Shown here in pieces: positions 1 through 64,000 of a stretch of DNA of 64,000 nucleotides. Numbering within the stretch: the first letter of the stretch is position 1; every line of letters begins with the position of its first letter. The translations under genes were made by a program, and so were the position numbers. Below the pieces are notes generated by a model. The model was not told where the DNA came from. It worked only from the letters and a program-made list of their open reading frames with translations, and made no database searches. The stretch spans positions 57,929-121,928 of the forward strand of contig JBBSVN010000002.1 of NCBI GenBank assembly GCA_038046765.1, in the 5' to 3' direction. Source of the stretch: Candidatus Micrarchaeota archaeon (GTDB lineage: Archaea; Micrarchaeota; Micrarchaeia; Anstonellales; Bilamarchaeaceae).

Positions 1-991
1 GCTCTTGCTTAATTAAAAGTTCTTTTTCTTTTAAAAGTTCGATTACTTTCTTTCTTGCTTCTTCACATTTTAACCCATCATAAATATTCGAATTGATTAT
101 TTTTCCGATGCTGCTTACTGCCTGCGTTAATTTTAATTTGTGTCTAAAGCACCAGACAACATCTGCCTTATCTCCGTAAGAACTAACCATTGCCATTCCA
201 GTACCAAATGTTGCATCAACATCTTTATCTGCAATTATTGGAATTTCCTGATTGGTTACTGGTACTATCGCAATGCCTCCAATAAGTTGTTTATTTTTCT
301 CATCTGTCGGGTTTACGATTAAAGCATTTACTGCGTGAAATAATTCCGGACGAGTAGTTGCAATGGGTATTTCTTTACCTGTTTTTTTATCCTTGAATTT
401 AACATAATTTAAACTTGTATTTCTGCTTAAATCATCGAGTTCTGCCTTAGCTATTGCTGAATTGCATTTAGTACAAAAATAAACTGGGTACTCGCTTCGA
501 TAAACCATTTTTTTATTATACATTTCTATTAGTGAAAGTTGGACTTTTCTATGGTATTCTTTGTCCATTGTTCGATATTCATAAGTCCAGTCTGGCGAAA
601 AACCCATTTCATTCATCTGGGTTTTCATCCTTGCAATCATTTCAACTGTCCATTCGATGCATTTTTGTCTAAACTCTGTTGGTGGCAGTCTTCCATATTT
701 TTTTTCAACTTTGACTTCGGTCGGAAATCCTTGGGTATCCCAGCCTTGGGGGTAAAAGACATTAAATCCTTTCATTCGTTTAAAACGTGCAATAAAATCA
801 AAATAACTGTAGCTTAAAACATGGCCCATGTGAAGCTCTCCACTTGTAAATGGAGGAGGGGTATCGATTGAATATATCTGTTTTGGGTCTAGCGTTTTGA
901 GTTTTGCTTCATCAAACGCATAAATTTTATGTTCCGCCCAATATTCCTGCCATTTTTTCTCTGTTTCATGAGTAAAATTTTTATCAAGCAT
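1..991 (-). CDS. valS: Valyl-tRNA synthetase, N-terminal part (runs off the window start)
   Basis: Not in the ORF track. Manual translation from ATG at 991 (GTGA RBS-like motif upstream): MLDKNFTHETEKKWQEYW...YSIDTPPPFTSGELHMGHVLSY...GWDTQGFPTEVKVEK, a class Ia HIGH-type motif typical of archaeal ValRS. Confidence 0.93.
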   Translation of the reverse strand, partial: MLDKNFTHETEKKWQEYWAEHKIYAFDEAKLKTLDPKQIYSIDTPPPFTSGELHMGHVLSYSYFDFIARFKRMKGFNVFYPQGWDTQGFPTEVKVEKKYGRLPPTEFRQKCIEWTVEMIARMKTQMNEMGFSPDWTYEYRTMDKEYHRKVQLSLIEMYNKKMVYRSEYPVYFCTKCNSAIAKAELDDLSRNTSLNYVKFKDKKTGKEIPIATTRPELFHAVNALIVNPTDEKNKQLIGGIAIVPVTNQEIPIIADKDVDATFGTGMAMVSSYGDKADVVWCFRHKLKLTQAVSSIGKIINSNIYDGLKCEEARKKVIELLKEKELLIKQE

Positions 992-1086
992 AGTAATCAC
1001 ACATCAAATTAATACAAATTATCTGTTAGTTTAATACAAACTATTTACTGCAAATAATTTAAATCACGAACGGTCTAATAAAACTC

Positions 1087-1863
1087 ATGGAAATTATTTT
1101 TCTTGGTACTGGTGGGGGGCGGGTAAACCTTTTGAAGCAAATTCGATTAACTGGGGGTTTTAGGATAAATTCAAAATCTGCAAATATCCATGTTGACCCG
1201 GGTCCTGGTGCTCTAATTAATAGCATAAACGCAAACCAAAATCTTTTTGATTTAGATGTAGTTATTGTGAGTCATACTCATATTGATCATTCAAATGACG
1301 CAGGTCTTCTAATTGAAGCAATGAGCGATCATGCATTAAAAAATGGAGGAATACTTATTGCAAGTGATAACAGCTTAGGTACAACTACATCTGATCACGT
1401 AATATCTAAATTTCATCAAAAACTCGTTCTTGAAAATTATACTGCTAAATGGGGCGACAAAAAAACATTTAAAACAAAAAAGACAAATCGTTCTTTTGAA
1501 ATTGAAATATTAAAAACTGATCATGGCGATTCTAGTGGATTTGGGTTTAAACTTTTTGTCGATGGAAAAATAATTGGCTATACAAGCGATACTGGGCTCT
1601 TTGAAAATATGGGGAGTTTATACCAAGGTTGCGATGTTCTAGTTCTAAACTGTTTAAAATTAAAACCGGACAATTTCAATAAGCATTTGTCAGTTGATGA
1701 TTCAATCCAGTTGTTAAAAGTTGTAAAACCAAAACTCGCAATACTAAATCATATTGGAACGCACATAATCGAAGCTGGTCCGGAACTTATTGCAAAACGG
1801 ATTGAAAAGGAAACTGGGGTTAAAACTGTTGCTGCGAAAGATTTTCAGATATTTCGCTTATAA
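1087..1863 (+). CDS. Metallo-beta-lactamase-fold hydrolase (RNase Z/PhnP-like)
   Basis: IIFLGTGGG start, VDPGPG, SHTHIDH metal motif, YTSDT, NKHL, LNHIG. Confidence 0.9.
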   Translation: MEIIFLGTGGGRVNLLKQIRLTGGFRINSKSANIHVDPGPGALINSINANQNLFDLDVVIVSHTHIDHSNDAGLLIEAMSDHALKNGGILIASDNSLGTTTSDHVISKFHQKLVLENYTAKWGDKKTFKTKKTNRSFEIEILKTDHGDSSGFGFKLFVDGKIIGYTSDTGLFENMGSLYQGCDVLVLNCLKLKPDNFNKHLSVDDSIQLLKVVKPKLAILNHIGTHIIEAGPELIAKRIEKETGVKTVAAKDFQIFRL

Positions 1864-2371
1864 AAATCTAGCCTTAAGATATGGAGAAAAATAGTTCCCG
1901 TATTTTTTCTGCAAATCCTTCCTCATCCAGTCATCTGCTTTTATTATTTTTCTGCAGTTTTCGCTCTTACAATTACATTTTAAGTCTTCCATGCTTGATT
2001 CACAAAATGCGTAGTCTAAAGTCAACTCTTCTCCCTTTTGTATATCTCTTATTGCAACTAAACGAAGCGATCCATTAAATCCGCAATTAGGCTCGCAAGA
2101 GTGATTGAAAGATGCTGTTTGTTTTATTTCTTCTTTTGAAGTTGGGACAATAAAAAATTCATCATCGTACTGTATTCCAATGTGGTACATTTTTTTCCAA
2201 TAATCTTTTATTTGTGATTTATGTACTATACTTCCTCCAAAAACGCAAATAGTTTCATTTTTTTTTTATATTATCTGTTGCAATCGCACCAAGACCTTGG
2301 ATTTTTGAATCGATCGACCTTACTTTCGCGCTTATCCATCTATGAGGTATCGAAGAATGTAAATCTTGCAT
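1858..2371 (-). pseudogene. SET-domain protein (lysine methyltransferase-like) split by a one-base frameshift in an A10 run
   Basis: The 3' ORF has FNHSCEPNC, ELTLDY and post-SET CxCxSxxCR motifs. The upstream frame from ATG 2371 reads MQDLHSSIPHRWISAKVRSIDSKIQGLGAIATDNIKK, the SET N-terminus. Removing one base from the run at 2258-2267 joins them (…IKKNETICVFGGSIV…). Confidence 0.85.
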
Positions 2372-2592
2372 TATTTTCTTACTCAACTTAAATTTTTAAT
2401 GTTTCCTCATAATTTGCTATCATTTTTCCTAAATTCATGAATTGCCGGCAACACCAAGAGAGAATCATTTGTGTGTTGCCCTACTTGTTTGCAATTTGAA
2501 GAGCCGCTTTTTTCTTTGTAATAAGTTGATACTTAGCCTAGACTTAGCTTTTTAAATAACATACTCGTTAATCTAAGAAAGGAGGATCAGTT

Positions 2593-3402
2593 ATGAATCA
2601 ACAAAAAATGTTTATGTACGGAACAGTCGCAACTGCGTTACTAGGATTTATTATAATTATCACTAGTGGCGGAGCTGGTTTACTTGGTTTAATAGGTGGT
2701 CTTTTTGCCGCGATAGGTGCTGTTTTTGCAGTTCTTGTAATAAAATATGGATACTTAATCATCCCGTTAATAACTCAAAGAACAAAAACAGTTATCTTAA
2801 CTGATACGGGATATGAAATACCCTCTTCTCAAGATGTTATTGTAAAGAATGTTAACGGTGTTTACTACGCATCCAGTTTCCTGGTAGTTAAAGTATATGA
2901 ATCAACTACTGAAAAAACTACTGAAGAAACTCTGGCCTACAACGAATTTTTTGAAAGAGCAATTTCAAATATGAAATACGTTACAAAAATTTCATTACTT
3001 TTATATGTTGAAGAAATTGGAGAGCGAAGAAAACTTTTGGAAGCAAAACGCGCTGAAGCACAATTAAGGTTAGCAAGAGAACGGGAAAAAGCAGAAGCTG
3101 ATGTTCTTAAAGTAGATAAGTTGGAGCGTGAAGTAGCTTTTAGAAATGCACAACTTAACGAAATAATTAAAGGAGTAAAACCGATGGGTTTAGTTGCCTA
3201 TGCAATGACAACTGCTGCTGAATTAAGTAAAGATGCTGCGATTGCAACAGTCAAATCCAGGGTCAATGAACTTAAATCGGTTCTTGCGAACTCGCTTAAT
3301 GTTGAAGTAGATATCGTAACTGGAGATCAGATGATGAAATGCTTCGAATGGGAAACATTCCTTCCAACAAGTCCACAGGAGCTTGAAGAAGCAGTCAGTT
3401 AA
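2593..3402 (+). CDS. Membrane-anchored protein resembling a stand-alone VirB4/TraC N-terminal domain
   Basis: GGAGG RBS. Two N-terminal Gly-rich TM helices, then an alpha/beta domain with a central coiled coil. Lies directly upstream of the VirB4-like ATPase. Family call is inference. Confidence 0.55.
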   Translation: MNQQKMFMYGTVATALLGFIIIITSGGAGLLGLIGGLFAAIGAVFAVLVIKYGYLIIPLITQRTKTVILTDTGYEIPSSQDVIVKNVNGVYYASSFLVVKVYESTTEKTTEETLAYNEFFERAISNMKYVTKISLLLYVEEIGERRKLLEAKRAEAQLRLAREREKAEADVLKVDKLEREVAFRNAQLNEIIKGVKPMGLVAYAMTTAAELSKDAAIATVKSRVNELKSVLANSLNVEVDIVTGDQMMKCFEWETFLPTSPQELEEAVS

Positions 3403-3436
3403 TGTTAAATGGTTCAAAATTCAAAACGGGATAAAA

Positions 3437-5014
3437 ATGGTATTACCTCTAAAACTAAGTCGAATTTCAAATAAAGAATTAGCTAAACGTAATCCGTTTA
3501 TCTACCCGCCAGAGCCGCCCTTAGATGTAACTATGGGTGACCCCACCGATTCTATTTTTATCGGAAGAACTCAAATATTTAAGGCACCTTTTTACTGGTC
3601 ATTTGAGAATGTCGCAAATCCGCACATTGCAGTTGTAGGAATCAGTGGATCTGGTAAAAGTTATTTTATTAAAACATTTCTTATTCGTGCGTCTTATGTG
3701 TGGAATTCAAATGCATTAATCATTGACTGGGCAGGAGAATACCGTGATTGGGTAAAAGAAACAGGAGGAAAAATCATTTCACTTGGTAAAGGATCATACT
3801 TAAATTTACTCGATTTAGGTGGCATGGCGCCATACGACCGGATAAAACAAATTGTGCGTACATTAGAACTCTTAACTGATATAAAAAATTATCCCGAACA
3901 GCGAAGACTGACCGAGCAAGCAATCGAAAAAGCATATTTGGAAAATAAATTTAAACTAGATGTTGCTGAACAAAAAGATGAATTAGGAAAAACCAGGGCA
4001 CCACCAACACTAAAAGATGTTGTAAAAATTCTGGAAGAACAAGCAAAACTTGGTTCATACGAATTTCCTGCGGAATTAGAAAATGCAATCTATCGATTAA
4101 AGCAATTTACAAAAAGCGGTCAGGATTATTTTGCACAGCAAAGTACTGTTAAACTTGATGACATTATAGATAGTGGTATGGTTGATCTTGATGTTTCGGG
4201 TTTACCAAGCGAGGAATTTCGTGCTTTAGCTGCTCTTACGATTCTACAATTTGTAAAAGAAAAAATGCGTGCAACAGGTTGGGCAAAAACTAAAGGTCTA
4301 AGACTTATTGTTGTTTTAGACGAAGCGTGGAAAATTGCAAAAGAAGATAACAGCGATGCAGTTATGATTGTCCGTGAAGGTAGAAAATACAACTTTGGGA
4401 TAATTGTAGCAAGCCAGAACCCAACAGATATAAGTGAAGCAATATTTAGCAACGTTGGAACAACCTTTATTCTTAAGGTAAAATTTGAACGGTTTTTAGA
4501 TTACTTGCAAGGTAGTCTTAACTTTAGTAACTACATGAGAAATGAAATCCAAAGGTTTGGGGTAGGTCAGGCTGCAGTAAACATGGCATTAACAACTCCG
4601 ACTCCATACCCATCGACATTCATAGTTGAAAAAATCAAAGGCGAAGAACCAGTTAAGGAATATTTCCTTGACCTATCGAGCGTTCTTACGCAAAAGCAAC
4701 TGAGGGAGGTTTCTGTGTCACGAAGTATATCCTTTATAAAAGAAGATTTGAGAAAGAAACTAAGGCAGTATGGTGTTAGTGAGGAAAAAGTTGAAGAAAC
4801 TACAAAACTTTTAGAAAAAAGCAACCGACACATAGATGTAGTTACATTTGTTATCCTTCTTGAGCGATATGGTCTAGCAAGAAGAAACATAACCGAGTTC
4901 CTTAAAGAAGCAGGTATTGACGATATTACGATTATTAATATATTTGGTAAGGTTGACTTAAAGAAAACCGAATTTGGAGGTAAGGAAATAACTCAGGTTG
5001 TACTTGAAGATTAA
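3437..5014 (+). CDS. VirB4/HerA-FtsK superfamily ATPase
   Basis: NPHIAVVGISGSGKS (Walker A), IIDWAGEY, LIVVLDEAW (Walker B), VREGRKYNFGIIVASQNPTD. Start placed at ATG 3437 rather than TTG 3383. Confidence 0.9.
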   Translation: MVLPLKLSRISNKELAKRNPFIYPPEPPLDVTMGDPTDSIFIGRTQIFKAPFYWSFENVANPHIAVVGISGSGKSYFIKTFLIRASYVWNSNALIIDWAGEYRDWVKETGGKIISLGKGSYLNLLDLGGMAPYDRIKQIVRTLELLTDIKNYPEQRRLTEQAIEKAYLENKFKLDVAEQKDELGKTRAPPTLKDVVKILEEQAKLGSYEFPAELENAIYRLKQFTKSGQDYFAQQSTVKLDDIIDSGMVDLDVSGLPSEEFRALAALTILQFVKEKMRATGWAKTKGLRLIVVLDEAWKIAKEDNSDAVMIVREGRKYNFGIIVASQNPTDISEAIFSNVGTTFILKVKFERFLDYLQGSLNFSNYMRNEIQRFGVGQAAVNMALTTPTPYPSTFIVEKIKGEEPVKEYFLDLSSVLTQKQLREVSVSRSISFIKEDLRKKLRQYGVSEEKVEETTKLLEKSNRHIDVVTFVILLERYGLARRNITEFLKEAGIDDITIINIFGKVDLKKTEFGGKEITQVVLED

Positions 5015-5028
5015 TCTTTTAAATAAAT

Positions 5029-5493
5029 ATGTCAGGTGAGTTTATTAAAAAATGCATAATCTGTCAAAAAGATATTGAAAACGAAAATGCGGTAAAGGTA
5101 AAAGATGATAAGATAATTACTACTATTCGTGCGATAAAAACAAAATTAAATGCTGTAAAAGGAAATGAACTTTATGTTTGTGAAAAAGATTTAGAAGTTC
5201 ACGCAAAAAAAAGAAAAACTTATGAAAAAGATACTTTTATTGCTATGGTAATTGCTGGTCTAGCCTTTTTATTTTTACTACTTCTTCCAATTATTCAAGG
5301 TAGAATCGACATTCAGTTCATAATCGCATCACTAATCATTTGCCTTGCGATTGTTTTTATGGCAGTTATACTAAAATATGTTCCAGCTACGCAAGAAACA
5401 AAGCTAAAATCTTCGGTACAAGAATCTGTGTCTGTAGATCAATATCGAGTTTCAGATACAAAAAAGAAAAAAACTCAACTAAATAAAAAATAA
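5029..5493 (+). CDS. Small membrane protein with N-terminal Zn-finger-like motif and 2 TM helices
   Basis: CIIC...C...H motif, two hydrophobic helices, Lys-rich tail. Confidence 0.75.
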   Translation: MSGEFIKKCIICQKDIENENAVKVKDDKIITTIRAIKTKLNAVKGNELYVCEKDLEVHAKKRKTYEKDTFIAMVIAGLAFLFLLLLPIIQGRIDIQFIIASLIICLAIVFMAVILKYVPATQETKLKSSVQESVSVDQYRVSDTKKKKTQLNKK

Positions 5494-5527
5494 GTAAAAT
5501 AATTCAAAATCATGAAATGTGGTATAT

Positions 5528-6283
5528 ATGGCAGTTACAAACCCCGCATCAAAACCAACACCGCAGTTAAATAAATCTTCTCCGGGCGTTGATGGATTTA
5601 AATTGAAAGCTAGTCTAAAGGGAAAGATGGAAGATATTTCCTCTGCCTTACGTACCGTCTCATTTTTGGAAGTCGGTGCTGAAAGAGAGGCAGTTAATGC
5701 TGCATACATTGAAAGCAGGGACATTAACAAAATGCCATACCTGTTTAGTATATTGAAAATAAAAAATGACGAACTGGAGATAGTATATACGATTCCATCG
5801 GAAATTTCACCTAAAAAAAGAAGACTTGACATGATTCGGTATTTGCTTAATATTCTTAGTCTTATTGAACCATATTATAAAGTAGAAACTACCTCAATCT
5901 ATCAATTGATTGAAAACGCTGTAAAAGAAATAAGTGAAATAGTTTCACTTGACTACAGTAAACTTTATACTTCGTATGATACTTTGAAAAAAGAACTTGA
6001 TGATACAAAGAGGAAACTTGGTAGGTTTACTCAAGAAAATCAGAGCCTTACTAACAGAAATTTTGAACTGAAAAACAAGAATGATGAAGTGATGCTTCGG
6101 TTAAAAGACCTAGAAACATACTCTGATGATATCTTAAAGGCAAAAATAGCGGAGTGGATTGTTGAGCACAATGGCGAGATTAATATCTATGAATTTTCCA
6201 AAGTTTTCAAAGTGCAAGAAACACGTATTGAACAAATGCTCAATGTACTTATGAATGAAGGATACATTGAATCAACTGCATAA
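5528..6283 (+). CDS. Hypothetical protein: alpha/beta domain, coiled coil and C-terminal winged helix
   Basis: Heptad segment YDTLKKELDDTKRKL…LKDLE. C-terminus (IAEWIVEHNGEINIYEFSKVFKVQETRIEQMLNVLMNEGYI) has a wHTH pattern. Confidence 0.7.
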   Translation: MAVTNPASKPTPQLNKSSPGVDGFKLKASLKGKMEDISSALRTVSFLEVGAEREAVNAAYIESRDINKMPYLFSILKIKNDELEIVYTIPSEISPKKRRLDMIRYLLNILSLIEPYYKVETTSIYQLIENAVKEISEIVSLDYSKLYTSYDTLKKELDDTKRKLGRFTQENQSLTNRNFELKNKNDEVMLRLKDLETYSDDILKAKIAEWIVEHNGEINIYEFSKVFKVQETRIEQMLNVLMNEGYIESTA

Positions 6284-6308
6284 GCTAAATTTATAAGAAG
6301 GGCATTTT

Positions 6309-8888
6309 ATGGTCGAACTAAAAAAAATAAAAATTGAAAAAAAATTCTACCATTTCGATGTAAAGAAAAGGTATCAGAAGTCAAATAAATACAAGCTAAA
6401 GCAAAGGACTGCTCTGGATAATTTTCGGTCTATGCTAAGTGCTCCAAAAACTAAAACGCAGGATACTTCAAAAAATCTTAAACCTTCGTCTCCACTTAAC
6501 TTTAAGATTATCGGACTCTTTGTTTTAATTGCATTTTTGGTGGGTTTAGGCCTTACTCTTTATCTTAGTGCCCAAATTGCACAAATTACCTACGTACAAC
6601 CTACTATACTTGCACCTGTTGGAAACTTGGATGCCAAGATATTATCTAGTGGTGTAATTACTTCGGGTTCTAGAATCGAAGACCTTAATTCAGGAGTTGT
6701 ACTTTTAGATCTTAACTATGTGGGAATAACAAACTACTCTGTAAATTTAACTTTATATAAACAATTACTCCCTAATCAGATTTTCATATTATCAACTAAT
6801 AAAATGGAACAAGCAGATGGTTATCCTGTTTTTTTCCAGACACTTAAGGATGAGCTAAATAAGAAAGGCCTCAGTGTAAGTCAGGTGACTATCGCACAAC
6901 TTGAGTCCATACCAAAAGGCGCTCTTATAATCGTTCCAACTGGGGTAATACCGCAGGAATTGCTTGGGATAAATAGTAAAGCAACAATCACTTCGTTAAT
7001 TGATAGGGGGGACGTAATTGTATATATTGGTCAACCCTTTAACAAGATGATCGGGGAAAACGGTGTCGTATTAACCCCTCAAGATATCCAAAATAGTTTT
7101 CCAATTCGGTTTGATGAATCGGCCGTGCTAAAAAGTACTTCTGATATTAATCTTTATCCTGCCTATCAGGTAAAAGATGCAGTTGGTTATAAATCTGATT
7201 TAATATATGGTTCAGTTAGCGTAGTTAAAAGTGATTCTGGCGGTGCAATTCTATTTCTTCCATCTACTCTTGATGCTGGCTGGGTAGATCAGGAGAAACG
7301 AAGCGCTCCTAGTTTAGCTGGTAAGGATGTTGCTAGGGTTATTTATCAGACAAAATGGGTAGATCAGGAGGGGGATACAAAATCTTATTCTGGCGGGTTT
7401 ACCAATGAAAGCCAGTTAACAAAAAGTTTCTTTACAAATACTTTCAAGGCAGATCAAAGAAGCGTTAAAATTGAAATTAATGGGTTTAGCGCAGCCGGTG
7501 TTGATACTGTTGATCGTACTCTTATTACTAGTTTGTCTAGTTCAATAGCTGGCGATTTATATCTTGAAATCGATGGTGGCGGGTTTACTACTGTTCCAAA
7601 AGTAATTGGTGAAGAAAATCTTAGGATTACTGCAAGACTCAAAAATCCTGTATCTATAGAAAAATCACTTTATATATCTATAACTAAAGATGGGAAGGAA
7701 ATTTCGGATAAAATTCCTCTTGGTATAATTAATTTACAATCTGATTTTACTACGAGTATTCCAATTGACTTAGATTCTGGAGAATACATCTTATCTGTTG
7801 TTGATGAAGATGAAACTATTTACTCTCAAAGCATTCTCAAAGTTGTTTTTGTAGATGTTGCGTATTTTGGCCAAGGAGGTACTAAACATAAATATTATTT
7901 TCAGATACAAAAAGACGGTCAAAAAACCGAAATCAATAATGTACTTGTAAGCATACAAGGTGGCAAGTATGGTATTTATAATTTCTCCAAGGTTTCGGAC
8001 ATTGTTATTGATACTGAAAAAGCTACTAACGGTGAAGAACTTGCCTCCCGCAGTTATGATTTTGCGTTTACCTTTGGTAAAATTCAGCCAAAAATCGTTA
8101 AGGTTTCAAAAGTAAAATCAAAACCAATTTGGGAAGAACAGCCACTGTTTCTTGTTGCTGGTTTAATCTCACTTCTTATTGTAGGTATTGGTGTTGTATT
8201 TGCAAGAAAAGAACAACCCGTTTATCTATTGGATATTCCTGATTTCCCCCCCATTGCTAAAACTAAAATCCCAATAAAAACAAACGAAGTCATCGCATTA
8301 TTTGATTCTGTAAATGATGCGTATAGGTGGAAATGCACTCCCCTTACCCTTGCTGAAATAAAAAATGGATTTAAGAAAATATTTCATGGAGGAAAGCCAA
8401 TACTAATAACTGATTATAATACTCAGTTTATTATTGAAGATCTGATCAAGAAAGATCTTGTATCTACATCACTTGAATATTATGGTCTTAAATCATGGGA
8501 GAGTAAAACAAAAACTCCTATGCAATATATGGCAATATTTAGAAAGTTAAGGGACATTTTTGTTAATAATGCTATCCCATTTACTCAAATCGGGGAAAGC
8601 GAAAATTGCGATACTACTATTAGTATTGTTGGTCAAAATATGTATTTGCATATTTATTACAATGGAGGGGATGCTGTTCTGCTGCTTAAAAATATTTTAT
8701 CTAATATAAAGCTTGGCCTAAATATTGTTGTTTTAAAAGGTGAAGATGAGAAAAATAATTTTCAAAACCTTCTTTCATCTTCAAATACTGGTGCAATGAT
8801 AACTAAATTAGAAATCGAAAATGGTACTGTACAACTGATGGGTATCGAAGAATTTGAAAAGATGGTTGTAGAGTTAAAAACTATCTAG
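6309..8888 (+). CDS. Large membrane protein (859 aa): two TM helices around a ~520-aa beta-rich extracellular region, plus a cytoplasmic C-terminal domain
   Basis: TM segments at about aa 67-88 and 613-632. Long clean ORF and last gene of the co-oriented cluster. Confidence 0.75.
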   Translation: MVELKKIKIEKKFYHFDVKKRYQKSNKYKLKQRTALDNFRSMLSAPKTKTQDTSKNLKPSSPLNFKIIGLFVLIAFLVGLGLTLYLSAQIAQITYVQPTILAPVGNLDAKILSSGVITSGSRIEDLNSGVVLLDLNYVGITNYSVNLTLYKQLLPNQIFILSTNKMEQADGYPVFFQTLKDELNKKGLSVSQVTIAQLESIPKGALIIVPTGVIPQELLGINSKATITSLIDRGDVIVYIGQPFNKMIGENGVVLTPQDIQNSFPIRFDESAVLKSTSDINLYPAYQVKDAVGYKSDLIYGSVSVVKSDSGGAILFLPSTLDAGWVDQEKRSAPSLAGKDVARVIYQTKWVDQEGDTKSYSGGFTNESQLTKSFFTNTFKADQRSVKIEINGFSAAGVDTVDRTLITSLSSSIAGDLYLEIDGGGFTTVPKVIGEENLRITARLKNPVSIEKSLYISITKDGKEISDKIPLGIINLQSDFTTSIPIDLDSGEYILSVVDEDETIYSQSILKVVFVDVAYFGQGGTKHKYYFQIQKDGQKTEINNVLVSIQGGKYGIYNFSKVSDIVIDTEKATNGEELASRSYDFAFTFGKIQPKIVKVSKVKSKPIWEEQPLFLVAGLISLLIVGIGVVFARKEQPVYLLDIPDFPPIAKTKIPIKTNEVIALFDSVNDAYRWKCTPLTLAEIKNGFKKIFHGGKPILITDYNTQFIIEDLIKKDLVSTSLEYYGLKSWESKTKTPMQYMAIFRKLRDIFVNNAIPFTQIGESENCDTTISIVGQNMYLHIYYNGGDAVLLLKNILSNIKLGLNIVVLKGEDEKNNFQNLLSSSNTGAMITKLEIENGTVQLMGIEEFEKMVVELKTI

Positions 8889-9197
8889 CTTGCAAGATTA
8901 CCTAAACTTTCGCAAAGCGACTTCCTCAGTAAACCAGAACATACTTTCCCACTAAGCAGAAAGAGGTCATTCATATTACATACCTGCAAGGCATCGCACT
9001 AAAAGTATCTAATGGCGATGCCAGCAAGTGAATGTTTCTTCAGTACTTAATTTACTTTGGGGACTACTGTTCCTGCAACTCGAAGTGCTCAATTTTAATC
9101 ATTCGTTGTTCACTATCTATCAAAATAAGAAAATAAATATCTGGTTTAAATTAATATCCCGCCTAAAAATATAAAAAATAAAAAAAGTTAATTAAAC

Positions 9198-9896
9198 TTA
9201 TAATTTTATTCCATTTAATTCTTCTAATCGTGTCATTTCCTCTAAGAACTCCAAATCCTTCTCACACTTGTTGCACTTAAAGCCGCAGTTTGATGCGTGT
9301 TCAAAACTTACTAAGCTCTCCAGACCACAACTAGAACAAAAATAGTTTTCACCGTTTAAATCCAAGGTTGCTCTTTTTTCTTTAAGTTTGGTGTTTAACC
9401 ATTCCTCAATTTTTTGGCTATTTAAAGTCCAGCTGTATGAAAACCATCCCGTTTCACTGTCTTTTTGTCTTAAGTAGTTAACCAATCCTTGGCTATGCAA
9501 CTTGTTTAGTGTTGCCCTTACATCGCTTATTTTCAGTTTTAAATTTTTCGATAATTCTTCATCGCTAGTAGATGTTGCGAAGTTCTTTATTATTGCAAGA
9601 GTATTTTCTCCTGCTAGATCTATTAAATATTGTCTAGCTACTGCACTTGAAAGTATTGCTCCAAGTCTTTTCTTTTCCAGTTTTTCCCTCTCTAGTTTTA
9701 ACTTTTGTTCAAGTTCCGCACTTTCCTTTTCAAGATCTGCTTTCTTTGTAGCTTTTTTAGTTTTAAGGTCCTCCTTGATCTTTGCCTTTAATTGCTTATT
9801 AGCTTGCTTATCTTTAATACTTTTATTTACAACTTTGTTTACAATTTTTACATCTTTCTTTTTTGCAATAGGTTTTGAAGTTTTCTTTTTTGCCAT
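9198..9896 (-). CDS. tfe: Transcription factor E (TFE alpha) with Lys-rich N-terminal extension
   Basis: SDEELSKNLKLKISDVRATLNKLHSQGLVNY…DSETGWFSYSW winged helix; CxxC…CxxC Zn ribbon; GGGTGA RBS. Confidence 0.92.
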   Translation of the reverse strand: MAKKKTSKPIAKKKDVKIVNKVVNKSIKDKQANKQLKAKIKEDLKTKKATKKADLEKESAELEQKLKLEREKLEKKRLGAILSSAVARQYLIDLAGENTLAIIKNFATSTSDEELSKNLKLKISDVRATLNKLHSQGLVNYLRQKDSETGWFSYSWTLNSQKIEEWLNTKLKEKRATLDLNGENYFCSSCGLESLVSFEHASNCGFKCNKCEKDLEFLEEMTRLEELNGIKL

Positions 9897-11158
9897 GTTA
9901 TCACCCTGTTTAAGGATATTAATTCCTCAATTGTTATATTTAAAACTTTCGGAAACAACCGCAAATCACTATTTTTGACAATTTCTTTGTTTTTCAACAT
10001 TTTACCATAAATAAACATCAATTTTGTGTATGTATTCTCTATCGAGAATTCATTCGATTTTAGTATATTGTTTTTCCTTATATTTGCGCATAATTGCGGA
10101 TCCAATAATAATTTGTCTATTGCTATTGCAAAATGTTTAGGGTCTCCCTTTTCAACAAGAAACCCATTTGAAAAATCTTTTACATAATCAATTACTCCTC
10201 CACTTCGAACTCCTACAACTGGGAGTCCGGCAGTCATTGCTTCTAAAAATGTTAAGCCGCTTGTTTCAGTATCTGAAGGTGATGCAAAAATTTCCGTATT
10301 ATAATATATGCTTCTTAACATTTCGTCTGTTACAAAACCCGTAAATATTATGTTTCTTATTTCAAGTTTTTTTGCAAGTTCTTTATATTTTTCTATATAT
10401 GGTCCGTCCCCTGCGATTATTAGCAGTAAATTTATATATTTCCTTTCAAGTATCTTATAAGCTTTAAGTAAAATTTCAAGTTTTTTTTCAAAGCTTATTC
10501 TACCAATGTATGAAATTATTCTGACATTTTTTTGTATGTTATATTTTTCAAATAATATTCCATCGAATTTTTGTAAATATTCTCTCCTGAATTTTTGATG
10601 ATTTATTCCGTTTGGCAAATACACGACATTTTTAAGCCCGTATTTTTTTAAGATATGTAAAAATTCTCTTGATGGCGAGGTCACAACATCAAAATTTGAA
10701 TATATTCTTCTTATAAGTTCAGTTGTTGTCTTTTTGTAAACTGGTTCAAATACTGTAAGTTTACCCTTTGTTAAATGTGGAAAATAATCTGGAAGATGCG
10801 TATGGTATGTTGCGATTGTCGGAATTCTTAAAAGTTTGGCTGCTGCTAAACCCTGTATTCCAAGATTTACTGGGATATGCAAATATGCAATATCGACTTT
10901 TTCCCTTTCCATTATTTTGTAAATATCAAGAAAAGAAAGTTTTGCCATGCTATATCCCTTATAAAAAGGGAATGGTCTTCCCGGTACATGGATAACTTTA
11001 AAATTAGGGGATTTTGGGTCAATTGTTAGCTTTTTCTCTCCTGGAGTAAATAGAATTACCTGATGCTCTTTAGTTAATAAAGGAATTAGGGTGGATAAAA
11101 AAACAACCACTCCATTTTTTTGTGGTTCGTATGTTTCAGTAAACAAGGCAATCTTCAT
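9848..11158 (-). CDS. Glycosyltransferase family 4 (GT-B)
   Basis: MKIALFTETYEPQKNGV, ATYHT, PNGI, GRISFEK, ETSGLTFLEAM. Confidence 0.92.
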   Translation of the reverse strand: MKIALFTETYEPQKNGVVVFLSTLIPLLTKEHQVILFTPGEKKLTIDPKSPNFKVIHVPGRPFPFYKGYSMAKLSFLDIYKIMEREKVDIAYLHIPVNLGIQGLAAAKLLRIPTIATYHTHLPDYFPHLTKGKLTVFEPVYKKTTTELIRRIYSNFDVVTSPSREFLHILKKYGLKNVVYLPNGINHQKFRREYLQKFDGILFEKYNIQKNVRIISYIGRISFEKKLEILLKAYKILERKYINLLLIIAGDGPYIEKYKELAKKLEIRNIIFTGFVTDEMLRSIYYNTEIFASPSDTETSGLTFLEAMTAGLPVVGVRSGGVIDYVKDFSNGFLVEKGDPKHFAIAIDKLLLDPQLCANIRKNNILKSNEFSIENTYTKLMFIYGKMLKNKEIVKNSDLRLFPKVLNITIEELISLNRVITWQKRKLQNLLQKRKM

Positions 11159-11177
11159 ATAAATCAGCTATTCGCCG

Positions 11178-11237
11178 TTGGCAGGTAGCATGTAGCAAAA
11201 ATTACTATATGGCTACAAGCTAATGGCTACTTGCTAA
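11178..11237. repeat. Degenerate heptamer array (TAGCNNG/GCTANNN), inverted pair
   Basis: ttggcag gtagcat gtagcaa … ggctaca agctaat ggctact tgctaat. Confidence 0.7.
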
Positions 11238-12329
11238 TTACTTAGATATATTTAAACAGTATGTTTGCTTTGTTACATTGTTAATTTGGTTGCAGAAAGT
11301 CTGATTTTTGTTCTTTCCAGCCATTTCAGTATAACAATCGTCCTTAAATTCAGACGAACCGACACTTTGGCATATTCCTGTGTTATTTTGCGATATTGCA
11401 AAGTTTATGTAACAGATATCTGATTTAGCTCCTGCTGCATTGCATAACTCTTTATATCCTAAGTCAAAGGACATTGAAAATACGCACGAATCTTTTTCCA
11501 AAGATGTCGGCTTAGCATAACAATTTCCGAGTTGTTGTTTTAGTATTATCTCTTGTGCAACTAAATCACTTATAGTTATATTTTCAGTTATGTTTGGTCG
11601 ATCTAAAAGTGTCTTTGCCTTATCTTTATCCGATTGTTCTATTAAATAAAATTCGTTGGTTCTGTTGCTCCCCAAATAATCATAGTCGAATTTTTTGTAT
11701 AATGTTACTCCTTCATCTGTTATGCATACACTTGATCTGAAAAATTTAGGGCTGCTTGGTCCAATTCCGAATTTTGGTGCATCACTTAATGAAAGTACGG
11801 AATAATTGAGTGTGTAGTCTATAAAGTTGCACGTTCTTCCCTCAATAGTTTTATTTACTGCCTGTCCTATGAATTGTATTACGCTTTTGTTATAAATCAA
11901 AGTTTTCAAATTTTCTATTGTTTTTTCTGTACTCTTATCATCAAAAATAAGGCTACTTAATGTTTTTACATAATTTGCATTCTCATCAACTTCACCGCAC
12001 GATTCATTGTCATCTAGAAGTTTTACGCACATTATTGTCTGGTTGTCAAAAAGATATAATTTCTTTTCGCTTATGACTGATTTAATTTCTACATACTCCC
12101 CATTGGGGTACTTTGCAATTATGTCCGTATTATTATAACTATTTATTTTTTCATTATAATTATAGTAATATGTTGTTTTTCCCTTTGCAATCTGGAAACT
12201 TTTTATATAAAGCTCCTTAATTTGCTTTTGAGTATCTGTTTTTTGCGCATTTTGCTGCACAGAATATACTATAAAACCTCCAAGTAAAATAATTACGACT
12301 AACATTACTACAAAATTTGTTTTTGACAT
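11238..12329 (-). CDS. Membrane-anchored/secreted protein with C-terminal Cys-paired helical repeats
   Basis: N-terminal TM/signal, many N-x-S/T sequons, C-terminal repeats (KDSCVF…ELC, SDICYI…GIC, KDDCYT…TFC). Confidence 0.75.
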   Translation of the reverse strand: MSKTNFVVMLVVIILLGGFIVYSVQQNAQKTDTQKQIKELYIKSFQIAKGKTTYYYNYNEKINSYNNTDIIAKYPNGEYVEIKSVISEKKLYLFDNQTIMCVKLLDDNESCGEVDENANYVKTLSSLIFDDKSTEKTIENLKTLIYNKSVIQFIGQAVNKTIEGRTCNFIDYTLNYSVLSLSDAPKFGIGPSSPKFFRSSVCITDEGVTLYKKFDYDYLGSNRTNEFYLIEQSDKDKAKTLLDRPNITENITISDLVAQEIILKQQLGNCYAKPTSLEKDSCVFSMSFDLGYKELCNAAGAKSDICYINFAISQNNTGICQSVGSSEFKDDCYTEMAGKNKNQTFCNQINNVTKQTYCLNISK

Positions 12330-12502
12330 AAGAATACCTCTAATGATCTTATTAATAAGTTTTCCTACGTAGTATTAAAAAGCATATCCTTATTTTTATA
12401 ATTCTTATTCTAAAACATAATAATAAATTACTTAGCTGTGTTATGTGCTCTAAAATTAAATGTGTTTTAAACACTAAACAAAAAATTTTGTGGTGAGGAG
12501 AA

Positions 12503-12949
12503 ATGGGATTTCTTGATTTTTTAAATAAAAAAAATGAAAGTGCAAGTGAAGACATTGAACTGCAGGAAGCTAATGCCAGAAGTGAAACTAGGATCAAAAT
12601 GAATATTAGTTTTTCTCCACTACGGCTTAGTGCAGGTAAGGAAAGTAAGATAAAAATGATTGTCAAGATAAAAAATGAATCGAATACACCTATGTTGATC
12701 TCAGTAGATGCACTTTTATCCAAAAAAGACCTGATTGGCTTTGACTCTGCATGCGTTAGCAAACACAGTGAAAAGAAAATCGGCGAAATAAAAGCAGGAG
12801 AAACAAAAGAAGCTGTTTTCGATATCTGTTCATCAAATCAGACGAAACAGGGTAATTACAACGTAGGGGTTAACGTATATTCGCACTACCTTGATTACGA
12901 TAAGGTCATTAACTATGTAAAAAGAGTAATTAGCCTAAGGGCCGCTTAA
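12503..12949 (+). CDS. Hypothetical protein, probable Ig-like beta-sandwich
   Basis: GGTGAGGAG RBS; MIVKIKNES…IGEIKAGETKEAVFDI…GNYNVGVNV pattern. Confidence 0.65.
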   Translation: MGFLDFLNKKNESASEDIELQEANARSETRIKMNISFSPLRLSAGKESKIKMIVKIKNESNTPMLISVDALLSKKDLIGFDSACVSKHSEKKIGEIKAGETKEAVFDICSSNQTKQGNYNVGVNVYSHYLDYDKVINYVKRVISLRAA

Positions 12950-12967
12950 TTTTTTATTTTCATTTTT

Positions 12968-13228
12968 TTATTCAATTAATTTTTTTCGAATATCCTCTAT
13001 CAAACTTGCTAAGTACTTTCCTTTTTCAGTAAGCTTGATTATTCTTTTCTTACCTATTATTTCTGTTGTAACTATCCCATCTTTTTCAAGTTTGGGTATA
13101 AAATTAGCTATAAACACATAAGTTACGTTTGCTGATTTTGCGAGTTTTGAGAGATACCAATCAATGTTCTGATCACGTAGCGTTACAAGTACTCTACACG
13201 GTTTTTCCCTTAAAAAAGAGTCAATCAT
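12968..13228 (-). CDS. Winged-helix (MarR-like) transcriptional regulator
   Basis: YLSKLAKSANVTY…LEKDGIV…GKKRIIKLTEKG. Confidence 0.8.
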   Translation of the reverse strand: MIDSFLREKPCRVLVTLRDQNIDWYLSKLAKSANVTYVFIANFIPKLEKDGIVTTEIIGKKRIIKLTEKGKYLASLIEDIRKKLIE

Positions 13229-13297
13229 AAATTAGATAATCCGAATCAGTATTTAAACTTTTATAATAAGTCTGTTAATTCGTGTGTTAGAATAATT

Positions 13298-13598
13298 CGC
13301 CTCCACCGCGATTTTCAAGTCTTGACGTTTTGCGTCTTGCGTTTCGTTCTAAGAATTATCGCAAGGCTTCCCGATTGAAAGAAGAATTTCTTTCAATGGG
13401 CGCAATGAACGTTGCGATGTTCATTCGCGTTGACCAAGACCTTTACCTTTGCCGCAAGAAATTGCTCTGTCAAAAGTAATGGTTTTGAACACGGATTATA
13501 AGATTTCTGCTAATTTATATTAGCCGCAGTCTTACGTCCTTTTGGCTCTAGATACCAAATCATTTGGCATCTATAAATCCAGGTTAGACTATGGAGGC
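13298..13598 (-). tRNA. tRNA-Arg(GCG) with three introns: D-loop 20b/21 (13541-13575, 35 nt), canonical 37/38 (13505-13523, 19 nt), T-loop 59/60 (13312-13483, 172 nt)
   Basis: Removing the introns gives a 75-nt cloverleaf: GCCTCCA/TGGAGGC acceptor stem, GTCT/GGAC D stem, TAAGA/TCTTA anticodon stem with loop CT-GCG-GA, CCGTG/CGCGG T stem with TTCAAAT. The junctions form BHB or relaxed BHB motifs. Confidence 0.92.
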
Positions 13599-13911
13599 AT
13601 TAAATTATTTTCCATTCTATTTTATATTTAGTCAATATAATTAAAAACTAATCCTTACAAATGACTATTAACGGATTAATCTATAATTGATCATAATTGC
13701 CATTTAACACACATCATACCATACCTTTAAATACTTATATATCAAATATTCTTATACGTTCTTTTAGTAAATTACACGCTTAAATAAATCAACCCTTTTA
13801 CGAGGGTTAATTGTGATTTTTATTTGAACAGGCTTATTGCTCTATCCTTAAAGTAAGATGCTTAGGGAATTAACGTGGGCTTAAGATCTTTACTAAATCT
13901 AAGGTGAATCA

Positions 13912-14064
13912 ATGAAAAAATGTTTATCTTGCGGCAGAAATTGCAAAGAATTTGCATCATTTATGTGTCCAAGTTGTTTAAATACAGAAGTAGTTAGATG
14001 TTACTCATGTAGGGAAGTAAGAAATGCTTACACTTGCGGTGGATGTGGATTCGTAGGTCCATAA
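13912..14064 (+). CDS. Small Zn-ribbon protein (DUF1610/HVO_2753-like)
   Basis: Not in the ORF track. MKKCLSCGRNCKEFASFMCPSCLNTEVVRCYSCREVRNAYTCGGCGFVGP, four CxxC motifs and a C-terminal CGFxGP. GGTGA RBS; conserved position upstream of EF-1beta. Confidence 0.9.
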   Translation: MKKCLSCGRNCKEFASFMCPSCLNTEVVRCYSCREVRNAYTCGGCGFVGP

Positions 14065-14075
14065 AAGGTGATTTT

Positions 14076-14333
14076 ATTTCATACGATGTCGCAGTTGATT
14101 TGAAAATATACCTAGAAGATGTTACTAAAATTAACGAAGTAAAAATAGAAGTAGAGAAAATAGGAAAAGTCCAGAATATGCGAGAAGAGGAACTAGGATT
14201 TGGTATTAAGACACTTAAATTAACTATTTTACTTAATGATTCTGAAGGCGGCATGGATGCTGCTGAAGAAAAAATTAAAAATATAAAATATGTTAGCGAA
14301 CTTGAAGTCGAAAATATTACTCGAATTTCCTGA
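14076..14333 (+). CDS. ef1b: Translation elongation factor 1-beta
   Basis: YDVAVDLKIY…EEELGFGIKTLKL…DSEGGMDAAEEKI. Start uncertain; probably ATT at 14076 after a GGTGA RBS. Confidence 0.9.
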   Translation: MSYDVAVDLKIYLEDVTKINEVKIEVEKIGKVQNMREEELGFGIKTLKLTILLNDSEGGMDAAEEKIKNIKYVSELEVENITRIS

Positions 14334-14367
14334 TTATTTACTATATTATAAGTCAATTGGTGATTAT

Positions 14368-15051
14368 TTGGTAGAAAAGAAAAAAGAACATCAAAAAGAA
14401 CAACAAGTCAAGAAACAACCTGTCAAGGAAGAAAAAGTAAGTGACAATCCAGAATTTAAGGGTATTGTTAGAATTGCAGGAAAAGATGTACGAGGTAATG
14501 TCCCTCTTAAACGAGCACTCTTAAGAGTAAGAGGTATTGGTTCAACAACGAGCGTTATTATTTCTAAAATCATAAATAATGAACTTAAAATTTCACCAGA
14601 TAAGTTGTCAGGTGACCTTAAGGATGAAGAAATTGAAAGTATTGATAAGTTACTTTTTAGTATTCATACACATAACTTGCCTTCATACTTGATGAATAAA
14701 CAATCTGATTTTATTGATGGTAGTTCAAAGCATTTTATCATGAACGATCTTTTATTTTCAACTAAACAGGATTTAGAGCGTGAAAAAAAACTCTATACCT
14801 GGAAGGGTTATAGGCATTCTTACGGACAAAAAGTCCGAGGTCAAAGAACTAGAAATACTGGTAGAACTGGTATGGCGGTAGGTGTTCTTAGAAAATCTAT
14901 TATTGGTGCAGCAGCCGCTGCAGCAGCTCCTAAAGAAGGGGCAGGTGCACCAGCAAAGGCAGCACCAGCATCAGGAGGTGCGGCAGCACCAAAGGCAGCA
15001 CCAGCCGCAAAGGCAGCAGCACCAGCAGCAAAACCAGCTGAAAAGAAGTAA
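14368..15051 (+). CDS. rps13: 30S ribosomal protein uS13 with Ala/Pro/Lys-rich C-terminal tail
   Basis: GIVRIAGKDV…VRGIG…WKGYRHSYGQKVRGQRTRNTGR. TTG start after GGTGA. Confidence 0.95.
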   Translation: MVEKKKEHQKEQQVKKQPVKEEKVSDNPEFKGIVRIAGKDVRGNVPLKRALLRVRGIGSTTSVIISKIINNELKISPDKLSGDLKDEEIESIDKLLFSIHTHNLPSYLMNKQSDFIDGSSKHFIMNDLLFSTKQDLEREKKLYTWKGYRHSYGQKVRGQRTRNTGRTGMAVGVLRKSIIGAAAAAAAPKEGAGAPAKAAPASGGAAAPKAAPAAKAAAPAAKPAEKK

Positions 15052-15078
15052 TATTAATTCAAACCAAGGTGTTTATTG

Positions 15079-15627
15079 ATGGGAGATCCACCAAAATTGA
15101 GAAACAAATATGAAAAACCAAAGATGTTATGGGATAAAGATAGGCTTGATGAAGAAAAAACCTATAAACGAGATTATGGTCTTAAAAACATGCGAGAACT
15201 TTGGATATGTGTCGCGCTATTAAAGAAATATCGAAGAGAAGCAAGAAGGTTGCTATCTGTAAGCGATGAAATTCGTACTAAAGACCAGGTAAAAATACTA
15301 TCTAAAGTTGCAAGACTTGGAATACTTAAGGATGGCGCAACTCTAGATGATATTCTTTCATTAAGTGTAAAAGATGTTCTTGAAAGACGATTACAAACTA
15401 TTGTAAAAAGACAAGGTCTTGCGAAATCTATGGCACAAAGTAGACAATTAGTGTCCCATGGTTTTATATCTGTAAAAGGGAGGAAAGTAACCTCTCCTAG
15501 TTACATCGTAACTATTGATGATGAAAAAATGCTCGGCTATGCAAAAGAAATCGATTTGGAGGCAAAGCCGACCACAGAAACAACTAAAGTTGACCAAACA
15601 ACTGCGGCAGTAGCCAAAGGTGAATAA
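15079..15627 (+). CDS. rps4: 30S ribosomal protein uS4
   Basis: MGDPPKLRNKYEKP…YGLKNMRELW…LERRLQT…RQLVSHG. Confidence 0.96.
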   Translation: MGDPPKLRNKYEKPKMLWDKDRLDEEKTYKRDYGLKNMRELWICVALLKKYRREARRLLSVSDEIRTKDQVKILSKVARLGILKDGATLDDILSLSVKDVLERRLQTIVKRQGLAKSMAQSRQLVSHGFISVKGRKVTSPSYIVTIDDEKMLGYAKEIDLEAKPTTETTKVDQTTAAVAKGE

Positions 15628-16221
15628 ATGGCAGAAGTAAAAGAAAAGAAAGAACACAAGGAAGTTTCAAAGAATACTACGAAAGATACTAAAGAAAATC
15701 ATAAAGAGACAAAGGTTAAAGAAACTGTTAAAGAAACTCCGAAAGAGGCTCCAAAAGAAGCTCCAGCAGAAGTATCGAAGGAATCTGCTACGCAAGTTGC
15801 TGCAGTATCTGCTCCAAAAATCGAACCTCCAAAAAGAAAATCCCGATATGCAGTTTTACATGTCTTTTCTTCTAAAAATGATACTATTATTACTGCTACT
15901 GATGTTAGCGGTGCCGAAACACTCGCATGGGCAAGTGGTGGTATGGTAGTTAAGGCAGATCGAGAAGAAGGTAAACCATATGCTGCAATGCAGGCTGCAT
16001 TAAAAGTTGTTGGTAATTTAAAAGATAAGGGTGTAACTCATGTTCATATCCGAATTCGAGCTCCCGGTGGTTCAGGAATAAAAACTCCTGGTTCGGGTGC
16101 GCAATCTGTTGTAAGAACTATTGCAAGAAGCGGTATTCGAGTTGCAAGAATAGAAGATGTAACTCCACTTCCAACTGATTCAATGAAAAGAAAAGGTGGA
16201 CGAAGAGGAAGACGAGTCTAG
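15628..16221 (+). CDS. rps11: 30S ribosomal protein uS11 with K/E/T/P-rich N-terminal extension
   Basis: [12 protein letters not shown]…[12 protein letters not shown]…[23 protein letters not shown]. Confidence 0.96.
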
Positions 16222-16232
16222 GTGCTATTTTC

Positions 16233-16811
16233 ATGAAGGTTGATTTTGAAAAAGAACAAGCAAATCGGATACAATTTTCACTAGTTGGTGTTAGTCCAAC
16301 CTTTGCAAACGCAATTAGGCGATACGGTATGATGCGTATTCCAGTAATGGCAATTGATAACATCACCATCTATGAAAATACCTCCTCTATGTTTGATGAG
16401 TACTTAGCACAGCGGATTGGTTTAATTCCTCTTGTTACGCCTGCTAAAATTCCTGCAGAATCTGAAGCAGTTTTTATTCTTGATGAAGTTGGTCCAAAAT
16501 TAACAACTTCAAAAGATTTAAAAAGTAGCGACAGCGAAATTGTTCCAGCTCGTGAAAATGTTACAATAATTACTCTTGGCGAAAAACAAAAATTAAAACT
16601 AGAAGCAAAAGCCAAGCTTAATATTGGAGCAACACATGCTAAATATCAATCAGGAATTTTAAGCTACGAAATTGTTGGTGATGATAAATTCATTTTCAAA
16701 GTTGAAAGTCTTTATCATATGCCTACAAGAGAGATTGTAATGCGGGCATGCGACTTAATTGAAGACGATATAACTACTATCGTTAAGGAGTTGAAGAAAG
16801 TTGTTAAGTAA
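16233..16811 (+). CDS. rpoD: DNA-directed RNA polymerase subunit D (Rpo3)
   Basis: FANAIRR…IPVMAID…ENTSSMFDEYLAQRIGLIP…HAKYQ; follows rps11. Confidence 0.95.
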   Translation: MKVDFEKEQANRIQFSLVGVSPTFANAIRRYGMMRIPVMAIDNITIYENTSSMFDEYLAQRIGLIPLVTPAKIPAESEAVFILDEVGPKLTTSKDLKSSDSEIVPARENVTIITLGEKQKLKLEAKAKLNIGATHAKYQSGILSYEIVGDDKFIFKVESLYHMPTREIVMRACDLIEDDITTIVKELKKVVK

Positions 16812-16878
16812 TTTCTTTTTTTATATTCTCTAATTCAAATATATATGCTTTTTAAACTTTCTTAGTTCTTTAATAATT

Positions 16879-17205
16879 ATGGTTAGTGCATTAAAGAAAC
16901 AGCAAGAAGATAAAAATTTATTCACTACGTTTAGAGTTGGAGATCGCGAGAACGGGGATCTTATTTTTGTAAGTGGAGACGTTAACAGAAACGATCTACT
17001 AAGAAGTATTAGAAATCCCGCATCTCGAGATAAGGTCATTAATAATATGATTAAATTAAATGGATCAGACCTATCGCTCCAAGTTATCCATTATTTAGAC
17101 ATGATGGGTGGATATGCAATAATTGTCCGAGAAAAATTAGGTCAAAAATCTCCCGATATGCTTGCTGCAGTTCCAAAGAAAATTAAGAAAGAAAGGAAGA
17201 GCTAA
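16879..17205 (+). CDS. Hypothetical protein (108 aa)
   Basis: ORF with an upstream TTTAAA box, filling the gap before the convergent top6A. Confidence 0.6.
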   Translation: MVSALKKQQEDKNLFTTFRVGDRENGDLIFVSGDVNRNDLLRSIRNPASRDKVINNMIKLNGSDLSLQVIHYLDMMGGYAIIVREKLGQKSPDMLAAVPKKIKKERKS

Positions 17206-17242
17206 AAGCTACCAGCCAAATGCCACTAGCTAAAGGCTAATA
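17201..17242. repeat. Degenerate heptamer array (6 units)
   Basis: gctaaaa gctacca gccaaat gccacta gctaaag gctaata, between convergent genes. Confidence 0.75.
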
Positions 17243-17243
17243 A

Positions 17244-18341
17244 CTACGGTAACCATTTCTTTTTCTTAATCTTGTCATTAATATATTCTCCAACGAACGT
17301 TAACCTTTCTCCTTGTAACGCATCTTGTTCAATCTTTTTCTTAGTTGATAAAACCTGTTTTAGGTTACTTACCCATTCTTTATGTACGTTTATCCAAGGA
17401 TAACTAAGCATTTCTTCAGCTCGTTTTACGTCTACATCCTTTGCTTTAATAGTTAATTTTTGTAAAAATTCAAATTCTTGAATATCATCCATAGTAACTC
17501 CTAAAAACTTAGCTTCAGGAACTGCAAAATCACGACCTAAATAAGCTAGGTTCATACTTCCGGTTTTAATTGTCCAGTATATATACCATCCCCAGGCATC
17601 ACAGTCCATAAGTGTATAGACTGGTAATTTTTTATCAGCTAGTTTTCTAAGTAATCGCCTGGTTCCACGTGATGCTTGCCCCTTTGGTGTAACTAGAATA
17701 CAGTTTTCTTTTTTCCAGAATTTATCTTCGTTTAATCTCTGCCAAAGTGCATCTTTTTCAACTACTAGAACGTAATCTGCTTCTAAGTTTTCAATAGACA
17801 TTCCATTATCTACATCGCTTGGGATCATCCATCCGCTTCGACCTTGTTTACTTAAATCAATGACATTTTCTTCGCCTCCAAATTTATCACGAATAGTCAT
17901 TGCGCCAGCAACTACCCCTTTTCGGTCTGTTGTTAAGTGCATATCCTCTCGTTTTATCCCTAAGCCAACTTCTAAATCCTCAACAAGCGCATTCGATTCG
18001 CTTTGTTCGTTAAATAAATCTTCATCTAAATCTTCTCCAAGTGTAAACTTAAGCTGGTAAAATAAACCTCTGATACTTGTGTGTAATCCCTCATCAATAA
18101 ATTTTTTGGTTTTTGTTGCGATTGCGACAGTTTGCATAAAAGTTCTTGCCTGTGCAACACTTAGGAATCTCCTTATTTCCTGTCTGTTGCCTAGTCTAAG
18201 GCATCCGACACTTTCATCATAAATCGTATTCGCTTTTGATCGTACTACTGTTTCAAAAGTAGGGGTATTATCAGCTTTTATTTCACCTACCATCTTTTTT
18301 CCCATATCTTCTAATTTTTTTACTGCGATCTTATCAGTCAT
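17244..18341 (-). CDS. top6A: DNA topoisomerase VI subunit A
   Basis: SIRGLFY catalytic Tyr region, VLVVEKDA, PKGQASRGTR, DCDAWGWYI, IEQDAL. Confidence 0.96.
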   Translation of the reverse strand: MTDKIAVKKLEDMGKKMVGEIKADNTPTFETVVRSKANTIYDESVGCLRLGNRQEIRRFLSVAQARTFMQTVAIATKTKKFIDEGLHTSIRGLFYQLKFTLGEDLDEDLFNEQSESNALVEDLEVGLGIKREDMHLTTDRKGVVAGAMTIRDKFGGEENVIDLSKQGRSGWMIPSDVDNGMSIENLEADYVLVVEKDALWQRLNEDKFWKKENCILVTPKGQASRGTRRLLRKLADKKLPVYTLMDCDAWGWYIYWTIKTGSMNLAYLGRDFAVPEAKFLGVTMDDIQEFEFLQKLTIKAKDVDVKRAEEMLSYPWINVHKEWVSNLKQVLSTKKKIEQDALQGERLTFVGEYINDKIKKKKWLP

Positions 18342-18367
18342 AAATATTCACCAGTGATTGGCAATAA

Positions 18368-20020
18368 TTATTCACCATCAGTTTCCTCTTCTTTTCCCTC
18401 ATTCTTTTTCTCTTCTGTTTTCTCCTCTTTTTTGCCTTCGGTTTTAGGTTCGTCCTTTTCAATTAATGAATATTTTTCAACAACAATTCTCATAAGCTGT
18501 TTCTTTAATTCTTCTTTTGCGTCCTTACCTTTTGCGCTAGTTAATTCAGTTAAATCCTTTGAAATCTGTTCGACATATCGCGAAATTGCTTTCTTCTTGC
18601 TTTCCATTTCATGTACTCTTCTTTTTCCGCTAATATGTTTTTGAATACCGCGCGCAGCTTCCATTATCGCATTTCTTATTTCATCCATTACATCTTCTTC
18701 AGTGGAAATTGCCTGCTTTCCAGCACCAGTATATGGGACGTGGACGCTAACTAAGTTCACAAGTACTGCAATAGGTTCGTCTTCAAATGCCTTTAAGTCG
18801 TATCGTCCCCAGTCTATGTTTCTTATCGATTCGGTTATTGCACATCCGCCTCCATCAAAAAGTAACGGGACTCGGTTTGCAAATCTCATCGTTTCTCCTT
18901 TTTTGCCGGCTTCGGCTACTCCGCCACCATATGCAATCGCGGATTCAACCATGAACGGTACTCCTCCCTTATAAATTTTAGGAGACCTTTCTGCCACTAC
19001 CAAAAATTCCGGATTAAATATATTCATGAAAGATTTTTGAATTTGTTCTGCGCCTATCGGGACAATCGAATCTGTTTCAGGAGCGATCCACTTTACTTTT
19101 TTAAATGACTGAACAATCTGTTCCGCATCCTCCCAGCTCATATCGTCCGGGTCTTTTTCAAAGTTTACTGTTGGAACCAGTGTTGATAGTTCGTTAACCT
19201 TATTTGCACTTACCCTGGTTAAACAGTTTTGTAAAAATGAGCCTATTTTTTTGTATTCCCGTTGCGATTTTGCCAAATCAAGTAAATCATGGGCTCCAAT
19301 TCCAAGTGGATGTGGTTTTATTTCTTTTGGTCGTGGCGGATTCGCTTCTATTGATCTAGGGAAAACTACTGTTTCCCCGTTAGGTTCAGTCAGAATTATT
19401 TTTGTATGTGGGTTAGCTAAAGCAGTCCGTCTTAAATATTCATAAACACCATGGTTGCTCCTTTCATATTTTACATCCTTAAATTCTGCTTCATAAGAAA
19501 GACCTGTTTTTTCTAAGCAATCTTCTTCAACCAAATTAATCAGGTCAGCGTGATTAGTTTTAAAATCAATTCCTATCTCGCAGGATATTTTTTTTCCTTT
19601 ATAATAGGAAATTGCTCTTGGGTGTTTTCCTGTTGTAAGTAAAGAGTACATTGTACAACCAGCTGCACCAATTCCCTGTTGACCTCTTTGCTGTACATAT
19701 CTATGGAATTTAGTTCCTGCTAACATTTGTCCAAGTGCTTTACCTAAATGTGTCTTTGGGATACCTGGCCCGTTATCCTCAACAGTTAAGCCATAATGAT
19801 CTTCAGATAATTCCTTAACTCGAACTTGTATTTCTGGAAGTACTCCTGCTTCTTCACAAGCGTCTAAACTGTTTGAAACTAATTCGTGAACGACTGTTGT
19901 AAGGCTTCTTACCTTGCCGCTAAATCCTAGCATTTGTTTATTCTTTTTAAAGAATTCAGCTACGCTATGCTCCTTAAAGTTGGAAAATATCTTATCGTGT
20001 CCGTCTGCCATAATTATCAC
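18368..20020 (-). CDS. top6B: DNA topoisomerase VI subunit B
   Basis: SVAEFFKKNKQMLGF, ELVSNSLDACEE, DNGPGI, QQRGQQGIG, RFANRVPLL. True start may be the ATG three codons in. Confidence 0.97.
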   Translation of the reverse strand: MIIMADGHDKIFSNFKEHSVAEFFKKNKQMLGFSGKVRSLTTVVHELVSNSLDACEEAGVLPEIQVRVKELSEDHYGLTVEDNGPGIPKTHLGKALGQMLAGTKFHRYVQQRGQQGIGAAGCTMYSLLTTGKHPRAISYYKGKKISCEIGIDFKTNHADLINLVEEDCLEKTGLSYEAEFKDVKYERSNHGVYEYLRRTALANPHTKIILTEPNGETVVFPRSIEANPPRPKEIKPHPLGIGAHDLLDLAKSQREYKKIGSFLQNCLTRVSANKVNELSTLVPTVNFEKDPDDMSWEDAEQIVQSFKKVKWIAPETDSIVPIGAEQIQKSFMNIFNPEFLVVAERSPKIYKGGVPFMVESAIAYGGGVAEAGKKGETMRFANRVPLLFDGGGCAITESIRNIDWGRYDLKAFEDEPIAVLVNLVSVHVPYTGAGKQAISTEEDVMDEIRNAIMEAARGIQKHISGKRRVHEMESKKKAISRYVEQISKDLTELTSAKGKDAKEELKKQLMRIVVEKYSLIEKDEPKTEGKKEEKTEEKKNEGKEEETDGE

Positions 20021-20035
20021 TAGTTAATATTTTAT

Positions 20036-20124
20036 TAGCCTGTAGTCGGTAGCAAGTGGTACATAGCCAAGACGAATTTAATTTTCGTTGCTACTTGCTA
20101 AATCGCTAAAAGCTACTTGCTAAA
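20036..20124. repeat. Degenerate heptamer array, inverted pair
   Basis: tagcctg tagtcgg tagcaag tggtaca tagccaa … tgctact tgctaaa … gctactt gctaaat. Confidence 0.75.
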
Positions 20125-20212
20125 TTTTAATAAATGTGGATGACTAAAGTAGTTTAAAAGTAAAATCATTTAAATGTGATTGAAACAAAAGCGACAATTT
20201 GAGAACTTAAAC

Positions 20213-21352
20213 TCATGGACTTATTAAGACGCTATAATTATTTGAAGGAGGAGTTTGTTCGACAAAAAGAACTATCTCTTTATCATCGTTAGGATATATC
20301 GAAATCGTTATGCTCGCGTTATTACAATCAAAATAATCATAAAAATCAAAGTTAAGCTGTTTATTCGCCTTAAAATCATAACCTGCGAGAATAAGATCGT
20401 CTTCGCCGTTTTGCTTTAGATAAACTAATTTATCCTCCGTTGTGAATGCGTATGCTTGGGTTATACCCGCTAAATTCCAAAATGTTTTGACTAAAGTTAA
20501 ATCCTCTGTAGAATAAATATCTAACATGTATCCTTCCTTTATATTTTCAAGATGGCCAACTGCAGCAAAATTATTTCCTAGTTCTATTTGCCCAATTTCT
20601 ATATTAGATTTAAATGACTTTCTTAACTGATCTTTGGTTCTTACAAGATCTATCCCAAATCCATCAAATGACTCTGTAACAAATGCGTTTGGTGAAAATG
20701 GTCTAAAAGAACTAGCTAACGCGGGAGAGTTAAATCCAATAAGTTTTGTACTTTTATTTGTTACATCATAAGCGAATACGTCAAATAATGGATATTTTTC
20801 GCTTGGAGGGATGAAAATTACCTGTCCATTTGCGATGTTTGCCTGAAATCCAGGTATGTTCGTATCTTCAATCTGGTCGGAATTTAAATCGAGTATCTGC
20901 ATATTCGTTGGTTTTCCGGTTTCGCAAGTTTTGTAATCTAATACTTGTGGCAGAGCGCTAATTGCAATTTTTGTCTGGGATATTATTGATGTCGCAATCT
21001 CCCCCTCGATTAAGAGTTTTCTTTCTGTATCGTTTAAATTGCTCTTATAAAGCTGTGAAAATACGTGTGTTTCTCCATCTAAATCTATACAATTTTTTAG
21101 ATTCTTTGTATAATATATATTATTTTTAAATCGAAAAACAGGTCCATCATTTTTATTATTTATGGCTGCTTTGGCTTGGGCTTTAGGTTCACATGTTCCC
21201 TCTTTAGTCTTATAAATAGTATTTTGGTTTTCATCGCAAGCAAAATTTGAACTAGATAATAATGGCGCGAGTGCAAAAAAGACAGAAGAAATAATTGCTG
21301 ATTTAAGTGTTTCGCGCATGCGACAAATCAGCGTTTTTTTAGCTGTGTGCAT
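20213..21352 (-). CDS. Exported hypothetical protein, beta-rich (possible beta-propeller)
   Basis: Basic leader plus hydrophobic signal; repeated strand motifs (VFAYDVTNKSTKLI, LDIYSTEDLTLVK, LAGYDFKANKQL). Confidence 0.65.
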   Translation of the reverse strand: MHTAKKTLICRMRETLKSAIISSVFFALAPLLSSSNFACDENQNTIYKTKEGTCEPKAQAKAAINNKNDGPVFRFKNNIYYTKNLKNCIDLDGETHVFSQLYKSNLNDTERKLLIEGEIATSIISQTKIAISALPQVLDYKTCETGKPTNMQILDLNSDQIEDTNIPGFQANIANGQVIFIPPSEKYPLFDVFAYDVTNKSTKLIGFNSPALASSFRPFSPNAFVTESFDGFGIDLVRTKDQLRKSFKSNIEIGQIELGNNFAAVGHLENIKEGYMLDIYSTEDLTLVKTFWNLAGITQAYAFTTEDKLVYLKQNGEDDLILAGYDFKANKQLNFDFYDYFDCNNASITISIYPNDDKEIVLFVEQTPPSNNYSVLISP

Positions 21353-21426
21353 GATATATGTTGCTTAAGCTCAAGTTTAAAGTACCTTGTCCCATCGTTG
21401 TTTTTGCTATCTCAAAATCTATTTTT

Positions 21427-21948
21427 TTACCCAAGCAGTCTTTCACCTATAATTTTTCTTCGTATTTTTGATAAATACTCAAACACTGCTATGTGCGTTG
21501 AACCAGTTAATATCATGTCTACTGCCTGCTTAGCATATTCCATGGTATCTATTTTGGCAATTATCCCTACTGTGTTACCATATATGCTTAGTCTAGACTC
21601 AGTTGCGCTTTCTATTTCAAGTTTTACTTTGCCTTCCTCACCAATGACCCTTGATTTTAATCGGGTTATTCCTTTCTCATTTCTTGAATAATCCTTCAAG
21701 GAAATTAAATAAAACTGGCAGTCGTTTTTAATTATTCTTAAGGCATCCCTAACTCCGAATCCTCTTCCAATTGCTTTTACAACATCTTTTGCAAAATAGA
21801 TATCTGCCACTTCCCCGCTTATCTCTACTTCGCCTTCCTGACTTATTTCCAGTTTTACATTACAAACTTTTTCAACTTCATCTTTTGCTTCGTGGTTTGT
21901 ACCAATTAAACTGGATATTCTTTCTAAGGGTATTTTTACTATTTCCAT
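21427..21948 (-). CDS. KH-domain rRNA-processing protein (Dim2/Pno1/Krr1 family)
   Basis: VKIPLERISSLIG…VVKAIGRGF…KSRVIGEEGK…IYGNTVGII. Confidence 0.93.
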   Translation of the reverse strand: MEIVKIPLERISSLIGTNHEAKDEVEKVCNVKLEISQEGEVEISGEVADIYFAKDVVKAIGRGFGVRDALRIIKNDCQFYLISLKDYSRNEKGITRLKSRVIGEEGKVKLEIESATESRLSIYGNTVGIIAKIDTMEYAKQAVDMILTGSTHIAVFEYLSKIRRKIIGERLLG

Positions 21949-21961
21949 AATTACAACCTTT

Positions 21962-22885
21962 TTATTTAGAGTATCTTAGACGTTTGACTCCCTGTACACT
22001 CTCTTTTAATTTTGCTACCTGTTTTTTGAGGGCTTTACTTTCCATACTTTTATTGCCAATTATTTTATCAAATGCTTTTCTTACATCTTCATCTGTTTCT
22101 AATTGGATTTGTCTTTTTACTGCTTCAACTACGGTACCATCTTGGGTATATTCCTTTAGTATGTACGCAATTAATCTTCTTGTCTCCACATCCCAGTGCG
22201 AGAGAAGTTGCAATATTAAATTCTTGGCGTCTAGGTCAGAATCATTTACAAGCATTGCTAGGCATAATATCGCATTATGTTGGTTTTGCTCAATATCATT
22301 TCTTGCAATAATCATTAGTTCTTTCTTTAGTTTCTTGATAATTGAAATATTTTTTATTTCTATCAGGTATGCCAGTATTGCAGACATTGCCGTATTATCC
22401 CTTATCATTTGTGAAAAATTGGATTCAATTATGTTCGCGTATTTTTCATGGCTTTCAAGTCTTTTTAGTGCAATTCCAATTGATTTTATTGGTTTATTTT
22501 TCATGCTATAACTTTCAATTATAAAATATGCAAAAAGCTCTTCCCATGATTGGTCTAGTATCAGCATCAAAGTATACATTGCTATAAAATTTTTAGATAA
22601 TCCATAATAAGATTTTTCTTCCTTAGCCAGTTCACTTAAGGCAATTCTTATAATCGAATTCTGGTGATTATCTAAGGATGTAATATATTGTGCATTAACT
22701 TCACTTTTTGTTGCGTAGCTACCCATTATGCTCCAGAATATGTCTCTGACATTTGCATCGGGGGTAGAAGCATATTTTTTAAGGTCTAATTTTTTTGGTT
22801 TTGGTGCTTCTTGTACTGGTGTGCTTGAATCATCGTCTCCTCCAAATGCTTGTTCTGCCATATTTTCACCATTAGCTTTGAGCAT
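21962..22885 (-). CDS. HEAT/ARM-repeat protein
   Basis: All-helical; LLSHWDVETRRLIAYIL…LETDEDVRKAFDKI. Likely start at ATG 22861 after GGTGA. Confidence 0.65.
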   Translation of the reverse strand: MLKANGENMAEQAFGGDDDSSTPVQEAPKPKKLDLKKYASTPDANVRDIFWSIMGSYATKSEVNAQYITSLDNHQNSIIRIALSELAKEEKSYYGLSKNFIAMYTLMLILDQSWEELFAYFIIESYSMKNKPIKSIGIALKRLESHEKYANIIESNFSQMIRDNTAMSAILAYLIEIKNISIIKKLKKELMIIARNDIEQNQHNAILCLAMLVNDSDLDAKNLILQLLSHWDVETRRLIAYILKEYTQDGTVVEAVKRQIQLETDEDVRKAFDKIIGNKSMESKALKKQVAKLKESVQGVKRLRYSK

Positions 22886-23108
22886 TGTGCCGTGCGCTAG
22901 TGAGCATTAATGCCTTCTTAGTTCGTGGCTCAAAGCGCATTGCCCACTACCCAGTGCTTAAATAAATGTTATTATTAGTGTATACATTAAGATGTTTTCT
23001 TATATTTAAAGCTTATGTTTTAAGTTCCACTTAACATTTTTGAAGAATTAGTTTATTAATTCAATAAAAATCATTAATAAAAAAATTAAAAATAAAAAAA
23101 AAATAAAT

Positions 23109-23465
23109 TTATTTCTTAGAAGCCAAGTTGTAAATTGCCTTTAATGCAACTACGACTGCTGCTGGTGCTACAAATACACCTAGTGCGCTAACTATTCCAG
23201 TTATAAAAGGAATTACCATTCCTAATGCTGGAAGAGCTTCTAATCTTGAAAATGGAGCACCTGTTGTCAGTAATGCTATTGCTGCAACTAAAAATGCCGT
23301 GGTTTCTTTTTCACCTACATTCATTAAGCCTACTACTAAACCTAAGAGTGCGAGTATTCCGTATATTATTGCGATATAGCCACCTAATGCTGGAGCTGCT
23401 AAACCAATAATTACGCTAATTCCTACACCTACTAAAAATGCCCATTCTCCCCATTTTTCATCCAT
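23109..23465 (-). CDS. Small 4-TM membrane protein
   Basis: Hydrophobic throughout; GLVVGLMNV…FLVAAIAL…FVAPAAVVVALKA; AGGTGA RBS. Confidence 0.85.
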   Translation of the reverse strand: MDEKWGEWAFLVGVGISVIIGLAAPALGGYIAIIYGILALLGLVVGLMNVGEKETTAFLVAAIALLTTGAPFSRLEALPALGMVIPFITGIVSALGVFVAPAAVVVALKAIYNLASKK

Positions 23466-23696
23466 GCTTAAATCACCTAATTTTTTTATTATAATTTTGC
23501 TTTTGTATTAGAGGATATTACAAAGAAAACTGGGCGTATATTTATAAATGTATCTTTTAGCGACTTCGTCGTTAGCCATATGCTGATTCTAGGTATATTT
23601 AGGTATAAAATGGTTTAATTGAATAATAAAATTAGAATTGTATTTTAAAAAGTAAAAATAAAAACTAAGAAAAAGTTAAAAGAAAAAAAAGTTTAA

Positions 23697-24404
23697 TTAT
23701 TCTTTCTTGGTTTTTTTCTCTTCTTTTTCCTTTAATCCATATTCGTAAAGCAAACCTGCAACTAGTGCACCAACAATCGGTCCAACTACGTAGGCTAACT
23801 GGTTTACTAAAAAGGTCTGCGTTGCAATTGCTGGTCCAAACCACCTAGCTGGATTCATTGCTGCCCCGCTAATTAAGCCCCCAACTAAAATATCAAATGT
23901 TAAGACTAATCCGATCGCGATTCCATAAAATCCTGCCGGTGCTTTTTTATCAGTAGAACCAAATACTGCTAGGGCTAGGAAAAATGTAAGTACACCTTCA
24001 ACGAGTAATCCAGTAACAAGCGGCATATCGCTATTAAATCCATATACTACCTGTTTTGAAACTGCTCCGCTCGAAACCTGTAAGAATATCGTGTATACTA
24101 AAAATCCCGCTACAATTGCACCAAGTAACTGTGAAATAATATACGCTACTGTAGTTTTCAAATCGATTTTTTTAGTTGCTGCCATCGCAATCGTAATCGA
24201 TGGGTTAAAATGAGCTCCGCTTATGTGCGATAATGCATAAATCATAGTCATGAGTACTAAACCATGTGCAAGTGCAATTCCCACTAATCCAAGTGCGGTT
24301 CCATTTGTTGCCAAATTTATAGAAACTGCACTCATTCCAATAAAAACAAGGGCAAAAGTTCCTAAGAATTCCGCTAAATATTTTCTGTAATCTAAGGTTA
24401 TCAT
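23697..24404 (-). CDS. Aquaporin (MIP family)
   Basis: AEFLGTF, ISGAHFNPS, GAAMNPARWFGP. Confidence 0.95.
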   Translation of the reverse strand: MITLDYRKYLAEFLGTFALVFIGMSAVSINLATNGTALGLVGIALAHGLVLMTMIYALSHISGAHFNPSITIAMAATKKIDLKTTVAYIISQLLGAIVAGFLVYTIFLQVSSGAVSKQVVYGFNSDMPLVTGLLVEGVLTFFLALAVFGSTDKKAPAGFYGIAIGLVLTFDILVGGLISGAAMNPARWFGPAIATQTFLVNQLAYVVGPIVGALVAGLLYEYGLKEKEEKKTKKE

Positions 24405-24508
24405 AGTAGATCATAGAAAACTAAACATTTTTTAATCGTTATGCTCTAAATTATGTTTAACAATTATTAATTATTATTTTAGTTTAATACTAAATAGGTG
24501 AAAATAAC

Positions 24509-25024
24509 ATGGGAATTAGGCCAGCACACGCAATAAGAGATATTAACAAAGTCGCATGGACGAGATTTTCAAGGTCAAAGCCAAGAAAATCTTATATTAA
24601 ATCTATGCCACACCAGGATATAAATGTATTTAGAATGGGTACTGATAAAAAAGAATTTGATGTATCTATCGATCTAGTTTCAAAAGGAGACTTGATCCTA
24701 AGAGATAATGCTCTTGAAAGTGCCAGACAAGCAAGTAACAAATACATGGAAAAAGCCATGGTTGGTGAATACTACTTTATTGTTCGTGTATTTCCACATC
24801 ACGTTGTAAGGGAAAACAAGATGATTGCTGGAGCTGGTGCAGATCGTCTTCAAAAAGGTATGAGGCAATCATTTGGACGACCAACTGACAAGGCAGCAAG
24901 AATTGACAAAGGCACTGCCGTATTCACTGTTAGAACCTATAAGAAACACGCTTCAATCGTTTCAAAAGCATTTGCAAGAGCAACGAAAAAACTTTCTGGT
25001 TCTTATTCAGTAAAAGCTCAATAA
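24509..25024 (+). CDS. rpl10e: 50S ribosomal protein uL16 (L10e)
   Basis: MGIRPA…RDNALESAR…VFPHHVVRENKM…GADRLQKGMRQSFGRP. Confidence 0.96.
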   Translation: MGIRPAHAIRDINKVAWTRFSRSKPRKSYIKSMPHQDINVFRMGTDKKEFDVSIDLVSKGDLILRDNALESARQASNKYMEKAMVGEYYFIVRVFPHHVVRENKMIAGAGADRLQKGMRQSFGRPTDKAARIDKGTAVFTVRTYKKHASIVSKAFARATKKLSGSYSVKAQ

Positions 25025-25183
25025 GTTCTATTTTTTATTATTTTTTTTATATTTATTATTCTTATTTTTCATTCTACTTACTAGCTGTGTTTATATCTGC
25101 ATCGTTATGGTAAGGTTTTTAAACACAATCAAACACTATTATATTTACATTTTAATGTTTCAAAGCTAATGCGGGTGTTATTT

Positions 25184-27061
25184 ATGACTACTTTCGATGA
25201 AGATATTATAAGTACGGATATTGACAGAATAATAAAAATTGTTTCAAATAGGAAAAAGATTAGCCTAAATGATTTAGAAAAACAAACAGGGATTAACCGT
25301 AAGGTTCTTGAAACATGGGTAAAAGTACTTGAAGATGAAAAAGTTATTTCCGTTGATTATGGTTTAACTTCTAAGACTATTAGTTGGATGGGTGGAGATG
25401 CAGAAGAAATTGAAATGCAAGTAGAAGAAAAAGAGATCATCCAATCCCACTGGAAGTCTCACGTACAGGAACAAAAATCAGCAGGCACTAATTTCGATTC
25501 GTATTCCTCAGAATCAGAATATGAAAAAGTAAACGGGACTAAAGAAACTAAAATTGCTCCAAATATTTCAAGTTTAAAACAAATCATGATGGATGATGTC
25601 TCTGATCAGGCTACCGAAAAAGAAGCCAAGGAAGAATCTAAACAAATCTCCTTGGATTTTGATGCCCCAATAATTGATAGTGAAATTACAATGTCTGATT
25701 CAAACGTTTTAGTTCAAGAAGAAAAAGAAACCGAAACAGCAAAAACTGTTGAACCAGAACCATCTGTTATTCAAACTCCTGTTAAGGTAGAAAAAATTTC
25801 CGATTTGCAAAAAGAGTCTGCACCTTTGTCTATCAGAGAAGTAATTAAATCTAAAGAAAAATTAGTTTCAATTGCAAAAGCTCAAGTTTCAGATTCAAAA
25901 GTTAATATGAAAGATGCTGTTTCAATATATTTAAGGGAAATTGGCAAACAAAAGGGCGTTTTAGAACAGTTAAAAAAAGAAAAAGAAAAAATTTATGATC
26001 AAAGATCTAAATCTCTTGAAGCTAAAGTTGATTCTCAAATCGATTCAATAGCTGAAAAAATACTTGAAAAAGAAGGCAGAATCATTGAATTAAAAGAGCA
26101 GATGTTAGATTTACCAGACAAAGTTTCTGAGTTAGATAAACTTCAAAACTTAATGGGTAAAATTGAAGTTGAAAGTAAAGATGCAATTGTCAAAACACGT
26201 CAAAAACTTAGTGAATTAGCTGCAAGCATAGAGTCTTCAAAATCTGCAGTAAAATCAAAAATGGATCAAGGTAACGCTCTAATTTCAAAAGAAATACAAA
26301 AAATAAATGAACTTGAACAAATAGAAGCCCGCGTGTTACAAAGCATTGAAAAAGCAAATGGCAGTATCTCCCAAACCAAATCTGAACTTGATAAATTAAA
26401 CGCCAGCGTTGATCAGATGTCTGATGAGATTAGTCATCTTACTGAAATGAAAACAGATATAAGTGAAATTTGCCATAGCATAAAAATTTCTGTTGAATCT
26501 AAGGAACAGGAAATAAGTTCTTTGGCTAATGAATTAGATGATATCGGTCGGATTGAACAGTGGATAAGTGAATACGTAAATGATTATGAACAAAAAATTG
26601 TCGAAGTAACAGATTACATCAATCGAAGCGAGGATGAAATTGGTGAACTTAGACAGGCATCTGAAGCAGAGTACATAAAGCGTTACTTAGCAGAACTTGA
26701 TGATATTACAAGAAATTACGAAAAAGAAAGCGAGGAAATAGAAATACAAGGGCAGGAACTTGATTATTCAATCGGTCAGGCAAAACAGAAACTTGATGCT
26801 CTAGTTAATGAAAGTAAATTGCTTCTTAAAAAGTACCATGGCCAAAGTGGTTCTGTAATAAATAGAGCAAGCTTTGAAGAAACTTTATCTCGTGTCAGAC
26901 AAGGAGCTGAATCTGTAAATAAAAAACTTGCAGAAAAATCAAGCGAAAGGGAAAAACTAAAAGATGAAGGGCGCGCAGTTAAGGACAAACGAACTAAAAA
27001 AGAAGAAGAAATTAAAGTCAGGGCTAAAGACAGAAGAAGAAAAGGAAACGGGAAGAAATAA
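25184..27061 (+). CDS. Long coiled-coil protein with N-terminal winged helix
   Basis: ISTDIDRIIKIV…ISLNDLEKQTG…WVKVLEDEKVI wHTH, an acidic linker, then ~380 aa of heptads. No Walker motifs. Confidence 0.8.
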   Translation: MTTFDEDIISTDIDRIIKIVSNRKKISLNDLEKQTGINRKVLETWVKVLEDEKVISVDYGLTSKTISWMGGDAEEIEMQVEEKEIIQSHWKSHVQEQKSAGTNFDSYSSESEYEKVNGTKETKIAPNISSLKQIMMDDVSDQATEKEAKEESKQISLDFDAPIIDSEITMSDSNVLVQEEKETETAKTVEPEPSVIQTPVKVEKISDLQKESAPLSIREVIKSKEKLVSIAKAQVSDSKVNMKDAVSIYLREIGKQKGVLEQLKKEKEKIYDQRSKSLEAKVDSQIDSIAEKILEKEGRIIELKEQMLDLPDKVSELDKLQNLMGKIEVESKDAIVKTRQKLSELAASIESSKSAVKSKMDQGNALISKEIQKINELEQIEARVLQSIEKANGSISQTKSELDKLNASVDQMSDEISHLTEMKTDISEICHSIKISVESKEQEISSLANELDDIGRIEQWISEYVNDYEQKIVEVTDYINRSEDEIGELRQASEAEYIKRYLAELDDITRNYEKESEEIEIQGQELDYSIGQAKQKLDALVNESKLLLKKYHGQSGSVINRASFEETLSRVRQGAESVNKKLAEKSSEREKLKDEGRAVKDKRTKKEEEIKVRAKDRRRKGNGKK

Positions 27062-27205
27062 ATTGCCTAGCTCTGAGCAATGCGCATTGGGCAGTGAGCT
27101 CGTGACACAGTTCACACTAATCGAAACAATTTTCTCTCTTTATTTACTATTTCTATTGTTAAAAAACAAAATTATTAAATATATCTAACCTATCCAATAG
27201 ATTCT

Positions 27206-27532
27206 GTGTTATGTCCGATATGCGAAAAAGGAAAGATGAACGAAAAAATAGTTGATGTAGTACGACACGGAATATTCCTAGGTCATTTTAAGGCAGATGT
27301 TTGTAATGCATGCAACGAAGAGATATTCGATTCCAAAATAGCTGCTAAAATTGAATCCAGAATGAAGGAACTTGGGTTATTTGGTACTCAAAAAACTACC
27401 GTTTATCAGATTGGTGGGAATGTTGCAGTTGCTCTAAAGGCCGAAATAGCCAAAGCATTGGGAGTTACAAAATCTTCTAAACCTACAATTATCGCACAAC
27501 CTGCGGAAAAAAGAATCATTTTGGAATTTTAG
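27206..27532 (+). CDS. YgiT/MqsA-type Zn finger fused to an AbrB-like domain (orphan antitoxin-like)
   Basis: CPIC…CNACNEEIF…ELGLFG…QIGGNVAVAL; paralog of 37592-37930. Confidence 0.8.
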   Translation: MLCPICEKGKMNEKIVDVVRHGIFLGHFKADVCNACNEEIFDSKIAAKIESRMKELGLFGTQKTTVYQIGGNVAVALKAEIAKALGVTKSSKPTIIAQPAEKRIILEF

Positions 27533-27649
27533 AGAATTCTGTAATAAAGTATTCGCTAACTGGAAATCTCCAAAACCCCAAACTCGAAACTCCAGACTAG
27601 AGACGCTAACCCATCAGTTTTATATTTAGTTCTTAGTCTATTTTATACT

Positions 27650-27901
27650 GGGCTAGAGTGGGTCTAGGGGTCCCAGTCCGTAAATCCCCTTCAGACGGCT
27701 CGAATGCTCGGGGCGTTGTAGTTTTTTAATGCGTCTTTTACCTAAAGCGTCGAAGTCCTGCCTTATATGGCAGATTTAGCTAATGAACCAGGCCAGACCG
27801 AAAGGAGCAACCTTAAATTTCCTATGCTGCGCTTGTAAGATACAGGATGGAGCCTAAAGTAGAAGCTCCACATTAAAAAATTGCAGCTAACCGAGAAGCC
27901 C
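27650..27901 (+). ncRNA. ffs: Signal recognition particle RNA (archaeal 7S)
   Basis: Terminal GGGCT/AGCCC pairing; helix 5 TTGTAGTTTTTTAATG / CATTAAAAAATTGCAG; helix 8 AGGCCAGACC-GAAA-GGAGCAACCT with the SRP54-binding loop; AT-rich TATA-like box upstream. Confidence 0.9.
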
Positions 27902-28476
27902 ATTTGACATATATTTTACTAAGGCAAATTACCGGGTTAGTCTCATGCTTTACATATCGACGCCCTTGCGGAAGCAGATTTTACTAGATAAATTTGTGCC
28001 AATCTGCTTCAGTAGATAATTTGCAAATACTAAACTACTGTTTAGATTCTGTTCGTATCGGTAAACTATTTGTTTATATTCATAATTTACTTATCTTTTA
28101 AGGTCGAATAAAAATGGGAAAACAAAGTTTTGGCTCAATTAAGTAATATCTAAATCGACCGTTTAATATCTACGCACGGGGAAGTTTCCGGTAAACGAAT
28201 CGATTTCTTAATGCGTCAAATTCTTCGATCTCGCTAAAAAAGCAAATCCTTTATAAAATTTATCTTGGAAAGCAATTTGATAAAACATTTGCGATTACAC
28301 GCCACTAAGTAAACTTATTAACAACAACTTCATAAAAAATAACAAAAAACAAAGCGAAAAACTTATTAAACAACCTAAAAATCCTACGCATATTTAAAAA
28401 ATAATTGTTTCATTAAACGAACAGACAAATTTTAATGCAATAATTTATTAGGATGTTGCAATTAATTGGTGATAAA

Positions 28477-28866
28477 ATGGGATTACTAGATAAAGTCTTT
28501 GGCGGAAAACAAGAAGTAACAGAAGTACCTGATTTAGAAGAAGTCATGGAAGCAGAAGGGGATGTAGTAAACCCACCAGCAGATTTCTATGTTAAAAAAA
28601 TTAACTTAAGAAACGAAGGTGACGCAGAACTAGCTGCAAAAGAATTGGCTCAAAAAAATATTGTATTGTTAAATATTGAACCACTATCAAAACAACCAAA
28701 CAGGTTAAAGACAATTATTGGAAAATTAAAAAACCAAACTTCAAAAATAAATGGGGACATGGTTCTTTTGACTGCAACTGTTTGTGAACACGAGAAGGAA
28801 AGATATGTTATCTTAACCCCAACAAATGTTAAGGTAGTAAAATCTAAACCACATCCACCTAAGTAA
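28477..28866 (+). CDS. sepF: Cell division protein SepF
   Basis: Amphipathic N-terminus MGLLDKVFG; KELAQKNIVLLNI…INGDM…VILTPTNVKV; GGTGA RBS. Confidence 0.88.
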   Translation: MGLLDKVFGGKQEVTEVPDLEEVMEAEGDVVNPPADFYVKKINLRNEGDAELAAKELAQKNIVLLNIEPLSKQPNRLKTIIGKLKNQTSKINGDMVLLTATVCEHEKERYVILTPTNVKVVKSKPHPPK

Positions 28867-28931
28867 ATATAATTTTTATTCTTTTTATATTTTTAATCTT
28901 ATCTTGTGCTTATTTTTATTTTCGTTCAAAT

Positions 28932-29681
28932 TCACTGTATCTGGAATTTCTCTTTATTTAGGACAAAAATAAATACTTCTCCAAATATTTCATCCTGTTT
29001 TATATCTACGTACTCCTTTTGCGTAAGGTGCAGTATTGAAACTAGCGTATAAATCATATCTCTAGCTCCCGCATTTTTAGATATTTGCGAAAAAGTAGTA
29101 ATCCCCTCGCTATCTATGTTATCCTTTATTTTAATCAATATCTCGTTCATTTTTCGCTCGATATCCTTATCATCAAGTTTCATATTAATTATTGTATCAA
29201 TTCCTCCCCGTTGCTTTGGAATTCTTACAATATTTTCATATTTTATTATCTTGTCCATTTCTTCCATTAATTGTGCAGCCGTTATCTGCATTTTTGGTGG
29301 AATACGCGATGAAAAAGTCAGTTCGGGCATATCCTCTACAAAAATCTGCGGTGGCTCATCCGAATAAAATTGTACACTTTCTTCCTGTATCTTGAGGTAA
29401 TCACTTTTATAACGAAGTAAAATCGATGCTGCGAGGATTACGTTTGCAGGAACCATTAGTTCAAGTGTTTTTAATTCTTTTATCTTTTTTAAGTATTCTT
29501 GGCAAAGTTTGACAATATTCACATCCCAAGGGTCTATTTTTTTCTTATCAATTAGTTCCAATAATATTTGTTTCCATGTCGGCTTACTAACCATGTTTTC
29601 GACATCAAAATCTTTTGGATGTGAATTTTGTGCAGGTGCGTTAATTGTTATTGTTGCCTGTGGAACTGGATTTTCTGCCAT
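28932..29681 (-). CDS. scpA: Segregation and condensation protein A (kleisin)
   Basis: IDPWDVNIVKL…ILAASILLRYKS…SILHL…QDEIFGEV. Confidence 0.93.
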   Translation of the reverse strand: MAENPVPQATITINAPAQNSHPKDFDVENMVSKPTWKQILLELIDKKKIDPWDVNIVKLCQEYLKKIKELKTLELMVPANVILAASILLRYKSDYLKIQEESVQFYSDEPPQIFVEDMPELTFSSRIPPKMQITAAQLMEEMDKIIKYENIVRIPKQRGGIDTIINMKLDDKDIERKMNEILIKIKDNIDSEGITTFSQISKNAGARDMIYTLVSILHLTQKEYVDIKQDEIFGEVFIFVLNKEKFQIQ

Positions 29682-29767
29682 AGTGTTTTATTAACTATGT
29701 TGCTTTTATATATTTGTTTATTGTAACGATTATTTGAATCATAATCTTAAGAAAAAAAGGTGATAAA

Positions 29768-30865
29768 ATGCAAAGACATGACGCGTTAGTACTAAATTCC
29801 AGTGAACCTTTGTCAAAGGCAATGCATCACATTTTGGAATCTGGGTTGGCAGTAGTTGTCGTAAAAGAAGGCGATTATCTTGGTATAATCGATGATCGAA
29901 ATATCAGTTTTGGTATTAGCGATGCTAGTAAAATAAAATGTGAAACAGCTACGACCCAAGCACCGTGCCTATTAGAAACTTCTTCAGTTGAAGATAAATT
30001 AAATGCATTTTTAAGCGGACACTTTAAATCACTACCAGTTAAGGAAGCAGATACTAAATTATTCAAAATAATTACACGGGTTGATTTGTTAAAAGAAATT
30101 CTTGAAAATAAATTATTTCCAAAAACATCTGTAATGACGCTGGCAAATAAACCCGTTTTTACTGTTGATGAAAATGATACTGTTGCACATGCAAGAGCCC
30201 TTTTAAAGGACAATAATACGCACAAGCTTGTTGTAACTAAAAATGGAAAACCGATTGGAGTCGTTTCAACATTCGATTTACTTTCGACCATCGCTCCCCC
30301 AAAAGGGAAAAAAGATAATATCCTAAGCCAAAAAGATAAACCAGATAGCCCAGCTAAAGTAAGCAGCTTCTTAAAAGACTGGACTTTTTCCGTAGAAGAA
30401 AATACTTCTGTAGAAGATGTCATTAAAAAAATGGTTGAAAAAAATGTCGCTGCAATTTTGGTTACAACAAACGGTAAACCATCTGGAGTATTTTCAGCAT
30501 TCGATCTGTTCAATTTAATATCTCAATCAAATAAGCCAGCTGGAGTCCAAATTACCATTAGCGGTCTTCACGAAGAAGCAGGGATGGATTATCAAGAAAC
30601 TAAAGAAATTGTCTCCAAGGTATTAGATAAATTTTCCAAGTCTCTTGAAATTCGTGATGTTAATATACATTTTAAACATAGTAAAAGCATGTTTGAAGCT
30701 CACCTTAGTGCGCAAGTAAAAGGCGAGCGGTTAAACTGTTCAACACAAAAACACGACTTTAAAACTGCTCTTGATACCGTTGCAGCAGAATTATATACTT
30801 TACTGTCTAAGAAGAAGAGTATTCTGACGTACAACAAAGGAAAGGGTCGCGAAAAAGAGGAATAA
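29768..30865 (+). CDS. Tandem CBS-domain protein with C-terminal HPF/RaiA-like domain (candidate ribosome hibernation factor)
   Basis: Four CBS motifs followed by VQITISG…helix…VNIHFK…FEAHLSAQV…LNCST…DFKTALDTVAAELYTLL. Confidence 0.75.
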   Translation: MQRHDALVLNSSEPLSKAMHHILESGLAVVVVKEGDYLGIIDDRNISFGISDASKIKCETATTQAPCLLETSSVEDKLNAFLSGHFKSLPVKEADTKLFKIITRVDLLKEILENKLFPKTSVMTLANKPVFTVDENDTVAHARALLKDNNTHKLVVTKNGKPIGVVSTFDLLSTIAPPKGKKDNILSQKDKPDSPAKVSSFLKDWTFSVEENTSVEDVIKKMVEKNVAAILVTTNGKPSGVFSAFDLFNLISQSNKPAGVQITISGLHEEAGMDYQETKEIVSKVLDKFSKSLEIRDVNIHFKHSKSMFEAHLSAQVKGERLNCSTQKHDFKTALDTVAAELYTLLSKKKSILTYNKGKGREKEE

Positions 30866-30867
30866 TT

Positions 30868-31302
30868 ATGATTTGGTCAAAAAAAGGACAGGTAAGTATC
30901 GAACTCTTAGTTATAGTAGCTACTGTCCTACTTATTTTTGTCCCTTTACTAGTTAGTGTTTATTTTAAGGCTAATGAAGCTAATGCTTCTATTGAGTCTT
31001 ATAAAGCGCAATTAGGAGTATCCCGAATTGCGAATCTAGTTAATTCGATTGGGAATCTTGGGGACGGTTCATTTATAATTGCGCAAGTGTACGTTCCAAA
31101 AAACACCAAGCAGATTAAATTCTTAAGTTCGGGTAATGGTGGAGAAGTAGTTTTTGTTTTGGATTCGGGCGGTCAAAGTATTGATTATGCTGAAAGCGTA
31201 AAATATCCGGTTATCGGAAGCACGATTAATACGCCTTATGAGGGGGTTATTTTACTTAATATTACTTCGGTTAATAATCAGGTTAGTGTTAGGAAGATAT
31301 AA
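30868..31302 (+). CDS. Class III signal peptide protein (archaeal type IV pilin-like)
   Basis: KKG^QVSIE followed by a hydrophobic helix. Confidence 0.88.
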   Translation: MIWSKKGQVSIELLVIVATVLLIFVPLLVSVYFKANEANASIESYKAQLGVSRIANLVNSIGNLGDGSFIIAQVYVPKNTKQIKFLSSGNGGEVVFVLDSGGQSIDYAESVKYPVIGSTINTPYEGVILLNITSVNNQVSVRKI

Positions 31303-31305
31303 AAT

Positions 31306-31340
31306 TAGCTTGTAGCTAGTGGCAAGTAGCAGGTGGCATA
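31306..31340. repeat. Degenerate heptamer array (5 units)
   Basis: tagcttg tagctag tggcaag tagcagg tggcata fills the gap between convergent genes. Confidence 0.8.
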
Positions 31341-31342
31341 CT

Positions 31343-34024
31343 TTAATTTTCGTAATCTGTTGCGTATCCGCTGCTAAATATTCTCTTACTATTGAAGTAC
31401 AACACATCATTAATTTTTCCATTTTCACTTAATACAAACATTTTAATTGCGGTCGGTTCCTTTGGGGCAAAAACCATTGCGTTTAATGCTCGATAGAACA
31501 CTGCACCGATTCCATTCATTTTCTTTCCTGTACTACAAGAATCTAGAACAATTGTTGGTTTTTTCTTTTTTGTGAAGTACTTTGATAATCCTTTTAACTC
31601 AGCTTCATCTCCTACGTCTAAAAGTCCAAATTCGGGGTTGCTAGGTGTATTGCCAAGTTGTATATCTTTTTCCGTTCCATGACCACCTACAATTAGCGTA
31701 TCTATTTCACCATAGTTTTTGTAAACAAATGGAAATCTACTATAAAATTCTCCTTCATTATTAGCTTGATATACTAATGCTTTATATCCATTCTTCAGCA
31801 TGTTCATTTTTGATCTAGTATCGTAAAATCCACCATTCCAATCTTTTGGCGAAATCATTGCAATCAAAACTGGTTTGTCTCTGTTTGTACCTATTCCTAT
31901 GTTATACTGCAATTCATCAAGAAACTCCGGGCTAAAACCTACGAATCTTGTCAGACCGTTATACTTGTGAATGTACTCTGTTTTTTCCCTTCCTATCGCT
32001 GCAACAGCATAAGCAAAATTGTATCTGTTTTCATTTGTGTTTGGTACATTTGTTTTTTTCATTATTTCCATGGCAATTTCAAGGTCATATAAACCAATTT
32101 GTTTGTGGACATAAAATCTTGCGACATTTTTATTTGGGAATGGGCTTAATAGTTTTTCAAATTTTGGGTCTGTTTTAATCCTTTGGTTAAAATCATCAAA
32201 GTTGGTTGCATGGCCCTCCAAAATCGCATCAATATAATTCGTTACATAAGTTATGCTATATCTCCTATCAATTCTTCTGGTGCTCATGAGTAATTTTGTT
32301 GTATCATCTATGAAAACTTTACTATTATGCATTTTATCGTTATTTTTTTGAATTAAATCATTAAAAGAATGGTAAACATACTCCTGCCAGGTAGAATGGT
32401 TTTTTGTCAAAATTGCTAGCTCCGAAGCATAAACTTCCAAAAAAGATTTAATTTCATCAACGGATGTATTTTGTGCATTGTAAGATATTAGCAATTCTAC
32501 AGTGTGATTAAGTTCTGAGTTTATTCTTCTTACTCCTAGATTATGTTTCATTATAACTGTAAATAAGTCAACCATCTCTGGTTTGAAAGTACCTAGCTTG
32601 ATCGTGTTATCAATAACCCCAAAGTCAAAATATACTCCTCCTTTACTTTGGTTTAATTTTATTATATTTGCGATAACTGCAATTAAATCCTCTTCCTGTT
32701 TTTTATTGGCCCCCTTATTTGCGAGGCTCCAAACTATTTCTCTTGCTCTTTTCATGTGTTTTTGATCTATTTTGCTAAAATCTATTGCTAAAAATTGTTG
32801 TTCTACACTTGATTTATTCTGTTCTGTTTTTCCTTTTTCAGCTTTTGCAACTTCCTTCTCTGGTTTTTTAAGATAAATGTTATTAACAAACTCATCAAAG
32901 CCCTGTGCCTTGTTTTTATCCATCGCATCCAGATATTTGTTTACAAATGCCTGTTCATCACGTTTTCCCATCTTACTAGAATATTCGAATAATTTTTTGG
33001 TATTTTCAACTATCCAGTTTTCACTTTTGTTTTGAATCATCTTATTAAAAATGTAGTAAGGATAAAATTCCTTTGTGGTATGTGTTAATCGTGCCATTTG
33101 CTTTGTGTACATCTTGAAAAAATCTAAAAGTTGAGTTGCATTTAAATTTTCATTTTTTATTACTAGTAAATTTATTGTAAACATTAACTGTGAGTTTATG
33201 TCTCTGCTTCCGTTAATCGTTTGCATTGCAATAGAAAATAGTTCACACATCTCTGGTTTGAAATTAACTGAAGAAATCGTCCTTGCGATTGTATTAAGGT
33301 CGTAATCCCTTTGACCTTGGTTCTTATTAATTTTTATTGTATTTGCAATGACTGCAATAAATTTCTGTTGTTCATCAACTGAGACATTTTTGTAAACTAA
33401 ATTTGCTATGATTTCGTACGCATGTTTCCTATAATTCTTTTCAATCCCGCTAAAGTCCAATCTCTTAGTAGATTCTTCTCCAATTATTTCTACTTTTCTT
33501 GCGAATTCTTCTCTTTCTTCAATCTGTGTTCTATAAAAATCAAGTTTATTATTTATTGATTTGTTGTTTGTACTTAACAAATTTGCAGCCATTTTTTGCG
33601 TTTGTTTCTCTGTTGTGTTTCCAATTCCAATATCGCTGAACATCGTTTTTAGTGCTTTTACTAATTCATCCTTTATTTTTTCTAAGGTCTGGTTTCTTCT
33701 TTTTATTGCTAAATCTTTTGATTTTGAGTCTATCTCATCTTTGACAATTTGTGGATCCAATTCAATTTTAATTTCTTTTTTCAAAACCTTTTGTTTGGCT
33801 TCTTCTGCTTCTCCTTCAATATAGCTTACCTCTACCTCAAAATTTATTTTTAATTTTTCAATCGTAGGAGCTTGTTTTTCCGCTATGACTTGCACTTCAA
33901 GCGGTTTTTCTTCTTTCTTACATCCATAAATCGTAGAAAAAGCTAAAGCCGCAGCTAATGCTTTAGTTTGGGCACTTCTTGCAAGTTTTTGCATCATGCC
34001 TAGCTTTAGCTGGCTATCTTTCAT
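31343..34024 (-). CDS. Large exported (lipo)protein with a duplicated helical domain and a C-terminal caspase-like (clan CD) domain
   Basis: Leader ending AAALAFSTIYG-C; internal repeat starting at aa ~189 and ~414; LIVGGHG…IVLDSCSTG dyad. Confidence 0.7.
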   Translation of the reverse strand: MKDSQLKLGMMQKLARSAQTKALAAALAFSTIYGCKKEEKPLEVQVIAEKQAPTIEKLKINFEVEVSYIEGEAEEAKQKVLKKEIKIELDPQIVKDEIDSKSKDLAIKRRNQTLEKIKDELVKALKTMFSDIGIGNTTEKQTQKMAANLLSTNNKSINNKLDFYRTQIEEREEFARKVEIIGEESTKRLDFSGIEKNYRKHAYEIIANLVYKNVSVDEQQKFIAVIANTIKINKNQGQRDYDLNTIARTISSVNFKPEMCELFSIAMQTINGSRDINSQLMFTINLLVIKNENLNATQLLDFFKMYTKQMARLTHTTKEFYPYYIFNKMIQNKSENWIVENTKKLFEYSSKMGKRDEQAFVNKYLDAMDKNKAQGFDEFVNNIYLKKPEKEVAKAEKGKTEQNKSSVEQQFLAIDFSKIDQKHMKRAREIVWSLANKGANKKQEEDLIAVIANIIKLNQSKGGVYFDFGVIDNTIKLGTFKPEMVDLFTVIMKHNLGVRRINSELNHTVELLISYNAQNTSVDEIKSFLEVYASELAILTKNHSTWQEYVYHSFNDLIQKNNDKMHNSKVFIDDTTKLLMSTRRIDRRYSITYVTNYIDAILEGHATNFDDFNQRIKTDPKFEKLLSPFPNKNVARFYVHKQIGLYDLEIAMEIMKKTNVPNTNENRYNFAYAVAAIGREKTEYIHKYNGLTRFVGFSPEFLDELQYNIGIGTNRDKPVLIAMISPKDWNGGFYDTRSKMNMLKNGYKALVYQANNEGEFYSRFPFVYKNYGEIDTLIVGGHGTEKDIQLGNTPSNPEFGLLDVGDEAELKGLSKYFTKKKKPTIVLDSCSTGKKMNGIGAVFYRALNAMVFAPKEPTAIKMFVLSENGKINDVLYFNSKRIFSSGYATDYEN

Positions 34025-34098
34025 AATAAGATTAAGATTAATACACTTTTAAAGGCTTTCTATAACTGTAAAAACAAGAAAAAACTATTAAAAAACAA

Positions 34099-35847
34099 TT
34101 AAATAGGTATAATCGATCTAATAAATAATAAAACAATTGCAACGTTCTTAAGAATTTTCATGTAAAGTTTGTAATGCCATTGATTTCTCTTATTAATTTG
34201 TCCTAGTAAATCCTTAAACGCCTCTTTTTCACCAGGTCCCATTTTGCTTTCAGTTACTTTTTTATGTTCTTTTCCATCTACGATCGTAAGCTCCTCCTGT
34301 TTACCTATCTGCTTTTTAGCTTGTTCATACCAAGGTGGAAGAGACGATTTTCTCTTGTTTATTGCTTTAATAAAATCATTTGTAATTAATGGCCTTTGAA
34401 TTATGTCTTTTTTAGCTTTTTCTTCAGCTTCCTGTGGGTTTAATCCTTTTTTAAGATTTTCTTCGGTTTTTTTCTGAATTGCGAAAAATGCTTCTCTCCA
34501 AGGGTAACCTGCCGCTTCTTCAACAATTGCTTTCATATCCGATGACGAATAACCGGTTGTGGCTAATCCAAGGAACCAGAAAGGAATACCTGGTCCAAGC
34601 GGCCTTTTCTTTGCATGAAGTTTTAATATAGCAATTCTTGATGTGAAATCTGGTTCAGGAAGATAAATCGCCTTACTAAATCGACCGCTTCGTCTTAATG
34701 CTGGGTCAACATCCCACGGTGCGTTTGTAGCTGCAATTGTTAATACATTTTGGTTGTTTGCTTCGACACCGTCTAGTTCGTAAAGCATTTGGTTTACGGC
34801 CATTTTCATGTACTGTTGGCCTTCCTGTGCGTCTCGTCTACCACCAATCGCATCAACTTCATCAAAAAATAATATGCATGGTGTATTCTTTCTAGCCAGT
34901 TCGAATACCTTATGAATATTCTTTTCAGTGTTACCTACATACATATCTAATAAATCGCTTAATTTTGCGTTAATAAATCCTGACTTACATTCTCCTGCAG
35001 CAGCCTTTACAATGAAAGTTTTTCCACAACCTGGTGGTCCGTACATTAATATTCCTCCGCCACCTAATTTACCATATTTTTTAGCCAGGTCTGGGTTAAT
35101 CATTGGATAAACTACTGCCTCTCTAATTTCTTCTTTCATCTTGCTCATACCAGCAACATCATTAAAGCTCATGTTTGGTTTTTGAAGCATTTTTATGTCT
35201 CCAGCACCACCTGATTTTCCGTCCCCACCTTCGCCTCCTTTACCTTCCTGGTCTTTTTTCGCTTTCGCGTTTTCTAAATGGGTCTTTGCCTCAGTAAGGC
35301 CTGGGTTAATTGACAGAGCTTTTTCATAATCTGCAATTGCGTCGCCAATATTTCCAGCGTATTCAAACGCCAGTCCTCTTAAGTGGTATGCTTCTGCAAA
35401 ATCATTTTTAAGCGTAATTACTTTGCTAAAATCTTCTATCGCCTTTTCGTATTCTTCTAAGGATGCGTAACTTAATCCTCGGTTATAAAATGCCTTAAGA
35501 TAATTCGGGTTAAGCGTAATTGCCTTATCGTAATCCTTTATCGCTCCTAGAAAATCCTGCTTTCTATAAAAAGCATCCCCCCGATTATTATATATAATTG
35601 GGTTTTGGGGGTCTAATTCTGCACTCTTTGTATAATCCACAACTGATTTTTCAAAGTTCTTTAATTGGTAATAGCTTAATGCACGGTTAAAATAAGCTTC
35701 AGAGAAAACGGGGTTTAGTAAGATTGCCATGTTGTAATTTTCAATAGCCTTCTCGTAATCCCCCTTTTCGTAATAATCATTACCTAATTGGTAATATGTT
35801 TTTGCATCAACAGTATTAGATTTTTTATACTCAACCATTAGAATCAC
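34099..35847 (-). CDS. TPR-repeat plus classic AAA ATPase (CDC48/Vps4-like domain)
   Basis: Five TPRs; FNDVAG, YGPPGCGKT, MYVG pore loop, FFDEVD, ATNAPWDVDPALRRSGRF. Confidence 0.93.
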   Translation of the reverse strand: MILMVEYKKSNTVDAKTYYQLGNDYYEKGDYEKAIENYNMAILLNPVFSEAYFNRALSYYQLKNFEKSVVDYTKSAELDPQNPIIYNNRGDAFYRKQDFLGAIKDYDKAITLNPNYLKAFYNRGLSYASLEEYEKAIEDFSKVITLKNDFAEAYHLRGLAFEYAGNIGDAIADYEKALSINPGLTEAKTHLENAKAKKDQEGKGGEGGDGKSGGAGDIKMLQKPNMSFNDVAGMSKMKEEIREAVVYPMINPDLAKKYGKLGGGGILMYGPPGCGKTFIVKAAAGECKSGFINAKLSDLLDMYVGNTEKNIHKVFELARKNTPCILFFDEVDAIGGRRDAQEGQQYMKMAVNQMLYELDGVEANNQNVLTIAATNAPWDVDPALRRSGRFSKAIYLPEPDFTSRIAILKLHAKKRPLGPGIPFWFLGLATTGYSSSDMKAIVEEAAGYPWREAFFAIQKKTEENLKKGLNPQEAEEKAKKDIIQRPLITNDFIKAINKRKSSLPPWYEQAKKQIGKQEELTIVDGKEHKKVTESKMGPGEKEAFKDLLGQINKRNQWHYKLYMKILKNVAIVLLFIRSIIPI

Positions 35848-35942
35848 AATAAATTACTAGGTTATCTTTTTTATTATTTTTTCTTCGCACTATCTTTTCT
35901 ACCAGAAAATATTTAAATAACTACTCACGTTTTATCTGATTT

Positions 35943-37175
35943 TTAGTTTTTATTATTTTCTAAAATTTCTTCAATTCGTAGCAACTGATTGTATTTGGCA
36001 GTTCGCTCCCCCCGTGCGGGCGCTCCTGTTTTTATAAATTCACTTTCTATTCCAACTGCAAAATCTGCAATAAAACTATCTTCAGTTTCTCCGCTCCTGT
36101 GGCTTACTGCTATTTTCCAGTTATTTTTTCTGCATAAATCTTTTGCGGCTATCGCTTCGCTAACTGTTCCGATTTGATTTATTTTTAATAATAGTGCGTT
36201 ACACGATTGTAATTTTATTGCTTGTTCTATTCTTTTTGGATTTGTAACTAAAAGGTCATCTCCAACTACCATCGCTTTTTTTTCTACTTCATCAGTAAGC
36301 ATCGCAAACGTGTGAAAGTCTTCCTCTTCAAACGGGTCTTCAATACTTGTAATTGGATATTTTTCAACTAAATCAATGTAAAAATCAAGCATAGCACTTG
36401 AACTCATTTGTCTGCCATCCATTGTATACGACTTTGTTACTCCATCGTGAAATGAAGAAGCTGCTGCATCTAGCGCTATTGTAGTTTCGTTTTTGTATCC
36501 TGATTCTTCTATTGCTTTTATTATTTCTTCAATTGCCTGTTCGCATTTATCTAATTGCGGAGCATACCCTCCCTCATCGCCTACATTCTTTGCACTTGGG
36601 CCGTATTTTTCAACTAATTGTTTTCCTAAAATGTGATAAATTTCACTCGCCATCAGTAATGTCTGCTTGAAATTTTCGCCCTTTGGAATTATCATAAATT
36701 CCTGTATTGCAAGTTTTCCTCCAGCGTGTTTACCGCCATTTAAAATGTTAAACATAGGTTGAGGTAATTTCTTTCCGCCTAAATATTCAAAATAATTCTT
36801 TCCTGCTGCATTAGCTAGTGCTTTTCCAACTGCCATAGATGTTGCAACAAGAGCGTTCGCGCCTAGTTTTGATTTGTTCTCTGTTCCATCAAGCTCAATC
36901 ATTCTTGAATCTGCGTCGCTTTGTTCTTTTACTGCTTTTTTCGTTAAGGGTTTTGCAATTATTTTATTTACATTTTCAACAGCTTGTTCTACTCCTTTAC
37001 CTAGGTATCTTCTACTTATCTTATCGCGCATTTCAATCGCTTCATGCATTCCAGTACTTGCGCCGCTAGGGGCAGCTGCTCTACCGAAGAATTTATCTCC
37101 GATTATATCTACTTCAACTGTTGGATTTCCCCGTGAGTCTAAAATTTCCCTTGCTTTTACGTTTGTGATTTTCAT
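35943..37175 (-). CDS. eno: Enolase
   Basis: REILDSRGNPTVE, GDEGGY, LLKINQIG, SHRSGETED, ERTAKYNQLLRIEE. Confidence 0.98.
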   Translation of the reverse strand: MKITNVKAREILDSRGNPTVEVDIIGDKFFGRAAAPSGASTGMHEAIEMRDKISRRYLGKGVEQAVENVNKIIAKPLTKKAVKEQSDADSRMIELDGTENKSKLGANALVATSMAVGKALANAAGKNYFEYLGGKKLPQPMFNILNGGKHAGGKLAIQEFMIIPKGENFKQTLLMASEIYHILGKQLVEKYGPSAKNVGDEGGYAPQLDKCEQAIEEIIKAIEESGYKNETTIALDAAASSFHDGVTKSYTMDGRQMSSSAMLDFYIDLVEKYPITSIEDPFEEEDFHTFAMLTDEVEKKAMVVGDDLLVTNPKRIEQAIKLQSCNALLLKINQIGTVSEAIAAKDLCRKNNWKIAVSHRSGETEDSFIADFAVGIESEFIKTGAPARGERTAKYNQLLRIEEILENNKN

Positions 37176-37285
37176 GAAGATAACACCTCGAAAATGAGTT
37201 TGTACTAGTTTGTTAGCGATTGGATTAATGTCTTTTGATTTTATATAATTATCATTTGTGTAATATTTCTATTTATTTAATCTAT

Positions 37286-37334
37286 TGTGGCAGTCTTCTG
37301 GCAAAGCATATACCTGCCAGAATGGTTCCGGAAA
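37286..37334. repeat. Direct repeat A, copy 1 (internal hairpin TTCTGGCA…TGCCAGAA)
   Basis: 43/49 identical to 37936-37984. Confidence 0.9.
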
Positions 37335-37383
37335 GAACATATATTTATAATTACACGTATATACAATAAATCTAGGTATATAC

Positions 37384-37590
37384 ATGGAATTCGTTTTCAC
37401 CAAACACGCCCGTCAAAGGATGTACGAAAGAAAGATAACTGTTGAAGAGATTAAATCTACAGTTAATAGAGGTATGAAATGGTTCATGAAAAACGAAGGC
37501 GAAACTGGGAGATGGCACGCTAAATTTGGTGCAGTTGAAATTGTATTTGAACGAGAAGAAGATTATGTTATTATTGTAACTGTGTTTTGA
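37384..37590 (+). CDS. DUF4258-like (RelE/BrnT-fold) toxin
   Basis: FVFTKHARQRMYERKITVEEI…IIVTVF. Confidence 0.85.
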   Translation: MEFVFTKHARQRMYERKITVEEIKSTVNRGMKWFMKNEGETGRWHAKFGAVEIVFEREEDYVIIVTVF

Positions 37591-37591
37591 G

Positions 37592-37930
37592 GTGTTGTAT
37601 ATGAAATGTCCAAATTGCTATTCAAACTTAAAAAAAGGAATTGTAAAAGAGGAGTACTTGGGGCACAGCCTAGGTGAATACGATGGGTTTACCTGTTCCA
37701 ATTGTGGCGAAACGCTATTAACTGAAGCAAGTGTCGTAAAAGCTCAGGAAAAAGTAAAAGAATTAGGTTTATTCGGTTTAGCGCAAAAAACAACTATCGC
37801 TAAAAGCGGGAATTCCTTAATCGTTCGTATAAAAAAGAATGTTGCAGATTATCTTGGTCTTTTTGAAGGGGAAGAAGTTTTAGTTCATCCGGAGGGCAAG
37901 AAAAAGATTGTCATTGAAGTTGCAAACTAA
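37592..37930 (+). CDS. YgiT/MqsA Zn finger plus AbrB-like antitoxin
   Basis: CPNC…CSNCGETLL…LGLFGL…KSGNSLIVRI. Start may be ATG 37601. Confidence 0.85.
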   Translation: MLYMKCPNCYSNLKKGIVKEEYLGHSLGEYDGFTCSNCGETLLTEASVVKAQEKVKELGLFGLAQKTTIAKSGNSLIVRIKKNVADYLGLFEGEEVLVHPEGKKKIVIEVAN

Positions 37931-37935
37931 TTCTA

Positions 37936-37984
37936 TGTGGCAGTCTTCTGGCAGAGCATATCATTGCCAGAAAGGTTCCTGAAA
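37936..37984. repeat. Direct repeat A, copy 2
   Basis: Matches 37286-37334; the pair brackets the toxin-antitoxin genes. Confidence 0.9.
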
Positions 37985-38028
37985 AGAAAACAAGAAGGTT
38001 TTAATAAGCACGTTGAGGAAATAAACGT

Positions 38029-39705
38029 ATGTTTATATTTCTCTTTGCTCCTCCTCCAGTTGTTAAAAAAGAGAATGAGAAAGATCAAAAAGAGCCATTT
38101 AATATAAATCTAATTATTCAACAAATCGGTTCAGAAGATTTTAATCAAAAAGTTCTTGCATTAAAAGAAAAACAAAAAACAGAACCCTCCGAATTACTAG
38201 GTCATATCATTAAATTTAGCTCCGCTCTTTTAGGCTATAAAAAAGAAATTGAAACTATAAAAAATAACTTGATAGGAGCTACTCCCTCTACCACTAAAAA
38301 AATTGTTACAGGAATGGGTGGCTCAATTATTGCAGCCTGGGGTGCTATTCCTTATATTTTATCCGAAACCATATCTGCAAAAACAAATCATGTTTCCGTT
38401 GACTATGAAAAAACTAGAAAAGAACTAAGAGAAGTTTTATGGTCTGGATGGGAAATTGGTCGTTTAGAAAAACGTGCTCTTATCCAATTTGAAAAAGCTT
38501 TTGGAGAGTGGGGGGATTCAATAGCTAATACATATACTTTGTATAATAAACTTTCAACTGCTCTACTGCAAAATGATTCTAAATTAATTTCACTAATTTT
38601 GCCTGAATATAATAAAGCAATAAGGTTGATGCAAGTTAAATATGAATATATCGAATACTTGTTTGAACAATATAAATCTGTAGCCAATGAATTAGAAGAT
38701 GCACATATCTTAGCCAAAACATTTATGAAAACTGCAGGTTTGCTATTATCTACAACTTTGATTCCAAATCCATACGAAACAGCTGTCAAACTTAAACAAG
38801 CTAAAAATTTAGTTCCCATATTGAAGGTTGGAAAAACAGGTCGGGCTACTGATGTGGCGTGTGAAATGATTGGAGAATATATTATACCCGCAGTAAAAAT
38901 CAGAGGTCTTTTATTTAGTGCTGCGTTGGTTTTTACGTTTGATCAAAATCAGGTAAGATCAATATTTTCAGCTTGGATGAATAGCCAAGATGTAGCTGTT
39001 ATAAATAACAACGGAAAAGAAGAGACACAAATTATTAAAGAAGGTAAGCTATCCAAATATGTTAAAATTCAAGATGGGTTTGTTACTACAAATACTAATA
39101 TAATTGAAAAAAACGGAAAAAGTTTCTTAGAAACAGATAATGAAACTCCATTACAAATCAAAAAAGCTGGTTTTTCAGACTTTTTAGATGCAATGACTAC
39201 AGGGGTAGTAAAGACCACTGTCGATACAATTGAAATTGGTTTCTTCTTCGGCAATGCTGTAAAATTTGTAAAAATCGGAACAAGAACAATGTTTGGTGGC
39301 TCAGTTAAGATCGTAAGTGAAGATGGCAAAACGATAACTGTATTAGCTAGTAAAATGGCCAAGCTTTCAATAGGACTTGGTACAGATCAAAAAATAATCG
39401 AAGTTCTAGCAAAACAGGGAGTGAATATCGGAAATGAAGAAGTCTTGAAAGTAGTTGGGAAATTAATTACTGATCCAAAAAGAAGCAAAGAAATTTTGCA
39501 GATGCTCCAAGCTATAGATAAAAAAATGACTCGGTCTGCGGCTGAACAAATAGAGAAAATAGTTAAAGAAGGTTTTGAAGAAGCAAAAAAACTTATAAAA
39601 GAAGATTCAGCCGGGAGAATTGGATCTGCAACTAAAAATTTTATAAAACTTGCAGGAGCTGCAACAGGAATAAGTTTTATAATCTCATCTAAGAATGCAT
39701 ATTAA
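38029..39705 (+). CDS. Orphan helical protein (558 aa) with internal hydrophobic segments
   Basis: Long ORF; no recognisable motif. Confidence 0.75.
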   Translation: MFIFLFAPPPVVKKENEKDQKEPFNINLIIQQIGSEDFNQKVLALKEKQKTEPSELLGHIIKFSSALLGYKKEIETIKNNLIGATPSTTKKIVTGMGGSIIAAWGAIPYILSETISAKTNHVSVDYEKTRKELREVLWSGWEIGRLEKRALIQFEKAFGEWGDSIANTYTLYNKLSTALLQNDSKLISLILPEYNKAIRLMQVKYEYIEYLFEQYKSVANELEDAHILAKTFMKTAGLLLSTTLIPNPYETAVKLKQAKNLVPILKVGKTGRATDVACEMIGEYIIPAVKIRGLLFSAALVFTFDQNQVRSIFSAWMNSQDVAVINNNGKEETQIIKEGKLSKYVKIQDGFVTTNTNIIEKNGKSFLETDNETPLQIKKAGFSDFLDAMTTGVVKTTVDTIEIGFFFGNAVKFVKIGTRTMFGGSVKIVSEDGKTITVLASKMAKLSIGLGTDQKIIEVLAKQGVNIGNEEVLKVVGKLITDPKRSKEILQMLQAIDKKMTRSAAEQIEKIVKEGFEEAKKLIKEDSAGRIGSATKNFIKLAGAATGISFIISSKNAY

Positions 39706-39744
39706 TTATTTGTTACATTAAATAAATATCAATTTGGTGATCAT

Positions 39745-41637
39745 ATGACAGAAGGTGGACCAGCATTAGCAACAATTCCAGAACCAGGTAAATTACAAAA
39801 AGTTGTTCAGGAGTACGTATATCATAAAAAACCCGATGCAACCAAAGGGTTTACCGAAGCCCTTAAATCTTACTTTGAGCACACGCAGACATGGAAGCCA
39901 TCTAGTAGCAATAAAGATGCACTGCAAAAAGCAGTTGTAGAAACCGAAGCCCCTCTTGGTATCAAAAATTCAAAAAAAGTTAAAGTTACTTTATTACAAA
40001 AACTAGAACTGCTCAGACCTCTTGCTCATTATACTCCGGAAGAAAAAGAATGGTTCTTTAAGGCTGTTTTTAGTAAATCTGAACCTTACACCGAAAGATT
40101 AGCCCAACTTGTTGGCAGAATGGAATCTCCAAGCGGCATTAAATTAGAAAAAATTCTTGCAGTAGTAAACAAAGATTTTGAACGAGACCCTATAATGAAA
40201 GTTGCAGGTGAGCTCTTTGATGACTTAGTTAACTTTAGTGCTAAGGGAAAAAAGGAAATTACCCAAACCCTAAACGATACGATTACCGTCCTAGTCGGTA
40301 TGCGATTAAAAGGCTTAGTTTCAGAAGGCGTTGTAAGCTCCTTTAGTGTCCGTGCTTCAATAATGCATGCATTTGAACTAAGACAGGATTTTGAAAAAAT
40401 AGTTGGAGAAACTGCTGCAGATGATTTCTTTAGAAAATTAATTAGTTCAAAAAGAACGGGCTCAATTGATGAGTTACTGTCTGAGATGGAAACACAGGTA
40501 AGAAGTGATAAAGTCAAATCAACTCTTTTAGCGATTAAGGATAATTTATCTGCACTAAGCGAATCAAATCTTTCTAAAATCAGATCATTAATTCAATCTT
40601 TAAATCTTTTAGGCTCTCATATAGAAGCTGTTGAGACTACTACAGGTTTAACTGATCAGCTCGATACTCTGCTAAAAGCAGCTAAACTGGCTAAAAGTCC
40701 TGCTGAAAATAAAGTAGCTCAAGAAAGACTATCTAGGTTTATCAAAATTATGGAAGAAAGACTTTCTGATATCCAATTAGAAAGATTAAGTGTATCATCT
40801 ACATTAAGCAAAGCTATTGGCCTCGTAAAAGAAAAGTTAGCTAAAGTACCAAATCTAAAATTACTTCTAGATAATCTCAAAAATCTTGGTTTGGAAGTCG
40901 AATCGATGCTTAATATGAAGGGTCTTTATAAGACAATGCTAGAAGAATCTGCTGAAAAAGGCGGGTTAATGAAAAATATGGGTAGATTCCTTTTTTGGGC
41001 TGCAATTCCGGTTACTGGTCCAGCCTGGGGCCTATGGAAAAGTAGTGTCTATGCCTTTAAAACTAATCCAAAAGTAGGCATGGCAATACTTGGTATAGGA
41101 ACTTTTATTGCAGAAGAAAAATTCTACGGTGGCAGTGGCAAGGCATACTCTTTTATAAGGCAACTATTCCAAGGAAAAGATAAAACGCCAGGTCAGGCTT
41201 CACCAGCAACACCTGCTCCGCTTGTAAGTAAAGCTGATGAAGAGTTAATTGCCAGTGAAGCGATAATAAAACCAACCATGTTGAACGAAACAGAGCGAAC
41301 TTTTCTAAAAACTAATCCGAATATTTTAGCTCTCTTTGAACGTCTTTTAAGAGACATGAAAATAACTGAATTAGATGAAACTAACATCGCTGTAATAAAA
41401 GCTGCTATAACGTATATCAATAAGAATCCTGCAAGAGTGGAAAGGTTTAGCAAGAAGGCAGATGTTAAAGTTTTAGTTTCTGAACTTAAGGAGCAAATGG
41501 AAGCTGGAGAAATGAAAGAGCTGATGGAAATAATTAAACAAGCAATAAAGGAAAAACCCCCGACTATCAAATCTCGTCCAAGTAAAAGAGCTACACCAGC
41601 TAAAAAACCCGAGGAAAAGCCTAAACCACTAAGATAA
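39745..41637 (+). CDS. Orphan helical protein (630 aa) with hydrophobic hairpin and P/K-rich tail
   Basis: GGTGA RBS; FLFWAAIPVTGPAWGLW…VGMAILGIGTFIA. Confidence 0.8.
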   Translation: MTEGGPALATIPEPGKLQKVVQEYVYHKKPDATKGFTEALKSYFEHTQTWKPSSSNKDALQKAVVETEAPLGIKNSKKVKVTLLQKLELLRPLAHYTPEEKEWFFKAVFSKSEPYTERLAQLVGRMESPSGIKLEKILAVVNKDFERDPIMKVAGELFDDLVNFSAKGKKEITQTLNDTITVLVGMRLKGLVSEGVVSSFSVRASIMHAFELRQDFEKIVGETAADDFFRKLISSKRTGSIDELLSEMETQVRSDKVKSTLLAIKDNLSALSESNLSKIRSLIQSLNLLGSHIEAVETTTGLTDQLDTLLKAAKLAKSPAENKVAQERLSRFIKIMEERLSDIQLERLSVSSTLSKAIGLVKEKLAKVPNLKLLLDNLKNLGLEVESMLNMKGLYKTMLEESAEKGGLMKNMGRFLFWAAIPVTGPAWGLWKSSVYAFKTNPKVGMAILGIGTFIAEEKFYGGSGKAYSFIRQLFQGKDKTPGQASPATPAPLVSKADEELIASEAIIKPTMLNETERTFLKTNPNILALFERLLRDMKITELDETNIAVIKAAITYINKNPARVERFSKKADVKVLVSELKEQMEAGEMKELMEIIKQAIKEKPPTIKSRPSKRATPAKKPEEKPKPLR

Positions 41638-41877
41638 TTTTTCCTTAGTCTTTTCTTTATTTTTCCTTTCTTTTTAACTAAAATAATAAAATGCGTCGCA
41701 TTTAACTCCAAAATGCGTTGCAAATCAGTCTGCTTTATGAATTCGGATTTATTCGGCATTTCATATTTTGCCGAATTATGCCGAATTAATCCAACACTAA
41801 AATAATTTAGTACGCTTATTGACGAAATTAAGGAATGTTTTTATATACCTTCTGCTGTAAATAAATAAGCGATTATT

Positions 41878-42459
41878 ATGAAAACCCTCAAAATTCTTGT
41901 AAAAGGAATTGTCCAAAGAGTTGGCTATCGTGCATTTATAGAAAGAGTAGCCAGAAGATTGAAGATAAAAGGAACTGTAAAAAACCTGGCAGATTCTGAA
42001 GAATCTGTTGAAATTATTATTCAACATAAAGACAAATCCGTTATTGAAGAATTTCTTAAATCAATAAATATCAAAACTGAGTTAGTTCATGTTGAACAAA
42101 TTATAAAACAAGAAATTGAACAACCAGAATTTCTAAAGTTTGAAGTTCTGCGTGGTTCTTATGAAGAAGAAAATGCAGAACGATTAGATGTTGCTGCAGC
42201 TCATTTAGATAATTTAACTAAAGAAGTAAGAACTGGTTTTACAGGAGTAAATAATAAATTAGAAAGTATGGATTCAAAGCTAGAAAACATCGATGAAAAA
42301 TTAGAAATGGGATTTTCTGAAATGAATCACGGTTTTTCTGAGTCACATAAAAGACTTGATAAAATTAATGTTACTTTAGAAAAAAGCGTTGTAAGTGAGA
42401 TTGCAGAAATGAAAGAAAAGATTGCAAAAATCGAACAAGTTTTGCATATTAAATCTTAA
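41878..42459 (+). CDS. Acylphosphatase-like domain with C-terminal coiled coil
   Basis: ILVKGIVQRVGYR…IKGTVKNLAD..SVEII, then heptad repeats. Confidence 0.85.
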   Translation: MKTLKILVKGIVQRVGYRAFIERVARRLKIKGTVKNLADSEESVEIIIQHKDKSVIEEFLKSINIKTELVHVEQIIKQEIEQPEFLKFEVLRGSYEEENAERLDVAAAHLDNLTKEVRTGFTGVNNKLESMDSKLENIDEKLEMGFSEMNHGFSESHKRLDKINVTLEKSVVSEIAEMKEKIAKIEQVLHIKS

Positions 42460-42746
42460 CTATACCAGCTACTTTTTAAGTGGTACGAATTGATTAAGTG
42501 CTACGAATTAACTAAGAATTAAAATTACGTCCATTCGCTTCGAAGTTAGGTTAGATAACTCTTCGGCAAATCATTGCTGATTATATTACTTTGCCGAATT
42601 AAAAAGATTATAATTTGATATATTCGGATTATCATAATGCTATCTGCTACTAGCTAGTGGTTACCTTCCATCTGTCACCACACCTTTAAAATACTTTTCG
42701 TACATATATTTATACGGATTATAATACTTAAAAAGGTGAAACTTTC

Positions 42747-44618
42747 ATGGCAGGAGTAGGTGGAACGTTAAAATCTATTGGAGACTGGTTTAGACCTTCT
42801 CAAGCCAGGTTAGAAAAAGAAACTGAAACGAAAGAATTCTTAACTCGAGTTGGAAGGGCACCACTAACCGACTTTTTGGAAGCGCGATCAGGACGCATTG
42901 GTATCTTCACCTCAGAAATAAATACTGTTCTTCCTGGTTATGGAAGTATATTTGTTAGAAGGAGTCTTGCAAGAAAGTTAGGTAGGATTGCAGATGGAGA
43001 GAGAAACATTACATTTACTGGGGAAGAAACACAACATTTCCTTGCACTAGAAAAAGAATATCTAGAAGTTAGAACTTTTCTTGCAGATCAATTAACTACT
43101 ATTGAAGAATACGCTAAATTAAGGTCTGCTGCAAACGGAATTTTTGGAAGCAATACTCTTCGTGGGGGATGGATATTTGGACGACAGGATGTTGAAGAAC
43201 TTTTTCTTCAGGAATGTGGCGCCCGTTCAGATGCTGTTGCTAATGAACTTATAATTAATGTTCAAACCTTGGCTTTTGAACCCGCGGGTGAAGCTACTAG
43301 ATTTATGGATGAACTTAGAGCCATTAGAAGGGAAACTCGAGACGATTTTTTAACTGTAAAAGTTAATTCCTTAGTTGCTAGTCTAAATCCCCATTCCGGG
43401 ATTGATGATGCACTAAACTTACTTAAAAGCGCTATTATTGCTGGATCAGGGAGTACTTTAGGTAGGGCATCTGCAATATCTAATCTCGAAGTTATTTATT
43501 CGGATTATACAACTCATATTGATTCATTTATAGATAATGTTGCGGGAGCAACTCCGCCCCCCGCTGTTTTAACTGCATTGCAAGACAGATATTTAATACT
43601 AAACGATGCATCCATTAGAATTTCTAATTTGTCTGATAATTTAGTTCTTGAAAGAACTGCGTTAAACTCTTCTTTAGCTGGAGAAATGACTGCTTTTAGA
43701 ACTGCAATGGATGGCATGGTTGGCAAATTTTTATCAAGAGAAAAAGGTAGATTTCAGAATCCTGCAAAAAGAGTTGTTGAATTATTTTTAGAATCAAATC
43801 CTGAATTAGTACGGATACTTGGAAGATTGCCTGCAATAAGTGCATCACAACAAGAGATTCAACAAGAAAGAGATCAAAAGAAACTGCTAAGAAGATTAAG
43901 AGATGTGTTATTTCACAAATTTGGGGCGGTTGAAATGGCGGTATTTAGTGCTGTGTTTAGTGTTACTGTTGCCCTATTAGGTCTTGCCATTAAGTTTCCA
44001 ACCCTTCCTGTTTTAGGATATGTCTATAAAACAGAAATAGGACAGTATGCAAAAAAGAAATATCAGGAAAACTTCGGAAAGAAGGAAAAACCAGATTTAA
44101 CTAAAGAAGAAAAAGCGAAATTAGACGCAGAAAATAAATCATTAAAAGATGTAAGTACGATCCCTGTTGAAAAATTAGGCGTAAAACAAAAAGAGTTTTT
44201 ACAAAATAATCAAAAAGCGTGGATTGTTGCACAAATCTATCTATTGAAAAAATATGGATATACTGAAGTATATTCAGAAGAAGAAATAAAAGATTTGAAT
44301 GAAACTTTAGAAAAGATGAGAAACGATGAGCTTGTCAAAGCAATGGATCAAAGACTAAGAATAGGTCCAAAACAATTAACTGAAGCACTTGCCAAACTAA
44401 AAGAACAAAGCGGAATTGAATTAATATTAAGTGCAGATAAATCTGGAACACAAAAACAACAGATAAAACTTGGCAAGAAAGTTGGGACTGATCAACTGGA
44501 AGATCTGTTAAAAAGCCTTGGGTTAGTTGAAAAACCCGTCGAACAAAAACCAGTACAACCTGTAAAAACTAAAAAAGGTCCAGTAGCACCAGCGCCTAAA
44601 CCGGGACGTATGAGATGA
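42747..44618 (+). CDS. Orphan helical protein (623 aa) with hydrophobic segment and P/K-rich tail
   Basis: AGGTGA RBS; AVFSAVFSVTVALLGLAIKFPTLPVLGYVY. Confidence 0.8.
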   Translation: MAGVGGTLKSIGDWFRPSQARLEKETETKEFLTRVGRAPLTDFLEARSGRIGIFTSEINTVLPGYGSIFVRRSLARKLGRIADGERNITFTGEETQHFLALEKEYLEVRTFLADQLTTIEEYAKLRSAANGIFGSNTLRGGWIFGRQDVEELFLQECGARSDAVANELIINVQTLAFEPAGEATRFMDELRAIRRETRDDFLTVKVNSLVASLNPHSGIDDALNLLKSAIIAGSGSTLGRASAISNLEVIYSDYTTHIDSFIDNVAGATPPPAVLTALQDRYLILNDASIRISNLSDNLVLERTALNSSLAGEMTAFRTAMDGMVGKFLSREKGRFQNPAKRVVELFLESNPELVRILGRLPAISASQQEIQQERDQKKLLRRLRDVLFHKFGAVEMAVFSAVFSVTVALLGLAIKFPTLPVLGYVYKTEIGQYAKKKYQENFGKKEKPDLTKEEKAKLDAENKSLKDVSTIPVEKLGVKQKEFLQNNQKAWIVAQIYLLKKYGYTEVYSEEEIKDLNETLEKMRNDELVKAMDQRLRIGPKQLTEALAKLKEQSGIELILSADKSGTQKQQIKLGKKVGTDQLEDLLKSLGLVEKPVEQKPVQPVKTKKGPVAPAPKPGRMR

Positions 44619-46387
44619 TTAAAATGATTAGACATAAACAACTTGCTGCATGCGCTATCGCTACCGTAAGTTTTTTCACTAGTGCAACTAGAAACAAAGA
44701 GCCTAGTTTTAAAAATAGTTTCGTGGTGAATTCCGTTATGGCAGAATCACGTTTAAGATCAGAAGAAGAAGCAATGAAAGACCAAGCCTCAAAAGATGGT
44801 AAAGTGGCAGTAAAAGCACTTATTGAATATTATCGAAACGGCACTATGGCTGCCCGTTCTGAAGCTAATAAATTACTTAGAAAGTATACTATGGAAGGTA
44901 GCAAGTATACTGAAGAATTTTATGGAAAACCTTCTGATTTTGGATCATACGAGCAGCAAAAAAATGCAGGAACTCTTCTTGAAATTCGAGAGGGTGCCAT
45001 AGCTAAAGCTGCAAGAGACGGGGGCAGGCAATCCAATTCCTTAGATTTAATTTCTTATGCAGACGATGTTGTTAACGCTCGTCCTATTCTAGGAGCAAAA
45101 GCATCAAAAACAAAAATATCTGATGTTTTTGTATCTGCATTTGAACGAGCGGATATCGTTCAACTGTTATCCACCTTACAAATCCTAAAAGCTGGGGATC
45201 AAGATAAAGCTGAATTTATAGAAAAAATCCTTGGCAAAAAAGATTCTGACAAAACGGATAATTCTCCAGATGCCAAAGTAAATACTTTAGCAGAATCGCT
45301 CGAATCAGAAATAAAAAAAATGGAAAAACAAATAATTTCAACAGCTGAATCTAAAGGCATGGCGCCACCTGAAAAAATATTTTCAAAAGAACTTGCCCAG
45401 TTACAATCTAAAGCTCCAAAAAATATGTCTAACTTGGATTTAGCGCTCTTAAGGTTAGTTTTTGCACAATACGTCTATAAACAAGCAGAAAAATGTTCGA
45501 AAGATAAAGACTTGGAGATACCAGCTATGCTTTCACCTAATGAAATAAATATACCGTTTAAATCACAACAATCCAAGGCGAATGAAAAAGGTGTAGCTAA
45601 AGATGCAGTTACAAAAATTACAGTTCCTAAAGTTCCAAAACATATTGATGAATTAGAAACCAAACTAGCTTCTGCTGATAAAAAACTTTATGATGATCTT
45701 ATCAAACCCTTATTAAGGAAAAAAGTAACTGGCGTAAATTCCGAATACGAAATATGGGATTTAGAAGGTTTAGTTCAAAAAATCAGTGAGCTTAAATCTG
45801 AAGGTCGTGTTGGTGGAAATCTTTTAACTTGGTTTGAGCAAAGCCTAAAATCAGGAACATTTAGCGACTACATGGATAAAAAAGTTTCATTTAACGCTAC
45901 AAAACTGGCTGATGAATTAGTTCGCGGAAATAATGTTTTAGAAACGCTAGAAGTACTTAACTTAAAGGCTAACCTGGTAATCGGTCAAGCTACAGATGCT
46001 ATTGAAATTCAAAGGACAAAACTAGTAAAAGAAATCGTTCAAAAAGTTTCTAATATGCCTGAATTAAGAACTGAAATTGCAGAAATTCAAATGTCTGAAG
46101 GTGCAACTATGACTTCGGATGATTGGAAGGCTGTTAACTCGCTAAAAAGAGCTTTTATAAAAACTATGGGGAAAAAATCTGAAGAAGGCTTTAACAACGC
46201 TCTTGCACAAGTCGGGCTATCCAGGGAAGATATACTACTTAATACTAATAACTTTGACTATGATTTTGCAAGAATTATCTGTGTCTACACTGCATATAAA
46301 AATGGTAAATGGGCTCAGGTAAGACCAAGCTTCCCTGTAAAGTCTAAAATAAACGAAAGAACAACTAATACTCTTTTTAATGATTAA
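44615..46387 (+). CDS. Orphan exported helical protein (590 aa)
   Basis: Overlaps the upstream stop (ATGA); long signal-like leader ending …VNSVMA-E. Confidence 0.78.
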   Translation: MIKMIRHKQLAACAIATVSFFTSATRNKEPSFKNSFVVNSVMAESRLRSEEEAMKDQASKDGKVAVKALIEYYRNGTMAARSEANKLLRKYTMEGSKYTEEFYGKPSDFGSYEQQKNAGTLLEIREGAIAKAARDGGRQSNSLDLISYADDVVNARPILGAKASKTKISDVFVSAFERADIVQLLSTLQILKAGDQDKAEFIEKILGKKDSDKTDNSPDAKVNTLAESLESEIKKMEKQIISTAESKGMAPPEKIFSKELAQLQSKAPKNMSNLDLALLRLVFAQYVYKQAEKCSKDKDLEIPAMLSPNEINIPFKSQQSKANEKGVAKDAVTKITVPKVPKHIDELETKLASADKKLYDDLIKPLLRKKVTGVNSEYEIWDLEGLVQKISELKSEGRVGGNLLTWFEQSLKSGTFSDYMDKKVSFNATKLADELVRGNNVLETLEVLNLKANLVIGQATDAIEIQRTKLVKEIVQKVSNMPELRTEIAEIQMSEGATMTSDDWKAVNSLKRAFIKTMGKKSEEGFNNALAQVGLSREDILLNTNNFDYDFARIICVYTAYKNGKWAQVRPSFPVKSKINERTTNTLFND

Positions 46388-46506
46388 TCCTTATTTTTTT
46401 ACTTTGATTAATTCTATAGTTATTTACGCTTATTTTTACAAATAGTAACTATTTAAATAAGTTTTCCCTTATCTTACAATTAGAGTCTTGTTGTGGTGAA
46501 CTTTAT

Positions 46507-49500
46507 ATGGTTCGTTTCAAAAAATTTATTTCAGTGAGTGTTGCATTAGCAAACTCCGTATTGTCTTTTTCACCTAGCTTTAAAAGATTTGCCAGCCCTG
46601 AATATATAATGACAGCTCAAGCGCAGCCAATCGAAGGGGTAGAAACTAAAACTACACAAGTAGAAAATAAGACTACACAACTAGCAAAGGACGCGCTAAG
46701 AAAAATTGGAGAGTTTGCAATTACTGGGAATAATAAGGATCAAGTTAGCCGTTCTTTTGATGACGGTGATAAAAAGCCTGGTTTTCGAGAAGAGTTTAAA
46801 AAATTAATTAACGAACCCCCTACTGGCAAAGTAGAAGATAAAGAAACTGATGCAATAAAAAACTTACGATCTTTATATGTAGCTATTTTTAGTGACAATC
46901 CTGGTAATATACATTATCTACTTGATGCTTTAGATTCAGCTCATCGAATATTATCTAATAGTAGGCCATCAAGTCAAGTACCGGATTTTACTAAATCTAT
47001 CGAAGAGCAAAAACAAGAAAAATTTAATCATATTAAAATAAATTACTATGGTCAAATACAACTATTTTTAGATTTTGTATCTCTACAAAGGTTACCCAAA
47101 GAGCTAAATATATTATTAAATTCAAAAAGACCTACTGAAGAAGTACAAAAAATCCCTAGCTATAAGCTTGGTCAATTGTATCTTATTGCATCCTTCAATT
47201 TCCATAATCTTAGTTTAGCTGATAGAAAAGAAAGCAAAGACGGTCAGAAGTATTATGCGGTATTGGATGCGTTATACACATATAAAGATCAATCTGAATT
47301 TAAAAAAGGGTTTACAGACAAAGCTACTATAGAAAAATTAGGGGTCTTTGATTCTTTTACTGCTTTTAGTACCGTTTTATCTGAGAGGTATACCTACTAC
47401 AAGGAAAAAGAAAGCGAAAAACTTAGAACCAAACAACGATCTTCCTCTCCTGAATCTTTCCATGAATACTTAAGACTGGGTTTTGATCAAAGAGAAATGC
47501 AAGATATAAAACCAACTAAGAGAACAATTAATACCAAGAGCATTGAAAATCAGGTTATTATTGATCTAACTAAAAAACTAGGAATAATTGGCGTACCTGA
47601 AGATGCTACTCAACAAGTTAGGTTGGAAGCTTTGACAGACTCAATAAAAACACTCTTTAAAACAAATGATCAAAATGCAATTTTAATTACAGAAGCGCTA
47701 TTAAAAGTATACGCTGGACTAGAGGAAACTGATGAAATCAATTTCATAAATTTTATCCAAAAATCCGGTGCTTCTGTTAAATCCAGTATTGCTAGAAGTC
47801 TTGAATTAAATTATAATACAAAAGGTCAAACAACCCCTACAAAAATCGTGCGTCAAACCTTTGAAACTTGGCAAAAAATAGAAGACCAAAAAGTAACTGC
47901 CAGGGAAGAAACCGAAAAAGAATTAAAGCGTTACTCTCTTTACATACAAACAAATACTGCTCAGTTTTTCATAGCTGATTTTGAACAATCACCTGGTGGC
48001 CGAAGTCTTGAAAATATCACAAAGAGGTATGACTTTATTCAAGTCAAATTAAAATATTTATCTGGAGAAGAAACAAAGAATGCTAAGGAAATCAAATCAT
48101 TAGAGTCTGAACGAGCCAATTTATATGGTTGGGTTTTCGGACTTGGAATTCAACTACAAGAAGGTGAAAAACCCTCAACTAAAAATTATCTTAGTGGTCT
48201 TAAGGGCATTTTTTCAACTATTGAAAAAGCTTATTATTTTAATCCCCCCTCCGCCAACTTATCTGCATTATTGGATGGTTTGGAATCAAACACTAAGTTA
48301 AGTCTAATCGCCAGAAAATATGTTTTGAAGCTAGATTCAAACGTTGCGGGCATGTTTACAGAGCTAGATATATCTTCTAAAGATTTCTCAATACAACTTG
48401 GTAAAAAAATGTCTGAAAAATCATCAGAAGAGAAACAAAAGGAAGCTCAAAAAACCTGGACAGAAATTTACTATCCATATGGTTTAACTCTACCTAGTGT
48501 CCAATCACAAACTGGTTTAACTACGCCACAGCAGCAGGCACAACTAAGCAAGGTACAATTATCTGCTCCAAGTTTAGCTGAAATTACTGCGTATGGTCAG
48601 CTAGCTAATTTGACATATTTACAAAAGGAAGCTTTTTACGAATATGTCCAGCAAGCCCAAAGAGCAGGGATTGAAAGCTTAGAAGAAAAAACTTTGGTAA
48701 CAAATACCCTCGTAAAATTAAATGCAATAAATCCATTTCTAACTGTAAAATATCTTTATGCTATAAAACACATTGCAGAATTAACCAAGGATAATCCAAA
48801 TGCATATTTTGAAACTCTCGTGTCATTATCTGCAAATATTAGTGCTCTAACAAGATCTTTGTTTGACCCTACTGGAACAACGCAGTATACTCCTTTAGAA
48901 ATTAGAACTATAATTAGTACGATTAATAATGCTTTTGAAGACATCTTAAAAATTGATGCTTCTGCAATGAGTGTATTTACTAGATATAATCTGCTTGATA
49001 GAAATCTATTTATTGATCCAAATCCTCCTCACGCTATAAGGCAAAGGCCGCCTCTTTGGAAATACCCAATTACTGCAGGACAAGATGCTATTACAGGTAT
49101 CTCTCCTCCGTATCCATTTCCTAACTATCTTCTAAATGTCCCCTATCAACCCGGCTTTGCAAATTTAGGTGGTGTCTATAATTCTACTTATGGCGGTAGT
49201 GTAACATTACCTCAATTTAATATGTTTCAACTGACTCCTGGTGCAGGAATAGTAAAAGCTTCAGTTGAAAATTACATTAGTCCAACTCATCCCATATTAG
49301 GAATAAGTGAATATCTTCCTAGAACATACATTTCTCCCATATCCTATACTGAACTAATAAAAAAAATAAATCAAGCATTTATCTCAACAGAACCCGGTTC
49401 TTATGGGGGAAGAAGAATTGGTACTTCCCTTGGAGGCGGATTGATTGGTACTGGAGCTAAAGAATTAGAAGATTTACAATGGGGTGGAGGTGCACTTGGA

Positions 49501-51927
49501 GCAGCAGTTACAGAAACTGGGGGCTGGGCTCTAGGAGGTTCTTACTCTAAACTTACTGGTACATTCGCAGGAGGAACAATGATTGCTCAACCGATTGGAA
49601 TAATAAAAGACGGAGGAGTAAGAACTGCTTTTGCAGGTTATCAGGATATTGATGAACAAACTGCACGTGGTATTGGTCAAGCAATAATAAATTCTAGGGA
49701 TGACCCTAAGAATCCCAAAAACCTTTTAATATCAGTAAATTATCAAAAAGCATCCCAAGGTACGGTTGGAACAACGAGATGGTTTTATGTTGATAAAGAG
49801 GGTACGATCTACGATTTAAAAGGTGGAATGAATACTTATATCGAGACTCTAAACTATGCTGCAGGATATCATGACAAAAATTTTAATGCGCCGGTTATTG
49901 TTGCATGGAATGTGGAACCTCTCATTAATCGGGGTGGAGGTGCAGTAGTTGCTGGAGAAGGAACACCTATATTAGTTCATGCTCAAGCAGTTCCATACAT
50001 TACTAAAAAAGGCGAAGCTCAACCTCTATTGTTAGAGTGGAATATTGCGGGCGCAACAACTACTCTTAAGACAGAAGATAAAACAAAAATACATCAATTA
50101 GGGTTCCCAGGTAAAATGCTAAGACTACTCCCAACTGGTAGCCCTGTACAAGAACCACAGTATGTTGTTCAAGGAATTGATTATACTATTACAGAGTATG
50201 AAGGAAAAAATGCATCTGAACTTAGCGTTGGTGGCAGTGTAGTAAAAGGACCAACTAATTATGGCGGAACTGGTGGTTTTTTAAGAAAAGTGCAAACACC
50301 CAGCAAAACTTATGGCTACGGTGCATCTTATGAAACTGGGCAAGCAGACCTTGCAGCATTATCTTTGTTACAGCAATCCCAACAAGCAAGAGAATATGTT
50401 GAAAGCATCCATAGAATAGGCTTACTTTTATATGGAAGCCAGACTGATTTAGATCCCGAGGGAAGAAGAAGGAAATTAAGATATGATGAATTTATAATGG
50501 GGGGGTTAGCTAGTGTTATGCCTCAAATAGCCAAACTACAAAATGGTAGCGATGATTATACTGCTTTCTATCGCGGTATAGGATATTTAAGGGGTTTAAA
50601 ATCTATTATAAAATTTGATGTTCAAAGAATGTCTCAATTAGATACTCTCTTAAGTGGTTATGATCGGACTGCGCAGTTAATAAGTCAAGATCCCACTCAA
50701 GCAAATAACTTACTTGATTCATTTAGAAAACAATACATCAGTCAATTTAAAACTATTTTAGATAGTTACTCATTGTCAATCCAAATTGATAAAGATTTTT
50801 CTCTTCAAGGAACATTGCTTGCAACTGAGCCAAATGGAAAAATTGCAAGCCAGTTTGATAATTTAACAAACATTTATGGTCGAGCATTGTACATTTGGGG
50901 AGACAATTTTATTAGACTGTTTGCATCGGTACCCGCATTTGGTGGTATTCAACAAACAACCCAACTTACTTCAAATCAACAGATTGGAGTAGCTGGGGCT
51001 GGTACTGGCTTTGGGGCATTAGACGGATTCTTTTTACAAAGAATAGCTCTTGATGTTGGAGCTGTGATTGCTGCGCAACAAGTCGGAACTCAAACAAAGG
51101 GTAGCAACATTGATACTGCAGGACTTTTTGCACAAGGTGCAGTAAGATTATACTCTAGTATAGCAGACGATGCGAAAAAATACTCTAGTGTAAAAATTTC
51201 ATATTCTAAGTATCTGGAAGCAATTGACAATAATCAGTATTCAAAAATAAGTTCTGACGCAATTGCGTTTATTGTTGAAAAAATCACATCCAAAGACTCT
51301 GACAGTAGGACAATTAGTGATCTTGTCCTTCAAAAAATAAAACAAGGTAACTTTGGTGAAGAACTAACTCCTAGTCAAAAATCTGAACTAAAAGAACAAC
51401 TTTGGGAATGGGTGCAGGATGAACTAAGCAAGGTAGAAACTGAGTTTAATGGCAAAACCAGGTCGTACTTGGCAGGTAGTGTATTCTTATTAGACAATAA
51501 AAAATCTTATTGGGATGCAGGAGCTTTCTTAGAATATGTGGGGAGGGTTCAAGCTTATTTCATAGCCGCTCAAAGAAGTGAAATTAATTTGTTTGCTGGT
51601 TTAGAAGTAATGGGTAAAAGAGGAACTGCAATAAATGTTGTTGGAAGTGCAACTGTTACTGGAAAATTTGAACTTGGAGGGGGAGTTTCAATTAGTTGGA
51701 AACCAGATGAAGATAGTAAGTTAGCATTAACCGGTCTAGTTCGATCTTCTAACCCACAAAACTATTCGGCACCTTACCTAATAAGTCCCGGTTCACCAGG
51801 TAATGCGGGAGTTAGTATATTTATTACTTATACTAAAGGTAGTGGCGGATTAACTCCTGAAGCAGCAAAACAAAGAGCCGAAGGACCAATTACAAATGCA
51901 AATGTATTTGATACTTACCCTAGATAA
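46507..51927 (+). CDS. Giant exported protein (1806 aa): helical N-half, Pro-rich linker, Gly/aromatic amphipathic beta-strand C-half
   Basis: GGTGA RBS; leader ending …MTAQA-Q; many alternating-pattern strands from aa ~965. Confidence 0.85.
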   Translation: MVRFKKFISVSVALANSVLSFSPSFKRFASPEYIMTAQAQPIEGVETKTTQVENKTTQLAKDALRKIGEFAITGNNKDQVSRSFDDGDKKPGFREEFKKLINEPPTGKVEDKETDAIKNLRSLYVAIFSDNPGNIHYLLDALDSAHRILSNSRPSSQVPDFTKSIEEQKQEKFNHIKINYYGQIQLFLDFVSLQRLPKELNILLNSKRPTEEVQKIPSYKLGQLYLIASFNFHNLSLADRKESKDGQKYYAVLDALYTYKDQSEFKKGFTDKATIEKLGVFDSFTAFSTVLSERYTYYKEKESEKLRTKQRSSSPESFHEYLRLGFDQREMQDIKPTKRTINTKSIENQVIIDLTKKLGIIGVPEDATQQVRLEALTDSIKTLFKTNDQNAILITEALLKVYAGLEETDEINFINFIQKSGASVKSSIARSLELNYNTKGQTTPTKIVRQTFETWQKIEDQKVTAREETEKELKRYSLYIQTNTAQFFIADFEQSPGGRSLENITKRYDFIQVKLKYLSGEETKNAKEIKSLESERANLYGWVFGLGIQLQEGEKPSTKNYLSGLKGIFSTIEKAYYFNPPSANLSALLDGLESNTKLSLIARKYVLKLDSNVAGMFTELDISSKDFSIQLGKKMSEKSSEEKQKEAQKTWTEIYYPYGLTLPSVQSQTGLTTPQQQAQLSKVQLSAPSLAEITAYGQLANLTYLQKEAFYEYVQQAQRAGIESLEEKTLVTNTLVKLNAINPFLTVKYLYAIKHIAELTKDNPNAYFETLVSLSANISALTRSLFDPTGTTQYTPLEIRTIISTINNAFEDILKIDASAMSVFTRYNLLDRNLFIDPNPPHAIRQRPPLWKYPITAGQDAITGISPPYPFPNYLLNVPYQPGFANLGGVYNSTYGGSVTLPQFNMFQLTPGAGIVKASVENYISPTHPILGISEYLPRTYISPISYTELIKKINQAFISTEPGSYGGRRIGTSLGGGLIGTGAKELEDLQWGGGALGAAVTETGGWALGGSYSKLTGTFAGGTMIAQPIGIIKDGGVRTAFAGYQDIDEQTARGIGQAIINSRDDPKNPKNLLISVNYQKASQGTVGTTRWFYVDKEGTIYDLKGGMNTYIETLNYAAGYHDKNFNAPVIVAWNVEPLINRGGGAVVAGEGTPILVHAQAVPYITKKGEAQPLLLEWNIAGATTTLKTEDKTKIHQLGFPGKMLRLLPTGSPVQEPQYVVQGIDYTITEYEGKNASELSVGGSVVKGPTNYGGTGGFLRKVQTPSKTYGYGASYETGQADLAALSLLQQSQQAREYVESIHRIGLLLYGSQTDLDPEGRRRKLRYDEFIMGGLASVMPQIAKLQNGSDDYTAFYRGIGYLRGLKSIIKFDVQRMSQLDTLLSGYDRTAQLISQDPTQANNLLDSFRKQYISQFKTILDSYSLSIQIDKDFSLQGTLLATEPNGKIASQFDNLTNIYGRALYIWGDNFIRLFASVPAFGGIQQTTQLTSNQQIGVAGAGTGFGALDGFFLQRIALDVGAVIAAQQVGTQTKGSNIDTAGLFAQGAVRLYSSIADDAKKYSSVKISYSKYLEAIDNNQYSKISSDAIAFIVEKITSKDSDSRTISDLVLQKIKQGNFGEELTPSQKSELKEQLWEWVQDELSKVETEFNGKTRSYLAGSVFLLDNKKSYWDAGAFLEYVGRVQAYFIAAQRSEINLFAGLEVMGKRGTAINVVGSATVTGKFELGGGVSISWKPDEDSKLALTGLVRSSNPQNYSAPYLISPGSPGNAGVSIFITYTKGSGGLTPEAAKQRAEGPITNANVFDTYPR

Positions 51928-51946
51928 AAATAGCAAGGTGGTTTGG

Positions 51947-52363
51947 TTGAAATTAGAATTTTTAGATTTTGAAACATGTGAAGTAAGGAAAGTTAGTCAA
52001 CCCGTATTAGAATCAATAGATACTAATATTTCAATAAATATGGCCACGCTCGAAAAAAATGTTCTAAAACTTGAATTTCTATATTCAACAAAATACGCTC
52101 CTGGGGGAGGTTTCATTCGGATTTCTGGTAAAGCCGACTTTAGCGGTTCAGAATCAAAAGTCGCATATGAAGAATGGAAAAAAACAAAACAAATAATGGG
52201 GGTTCTTGGAGAACAAATTGTTAATACTATTAATTATAGTGCCTCAATAAATGCAGCCTTCATTGCACGTGTATTTAATCTAACTCCTCCCATAGTCCCA
52301 CCTACAATAAGGTTTCAACAGCCAGTAAAGCAAATGATGCCAGCAGGTAAAAGTAAAAAATAG
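51947..52363 (+). CDS. Hypothetical protein, SecB-like fold suspected
   Basis: Four strands plus a helix and terminal NLTPPIVPP. TTG start after AGGTGG. Fold call is inference. Confidence 0.65.
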   Translation: MKLEFLDFETCEVRKVSQPVLESIDTNISINMATLEKNVLKLEFLYSTKYAPGGGFIRISGKADFSGSESKVAYEEWKKTKQIMGVLGEQIVNTINYSASINAAFIARVFNLTPPIVPPTIRFQQPVKQMMPAGKSKK

Positions 52364-52375
52364 CGTGAAAAACCT

Positions 52376-53089
52376 ATGTCACAACTTCCTCCGCTTGGTG
52401 TCGATAAGGACAATCCAATCTTAAAAAAGAACAAGTTCTCAACGGGCATTAGTGACCTGGATATTGTAATGGAAGGAGGTTACTCAAATCCATCTAATAT
52501 TCTTCTTATAGGTCCAACCGGAATGGAAAAAAGTGCAATGGCATTTAGTTTTGCTGCATCTAAACTAGAAAATGAAATACTAATTTTTATTACAACTGAT
52601 GCAAATGCACAAACAATAAAAGAAAAAGCGGCTTCAATAGGAATTAAGTTACCTAAAGACACTATCTTTATTGATTGTTACACTAATAATACAAATGCGC
52701 TTCCAGAACAAGAAAACATTCTTTACATGGGCGGAGCAAGTGCATTAGAAGATTTTTCCGTAACAATAAAAGAAATTCTAGAAAAGAACATTGGTAAAAA
52801 ATTCAGGGTAGTTTTCCACACATTTTCAACATTTCTTCTTTACAATAATAAAGATTCAATGCTAAAATTTCTCCAGGTTGTCGGGGGCAGACTTAAAAAT
52901 GCAAATGCTACAACCTTGATTTTAGTAGAAGAAGGTGTTCATGACAAGCAACTTATTAGTACGATTCTGCGTTATGTAGATGAACCTATAAGTCTTGTAG
53001 ATAAGGGGGCAGGTGCATTTAGTATTGACTTTCAAAATGGTCTGCAATTACCAGTTAAACTTGGATTAAATGGGATTAATGTAATATAA
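52376..53089 (+). CDS. KaiC/RAD55-family RecA-fold ATPase (degenerate motifs)
   Basis: STGISDLDIVMEGG, LIGPTGMEKS, RVVFHTFST. Confidence 0.88.
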   Translation: MSQLPPLGVDKDNPILKKNKFSTGISDLDIVMEGGYSNPSNILLIGPTGMEKSAMAFSFAASKLENEILIFITTDANAQTIKEKAASIGIKLPKDTIFIDCYTNNTNALPEQENILYMGGASALEDFSVTIKEILEKNIGKKFRVVFHTFSTFLLYNNKDSMLKFLQVVGGRLKNANATTLILVEEGVHDKQLISTILRYVDEPISLVDKGAGAFSIDFQNGLQLPVKLGLNGINVI

Positions 53090-53128
53090 TCTTTGATGCA
53101 TATAATTCTTTGATGGGTTGATAAATAA

Positions 53129-53467
53129 ATGGACGAAATAAATACTGCGTTTATTGAAAATGTTTTAAATGAGCTTAAAGATAAGGAGATACGCTCTGCG
53201 CTTATAAGACAGGATGGCTTAATCATCTCCTCAAATTTTGCGCTTGAAGAAGCAGGAGCAAATGTTGTCTCAACAATTGTAAACACCAGTGATGCACTTT
53301 TAAAACAATTTAAGGATAAACAGAAGGAAATGGAAATTGTCCTTGGTAGCACTTCCTTTTTTGTCGTTCATACTGGCACCTTTATACTCTGTACTATACT
53401 AAAAAACAAGGATCAGAAACAATTTGTGCGCGATTACGTAATTAAACTTAAAACTGAATTAAAATAA
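53129..53467 (+). CDS. Roadblock/LC7-like protein
   Basis: VLNELKDKEIRSALIRQDGLIISSNF. Confidence 0.8.
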   Translation: MDEINTAFIENVLNELKDKEIRSALIRQDGLIISSNFALEEAGANVVSTIVNTSDALLKQFKDKQKEMEIVLGSTSFFVVHTGTFILCTILKNKDQKQFVRDYVIKLKTELK

Positions 53468-53497
53468 TTTTTATAGAACAAATTATCTGGTCTTATT

Positions 53498-54826
53498 ATG
53501 TTAAACGAAAGCAAATTCTCACATTTTTTTTCAAAATATGATTACGCCGATATACGCGTAGAATCATCGGTAAGTGATTCCATATCCTTTGCAGACGAGG
53601 AGCTAAAATTAGTTTCTGGGCAAAGCAAAGGGATATGTGTTAGGGTTCTAGTTAATGATTCCTGGGGGTTTGCTTCCAGTAATAACCAAAAAGATTTTGA
53701 TGACATGGGAAATCTTTTTAACAAAGCAGAAAAGCTTGCAAAAATTGAAAAAAGCAATATTCGACTAACTGACATTCCTATTACGAATAAAAAAGTAAAA
53801 AAAGAATACAAATATATCGAGCCAGAACAAAAACTAAAAGAAATTCGTGATGCCTTAAATGGGGTCGAAGGCCAATATATAAAGAATAAAATGCTTTCTT
53901 ATTATGATCAGGTTATTAAAAAAGAATTCTACAGTAGTGCTGGTAGTTTAATTCATCAAGAGATAAATTATGGCTATCTAAGTTGCAGTGCAATTGCAAA
54001 ATACAATGATAAAATCTTAAAGGGAAGTAGCAGACAGGCATCAATATCTGGTTTTAGCAAAATCGATTGCGAAAAAGTTTGTCTGGAAGCTAAAGAAAAG
54101 GCAGAACGTTTAATTAATGCAGTCGCTCCTCCAAAGGGGCGGTTTGTTGTTATTATGGATAATGAAATGACTGGGGTGTTTTCTCACGAAGCACTTGGAC
54201 ACGCTAGCGAGGCAGATGGGGTTATCGATCGGGAGTCAATACTTGTTGAAAAATTAAATAAGAAAATCGGAAATGAAAATGTAAACATAACTGATGACCC
54301 GACTGCAAATGATTTTGGCTACTATGCTTATGATGATGAAGGCGTAAAAGCACAAAAAACTCCCCTTGTTAAAAACGGCGTACTTGTAAATTATCTTAAT
54401 TCATTAGAAACTTCTGCAAAATTAAAGATACTTCAAAACGGTCATGCGCGCGCTATGGACTACTCTTCATTTCCAATCGTTCGGATGAGCAACACATATT
54501 TTCAGCCCGGCTCTGATAACATTGAAGATATTTTTGATGTTAAGCATGCTATTTATGTTAAAGGGATGAAAGGTGGAAGTGTTGATACCTTTAGTGGCGG
54601 ATTTATGTTCAAATCCGAAGAAGCGTGGGAAATCGTTAACGGGGAGAAGAAAAATTTCCTTAGCGATGTAACTCTAAGCGGGAATGTCTTAGAAACACTA
54701 AACAATGTTGAACTAATCGGAAAAGATTTTGGCTCTTCCCCTGGTATTTGCGGTAAATTTATGCAAAGCGTTGAAGTTAGTGATGGCGGTCCACACGTTA
54801 GGGTTAAGCAGTTGATGGTTGGGTAA
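53498..54826 (+). CDS. tldD: TldD family metalloprotease
   Basis: YADIRVE, WGFAS, HEALGHASEAD, YDDEG, RMSNTY, CGK..Q...VSDGGP. Confidence 0.93.
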   Translation: MLNESKFSHFFSKYDYADIRVESSVSDSISFADEELKLVSGQSKGICVRVLVNDSWGFASSNNQKDFDDMGNLFNKAEKLAKIEKSNIRLTDIPITNKKVKKEYKYIEPEQKLKEIRDALNGVEGQYIKNKMLSYYDQVIKKEFYSSAGSLIHQEINYGYLSCSAIAKYNDKILKGSSRQASISGFSKIDCEKVCLEAKEKAERLINAVAPPKGRFVVIMDNEMTGVFSHEALGHASEADGVIDRESILVEKLNKKIGNENVNITDDPTANDFGYYAYDDEGVKAQKTPLVKNGVLVNYLNSLETSAKLKILQNGHARAMDYSSFPIVRMSNTYFQPGSDNIEDIFDVKHAIYVKGMKGGSVDTFSGGFMFKSEEAWEIVNGEKKNFLSDVTLSGNVLETLNNVELIGKDFGSSPGICGKFMQSVEVSDGGPHVRVKQLMVG

Positions 54827-54833
54827 TTAGGTT

Positions 54834-55982
54834 ATGCTTTTCTTTTTCCTAGGTATCTTAGCTGGTTTAATATTTGGATTGCTACCCGGTATGCATTCGA
54901 ACACAATCATTTCTCTTTTAACCCCGCTTGGTTTAGCTGGGGGAGATTTTTCTTTATTTATCCTTGGTTTAGTTCCAGCACATATTGTAAGTTCGTTTAT
55001 TCCGTCAATATTTGTAGGTGTTCCTGAAGAAGAAACTGTCATGTCCATGCTCGCGGGTCAGAAAATGCTCGCTCAAGGCGAAGGATTAGTTGCGTTAAAA
55101 ACTGTGTTGTTTTCAACCGTTGTTGCAACGTTACTTTCGATTTTTCTATTCTATTTTTCACTTGGACTGATACCTAAAGTTTATTCTACAATTAGGGAGT
55201 TTATTCCATATGTTGTTCTTTTTTTATCTATTTTCTTTGTTCTTCGTACTAAAAATCCGCTTCTTTCAGTAGCTGTATTTGTTGCATCTGGAGTTGTCGG
55301 ATATTATTCATTAAATTCTGGAATTAGCGATGTTTTTCTTCCTCTTTTTTCTGGGCTTTTTGCTATTGGGGGAATTCTTAATTATTCTAAGTCTAAAATT
55401 CCTCAACAAATTGATAAACCATTATCTACTGATTTTCTTAAGTTTACTGTTGCAGGAGTAATCCTAGGTATGTTTTCCGATATCCTGCCAGCAGTTAGTT
55501 CGCCTTCACAAATTTCTTCATTTATTTCTGCATTTATGCCGATGCAAACGATTGGCTTTTTAGCAACGAGTTCATCGATAATTGCGTCACGGGAAATCTT
55601 TTCTTTTGCAAGTAGTGCAACAATTGATAAAGCTAGAAATGGAAGTACAATTGCACTTTCTAAACTAATAAATATTCCAGATAACCTTCTATTAGTCCTT
55701 TCGCTTTTTGGTATTTCAATTGCTGTTTCTGCATTCTTATTATTCAGGTATCGCAAAGTTTTTGTCGAAGCTTCAAAATTAGATTTTTCTAAAATTAATT
55801 TAATTATTGCATTTTACCTGTTTTCAATTGTTTATATTATTGATGGATTTACTGGAATAATTATTTTTTTACTAGCGAGTGCAATTGGTTTTCTTACGAT
55901 CAGGCTAAATGTTGAGCGTACTAATATGATGGGAAGTATAATATTGCCAACGTTGCTGCTTTTGTTTAGGGTTTTTCTATAA
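54834..55982 (+). CDS. TctA-like (DUF112) multi-pass membrane protein
   Basis: GLLPGMHSNT, FIPSIFVGVPEE; about 11 TM segments. Confidence 0.85.
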   Translation: MLFFFLGILAGLIFGLLPGMHSNTIISLLTPLGLAGGDFSLFILGLVPAHIVSSFIPSIFVGVPEEETVMSMLAGQKMLAQGEGLVALKTVLFSTVVATLLSIFLFYFSLGLIPKVYSTIREFIPYVVLFLSIFFVLRTKNPLLSVAVFVASGVVGYYSLNSGISDVFLPLFSGLFAIGGILNYSKSKIPQQIDKPLSTDFLKFTVAGVILGMFSDILPAVSSPSQISSFISAFMPMQTIGFLATSSSIIASREIFSFASSATIDKARNGSTIALSKLINIPDNLLLVLSLFGISIAVSAFLLFRYRKVFVEASKLDFSKINLIIAFYLFSIVYIIDGFTGIIIFLLASAIGFLTIRLNVERTNMMGSIILPTLLLLFRVFL

Positions 55983-56000
55983 AGCTCCCTGTTCGCTTCG

Positions 56001-56903
56001 TTAGTCAAAAATAGCTGCTTTAAGTATTTTATAATAACAAGCTACTGTAAACGTCATTATCTGGTCGATTGTGTTCTTGGGTAAAGTTTCTGTTCCTTTA
56101 TCTACTGCAAATTTTCTAGCTTCTGCAACGCTAAATTCAGGATTATCCACTGTTTGAGGATGGCTTAAAACACTAAATCCTGGTATATCTTCAACAAGCC
56201 CTCCTAAGTCCAATCTTGTTAGTGCTGTCGCCTTTTTTAAATCATAAATTATTCGAAGGACTCTTGCTATTGATATCCCTTTATCATTTATCCACTGTGC
56301 TATAGCAGGAAAGGAGGTTATTGCATCCAAATCTATTGTGAGATGGGACATATTTCGGAGTGCAAAAATCTCTTTTCTTGGCATTAACTCTTTTTCTACT
56401 TTAGGTTCGCCCCTAACAACTGTTATCATTTTGTTTTGTGCCAACATTGTTACTCCTAAATATTTTTTTCTCTCGTGCGAAAAACGCATGTGATTGCCAC
56501 AGTGTATCTGCTTTCCCATTCCAAAATCTTCATGACCATCTATATTAACTTTCATTATTCTATCTATTCCTTCTCTTAAATCGAAATAATATGAAAGATG
56601 ATGCATTGACCCATCTCCCCAAATAAGTGTTGCATTTTCTATGTTTATTTTTTCTACTGCAAGAATTAAATCTTCAAACACTTCCCGTCTTTTTCTTACC
56701 TCTAAATAAAAGTTATCGTTCCTTATACCTGTTCTTAGTTGCTCAATAGGACTAGGTAAAAGTAATTTTATAAATTCCAGTTCATTAGTGGGAGCGAATT
56801 CTCTTAATTTCTCAACTAATAAGCAATTAGCCTGTGTTGGTACAAAGTAAACCCTTCTTGATAAAAAAGATTGGGGTTTTTGTAATTGAGCTGTTATGGA
56901 CAT
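56001..56903 (-). CDS. Arginase/ureohydrolase-fold protein (divergent)
   Basis: WGDGSMHHLSY, NIDGHED, CGNH, HLTIDLDAI metal motifs. Confidence 0.75.
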   Translation of the reverse strand: MSITAQLQKPQSFLSRRVYFVPTQANCLLVEKLREFAPTNELEFIKLLLPSPIEQLRTGIRNDNFYLEVRKRREVFEDLILAVEKINIENATLIWGDGSMHHLSYYFDLREGIDRIMKVNIDGHEDFGMGKQIHCGNHMRFSHERKKYLGVTMLAQNKMITVVRGEPKVEKELMPRKEIFALRNMSHLTIDLDAITSFPAIAQWINDKGISIARVLRIIYDLKKATALTRLDLGGLVEDIPGFSVLSHPQTVDNPEFSVAEARKFAVDKGTETLPKNTIDQIMTFTVACYYKILKAAIFD

Positions 56904-56920
56904 AAAACGCCAAGTCCTAA

Positions 56921-57829
56921 TTAAAGTCTTAACAATTCCTGATACTGACTAAATTGTTGATCTATTTTTTGTATATTTGTATTAACTAATCCTTCTACTG
57001 AAAAATCGCTTACAGCTAATGACCCCATTACTGTTGCGTAACCAATAGCTGTTTTTAGTTGCCCGATTGTCGGATTGCTTGCATCTAGTTTAGAAAGCGT
57101 ACCAATAAACCCGCCAGCAAAAGAATCCCCTGCTCCGTTTGGGTCAACAATATTTTCTAATGGAAATGCTGGGAACGGATAAATCTTTTTTTCATAGTAT
57201 AATAAGCAACCATGTTCTCCTTTTTTTAGTATTATTATTTTAGGACCAAGTTCTGCAATTTTATTTATGCATTTTACTAAGTTAGTTTCATCAGTTAATT
57301 TTCTAGCTTCTGCATCGTTTAAAACTATTCCATCAACCATGGAAATTGTTTCTAGTAAGTCGCTCTTGTAGTTTTCTATGTAAAATTCAATTGTATCCAT
57401 GAAAGAAAGTTTTTTGGTTATTACTTGCTTTAAAACATCTCTTTGACTAGCTGGCGGCATTGTTGCCAAATAAACAAATTCACTTTGCTTTGCCTCCTCT
57501 GTTACTTCTGGTTTAAAATCTGCTAGGACATTTAGGTCTGTTTTGTTTGTGTGTCTATGATAAAAATCAAATGAATACGTGCAGTCATAGTGAAATGTTT
57601 TTCCTTCTTTTTTTTGTATGCCGTTGACATCTGATCGCTTTGCTAATAAATCCCAATATTCTTGTGGAAAATCATTTCCTACTATTCCAGTTACATAAAC
57701 CTTAGAAAAAAAGCTTGCAGAAATTGAAAAGTAACTTACAGCACCGCCTAGAACGTTTTCTACAGTTTTAAACGGAGTTCGAGTTGTATCCAGTGCGATT
57801 GATCCGGAACATGTGATAGAAGAAGACAT
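56921..57829 (-). CDS. PfkB/ribokinase family kinase
   Basis: GSIALD, LGGA, KKGEHG, DPNGAGDSFAGGF. Confidence 0.94.
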   Translation of the reverse strand: MSSSITCSGSIALDTTRTPFKTVENVLGGAVSYFSISASFFSKVYVTGIVGNDFPQEYWDLLAKRSDVNGIQKKEGKTFHYDCTYSFDFYHRHTNKTDLNVLADFKPEVTEEAKQSEFVYLATMPPASQRDVLKQVITKKLSFMDTIEFYIENYKSDLLETISMVDGIVLNDAEARKLTDETNLVKCINKIAELGPKIIILKKGEHGCLLYYEKKIYPFPAFPLENIVDPNGAGDSFAGGFIGTLSKLDASNPTIGQLKTAIGYATVMGSLAVSDFSVEGLVNTNIQKIDQQFSQYQELLRL

Positions 57830-57984
57830 AAATAAGTATTTGCATAAAAAAGTTAAAAAAGTGGTTGCTAAAAAGAGTTTCGAAGTATTGTATATGTTAA
57901 TTCTAATGTAAAAGAATGGTTTATAAACACTTTGGTGATACTATTAGTTACTAAGAATATTGACTACTTAAAGGTGTATCATTT

Positions 57985-58749
57985 ATGAGTGCAGTACCAA
58001 ATCAAATTTATGTAAAAAAATTATTGAAAGTACAAGTTCGGGGAAAAACAAGGAATTTGTTGGTTCTTAGAGGCAATGAATCAACAAGACTATTTGATGC
58101 TCATCCTTTAGTAGAAGGATTTAATGTAGAACACGGGACTAAACTTAGAGTTGTGCCCTCCGGGGTAGCTGATGCAGCTCTACGTTCGCCAAAAATTTGG
58201 AATAATCAATACTTTGAATTCGTCACAAATGTAGCTATAGCTTTTGAAACACGTGGCGTAAAACTATGGAAAGAAATTGTATTCTGTTCTGGGGAAGGAG
58301 AAAGGGCAGTTCTTCTATCAACCGGCATGTATAAGGGCGAAAAAGATATTGCATTAGTAGCTATGGGTCTCAGTTCAGTTGATTTTCATAAGGATGGTGA
58401 TTATACTCTTTTAGATATCCCAGAAAATCGGTTAGTGGCTGTGCCAAACTTCCCTTTTGCAGTGAATGGAAATTATAATTTAGATCCTAAAACAGGAATA
58501 CCACATGGAATTGATGTTGGAGAAAGATCAGATTCCAGATTTCTGAGCAAAAATACGGAACGACCATATGTTGGTCTCTTAACTATGGGTGCGAGTGATG
58601 TATGTTTCCCTTACTACCACGCTTCTTATGGACGCGATAATTTGCTTGCGGTGGTAGCAGAAGTCCCGGAAGAGGATGTCAAGAAAATTGAGATTCTTCT
58701 TAACTTGACCCCCTCAAATCCTAGGCAAGTTGCCTGGCTGGTCAACTAA
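57985..58749 (+). CDS. Hypothetical protein, possible DGR-target-like (C-type lectin fold) family
   Basis: Clean ORF with AGGTG RBS. Family call rests on the recalled C-terminal pattern YVGLL…G…AVVAEV. Confidence 0.6.
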   Translation: MSAVPNQIYVKKLLKVQVRGKTRNLLVLRGNESTRLFDAHPLVEGFNVEHGTKLRVVPSGVADAALRSPKIWNNQYFEFVTNVAIAFETRGVKLWKEIVFCSGEGERAVLLSTGMYKGEKDIALVAMGLSSVDFHKDGDYTLLDIPENRLVAVPNFPFAVNGNYNLDPKTGIPHGIDVGERSDSRFLSKNTERPYVGLLTMGASDVCFPYYHASYGRDNLLAVVAEVPEEDVKKIEILLNLTPSNPRQVAWLVN

Positions 58750-59169
58750 AAAACTTAGAGATCCTGAGAATTTTCCCGGCTTTCTTCAAGTCCAAAAAAA
58801 CTTGAAAACATCATTGCCTAGACAGATTATTCAAACAATTTCCCATTAGTCAATCAATTCCTTATCTATGTTTTCCACTAGCAATTGCGGTGTACCATTG
58901 CTTTTTCTTTAGTACCTTCTTTAGCAATCTCCTGCTTGGCTATTTGTTTAACTACGATTAAAGAAAGTTCTAAATCTGCTTTATGCAAGGCTCGGAGTAA
59001 CAATGAATTTTTAACGATAGAGTACATCTCTGCTCTGCTTATTTTTCCTTTATTGTTTCGACCTTGGGTCGAATACCTAGCCGCTTGCGGCGGCTGGTTA
59101 TAAATTCTTGACTAGCTAATTCTATGTATGTCAAAGAAGAAGATCATCACACCACGATTAACAAATTAG

Positions 59170-59208
59170 AAGTATAATTTCAACTTTTAGCATAAAGTTG
59201 AAAGTATG
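59170..59208. repeat. Direct repeat B, copy 1 (palindrome TTTCAACTTT-N6-AAAGTTGAAA)
   Basis: 38/39 identical to 60410-60448. Confidence 0.95.
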
Positions 59209-59238
59209 GTTTAAAAACCTTAGCTAGACAATTATGAT

Positions 59239-60417
59239 ATGATTTCAACAGCAACATGGGAAGACATACTTAAGGAAAGCAAAAATTTAATTTCAAATAG
59301 CAATAGTCTAAAAGAACGTGAAGAAGAAAAACTTCTATTAGAACAAAACGAAAAAACTAAGTATGCAACAATAATAACGGGGGTAAGAAGAAGTGGAAAG
59401 AGTAAAATGCTTCAAAGAGTAGCATCAAAACTTAAAAATGATGTATATCTTATAAATTTTGAAGATGAGCGGCTGATAAATGCCAAAGTTGAAGATTTAA
59501 CGACCTTATCTAAATTAGTTAACTTAAATGATTCCACAGTTGTTCTTGATGAAATACAAAATATCGATGCATGGGAAAAATGGGTACGTAGGCATTTAGA
59601 GATAGGTAAAACAAAGTTTTTTATAACTGGATCTAATGCATCTTTACTTTCTGGAGAATACGCGACTTTACTTACAGGAAGAAATAAAGTAATTACTGTT
59701 TTTCCTTTGTCTTTTCGAGAATACAAAAAACATACGAATAGAACATTTGAAGAATACCTAAAAGAAGGAGGATTTCCGGAACCTGTTTTTTCCTCTGATT
59801 CAGCATTAACGCAACAATACAAATATGATATATTATACAAAGATATAATTTCTCGATATAAAATAAGAGAAGTTCGAGAAATAGAAACGTTATTTTTTCA
59901 TATTTTAGAAAATCCAGGTATAATTGCGTCTAAGAAGAGACTAGGTTCATTAGTTAATATAAGTCATGTAACTTTAAGAAAATTTTTGCATTATTTTACT
60001 CAAACATATGCGGTTTATAAGATAGACAAATATGCAACTTCTACTTACGAAAAAGAGAATACTCCCTCTAAAACATACCTCGTCGACAATGGTCTAATAT
60101 CTAAAAAAGAAAGTAAGGGCAGAATGTTTGAAAGTTGCATTTTCCAAGAGCTAAAAAGAAATATTCAAAATATAACCTATTATTCAACACCAAAACATGA
60201 AATCGATTTTATAGCGAATAATAAGGCAATACAAGTATGTTATGAATTAAACTCAGAAAATTTAGAGCGGGAAATAAATCCGTTGGTGCAAGTAAAAAAT
60301 CTCGAGAAAATTTTAATATGCGCCTATGGATATGAAAATGTAGAAATACCTGAAAATATTAAAGTTATCTCCGCACAGGCATTTTTGGAAAACTCAGGGC
60401 AGTATTTGAAAGTATAG
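59239..60417 (+). CDS. AAA_14 / DUF4143 ATPase with C-terminal PD-(D/E)xK-like domain
   Basis: ITGVRRSGKS, INFEDER, LDEIQ, ITGSNA, GGFPE, YLVDNG, HEIDF…IQVC. Confidence 0.92.
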   Translation: MISTATWEDILKESKNLISNSNSLKEREEEKLLLEQNEKTKYATIITGVRRSGKSKMLQRVASKLKNDVYLINFEDERLINAKVEDLTTLSKLVNLNDSTVVLDEIQNIDAWEKWVRRHLEIGKTKFFITGSNASLLSGEYATLLTGRNKVITVFPLSFREYKKHTNRTFEEYLKEGGFPEPVFSSDSALTQQYKYDILYKDIISRYKIREVREIETLFFHILENPGIIASKKRLGSLVNISHVTLRKFLHYFTQTYAVYKIDKYATSTYEKENTPSKTYLVDNGLISKKESKGRMFESCIFQELKRNIQNITYYSTPKHEIDFIANNKAIQVCYELNSENLEREINPLVQVKNLEKILICAYGYENVEIPENIKVISAQAFLENSGQYLKV

Positions 60418-60448
60418 TTTCAACTTTTAGCATAAAGTTGAAAGTATG
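60410..60448. repeat. Direct repeat B, copy 2 (overlaps the ATPase stop codon)
   Basis: aagtatagtttcaacttttagcataaagttgaaagtatg. Confidence 0.95.
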
Positions 60449-60531
60449 ATATCAATAAAGAGAAAAATCTCTAATGTTGAGAGGAAATTAAGAGGTTTAA
60501 TTATTCAATAAATATTATAGAGGCTAAATCT

Positions 60532-61761
60532 ATGTCAATCCTAATCAAAAACACAACAGTCGTTACACAAAATCCAAATCGTGAAATTCTTCGTGATTGC
60601 GATGTCTTTATTAGTGAGAACATAATCGAACAAGTTGGTAAGAACATAAAAGAAAAAGCAGAATTTGTAGTTGACGGGACAAACAAGATCGCAATTCCGG
60701 GATTAATCAATATGCATACGCATGTTGGTATGACTTCTCTTCGAGGTTTAGGCGAAGATTTACCATTACATGAATGGCTAAATAAAAAGATTTGGCCACA
60801 AGAAGCCAAGTTAACTTCAAAAGATGTTTACGAAGGCGCAAGAATTGGTGTTTTAGAAAGTTTTTCATCTGGTGTAACGTGTATTAATGAAATGTATCTT
60901 AAAAATTTAGATCAGATTGCAGGCGTTTGTGCCAACGAAGGAATGCGTGCAACAATTTCTCTAGGTATGTTTGACCTTTTGCCAGACAACTCACTAGAAG
61001 ACGAATTTGAAAAAACAAAAAAATTCGTTTCAAACTGGAGTAACAAGAGCGATCTAATAACTCTCGCTATATCCTGTCATGCTCCTTACACATGCAGCAA
61101 AGAACTTCTAATTAAATCAAAGGAATTTGCCAATAAAAACAAGCTTAAGTTTCATATACACATAAGCGAAACACGAAAAGAAATCTTCGGTTGTCTAAAT
61201 AAATACGCAAAATATCCAATCGAATTTCTTGATGAAATAGGTTTAATAGACCAAAATACTATTCTAGCTCATGCAAGTTGGGTAACAAAACGAGAGATCG
61301 GGATTGTTGCAAAAAGAAAAGCCACAATAGTAAATTGCCCGATTAGCCATCTAAAACTAGCTACTGGCGGAATTTGCCCAGTTCGAGAATATTTTGAACA
61401 AGGTGCTAATGTAACTCTTGGAACTGATGGGGCAGCTAGTAACAATTCATTAAATATGTTTGAAACCATGAAAATGTCTTCTCTACTTCAAAAACATCAT
61501 TACTGGAAAGCTGATGCTGTTCCAACACAAAAATTCTTGGATTTTGCAACGATTAATGGGGCAAAAGCACTAGGAATAAATGCGGGAAGCATCAAAAAAG
61601 GAAAACTAGCAGATATTGTATTACTCGATCGCTCGGTAAACATGCAGCCTGAAAACGATTTAATTTCAAACATTGTTTATTCTGCTAATCCATCTAACGT
61701 AAGCGATGTAATTGTGAATGGGGAGGCAGTTGTACGAGACAAAGTTCATATTTTATCATAA
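60532..61761 (+). CDS. Amidohydrolase (MTA/SAH deaminase-like)
   Basis: PGLINMHTH, CHAPYTCS, HIHISET, LAH, LGTDGAASNNSL. Confidence 0.9.
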   Translation: MSILIKNTTVVTQNPNREILRDCDVFISENIIEQVGKNIKEKAEFVVDGTNKIAIPGLINMHTHVGMTSLRGLGEDLPLHEWLNKKIWPQEAKLTSKDVYEGARIGVLESFSSGVTCINEMYLKNLDQIAGVCANEGMRATISLGMFDLLPDNSLEDEFEKTKKFVSNWSNKSDLITLAISCHAPYTCSKELLIKSKEFANKNKLKFHIHISETRKEIFGCLNKYAKYPIEFLDEIGLIDQNTILAHASWVTKREIGIVAKRKATIVNCPISHLKLATGGICPVREYFEQGANVTLGTDGAASNNSLNMFETMKMSSLLQKHHYWKADAVPTQKFLDFATINGAKALGINAGSIKKGKLADIVLLDRSVNMQPENDLISNIVYSANPSNVSDVIVNGEAVVRDKVHILS

Positions 61762-61938
61762 TTCTATATTTCGTCACCTGTCGTACCTTTAATCTGTTCA
61801 AAAGCAAACGTTTAAATATAACCTATGCAGCAAAGATAGTACGAATGTTTATAAATCTACTTGTATTTGATGCGAAAAACTATCTAAAACGGGAGATTTA
61901 TTACTGAATATTACTAAAATATGGAGGGTGGTGAATTT

Positions 61939-62856
61939 ATGTCTAGTTCTAATCCAACAAAATGTCCGGAATGCGCGGGAACTCGTATTATACGGGACTA
62001 TGAAAAAGGAGAATTGCTATGCGGTGCATGCGGTTTAATAATTTCAGAAAATATTGAAGATCAGGGTCCAGAATGGCGCGCTTTTGATGCTGAACAAAAA
62101 GGTAAAAGAGCAAGAGGAGGAGCTCCAATTCGTTATATGCGGCCAAACAAAGGTCTAGTCACCGAAATTGACCAATATAATCGAGATATTCGGGGAGGTA
62201 AAATTTCTCCAAAGAAACAAGCTCAATTATACAGAATGAGAAAATGGCATAAAAGAGTAAGTATTGCAACTTCTATGGAAAGGAACCTAGTAATTGCATT
62301 AGCTGAATTAGATCGAGTTTCATCGGCATTAGGCTTACCAGAAAATATCAAGGAAAGTGCAGCATTACTTTATAGAAAAGCAGTTAAGGCAGAGTTAATC
62401 CGAGGAAGGTTAATTGAGAGCGTTGTTGCAGCTGTAATCTATGCTATCTGCAGAATCCAACTTATTCCAAGAACTTTAGATGAAATATCTAAATCAAGCG
62501 GAATTGAAAAGAAGGAAATTGGACGAGCGTATAGGTTCTTAAAAACTGAACTTAACGTTGAAGTTCCATTAACTGACCCAAGTCAGTATGTACCAAAGTT
62601 CGCTACAGCTTTGCGTTTAAGCGGTGAAATCCAGGAGGAAGCCATAAAATTGATTAAAAAATCCTTAAAGAAAGGTTTAATCTCTGGTAGAGGTCCAACT
62701 GGTGTTGCTGCAGCTGCTTTATACATTGCAAGTGCAATGCATGGAGAGAAGCGAACACAAAAAGAAGTAGCTGATGTTGCTGGTGTAACTGAAGTTACTA
62801 TCAGGAACAGGTACAGAGAACTTAAGAAAGAACTTGGGCTAAAAGTTAACCTGTAA
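61939..62856 (+). CDS. tfb: Transcription initiation factor IIB (TFB)
   Basis: CPEC…CGACG Zn ribbon, GPEWRAF, two cyclin repeats, GVTEVTIRNRY. ATG after GGTGA. Confidence 0.98.
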   Translation: MSSSNPTKCPECAGTRIIRDYEKGELLCGACGLIISENIEDQGPEWRAFDAEQKGKRARGGAPIRYMRPNKGLVTEIDQYNRDIRGGKISPKKQAQLYRMRKWHKRVSIATSMERNLVIALAELDRVSSALGLPENIKESAALLYRKAVKAELIRGRLIESVVAAVIYAICRIQLIPRTLDEISKSSGIEKKEIGRAYRFLKTELNVEVPLTDPSQYVPKFATALRLSGEIQEEAIKLIKKSLKKGLISGRGPTGVAAAALYIASAMHGEKRTQKEVADVAGVTEVTIRNRYRELKKELGLKVNL

Positions 62857-63051
62857 TCTTTAGTTTATTTTTTCTTATTTTTTAAATTTTTATTATTTTT
62901 TTATTTATTTTTGTTGTTTAATTCTGTTTTTTCTATTTCTCTAATATTTATTTCTGTTCTTGTATTTTCGTTCTATTTTAAATTGTTTTTAATCTAAGTA
63001 CTTATATTGATGAAAATGCAATACCTCCTAGGAATCTAGAAATAGGTTTCG

Positions 63052-63130
63052 ATGACGATGATCTTGAGTTCTGAACAAAGTGAAGAATCAAGAGATTGCA
63101 ACACAAAGTTGCAGGATCTTCCAGTTCTGA
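63052..63130 (+). ncRNA. Box C/D guide sRNA candidate
   Basis: C ATGACGA (63052), 12-nt guide, D' CTGA (63071), C' GTGAAGA (63080), guide with hairpin insert, D CTGA (63127). Confidence 0.75.
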
Positions 63131-63226
63131 ACGAACTAAGTGCATTTTTTATCTAGTTAGTTTTCCACCTAAGCAAATCCACACTCTTTTTTAAATCTAG
63201 TCGTGCGTATAAGAACTGGTGATAAT

Positions 63227-64000
63227 GTGAAAAAACTAAACGTCGTTTTTGCAATTTTATTAGTCTCGTTGTTATTTTTTGGTTGCACTAATCTAAACCC
63301 ACAAAGTGGTACCTCTACAATAATGCCATCAAGAGGGGAAGTAGGTATCGGAGCAGCTCCCGCCCCTTCAATACCTGCAGAAAAATATGATTCAACTAGT
63401 TCACAACTCTCATCTTCACCCGTATCAAAATTAATCATAAAAACAGGTAATGCCCAAGTAGAAGTACCAAGTGGAACTATAAAAGACAGATATGCTAAAC
63501 TTAGCAATTTAATTTCAAATTACGGGGCTGAAATTACAGATAATTCCTATACCGAAACAGAAAACGAAAAATATTATTATACAACCGTAAAAATCGATAC
63601 AAATAAGTTTGATTCTTTTTCTAAAGATCTTGGGTCGGTTGGTACAATAAAATCTTTGTCAAGTAATAGCCAGGATATTACAACACAGTATATTGATGTT
63701 AGTGCAAAGCTAGATAATTTAAACGCAACACGAACTCGTGTTTTGGCGCTATACAATAAAACTGATAATATAAGTGAAATCCTGCAGCTAGAACAGGAGT
63801 TAAATCGGCTTCAATATGAAATCGATAGCACTACGCAACAAAAATTATACTATGAACGACAGTCTGCAAAAGCGACAATGAATATACGGCTATTTGAAAC
63901 CTTACCTGTAGTAAACACGAGTGTGATAGACCCACTTAGTCAAATTGTAAATGTTTTTCTTGGTGGATTAACTACCGCACTTTCAATGATCGCGGGGCTC
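63227..64000 (+). CDS. DUF4349-like lipoprotein (runs off the window end)
   Basis: Not in the ORF track. GTG after GGTGA; MKKLNVVFAILLVSLLFFG-C lipobox; LIIKTGNAQVEV…SQDITTQYID…EILQLEQELNRLQYEID. Confidence 0.88.
   Translation, partial: MKKLNVVFAILLVSLLFFGCTNLNPQSGTSTIMPSRGEVGIGAAPAPSIPAEKYDSTSSQLSSSPVSKLIIKTGNAQVEVPSGTIKDRYAKLSNLISNYGAEITDNSYTETENEKYYYTTVKIDTNKFDSFSKDLGSVGTIKSLSSNSQDITTQYIDVSAKLDNLNATRTRVLALYNKTDNISEILQLEQELNRLQYEIDSTTQQKLYYERQSAKATMNIRLFETLPVVNTSVIDPLSQIVNVFLGGLTTALSMIAGL

Follow-up and report, generated by a model that had tools for sequence, protein, structure and literature searches.

The 172-nt T-loop intron of a micrarchaeal tRNA-Arg gene: a repeat-derived intron with an inserted twin-hairpin element

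We have studied a long tRNA intron of a Candidatus Micrarchaeota archaeon; the window is the whole stretch of 64,000 nucleotides analysed in contig JBBSVN010000002.1, and positions in the tRNA gene refer to it. The intron is composite: a repeat-derived intron of about 112 nt, which we call module A, contains an inserted 60-nt element with two hairpins, element B. B is absent from paralogous and orthologous sites, it is dispersed in both orientations and it inserts precisely, mostly 3' of an A. Its preferred targets are rich in hairpins, among them further copies of B itself and the ends of IS200 elements, and it is best read as a non-autonomous DNA element which targets hairpins. It is very probable that the 172-nt intron is a passenger, a composite due to the precise insertion of dispersed B and tolerated through splicing; this judgement does not extend to the enzyme involved. 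There is no evidence for a new RNA: what is notable is a self-nesting mobile element with twin hairpins, together with tRNA introns which come from dispersed repeats.

The tRNA-Arg(GCG) gene is found on the minus strand (13598-13298) and is interrupted by three introns of 36, 19 and 172 nt (Table 1). Its exons joined in silico give a 76-base tRNA-Arg(GCG) cloverleaf with ARAGORN; the unspliced gene is detected neither by ARAGORN nor by an Rfam search. A preliminary description of this DNA had proposed a 172-nt T-loop intron on the minus strand (13483-13312), far longer than the other two. Both points are confirmed, and the spliced cloverleaf sets the position at 59/60. In an unconstrained fold of the T-arm with the intron we find the T-stem, a 3-nt bulge and a helix of 4 bp, the motif being relaxed on its 5' side. 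From its sequence this is an archaeal tRNA intron of the endonuclease-spliced type, at 59/60 and with a BHL motif, for which splicing is predicted. The genome encodes a splicing endonuclease of epsilon2 type (E 2.5e-129 to 4FZ2). The ARMAN-2 enzyme cleaves a 59/60 BHL intron in vitro (PMC3239211), and relaxed substrate recognition has been reported for the epsilon2 type (PMC12397907). There is also a second splicing-endonuclease-like gene in the genome, of 175 aa (G000:C10:76880-77122; L211:1459-1983, minus strand; E 1.4e-9 to 1A79). In its protein the catalytic histidine position appears not to be conserved. Judged by eye, a small helix-turn-helix-like gene lies downstream of the tRNA (window 12968-13228, minus strand), and genes for a ribosomal protein, RNA polymerase and a topoisomerase VI-like protein are found nearby at 14290-20020.

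Table 1. The tRNA-Arg(GCG) gene, its introns and the parts of the 59/60 intron (window positions)
Feature	Position	Strand	Basis
tRNA-Arg(GCG) exon 1	13577..13598	-	In-silico splicing, ARAGORN cloverleaf
D-loop intron, 36 nt	13541..13576	-	Boundaries inferred from splice-motif geometry and orthologues without D-loop intron
Exon 2, bears anticodon GCG	13524..13540	-	In-silico splicing
37/38 intron, 19 nt, strict bulge-helix-bulge	13505..13523	-	Sequence, in-silico splicing
Exon 3; bases 54-57 (13489-13486) in the 4-bp splice helix	13484..13504	-	Fold of T-arm and intron
59/60 (T-loop) intron, 172 nt, relaxed (hBH/BHL) splice motif	13312..13483	-	In-silico splicing, fold
Module A, 5' part: conserved hairpin (13479-13471/13451-13443) and left flank of B site	13430..13483	-
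Element B, 60 nt, no target duplication	13370..13429	-	Absent from aligned site in 4 paralogous introns
First hairpin of B (variable arm), foot of 3 bp, single bulged base on the 5' side	13401..13429	-
Second hairpin of B (constant arm), foot of 3 bp, single bulged base on the 3' side	13370..13400	-
Host intron remainder, common to paralogues; 3' strand of splice helix (13317-13314) at its end	13312..13369	-
Exon 4	13298..13311	-	In-silico splicing

The 172-nt intron folds better than 200 out of 200 shuffled sequences (z -5.5). Most of this signal comes from the insert: B alone has z -5.6, the intron without B only -2.4. The two strong hairpins proposed earlier do fold, with pair probabilities mostly above 0.9. 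The motifs proposed for three nested enclosing stems are all present at their positions, but as enclosing stems they have a pair probability of 0.00. Forcing them costs 7.8 kcal/mol (-44.6 vs -52.4), and their 5' arms pair locally instead, 13479-13471 with 13451-13443, with a probability of about 1. We searched the 172-nt intron for several motifs: it has neither box C nor box D, as had been claimed, and it lacks an ACA end, the group I R/S elements and the hammerhead core. The final base is A, in agreement with the claim that the terminal G of a group I intron is missing. An Infernal search of Rfam, which the preliminary description had suggested, gave no match either at the gathering threshold or with E values up to 10. 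Homologues and covariation, the absence of which would have counted against the RNA proposed there, are present. A guide RNA of the C/D or H/ACA type is rejected by the absence of boxes C/D, of an ACA motif and of an Rfam match; a group I intron or small ribozyme by the absence of core motifs, terminal G and Rfam match. Archaeal tRNA introns are expected to circularise after excision; in the circularised 172-nt intron the longest stop-free stretch has 44 codons.

Four other T-loop introns of the genome align with the 172-nt intron and all four are empty at the B site. With B taken out, the intron agrees with its paralogue on contig C1 at 95 of 113 positions. The hairpin of module A is paired in 98.8% of the cells across 15 homologues and 5 of its 11 pairs have changed on both sides; three of these five changes separate two sub-types and may represent a single event. 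Our model of module A (R2) has matches in 40 of the 99 genomes of the family. In the genome studied here the whole A-type intron is found at 59/60 in five different tRNA genes. We placed the 30 top loci of module A with a tRNA heuristic: 9 are in T-loop introns, 2 in other introns (1 antisense), 6 adjoin tRNA genes and 13 were unplaced; by eye about 5 of the latter are in tRNA genes which the heuristic missed, and others are intergenic. In the tRNA introns among these loci the module is found 10 times in sense and once in antisense. Some intergenic copies are flanked by direct repeats. A search of genomes with the A pattern gave 14 matches, 12 of them archaeal and the two bacterial ones due to chance; a viral collection gave 2 matches, by pattern alone. 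Several copies lie immediately after tRNA 3' ends (L126, L128, L130, L136), two of them with a duplicated 3' part of the tRNA which resembles an integration scar. In the whole genome the heuristic finds T-loop introns in 11 of 20 tRNA candidates, with varied, repeat-like sequences; two further A-type T-loop introns are found by similarity.

The copies of element B measure 48-64 nt and consist of two hairpins which abut; each hairpin has a foot of 2-3 bp and one bulged base in the outer strand. The loops vary freely and the arms are near-perfect complements. In 15 seed copies 98.7% of the cells pair, and 8 of 21 pairs have changed on both sides; the two bulged bases do not covary. In the stems of 55 copies we count 1078 Watson-Crick pairs, 1 G-T, 5 A-C and 5 of other kinds, and RNA wobble is not apparent; these copies were detected with a model and a detector which require pairing, so that the counts lean towards structure. 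Mean column identity is 71% and the symmetry of the ends is imperfect. In five chosen B-rich genomes the constant arm recurs exactly 15-44 times each, against 0-2 times for a reversed-pattern control.

Matches to the model of B (R1) are present in 58 of the 99 family genomes, with up to 49 matches when both strands are counted. Outside the family the same model finds B in 2 of 124 genomes of the phylum. Fifteen of 73 copies, a set which includes one duplicate row, are in tRNA genes: 10 lie in sense and 2 in antisense, and 3 could not be oriented. Others are intergenic, or are found nested in a further copy of B, either within its loops or between its arms. B is fully matched in 5 of 30 loci of Y1 transposases, in three cases within the left-end hairpin of IS200. 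It is mostly non-coding; in two protein genes (L068 and L176) we find it in frame, with 54 and 57 nt. The L068 gene appears by eye to code for a lectin-fold variable protein. In metagenomes 9 of 14 matches to the B pattern are real and 5 due to chance. We rejected the 6 matches of the viral collection: all are coding look-alikes without hairpins. The genome studied here has a second B copy (G000:C5:116884-116939, L153), a few bases beyond a tRNA 3' end and on the opposite strand. Stand-alone IS200 tnpA elements (L088, L095, L110, L103) have B in or near their left end; the leader of L095 shows an additional hairpin pair in reversed order. IS ends of a similar kind which carry B are present in contigs of all four sequencing runs. 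A multi-copy PATE-like element (L221, L226, L251, L252, L257, L259; genome G004) carries B, which thus also spreads by hitchhiking.

Hairpins might also arise from local replication slippage or fold-back copying, or gene conversion might disseminate them, without any enzyme of their own. Near-perfect arms with freely variable loops would fit such an origin, as would the hitchhiking of B within larger repeated elements. However the same constant arm and bulge geometry recur, with precise ends, at unrelated sites in many genomes, and the detector found no B in 90.6 kb of shuffled sequence: we consider this origin hardly credible.

A recognisable empty version is available for 21 of 72 B sites and is missing for the other 51. 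Among the 21 the insertion is precise in 18 and one base off in 3; a target duplication is the best fit in none. Of 49 copies which could be oriented, 42 are preceded by an A; beyond this 5' A no fixed target tetranucleotide, nor any other motif of 4-6 bases, is shared. When the target flanks are rejoined they fold better (mean -8.6) than permuted flanks (-7.0, p 2e-4) or random non-coding DNA (-4.9). Pairing across the insertion point itself is not in excess: it is found in 36 of 72 sites and in 267 of 562 positions of random non-coding DNA. In one sub-type the last base of B equals the flanking base, and there a precise insertion is indistinguishable from a 1-base duplication. In this sub-type (L161, L162, L164-L168, L170) the flanking base is complementary to the central base in 12 of 13 cases; it is possible that the target is read by base pairing.

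From 30 loci we obtained 24 other, orthologous tRNA-Arg(GCG) genes, and 12 of them have no T-loop intron. In the other 12 the intron has 31-148 nt and belongs to several unrelated types; four are A-type, and in one of these B sits elsewhere in A than it does here. The corresponding point is empty in the A-type intron of a genome from that orthologue's genus. These classes were judged by eye, and two anticodon labels and three A flags assigned by the script were corrected. Such a mixture of variable, empty and unrelated introns is unlike what is expected for a conserved functional RNA. In the contigs of four DNA runs, the identical filled intron is present in a contig from a second study; none of these contigs, in which rare variants are dropped, has a joint lacking B, and neither transposition nor excision was observed as an event. 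A third repeat family appears in the tRNA-Arg orthologues (L275-L297): a short hairpin of a T-run and an A-run with a conserved tail. Many introns of the anticodon loop and the T-loop are filled by it, some of them with copies in opposite orientations, and B inserts there too.

The preliminary description had proposed a novel intron-hosted (circular) RNA or the remnant of a mobile element. A functional structured RNA, circular or not, seems to us very unlikely. The fold of the intron (z -5.5), the covariation of both modules, the predominance of sense copies of A in tRNA introns and the presence of an identical intron in the second study would be expected from it, and the 10:2 sense bias of B in tRNA genes could reflect selection at the RNA level. 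But the homologues and their covariation belong to dispersed DNA repeats, which are also found outside introns and in antisense; orthologous sites are empty or occupied by unrelated repeats; the stems have no G-U excess, there is no guide or ribozyme motif, and the outer fold proposed is unsupported. The second possibility is supported, though in another form: small non-autonomous elements, each of them intact, are nested here, rather than a large one having left a remnant.

The spread could instead have taken place through RNA: through the splicing endonuclease and a ligase, pieces of excised intron would become joined to other RNAs and then be copied back into DNA, a route which has been proposed for intron transposition. 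The presence of the A-type intron at 59/60 in five tRNA genes of one genome, the sense bias of A and B, the A copies with duplicated tRNA 3' ends and the second endonuclease-like gene all fit this route. B itself lacks a splice motif, however, and it is found in antisense, in intergenic regions and in IS ends, with stems which lack G-U pairs. As a general explanation we find an RNA route very unlikely; it may apply to A, even where it does not to B.

We return to the reading of the intron as a passenger of DNA elements. Its backbone is the hairpin repeat A, found throughout the family and here at position 59/60 of the tRNA, and the smaller non-autonomous B has inserted later. The epsilon2 endonuclease would remove all 172 nt. 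Since the two hairpins which B contributes are closed on themselves, the relaxed splice motif is left intact and the nest would do no harm. It is likely that splicing makes the nest harmless and that selection maintains no RNA function of the intron after excision.

B itself would move as folded single-stranded DNA. With its two hairpins joined end to end it would be a circle in the shape of a dumbbell, and the cut would fall between the two bulged bases. Excision, and insertion into hairpin DNA which is transiently single-stranded, would be the work of a HUH (Y1) transposase supplied in trans. The substrates of IS200/IS605 transposases are typically bulged hairpins and no target duplication is produced. 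Tentatively, and somewhat short of an even chance, we propose that B is moved in this form by a HUH (Y1) enzyme, most plausibly a TnpA of IS200 type.

TnpA of IS200 type is present in 25 of the 99 family genomes, and 7 Y1 proteins score as IS200 TnpA. In the genome studied here, which is 90% complete, there is no Y1 transposase above the cut-off. Presence of Y1 and of B are not associated: Y1 is found in 14 of 58 genomes with B and in 11 of the other 41 (p 0.82). A post-hoc split according to a high copy number of B gives 12 of 21 and 13 of 78 (p 4e-4), with related genomes which are not independent. The IS200 ends of the 26 Y1 loci inspected, among the matches listed, are unlike B in sequence, and IS ends may be only targets of B. 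Two other partners were rejected: RAYT is above the cut-off in none of the 99 family genomes, and DUF559 is found in 4 of 99, weakly. Among 244 ORFs near B (95 loci) the recurrent mobile genes are Y1 TnpA (2 genomes) and, by eye, an integrase-like gene on the tRNA side (2 genomes). No gene is bracketed by the two arms of B in 28 loci. A search among Y1, RAYT, DUF559 and the ORFs which neighbour B gave neither a cognate enzyme nor an autonomous form of B. Many IS200 elements (L082-L111) have a conserved structured leader immediately upstream of the start of tnpA.

The closest known counterparts of B are the SMR-A repeats of Haloquadratum. In PMC3119063, SMR-A of Haloquadratum walsbyi are described as short, multi-copy, non-coding and free of transposase, with no target duplication and with ends unlike those of known transposons. 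They insert in the near-terminal palindromes of IS605-type elements and of PATEs, terminal-only derivatives of IS200/IS605. All these features recall B. By description the two also differ. SMR-A measure about 110 bp and bear prominent inverted repeats at their ends, and copies of one type are more than 95% identical (PMC3119063). B has 48-64 nt and two abutting bulged hairpins with variable loops, nests within itself and is found in tRNA introns and genes. PATEs share with B two palindromes, the absence of duplication and a size down to 52 bp, and their palindromes resemble IS605-type ends; terminal sequence flanks these palindromes, and a short motif serves as target (PMC3119063). B cannot be classed with them: its hairpins are unlike the local IS200 ends (Y1 loci, among the matches listed), it ends at the foot of the hairpins and has a target rule of one base. 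REPINs also have two short inverted palindromes with compensatory changes, are extragenic and insert into existing copies (PMC3116915). A REP or REPIN nature of B is rejected by the lack of RAYT above the cut-off in the 99 genomes and of a spacer between units, and no arm-bracketed gene was seen. Rickettsia palindromic elements are likewise tolerated in frame in genes, but they have about 150 bp and code for peptides (PMC10969869). A classical MITE does not fit B, for which no target duplication is found.

For the intron as a whole, the BHL introns of ARMAN-2 are similar in their 59/60 position, relaxed motif and epsilon2 enzyme (PMC3239211). Unlike these and the introns of Thermoproteales, the intron sequence studied here is also dispersed as DNA outside tRNA genes, where it hosts nested elements. 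In Thermoproteales, Fujishima in 2010 reportedly described intron transposition, with related introns in different tRNA genes. Our literature search, with most subscription journals outside its coverage, gave no description of elements like B or A in Micrarchaeota. A survey of archaeal insertion sequences does not cover such repeats in the parts examined (PMC13343696).

Two cautions follow. Fold z-scores and covariation in such introns can stem from DNA elements, and tRNA genes of this kind are overlooked by standard finders.

The arrival of archaeal tRNA introns is called an open question in a 2026 preprint (10.64898/2026.10.13.758758), and the mobilisation of SMR-A is left unexplained, as "enigmatic", in PMC3119063. 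Here the sequence of an intron can be traced to repeats which are also present as free DNA, and one tRNA site is known both filled and empty. For this reason both the arrival of introns and a mobilisation of the SMR-A type become testable, with substrates of 50-60 bases. It is conceivable, although we hold it rather doubtful, that B is the unit of an undescribed transposition of hairpins into hairpins, with a dumbbell intermediate, structure-directed targets and self-nesting, and that A-like repeats are a DNA source of new tRNA introns. If this is true, such repeats would provide a traceable route for the arrival of tRNA introns.

Follow-up and report, generated by a model that had tools for sequence, protein, structure and literature searches.

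The window analysed here, a 64,000-nucleotide stretch of an archaeal contig, carries on its forward strand an open reading frame of 1806 amino acids (46507..51927, +), the C-terminal part of which had been predicted, before any database search, to form a very large transmembrane beta-barrel. The ORF was recovered together with all eight of the peptides quoted from it, and it is real and conserved. The gene is present as a single copy in the 1.5-Mb host genome (89.7% complete). Contigs of run X3 cross it with zero indels, positions 51735-51812 lying outside their coverage, and the low-depth contigs of run X4 (depth ~4) carry scattered 1-2-base indels that we treated as errors. The listed holders of the locus include no RNA data set, and all for which a habitat is given are metagenomes from groundwater. 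Rfam gave zero matches within the 64-kb window.

The giant protein begins with an extended leader (aa 1-40; 46507..46626, +) that combines a basic n-region, a weak h-region and a conserved F-K/R...M-A motif, features seen across family members, and this leader suggests that the protein is exported. The best 19-residue mean hydropathy of the protein, 1.41, falls in the h-region. The same leader type is found on the protein encoded upstream, of 590 aa (44615..46387, +), whose homologues lie beside the giant gene in 2/15 loci, and on a 709-aa protein on contig C8. These three account for three of the four hits of the leader pattern among 1477 ORFs, with 0/845 among internal controls, a result that is partly circular because the pattern was itself derived from these families. 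A leader HMM, itself partly mis-anchored, places the giant at no better than E 0.56, with one control match ranking above it at E 0.11, and the leader is therefore best regarded as a pattern rather than a proven signal. Long helical genes also adjoin the giant gene.

Two AlphaFold2 models, made with 48 sequences, cover aa 940-1806 (model 1) and aa 600-1790 (model 2). Periodicity along the protein is helical in the N-terminal half and two-residue in the C-terminal half, with its peak at aa 1650-1780. The leader is followed by a helical region assigned from this periodicity (aa 41-689; 46627..48573, +), of which aa 600-689 were modelled. Its length and sequence are highly variable among homologues, and aa 46-400 are poorly conserved (majority 0.19). 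Next comes a conserved helical domain (aa 690-835; 48574..49011, +), with pLDDT mostly 80-92 in model 2 and a majority conservation of 0.50; together with the periodicity, it bears out the large helical N-terminal domain that had been proposed. This domain would lie on the side of the barrel that has the short turns. A conserved Pro-rich linker (aa 823-965; 48973..49401, +), probably a plug of the lumen, is ordered in the same model, its 10-residue blocks having pLDDT values of 55-93. It leads into the predicted barrel (aa 970-1778; 49414..51840, +), whose strands fit the range first suggested for it. Three helical insertions, also foreseen together with the linker, appear in model 2: one after strand 19 on the long-loop side (aa 1282-1299; 50350..50403, +), a helical hairpin after strand 23 on the same side (aa 1377-1413; 50635..50745, +), and a 100-residue insert after strand 30 on the short-turn side (aa 1552-1647; 51160..51447, +). 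The protein closes with a Gly/Pro-rich tail of 28 residues past the last strand (51841..51927, +), and the C-terminal aromatic beta-signal is lacking in the giant and its orthologues (family A).

A partner gene of 138 aa with a TTG start (51947..52363, +) begins 19 bases past the giant's stop, with AAGGTGGT upstream. It encodes a paralogue, specific to family A, of a protein that is near-universal in Micrarchaeota. The partner orthologue is the next gene in 14/15 loci and in 3/4 further loci, both exceptions being contig ends, and it follows the giant gene in 18/20 genomes. Giant-linked partners form one clade (support 100/98). At E<=1e-30, a profile of this clade, built from 16 of the 18 genomes that it matched, found 18/401 genomes, all with family A, and there were no matches between 1e-30 and 1e-48; the paralogue was absent from every genome without the giant among the 401 searched. 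The wider partner family occurs in 53/61 genomes of the class, and one of its small genes lies within ~3 kb of the gene for a second giant family (family B, described below) in 5/6 loci. In genome G177, a small gene sits between two other barrel-like gene ends. Distances of giant and partner are correlated (rho 0.40; 13/1000 permutations; 17 pairs), a correlation that we left aside, since distances are shared among kin. The partner looked SecB-like to us, and a weak Atlas cluster lead gave DUF1149, which is linked to the SecB fold, on 13% of members (score 0.88). The partner matched neither PF02556 nor bacterial SecB profiles, and its hhalign probability against SecB, for which only 5 sequences were used, was 0.2-0.3%, equal to the reversed control. 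SecB identity is thus unsupported by the sequence tests, and the likeness is a lead only.

Distribution of the giant and its sister family

Searching 1.84 billion representatives with HMMER gave 46 matches to the giant, 35 of them at E<=1e-30. Full-length homologues have 1295-2223 aa and 30-40% identity, and those with names belong to Candidatus Micrarchaeota, the host lineage that had been predicted. A word-index homologue search, tried twice, returned nothing, which is a failure of sensitivity because HMMER found 46 relatives. The giant has zero matches in Pfam, NCBIfam or PDB sequences, and three of its homologues and three family-B proteins have zero useful-level matches in Pfam. Leads from the ESM Atlas all score below 0.9 (IAT_beta 0.81, Porin_4 0.80), and profile self-comparison detected no internal repeat.

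A profile of 17 giant sequences matches 25/401 genomes of the phylum: the host, 22/75 in the taxonomic family of the host, and 1/17 and 1/6 in two other families, with 0/94 and 0/83 in the two largest other families. These 25 genomes comprise 20 with family A and five with weak matches to family B. Family-A orthologues are accordingly present in 19/400 other Micrarchaeota genomes, the gene being split in two of them (G214 and G294).

Family B consists of undescribed giants of 1370-3060 aa from the host's own taxonomic family. The two families are homologous over aa 920-1472 (505 columns; hhalign 99.3%, E 3.4e-20), a stretch that spans the linker and strands 1-27. Family-B proteins have the leader type of family A but no tail, their last residue being W or F. 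Among the 75 genomes of the host's family, 18 hold A, 24 hold B (E<1e-20, one weak match excluded) and one holds both, so that A or B is present in 41/75; approximately six overlaps would be expected by chance, a figure to be read with the caution that kin are not independent. Family B is thus a distant sister whose distribution is largely complementary to that of family A. Genome G109 holds a second B-like giant that the B profile missed.

The original prediction had also appealed to the two membranes imaged in ARMAN cells. In the portions of the papers available, two membranes are described for ARM-1 by TEM (PMC8784108) and for ARMAN by cryo-ET (PMC4243693, PMC8871954), while a later cryo-ET study, in its accessible sections, describes the outer layer of ARM-1 as an S-layer (PMC11329633). 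With the giant found almost only in the host's family, and with an S-layer around ARM-1, the two-membrane argument carries little weight. Our literature search, mostly of open papers whose supplements could list such proteins, found no description of an outer-membrane-type barrel in Micrarchaeota, and the available text of PMC6349945, PMC8561730 and PMC4361572 holds nothing on barrels.

Predicted strands, closure and plug

Model 1 has a pLDDT of 73.7 and a pTM of 0.59, with 36 long strands and one short strand. Model 2 has a pLDDT of 80.0 and 38 antiparallel strands within aa 970-1778, and the addition of the linker and helical domain raised the pTM from 0.59 to 0.81. The models differ at aa 1036-1063, where model 2 forms a hairpin (pLDDT 67-89) and model 1 a short strand and a helix (pLDDT 43-48), and on the strength of the models we favour a count of 38 over 36. 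The strands of model 2 form an even-numbered up-and-down antiparallel meander, for which an assumed shear of 42-46 gives a barrel radius of ~35 Å (~70 Å across). According to the accessible part of a recent preprint, the largest known barrel is SprA with 36 strands, SlpA has 30, and the few bacterial models labelled with 38 or 40 strands were set aside as errors or unlikely (bioRxiv 10.64898/2026.03.07.710327). Soluble solenoid, propeller and S-layer folds, named beforehand as outcomes that would speak against a barrel, appeared in neither model and are rejected; Pfam likewise found no S-layer domain in the 1806-aa protein.

Several properties of the sequence agree with the modelled strands. 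Covariation is higher between neighbouring strands (2.54 vs 1.67, p=1e-5). The proposed alternation of polarity exceeds chance: using family-conserved hydrophobicity, the difference between faces is 0.284 against 0.202 +/- 0.024 in 20,000 shuffles for model-1 strands (p=0.00065) and 0.255 against 0.194 for model-2 strands (p=0.0055). This signal comes mainly from the last 15 strands, where 0/5000 shuffles reach it; taken by themselves, neither strands 1-12 (p=0.32) nor strands 13-22 (p=0.16) reach significance. A crude single-sequence score picks out 12 strands, compared with 6.3 +/- 2.2 in shuffles (3/300 reach 12). In 35/38 strands, the best five positions of one face, a selected one, consist of hydrophobic residues or Gly and carry almost no charge, and the charge asymmetry between faces is at chance (p=0.51). 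Loops have a median of seven residues after odd strands and three after even strands, as in outer-membrane proteins, an arrangement that would put the two termini, and the insert of 100 residues, on the side corresponding to the periplasm. The prediction of a very large transmembrane barrel stands in part: the up-and-down meander curves like outer-membrane barrels in the models and fold searches, whereas the expected aromatic girdles were not detected, the aromatic fraction staying even from one end of the strands to the other (0.11-0.16 across five bins), although strand ends mark the membrane boundary only roughly.

Fold searches matched TonB-dependent transporters, Occ porins, ushers, LptD, BamA, VDAC and Tom40. 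Z reached 15.8 with model 1 and 13.7 with model 2, most rmsd values lay between 5 and 11 Å, and identity was 3-13%. The top matches are outer-membrane barrels, as anticipated, and none is of the same size; being partial fits of smaller barrels, they indicate class and not family. In the wide searches, all of the 50 matches listed for model 1 were membrane barrels, as were 46 of the 50 listed for model 2, the other four being designed helical proteins aligned on N-terminal residues only. The best Z in these searches fell from 15.1 (model 1) to 12.3 (model 2), and rmsd rose for most shared chains. SprA (Z 9.3, rmsd 12.7 Å) and SlpA (Z 9.2, rmsd 12.0 Å) fit model 1 poorly, and the absence of SprA chain A among the 50 model-2 matches listed excludes nothing. 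ApoB100 is also among the fold matches (9coo, Z 13.2, rmsd 18 Å; 9e9r), which shows that an amphipathic sheet can be curved without being transmembrane.

For model 1, nine of the 50 matches listed align closed barrels from residues 25-33 to 839-840, taking the first and last strands together; for example, porin 1bh3 does so over 227 residues with an rmsd of 5.9 Å. Strands 1 and 36-37 must be close in model 1 for this to occur, and the alignments also suggest that this model is pinched. In model 2, 0/50 matches span both ends in each of two listings. Covariation between strands 1 and 38 (1.85) is at background, 37% of distant pairs being as high, and is uninformative because 14/37 true neighbours score no higher than 1.9. 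A complex prediction of strands 1-12 with strands 31-38 scored 0.00 and was given no weight either way.

The linker is as conserved as the barrel (0.49 vs 0.46-0.53), which suggests gating. Ten plug-bearing receptors start to align at model-2 residues 218-248, that is, in the linker, the ranges giving end points only. Their own aligned start residues, such as 14 in BtuB and 81 in FecA, are what we take to be plug positions, going by the plug limits of TonB receptors. The Pro-rich linker is thus a probable plug of the lumen. From indirect signs we infer that the barrel may close, that the plug would sit within it, and that it would be inserted in a membrane with the topology given above.

Possible roles in the cell envelope

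The host genome encodes three more strand-rich, barrel-like orphans that are predicted to be exported, of 266, 526 and 697 aa (C2:19162-19959, C11:6993-8570 and C8:33217-35307). These orphans had escaped the original prediction, as had the partner gene, the probable plugging by the linker and family B. The 266-aa orphan ends in a Phe-terminated strand, and the 526-aa orphan has a helical part, a Pro linker and strands; single-protein queries with these two found no relatives in 98 family genomes. Omp85 (PF01103) was not found in the host genome (89.7% complete), the control being matched in 7/14 genomes. A separate S-layer gene is present (C6:87026-89869; Pfam S_layer_C, E 3.4e-16).

Judging from the models, the giant is very probably a membrane barrel of some kind. 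Our best reading, to which we assign a probability of about 45%, is that it is a plugged, very wide outer-membrane channel that acts as a gated protein conduit, is exported by Sec and is assisted by its partner. The giant would be a monomeric transmembrane barrel of 36-38 strands in the outer membrane of the host's Micrarchaeota family. Its extended leader would take it across the cytoplasmic membrane via Sec, the co-encoded 138-aa protein would serve as a private chaperone or cofactor that keeps it competent, and it would fold with its own Pro-rich linker corking the lumen, the helical N-terminal part and the C-terminal tail both facing the periplasm. The gated conduit would most likely serve macromolecules, in that it would export other envelope proteins bearing the leader, or insert them, as SprA or BamA do in bacteria. 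Computation shows the conserved gene, the strand meander, the likeness to outer-membrane barrels and the coupling to the partner gene on which this reading builds; it is weakest in the translocon function and the chaperone role, both suggested by an analogy that concerns size only. The patchy presence of A or B speaks against an essential machine. The missing Omp85 match and the S-layer gene in the host, and the S-layer reported as the outer layer of ARM-1 in the sections available (PMC11329633), are also counted against this reading.

A bolder form of this reading, which we regard as rather unlikely, is that these cells have a true outer membrane with its own barrels, and that the 38-strand barrel of families A and B, the largest single-chain barrel known, is a non-Omp85 export or insertion machine. 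It would recognise the F-K...M-A leader, be served by a dedicated SecB-like chaperone and open sideways at a weak seam between strands 1 and 38, a lateral gate. Archaea would then have solved the biogenesis of outer-membrane proteins independently.

One alternative is that the outer-membrane barrel is mainly a tether, with the helical part spanning the periplasm as in Deinococcus SlpA and allowing passive permeability at most. The long helical N-terminal part and the adjoining long helical genes fit this arrangement, and SlpA (8agd) has the top TM-score among the Foldseek matches listed for both models (0.23 and 0.22). These TM-scores are too low to show kinship, however, the giant has no SLH or other wall-binding Pfam domain, and a linker conserved like the barrel points to gating, and we consider a mainly structural role unlikely.

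Alternatively, a single-membrane cell with an S-layer could place the closed barrel in a host or prey membrane, or in a contact junction, with the N-terminal part as a tethering stalk and the plug gating uptake of host contents. The S-layer gene, the failure to find Omp85, the patchy distribution and the highly variable N-terminal region would all suit such a pore, as would the bridges between DPANN cells and hosts reported in the accessible part of PMC11329633. The 21-nm barrel-shaped docking complex that the same sections leave unassigned in ARM-1 (PMC11329633) is far wider than one giant barrel. Insertion into a host appears improbable, given that the giant lacks a helical membrane anchor at its C-terminus (its best 19-residue hydropathy is 1.41) and that the exported barrel-like proteins of 266, 526 and 697 aa resemble a resident outer-membrane set. 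To our knowledge, host-inserting beta-pores are oligomers of small protomers and never one chain, which we also count against it.

The strands could also form an open or closed amphipathic belt around the linker and lipid, as in ApoB, or a soluble cage under the S-layer, in neither case spanning a membrane. Such a structure would be in keeping with the ApoB100 matches, with strands 1-22 that are not significantly two-faced, and with the lack of a detected aromatic girdle. It is made distinctly improbable by the hydrophobic or Gly-rich, nearly uncharged face (a selected one) of 35/38 strands, by loop asymmetry of the outer-membrane type, by the model-1 alignments that join first and last strands, and by the terminal aromatic of family B. 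Finally, two smaller barrels or a pinched barrel of ~20-22 and 16 strands would account for the fit of 18-24-strand barrels to model-1 residues 131-537 (rmsd 5-8 Å) and of 16-18-strand porins to both ends together, and double-barrel miscounts do occur among bacterial predictions in the available part of bioRxiv 10.64898/2026.03.07.710327, but the strand set joined at the ends is not contiguous in sequence and the poorer Z and rmsd with model 2 are what a wider ring predicts, leaving this division very improbable indeed.

Barrels of the outer-membrane type are regarded as a hallmark of diderm bacteria and their organelles. If the wide outer-membrane channel is true, it would equal or exceed the size record with its 36-38 strands, it would provide named molecular markers for the disputed second membrane of these archaea, and it would make barrel insertion without BamA directly testable. 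Even if it were instead a pore in host cells, the giant would be a candidate means by which DPANN cells draw on their hosts.

Comparison with known barrel systems

SprA/Sov, the type IX translocon of Bacteroidota (6h3i), resembles the giant in being a single chain of 36 strands with large insertions (36-38 modelled strands in the giant), and it aligns with model 1 end to end over 397 residues (Z 9.3, rmsd 12.7 Å). There is no sequence similarity between the two, and the giant's host is an archaeon without an Omp85 match. SprA uses separate Plug and PorV proteins, whereas the putative plug of the giant is part of the same chain.

TonB-dependent transporters (BauA 6h7f, FptA 1xkw, FecA 1kmo, BtuB 1nqe) are among the best matches by Z, with values up to 15.1 for model 1 and 12-13.7 for model 2. 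They have an N-terminal segment at the plug position, and the alignment suggests that the giant may have one as well. These transporters have 22 strands, in contrast to 36-38 in the giant, with 4-10% identity, and the giant's putative plug differs from theirs in being Pro-rich and mostly irregular. The ushers FimD/PapC and LptD, large plugged assembly channels, provide the partial fits of lowest rmsd (4.9-5.9 Å over 234-273 residues). They have 24 and 26 strands respectively, only strands 6-27 of the giant align, and there is no family match.

Deinococcus SlpA/SDBC (8agd, 7zgx) is a barrel of 30 strands whose N-terminal part is long, and its cell carries an S-layer as well; these traits parallel the N-terminal part of the giant and the S-layer gene of its host. 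SlpA has the top TM-score of the matches listed (0.22-0.23) at an rmsd of 12 Å (model 1), and the giant differs from it by more strands, no SLH match and no sequence similarity. In relation to BAM-dependent outer-membrane proteins, the C-terminal aromatic beta-signal is absent in family A, and family B ends in W or F. The giant lies outside every named barrel family, as it fits none by strand count, sequence, beta-signal or BamA, and the models suggest that at the level of the fold it works like known barrels.

Giants and small-gene paralogues at other loci

Two different giants of genome G109 (L030:3658-14884) are 97% identical over their N-terminal 162 residues, and each is adjoined by its own paralogue of the small gene, the partner directly 3′ of the window's giant; this arrangement suggests a recent leader exchange. 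Both small paralogues of G384 sit between convergent giants of family A and of its distant sister, family B (L058:8411-19998). The small gene of G177, a member of another family (locus L091), is flanked on either side by an ORF end with classic barrel-like strands, neither of which matches the family-B profile. The family-A gene is split into two ORFs in the G214 (L025:9377-14348) and G294 (L038:4818-9317) assemblies.

Genes around the giant in the window

Upstream, the interval 38029-44618 of the window (plus strand) encodes three helical orphans, 558-630 aa long; in two of them a hydrophobic stretch comes late in the chain and the tail is rich in Lys and Pro. Interspersed with them is an acylphosphatase bearing a coiled-coil tail (41878-42459). 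An 893-aa orphan (31343-34024, minus strand) combines a lipoprotein-like signal and an internal helical duplication with a C-terminal His-Gly/Ser-Cys pattern, presumably reminiscent of a caspase-like peptidase; the protein has no Pfam match. Downstream, at 52376-53467 (plus strand), a KaiC-like ATPase precedes a 112-aa protein that we take to resemble a roadblock/GAP domain and that has no Pfam match.

S-layer and strand-rich proteins of the same genome

The window's genome encodes a 948-aa S-layer protein (C6:87026-89869, minus strand; S_layer_C, E 3.4e-16), with a second S_layer_C match at C3:28720-29025. A 266-aa orphan (C2:19162-19959, equivalent to L062:2163-2960, minus strand), without a Pfam match or relatives among 98 family genomes, has a signal-like start, serial amphipathic strands and a final strand ending in Phe; judged by these features, it looks like a small outer-membrane barrel. 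Neighbouring orphans of 709 and 697 aa (C8:33217-37451, locus L060, minus strand) have the same leader type, and the 697-aa protein has a strand-rich C-terminal half. The 526-aa orphan P0051 (C11:6993-8570, plus strand) runs from a signal through a helical part and a Pro linker to a strand-rich C-terminal half, a layout equal to that of the giant, in miniature.
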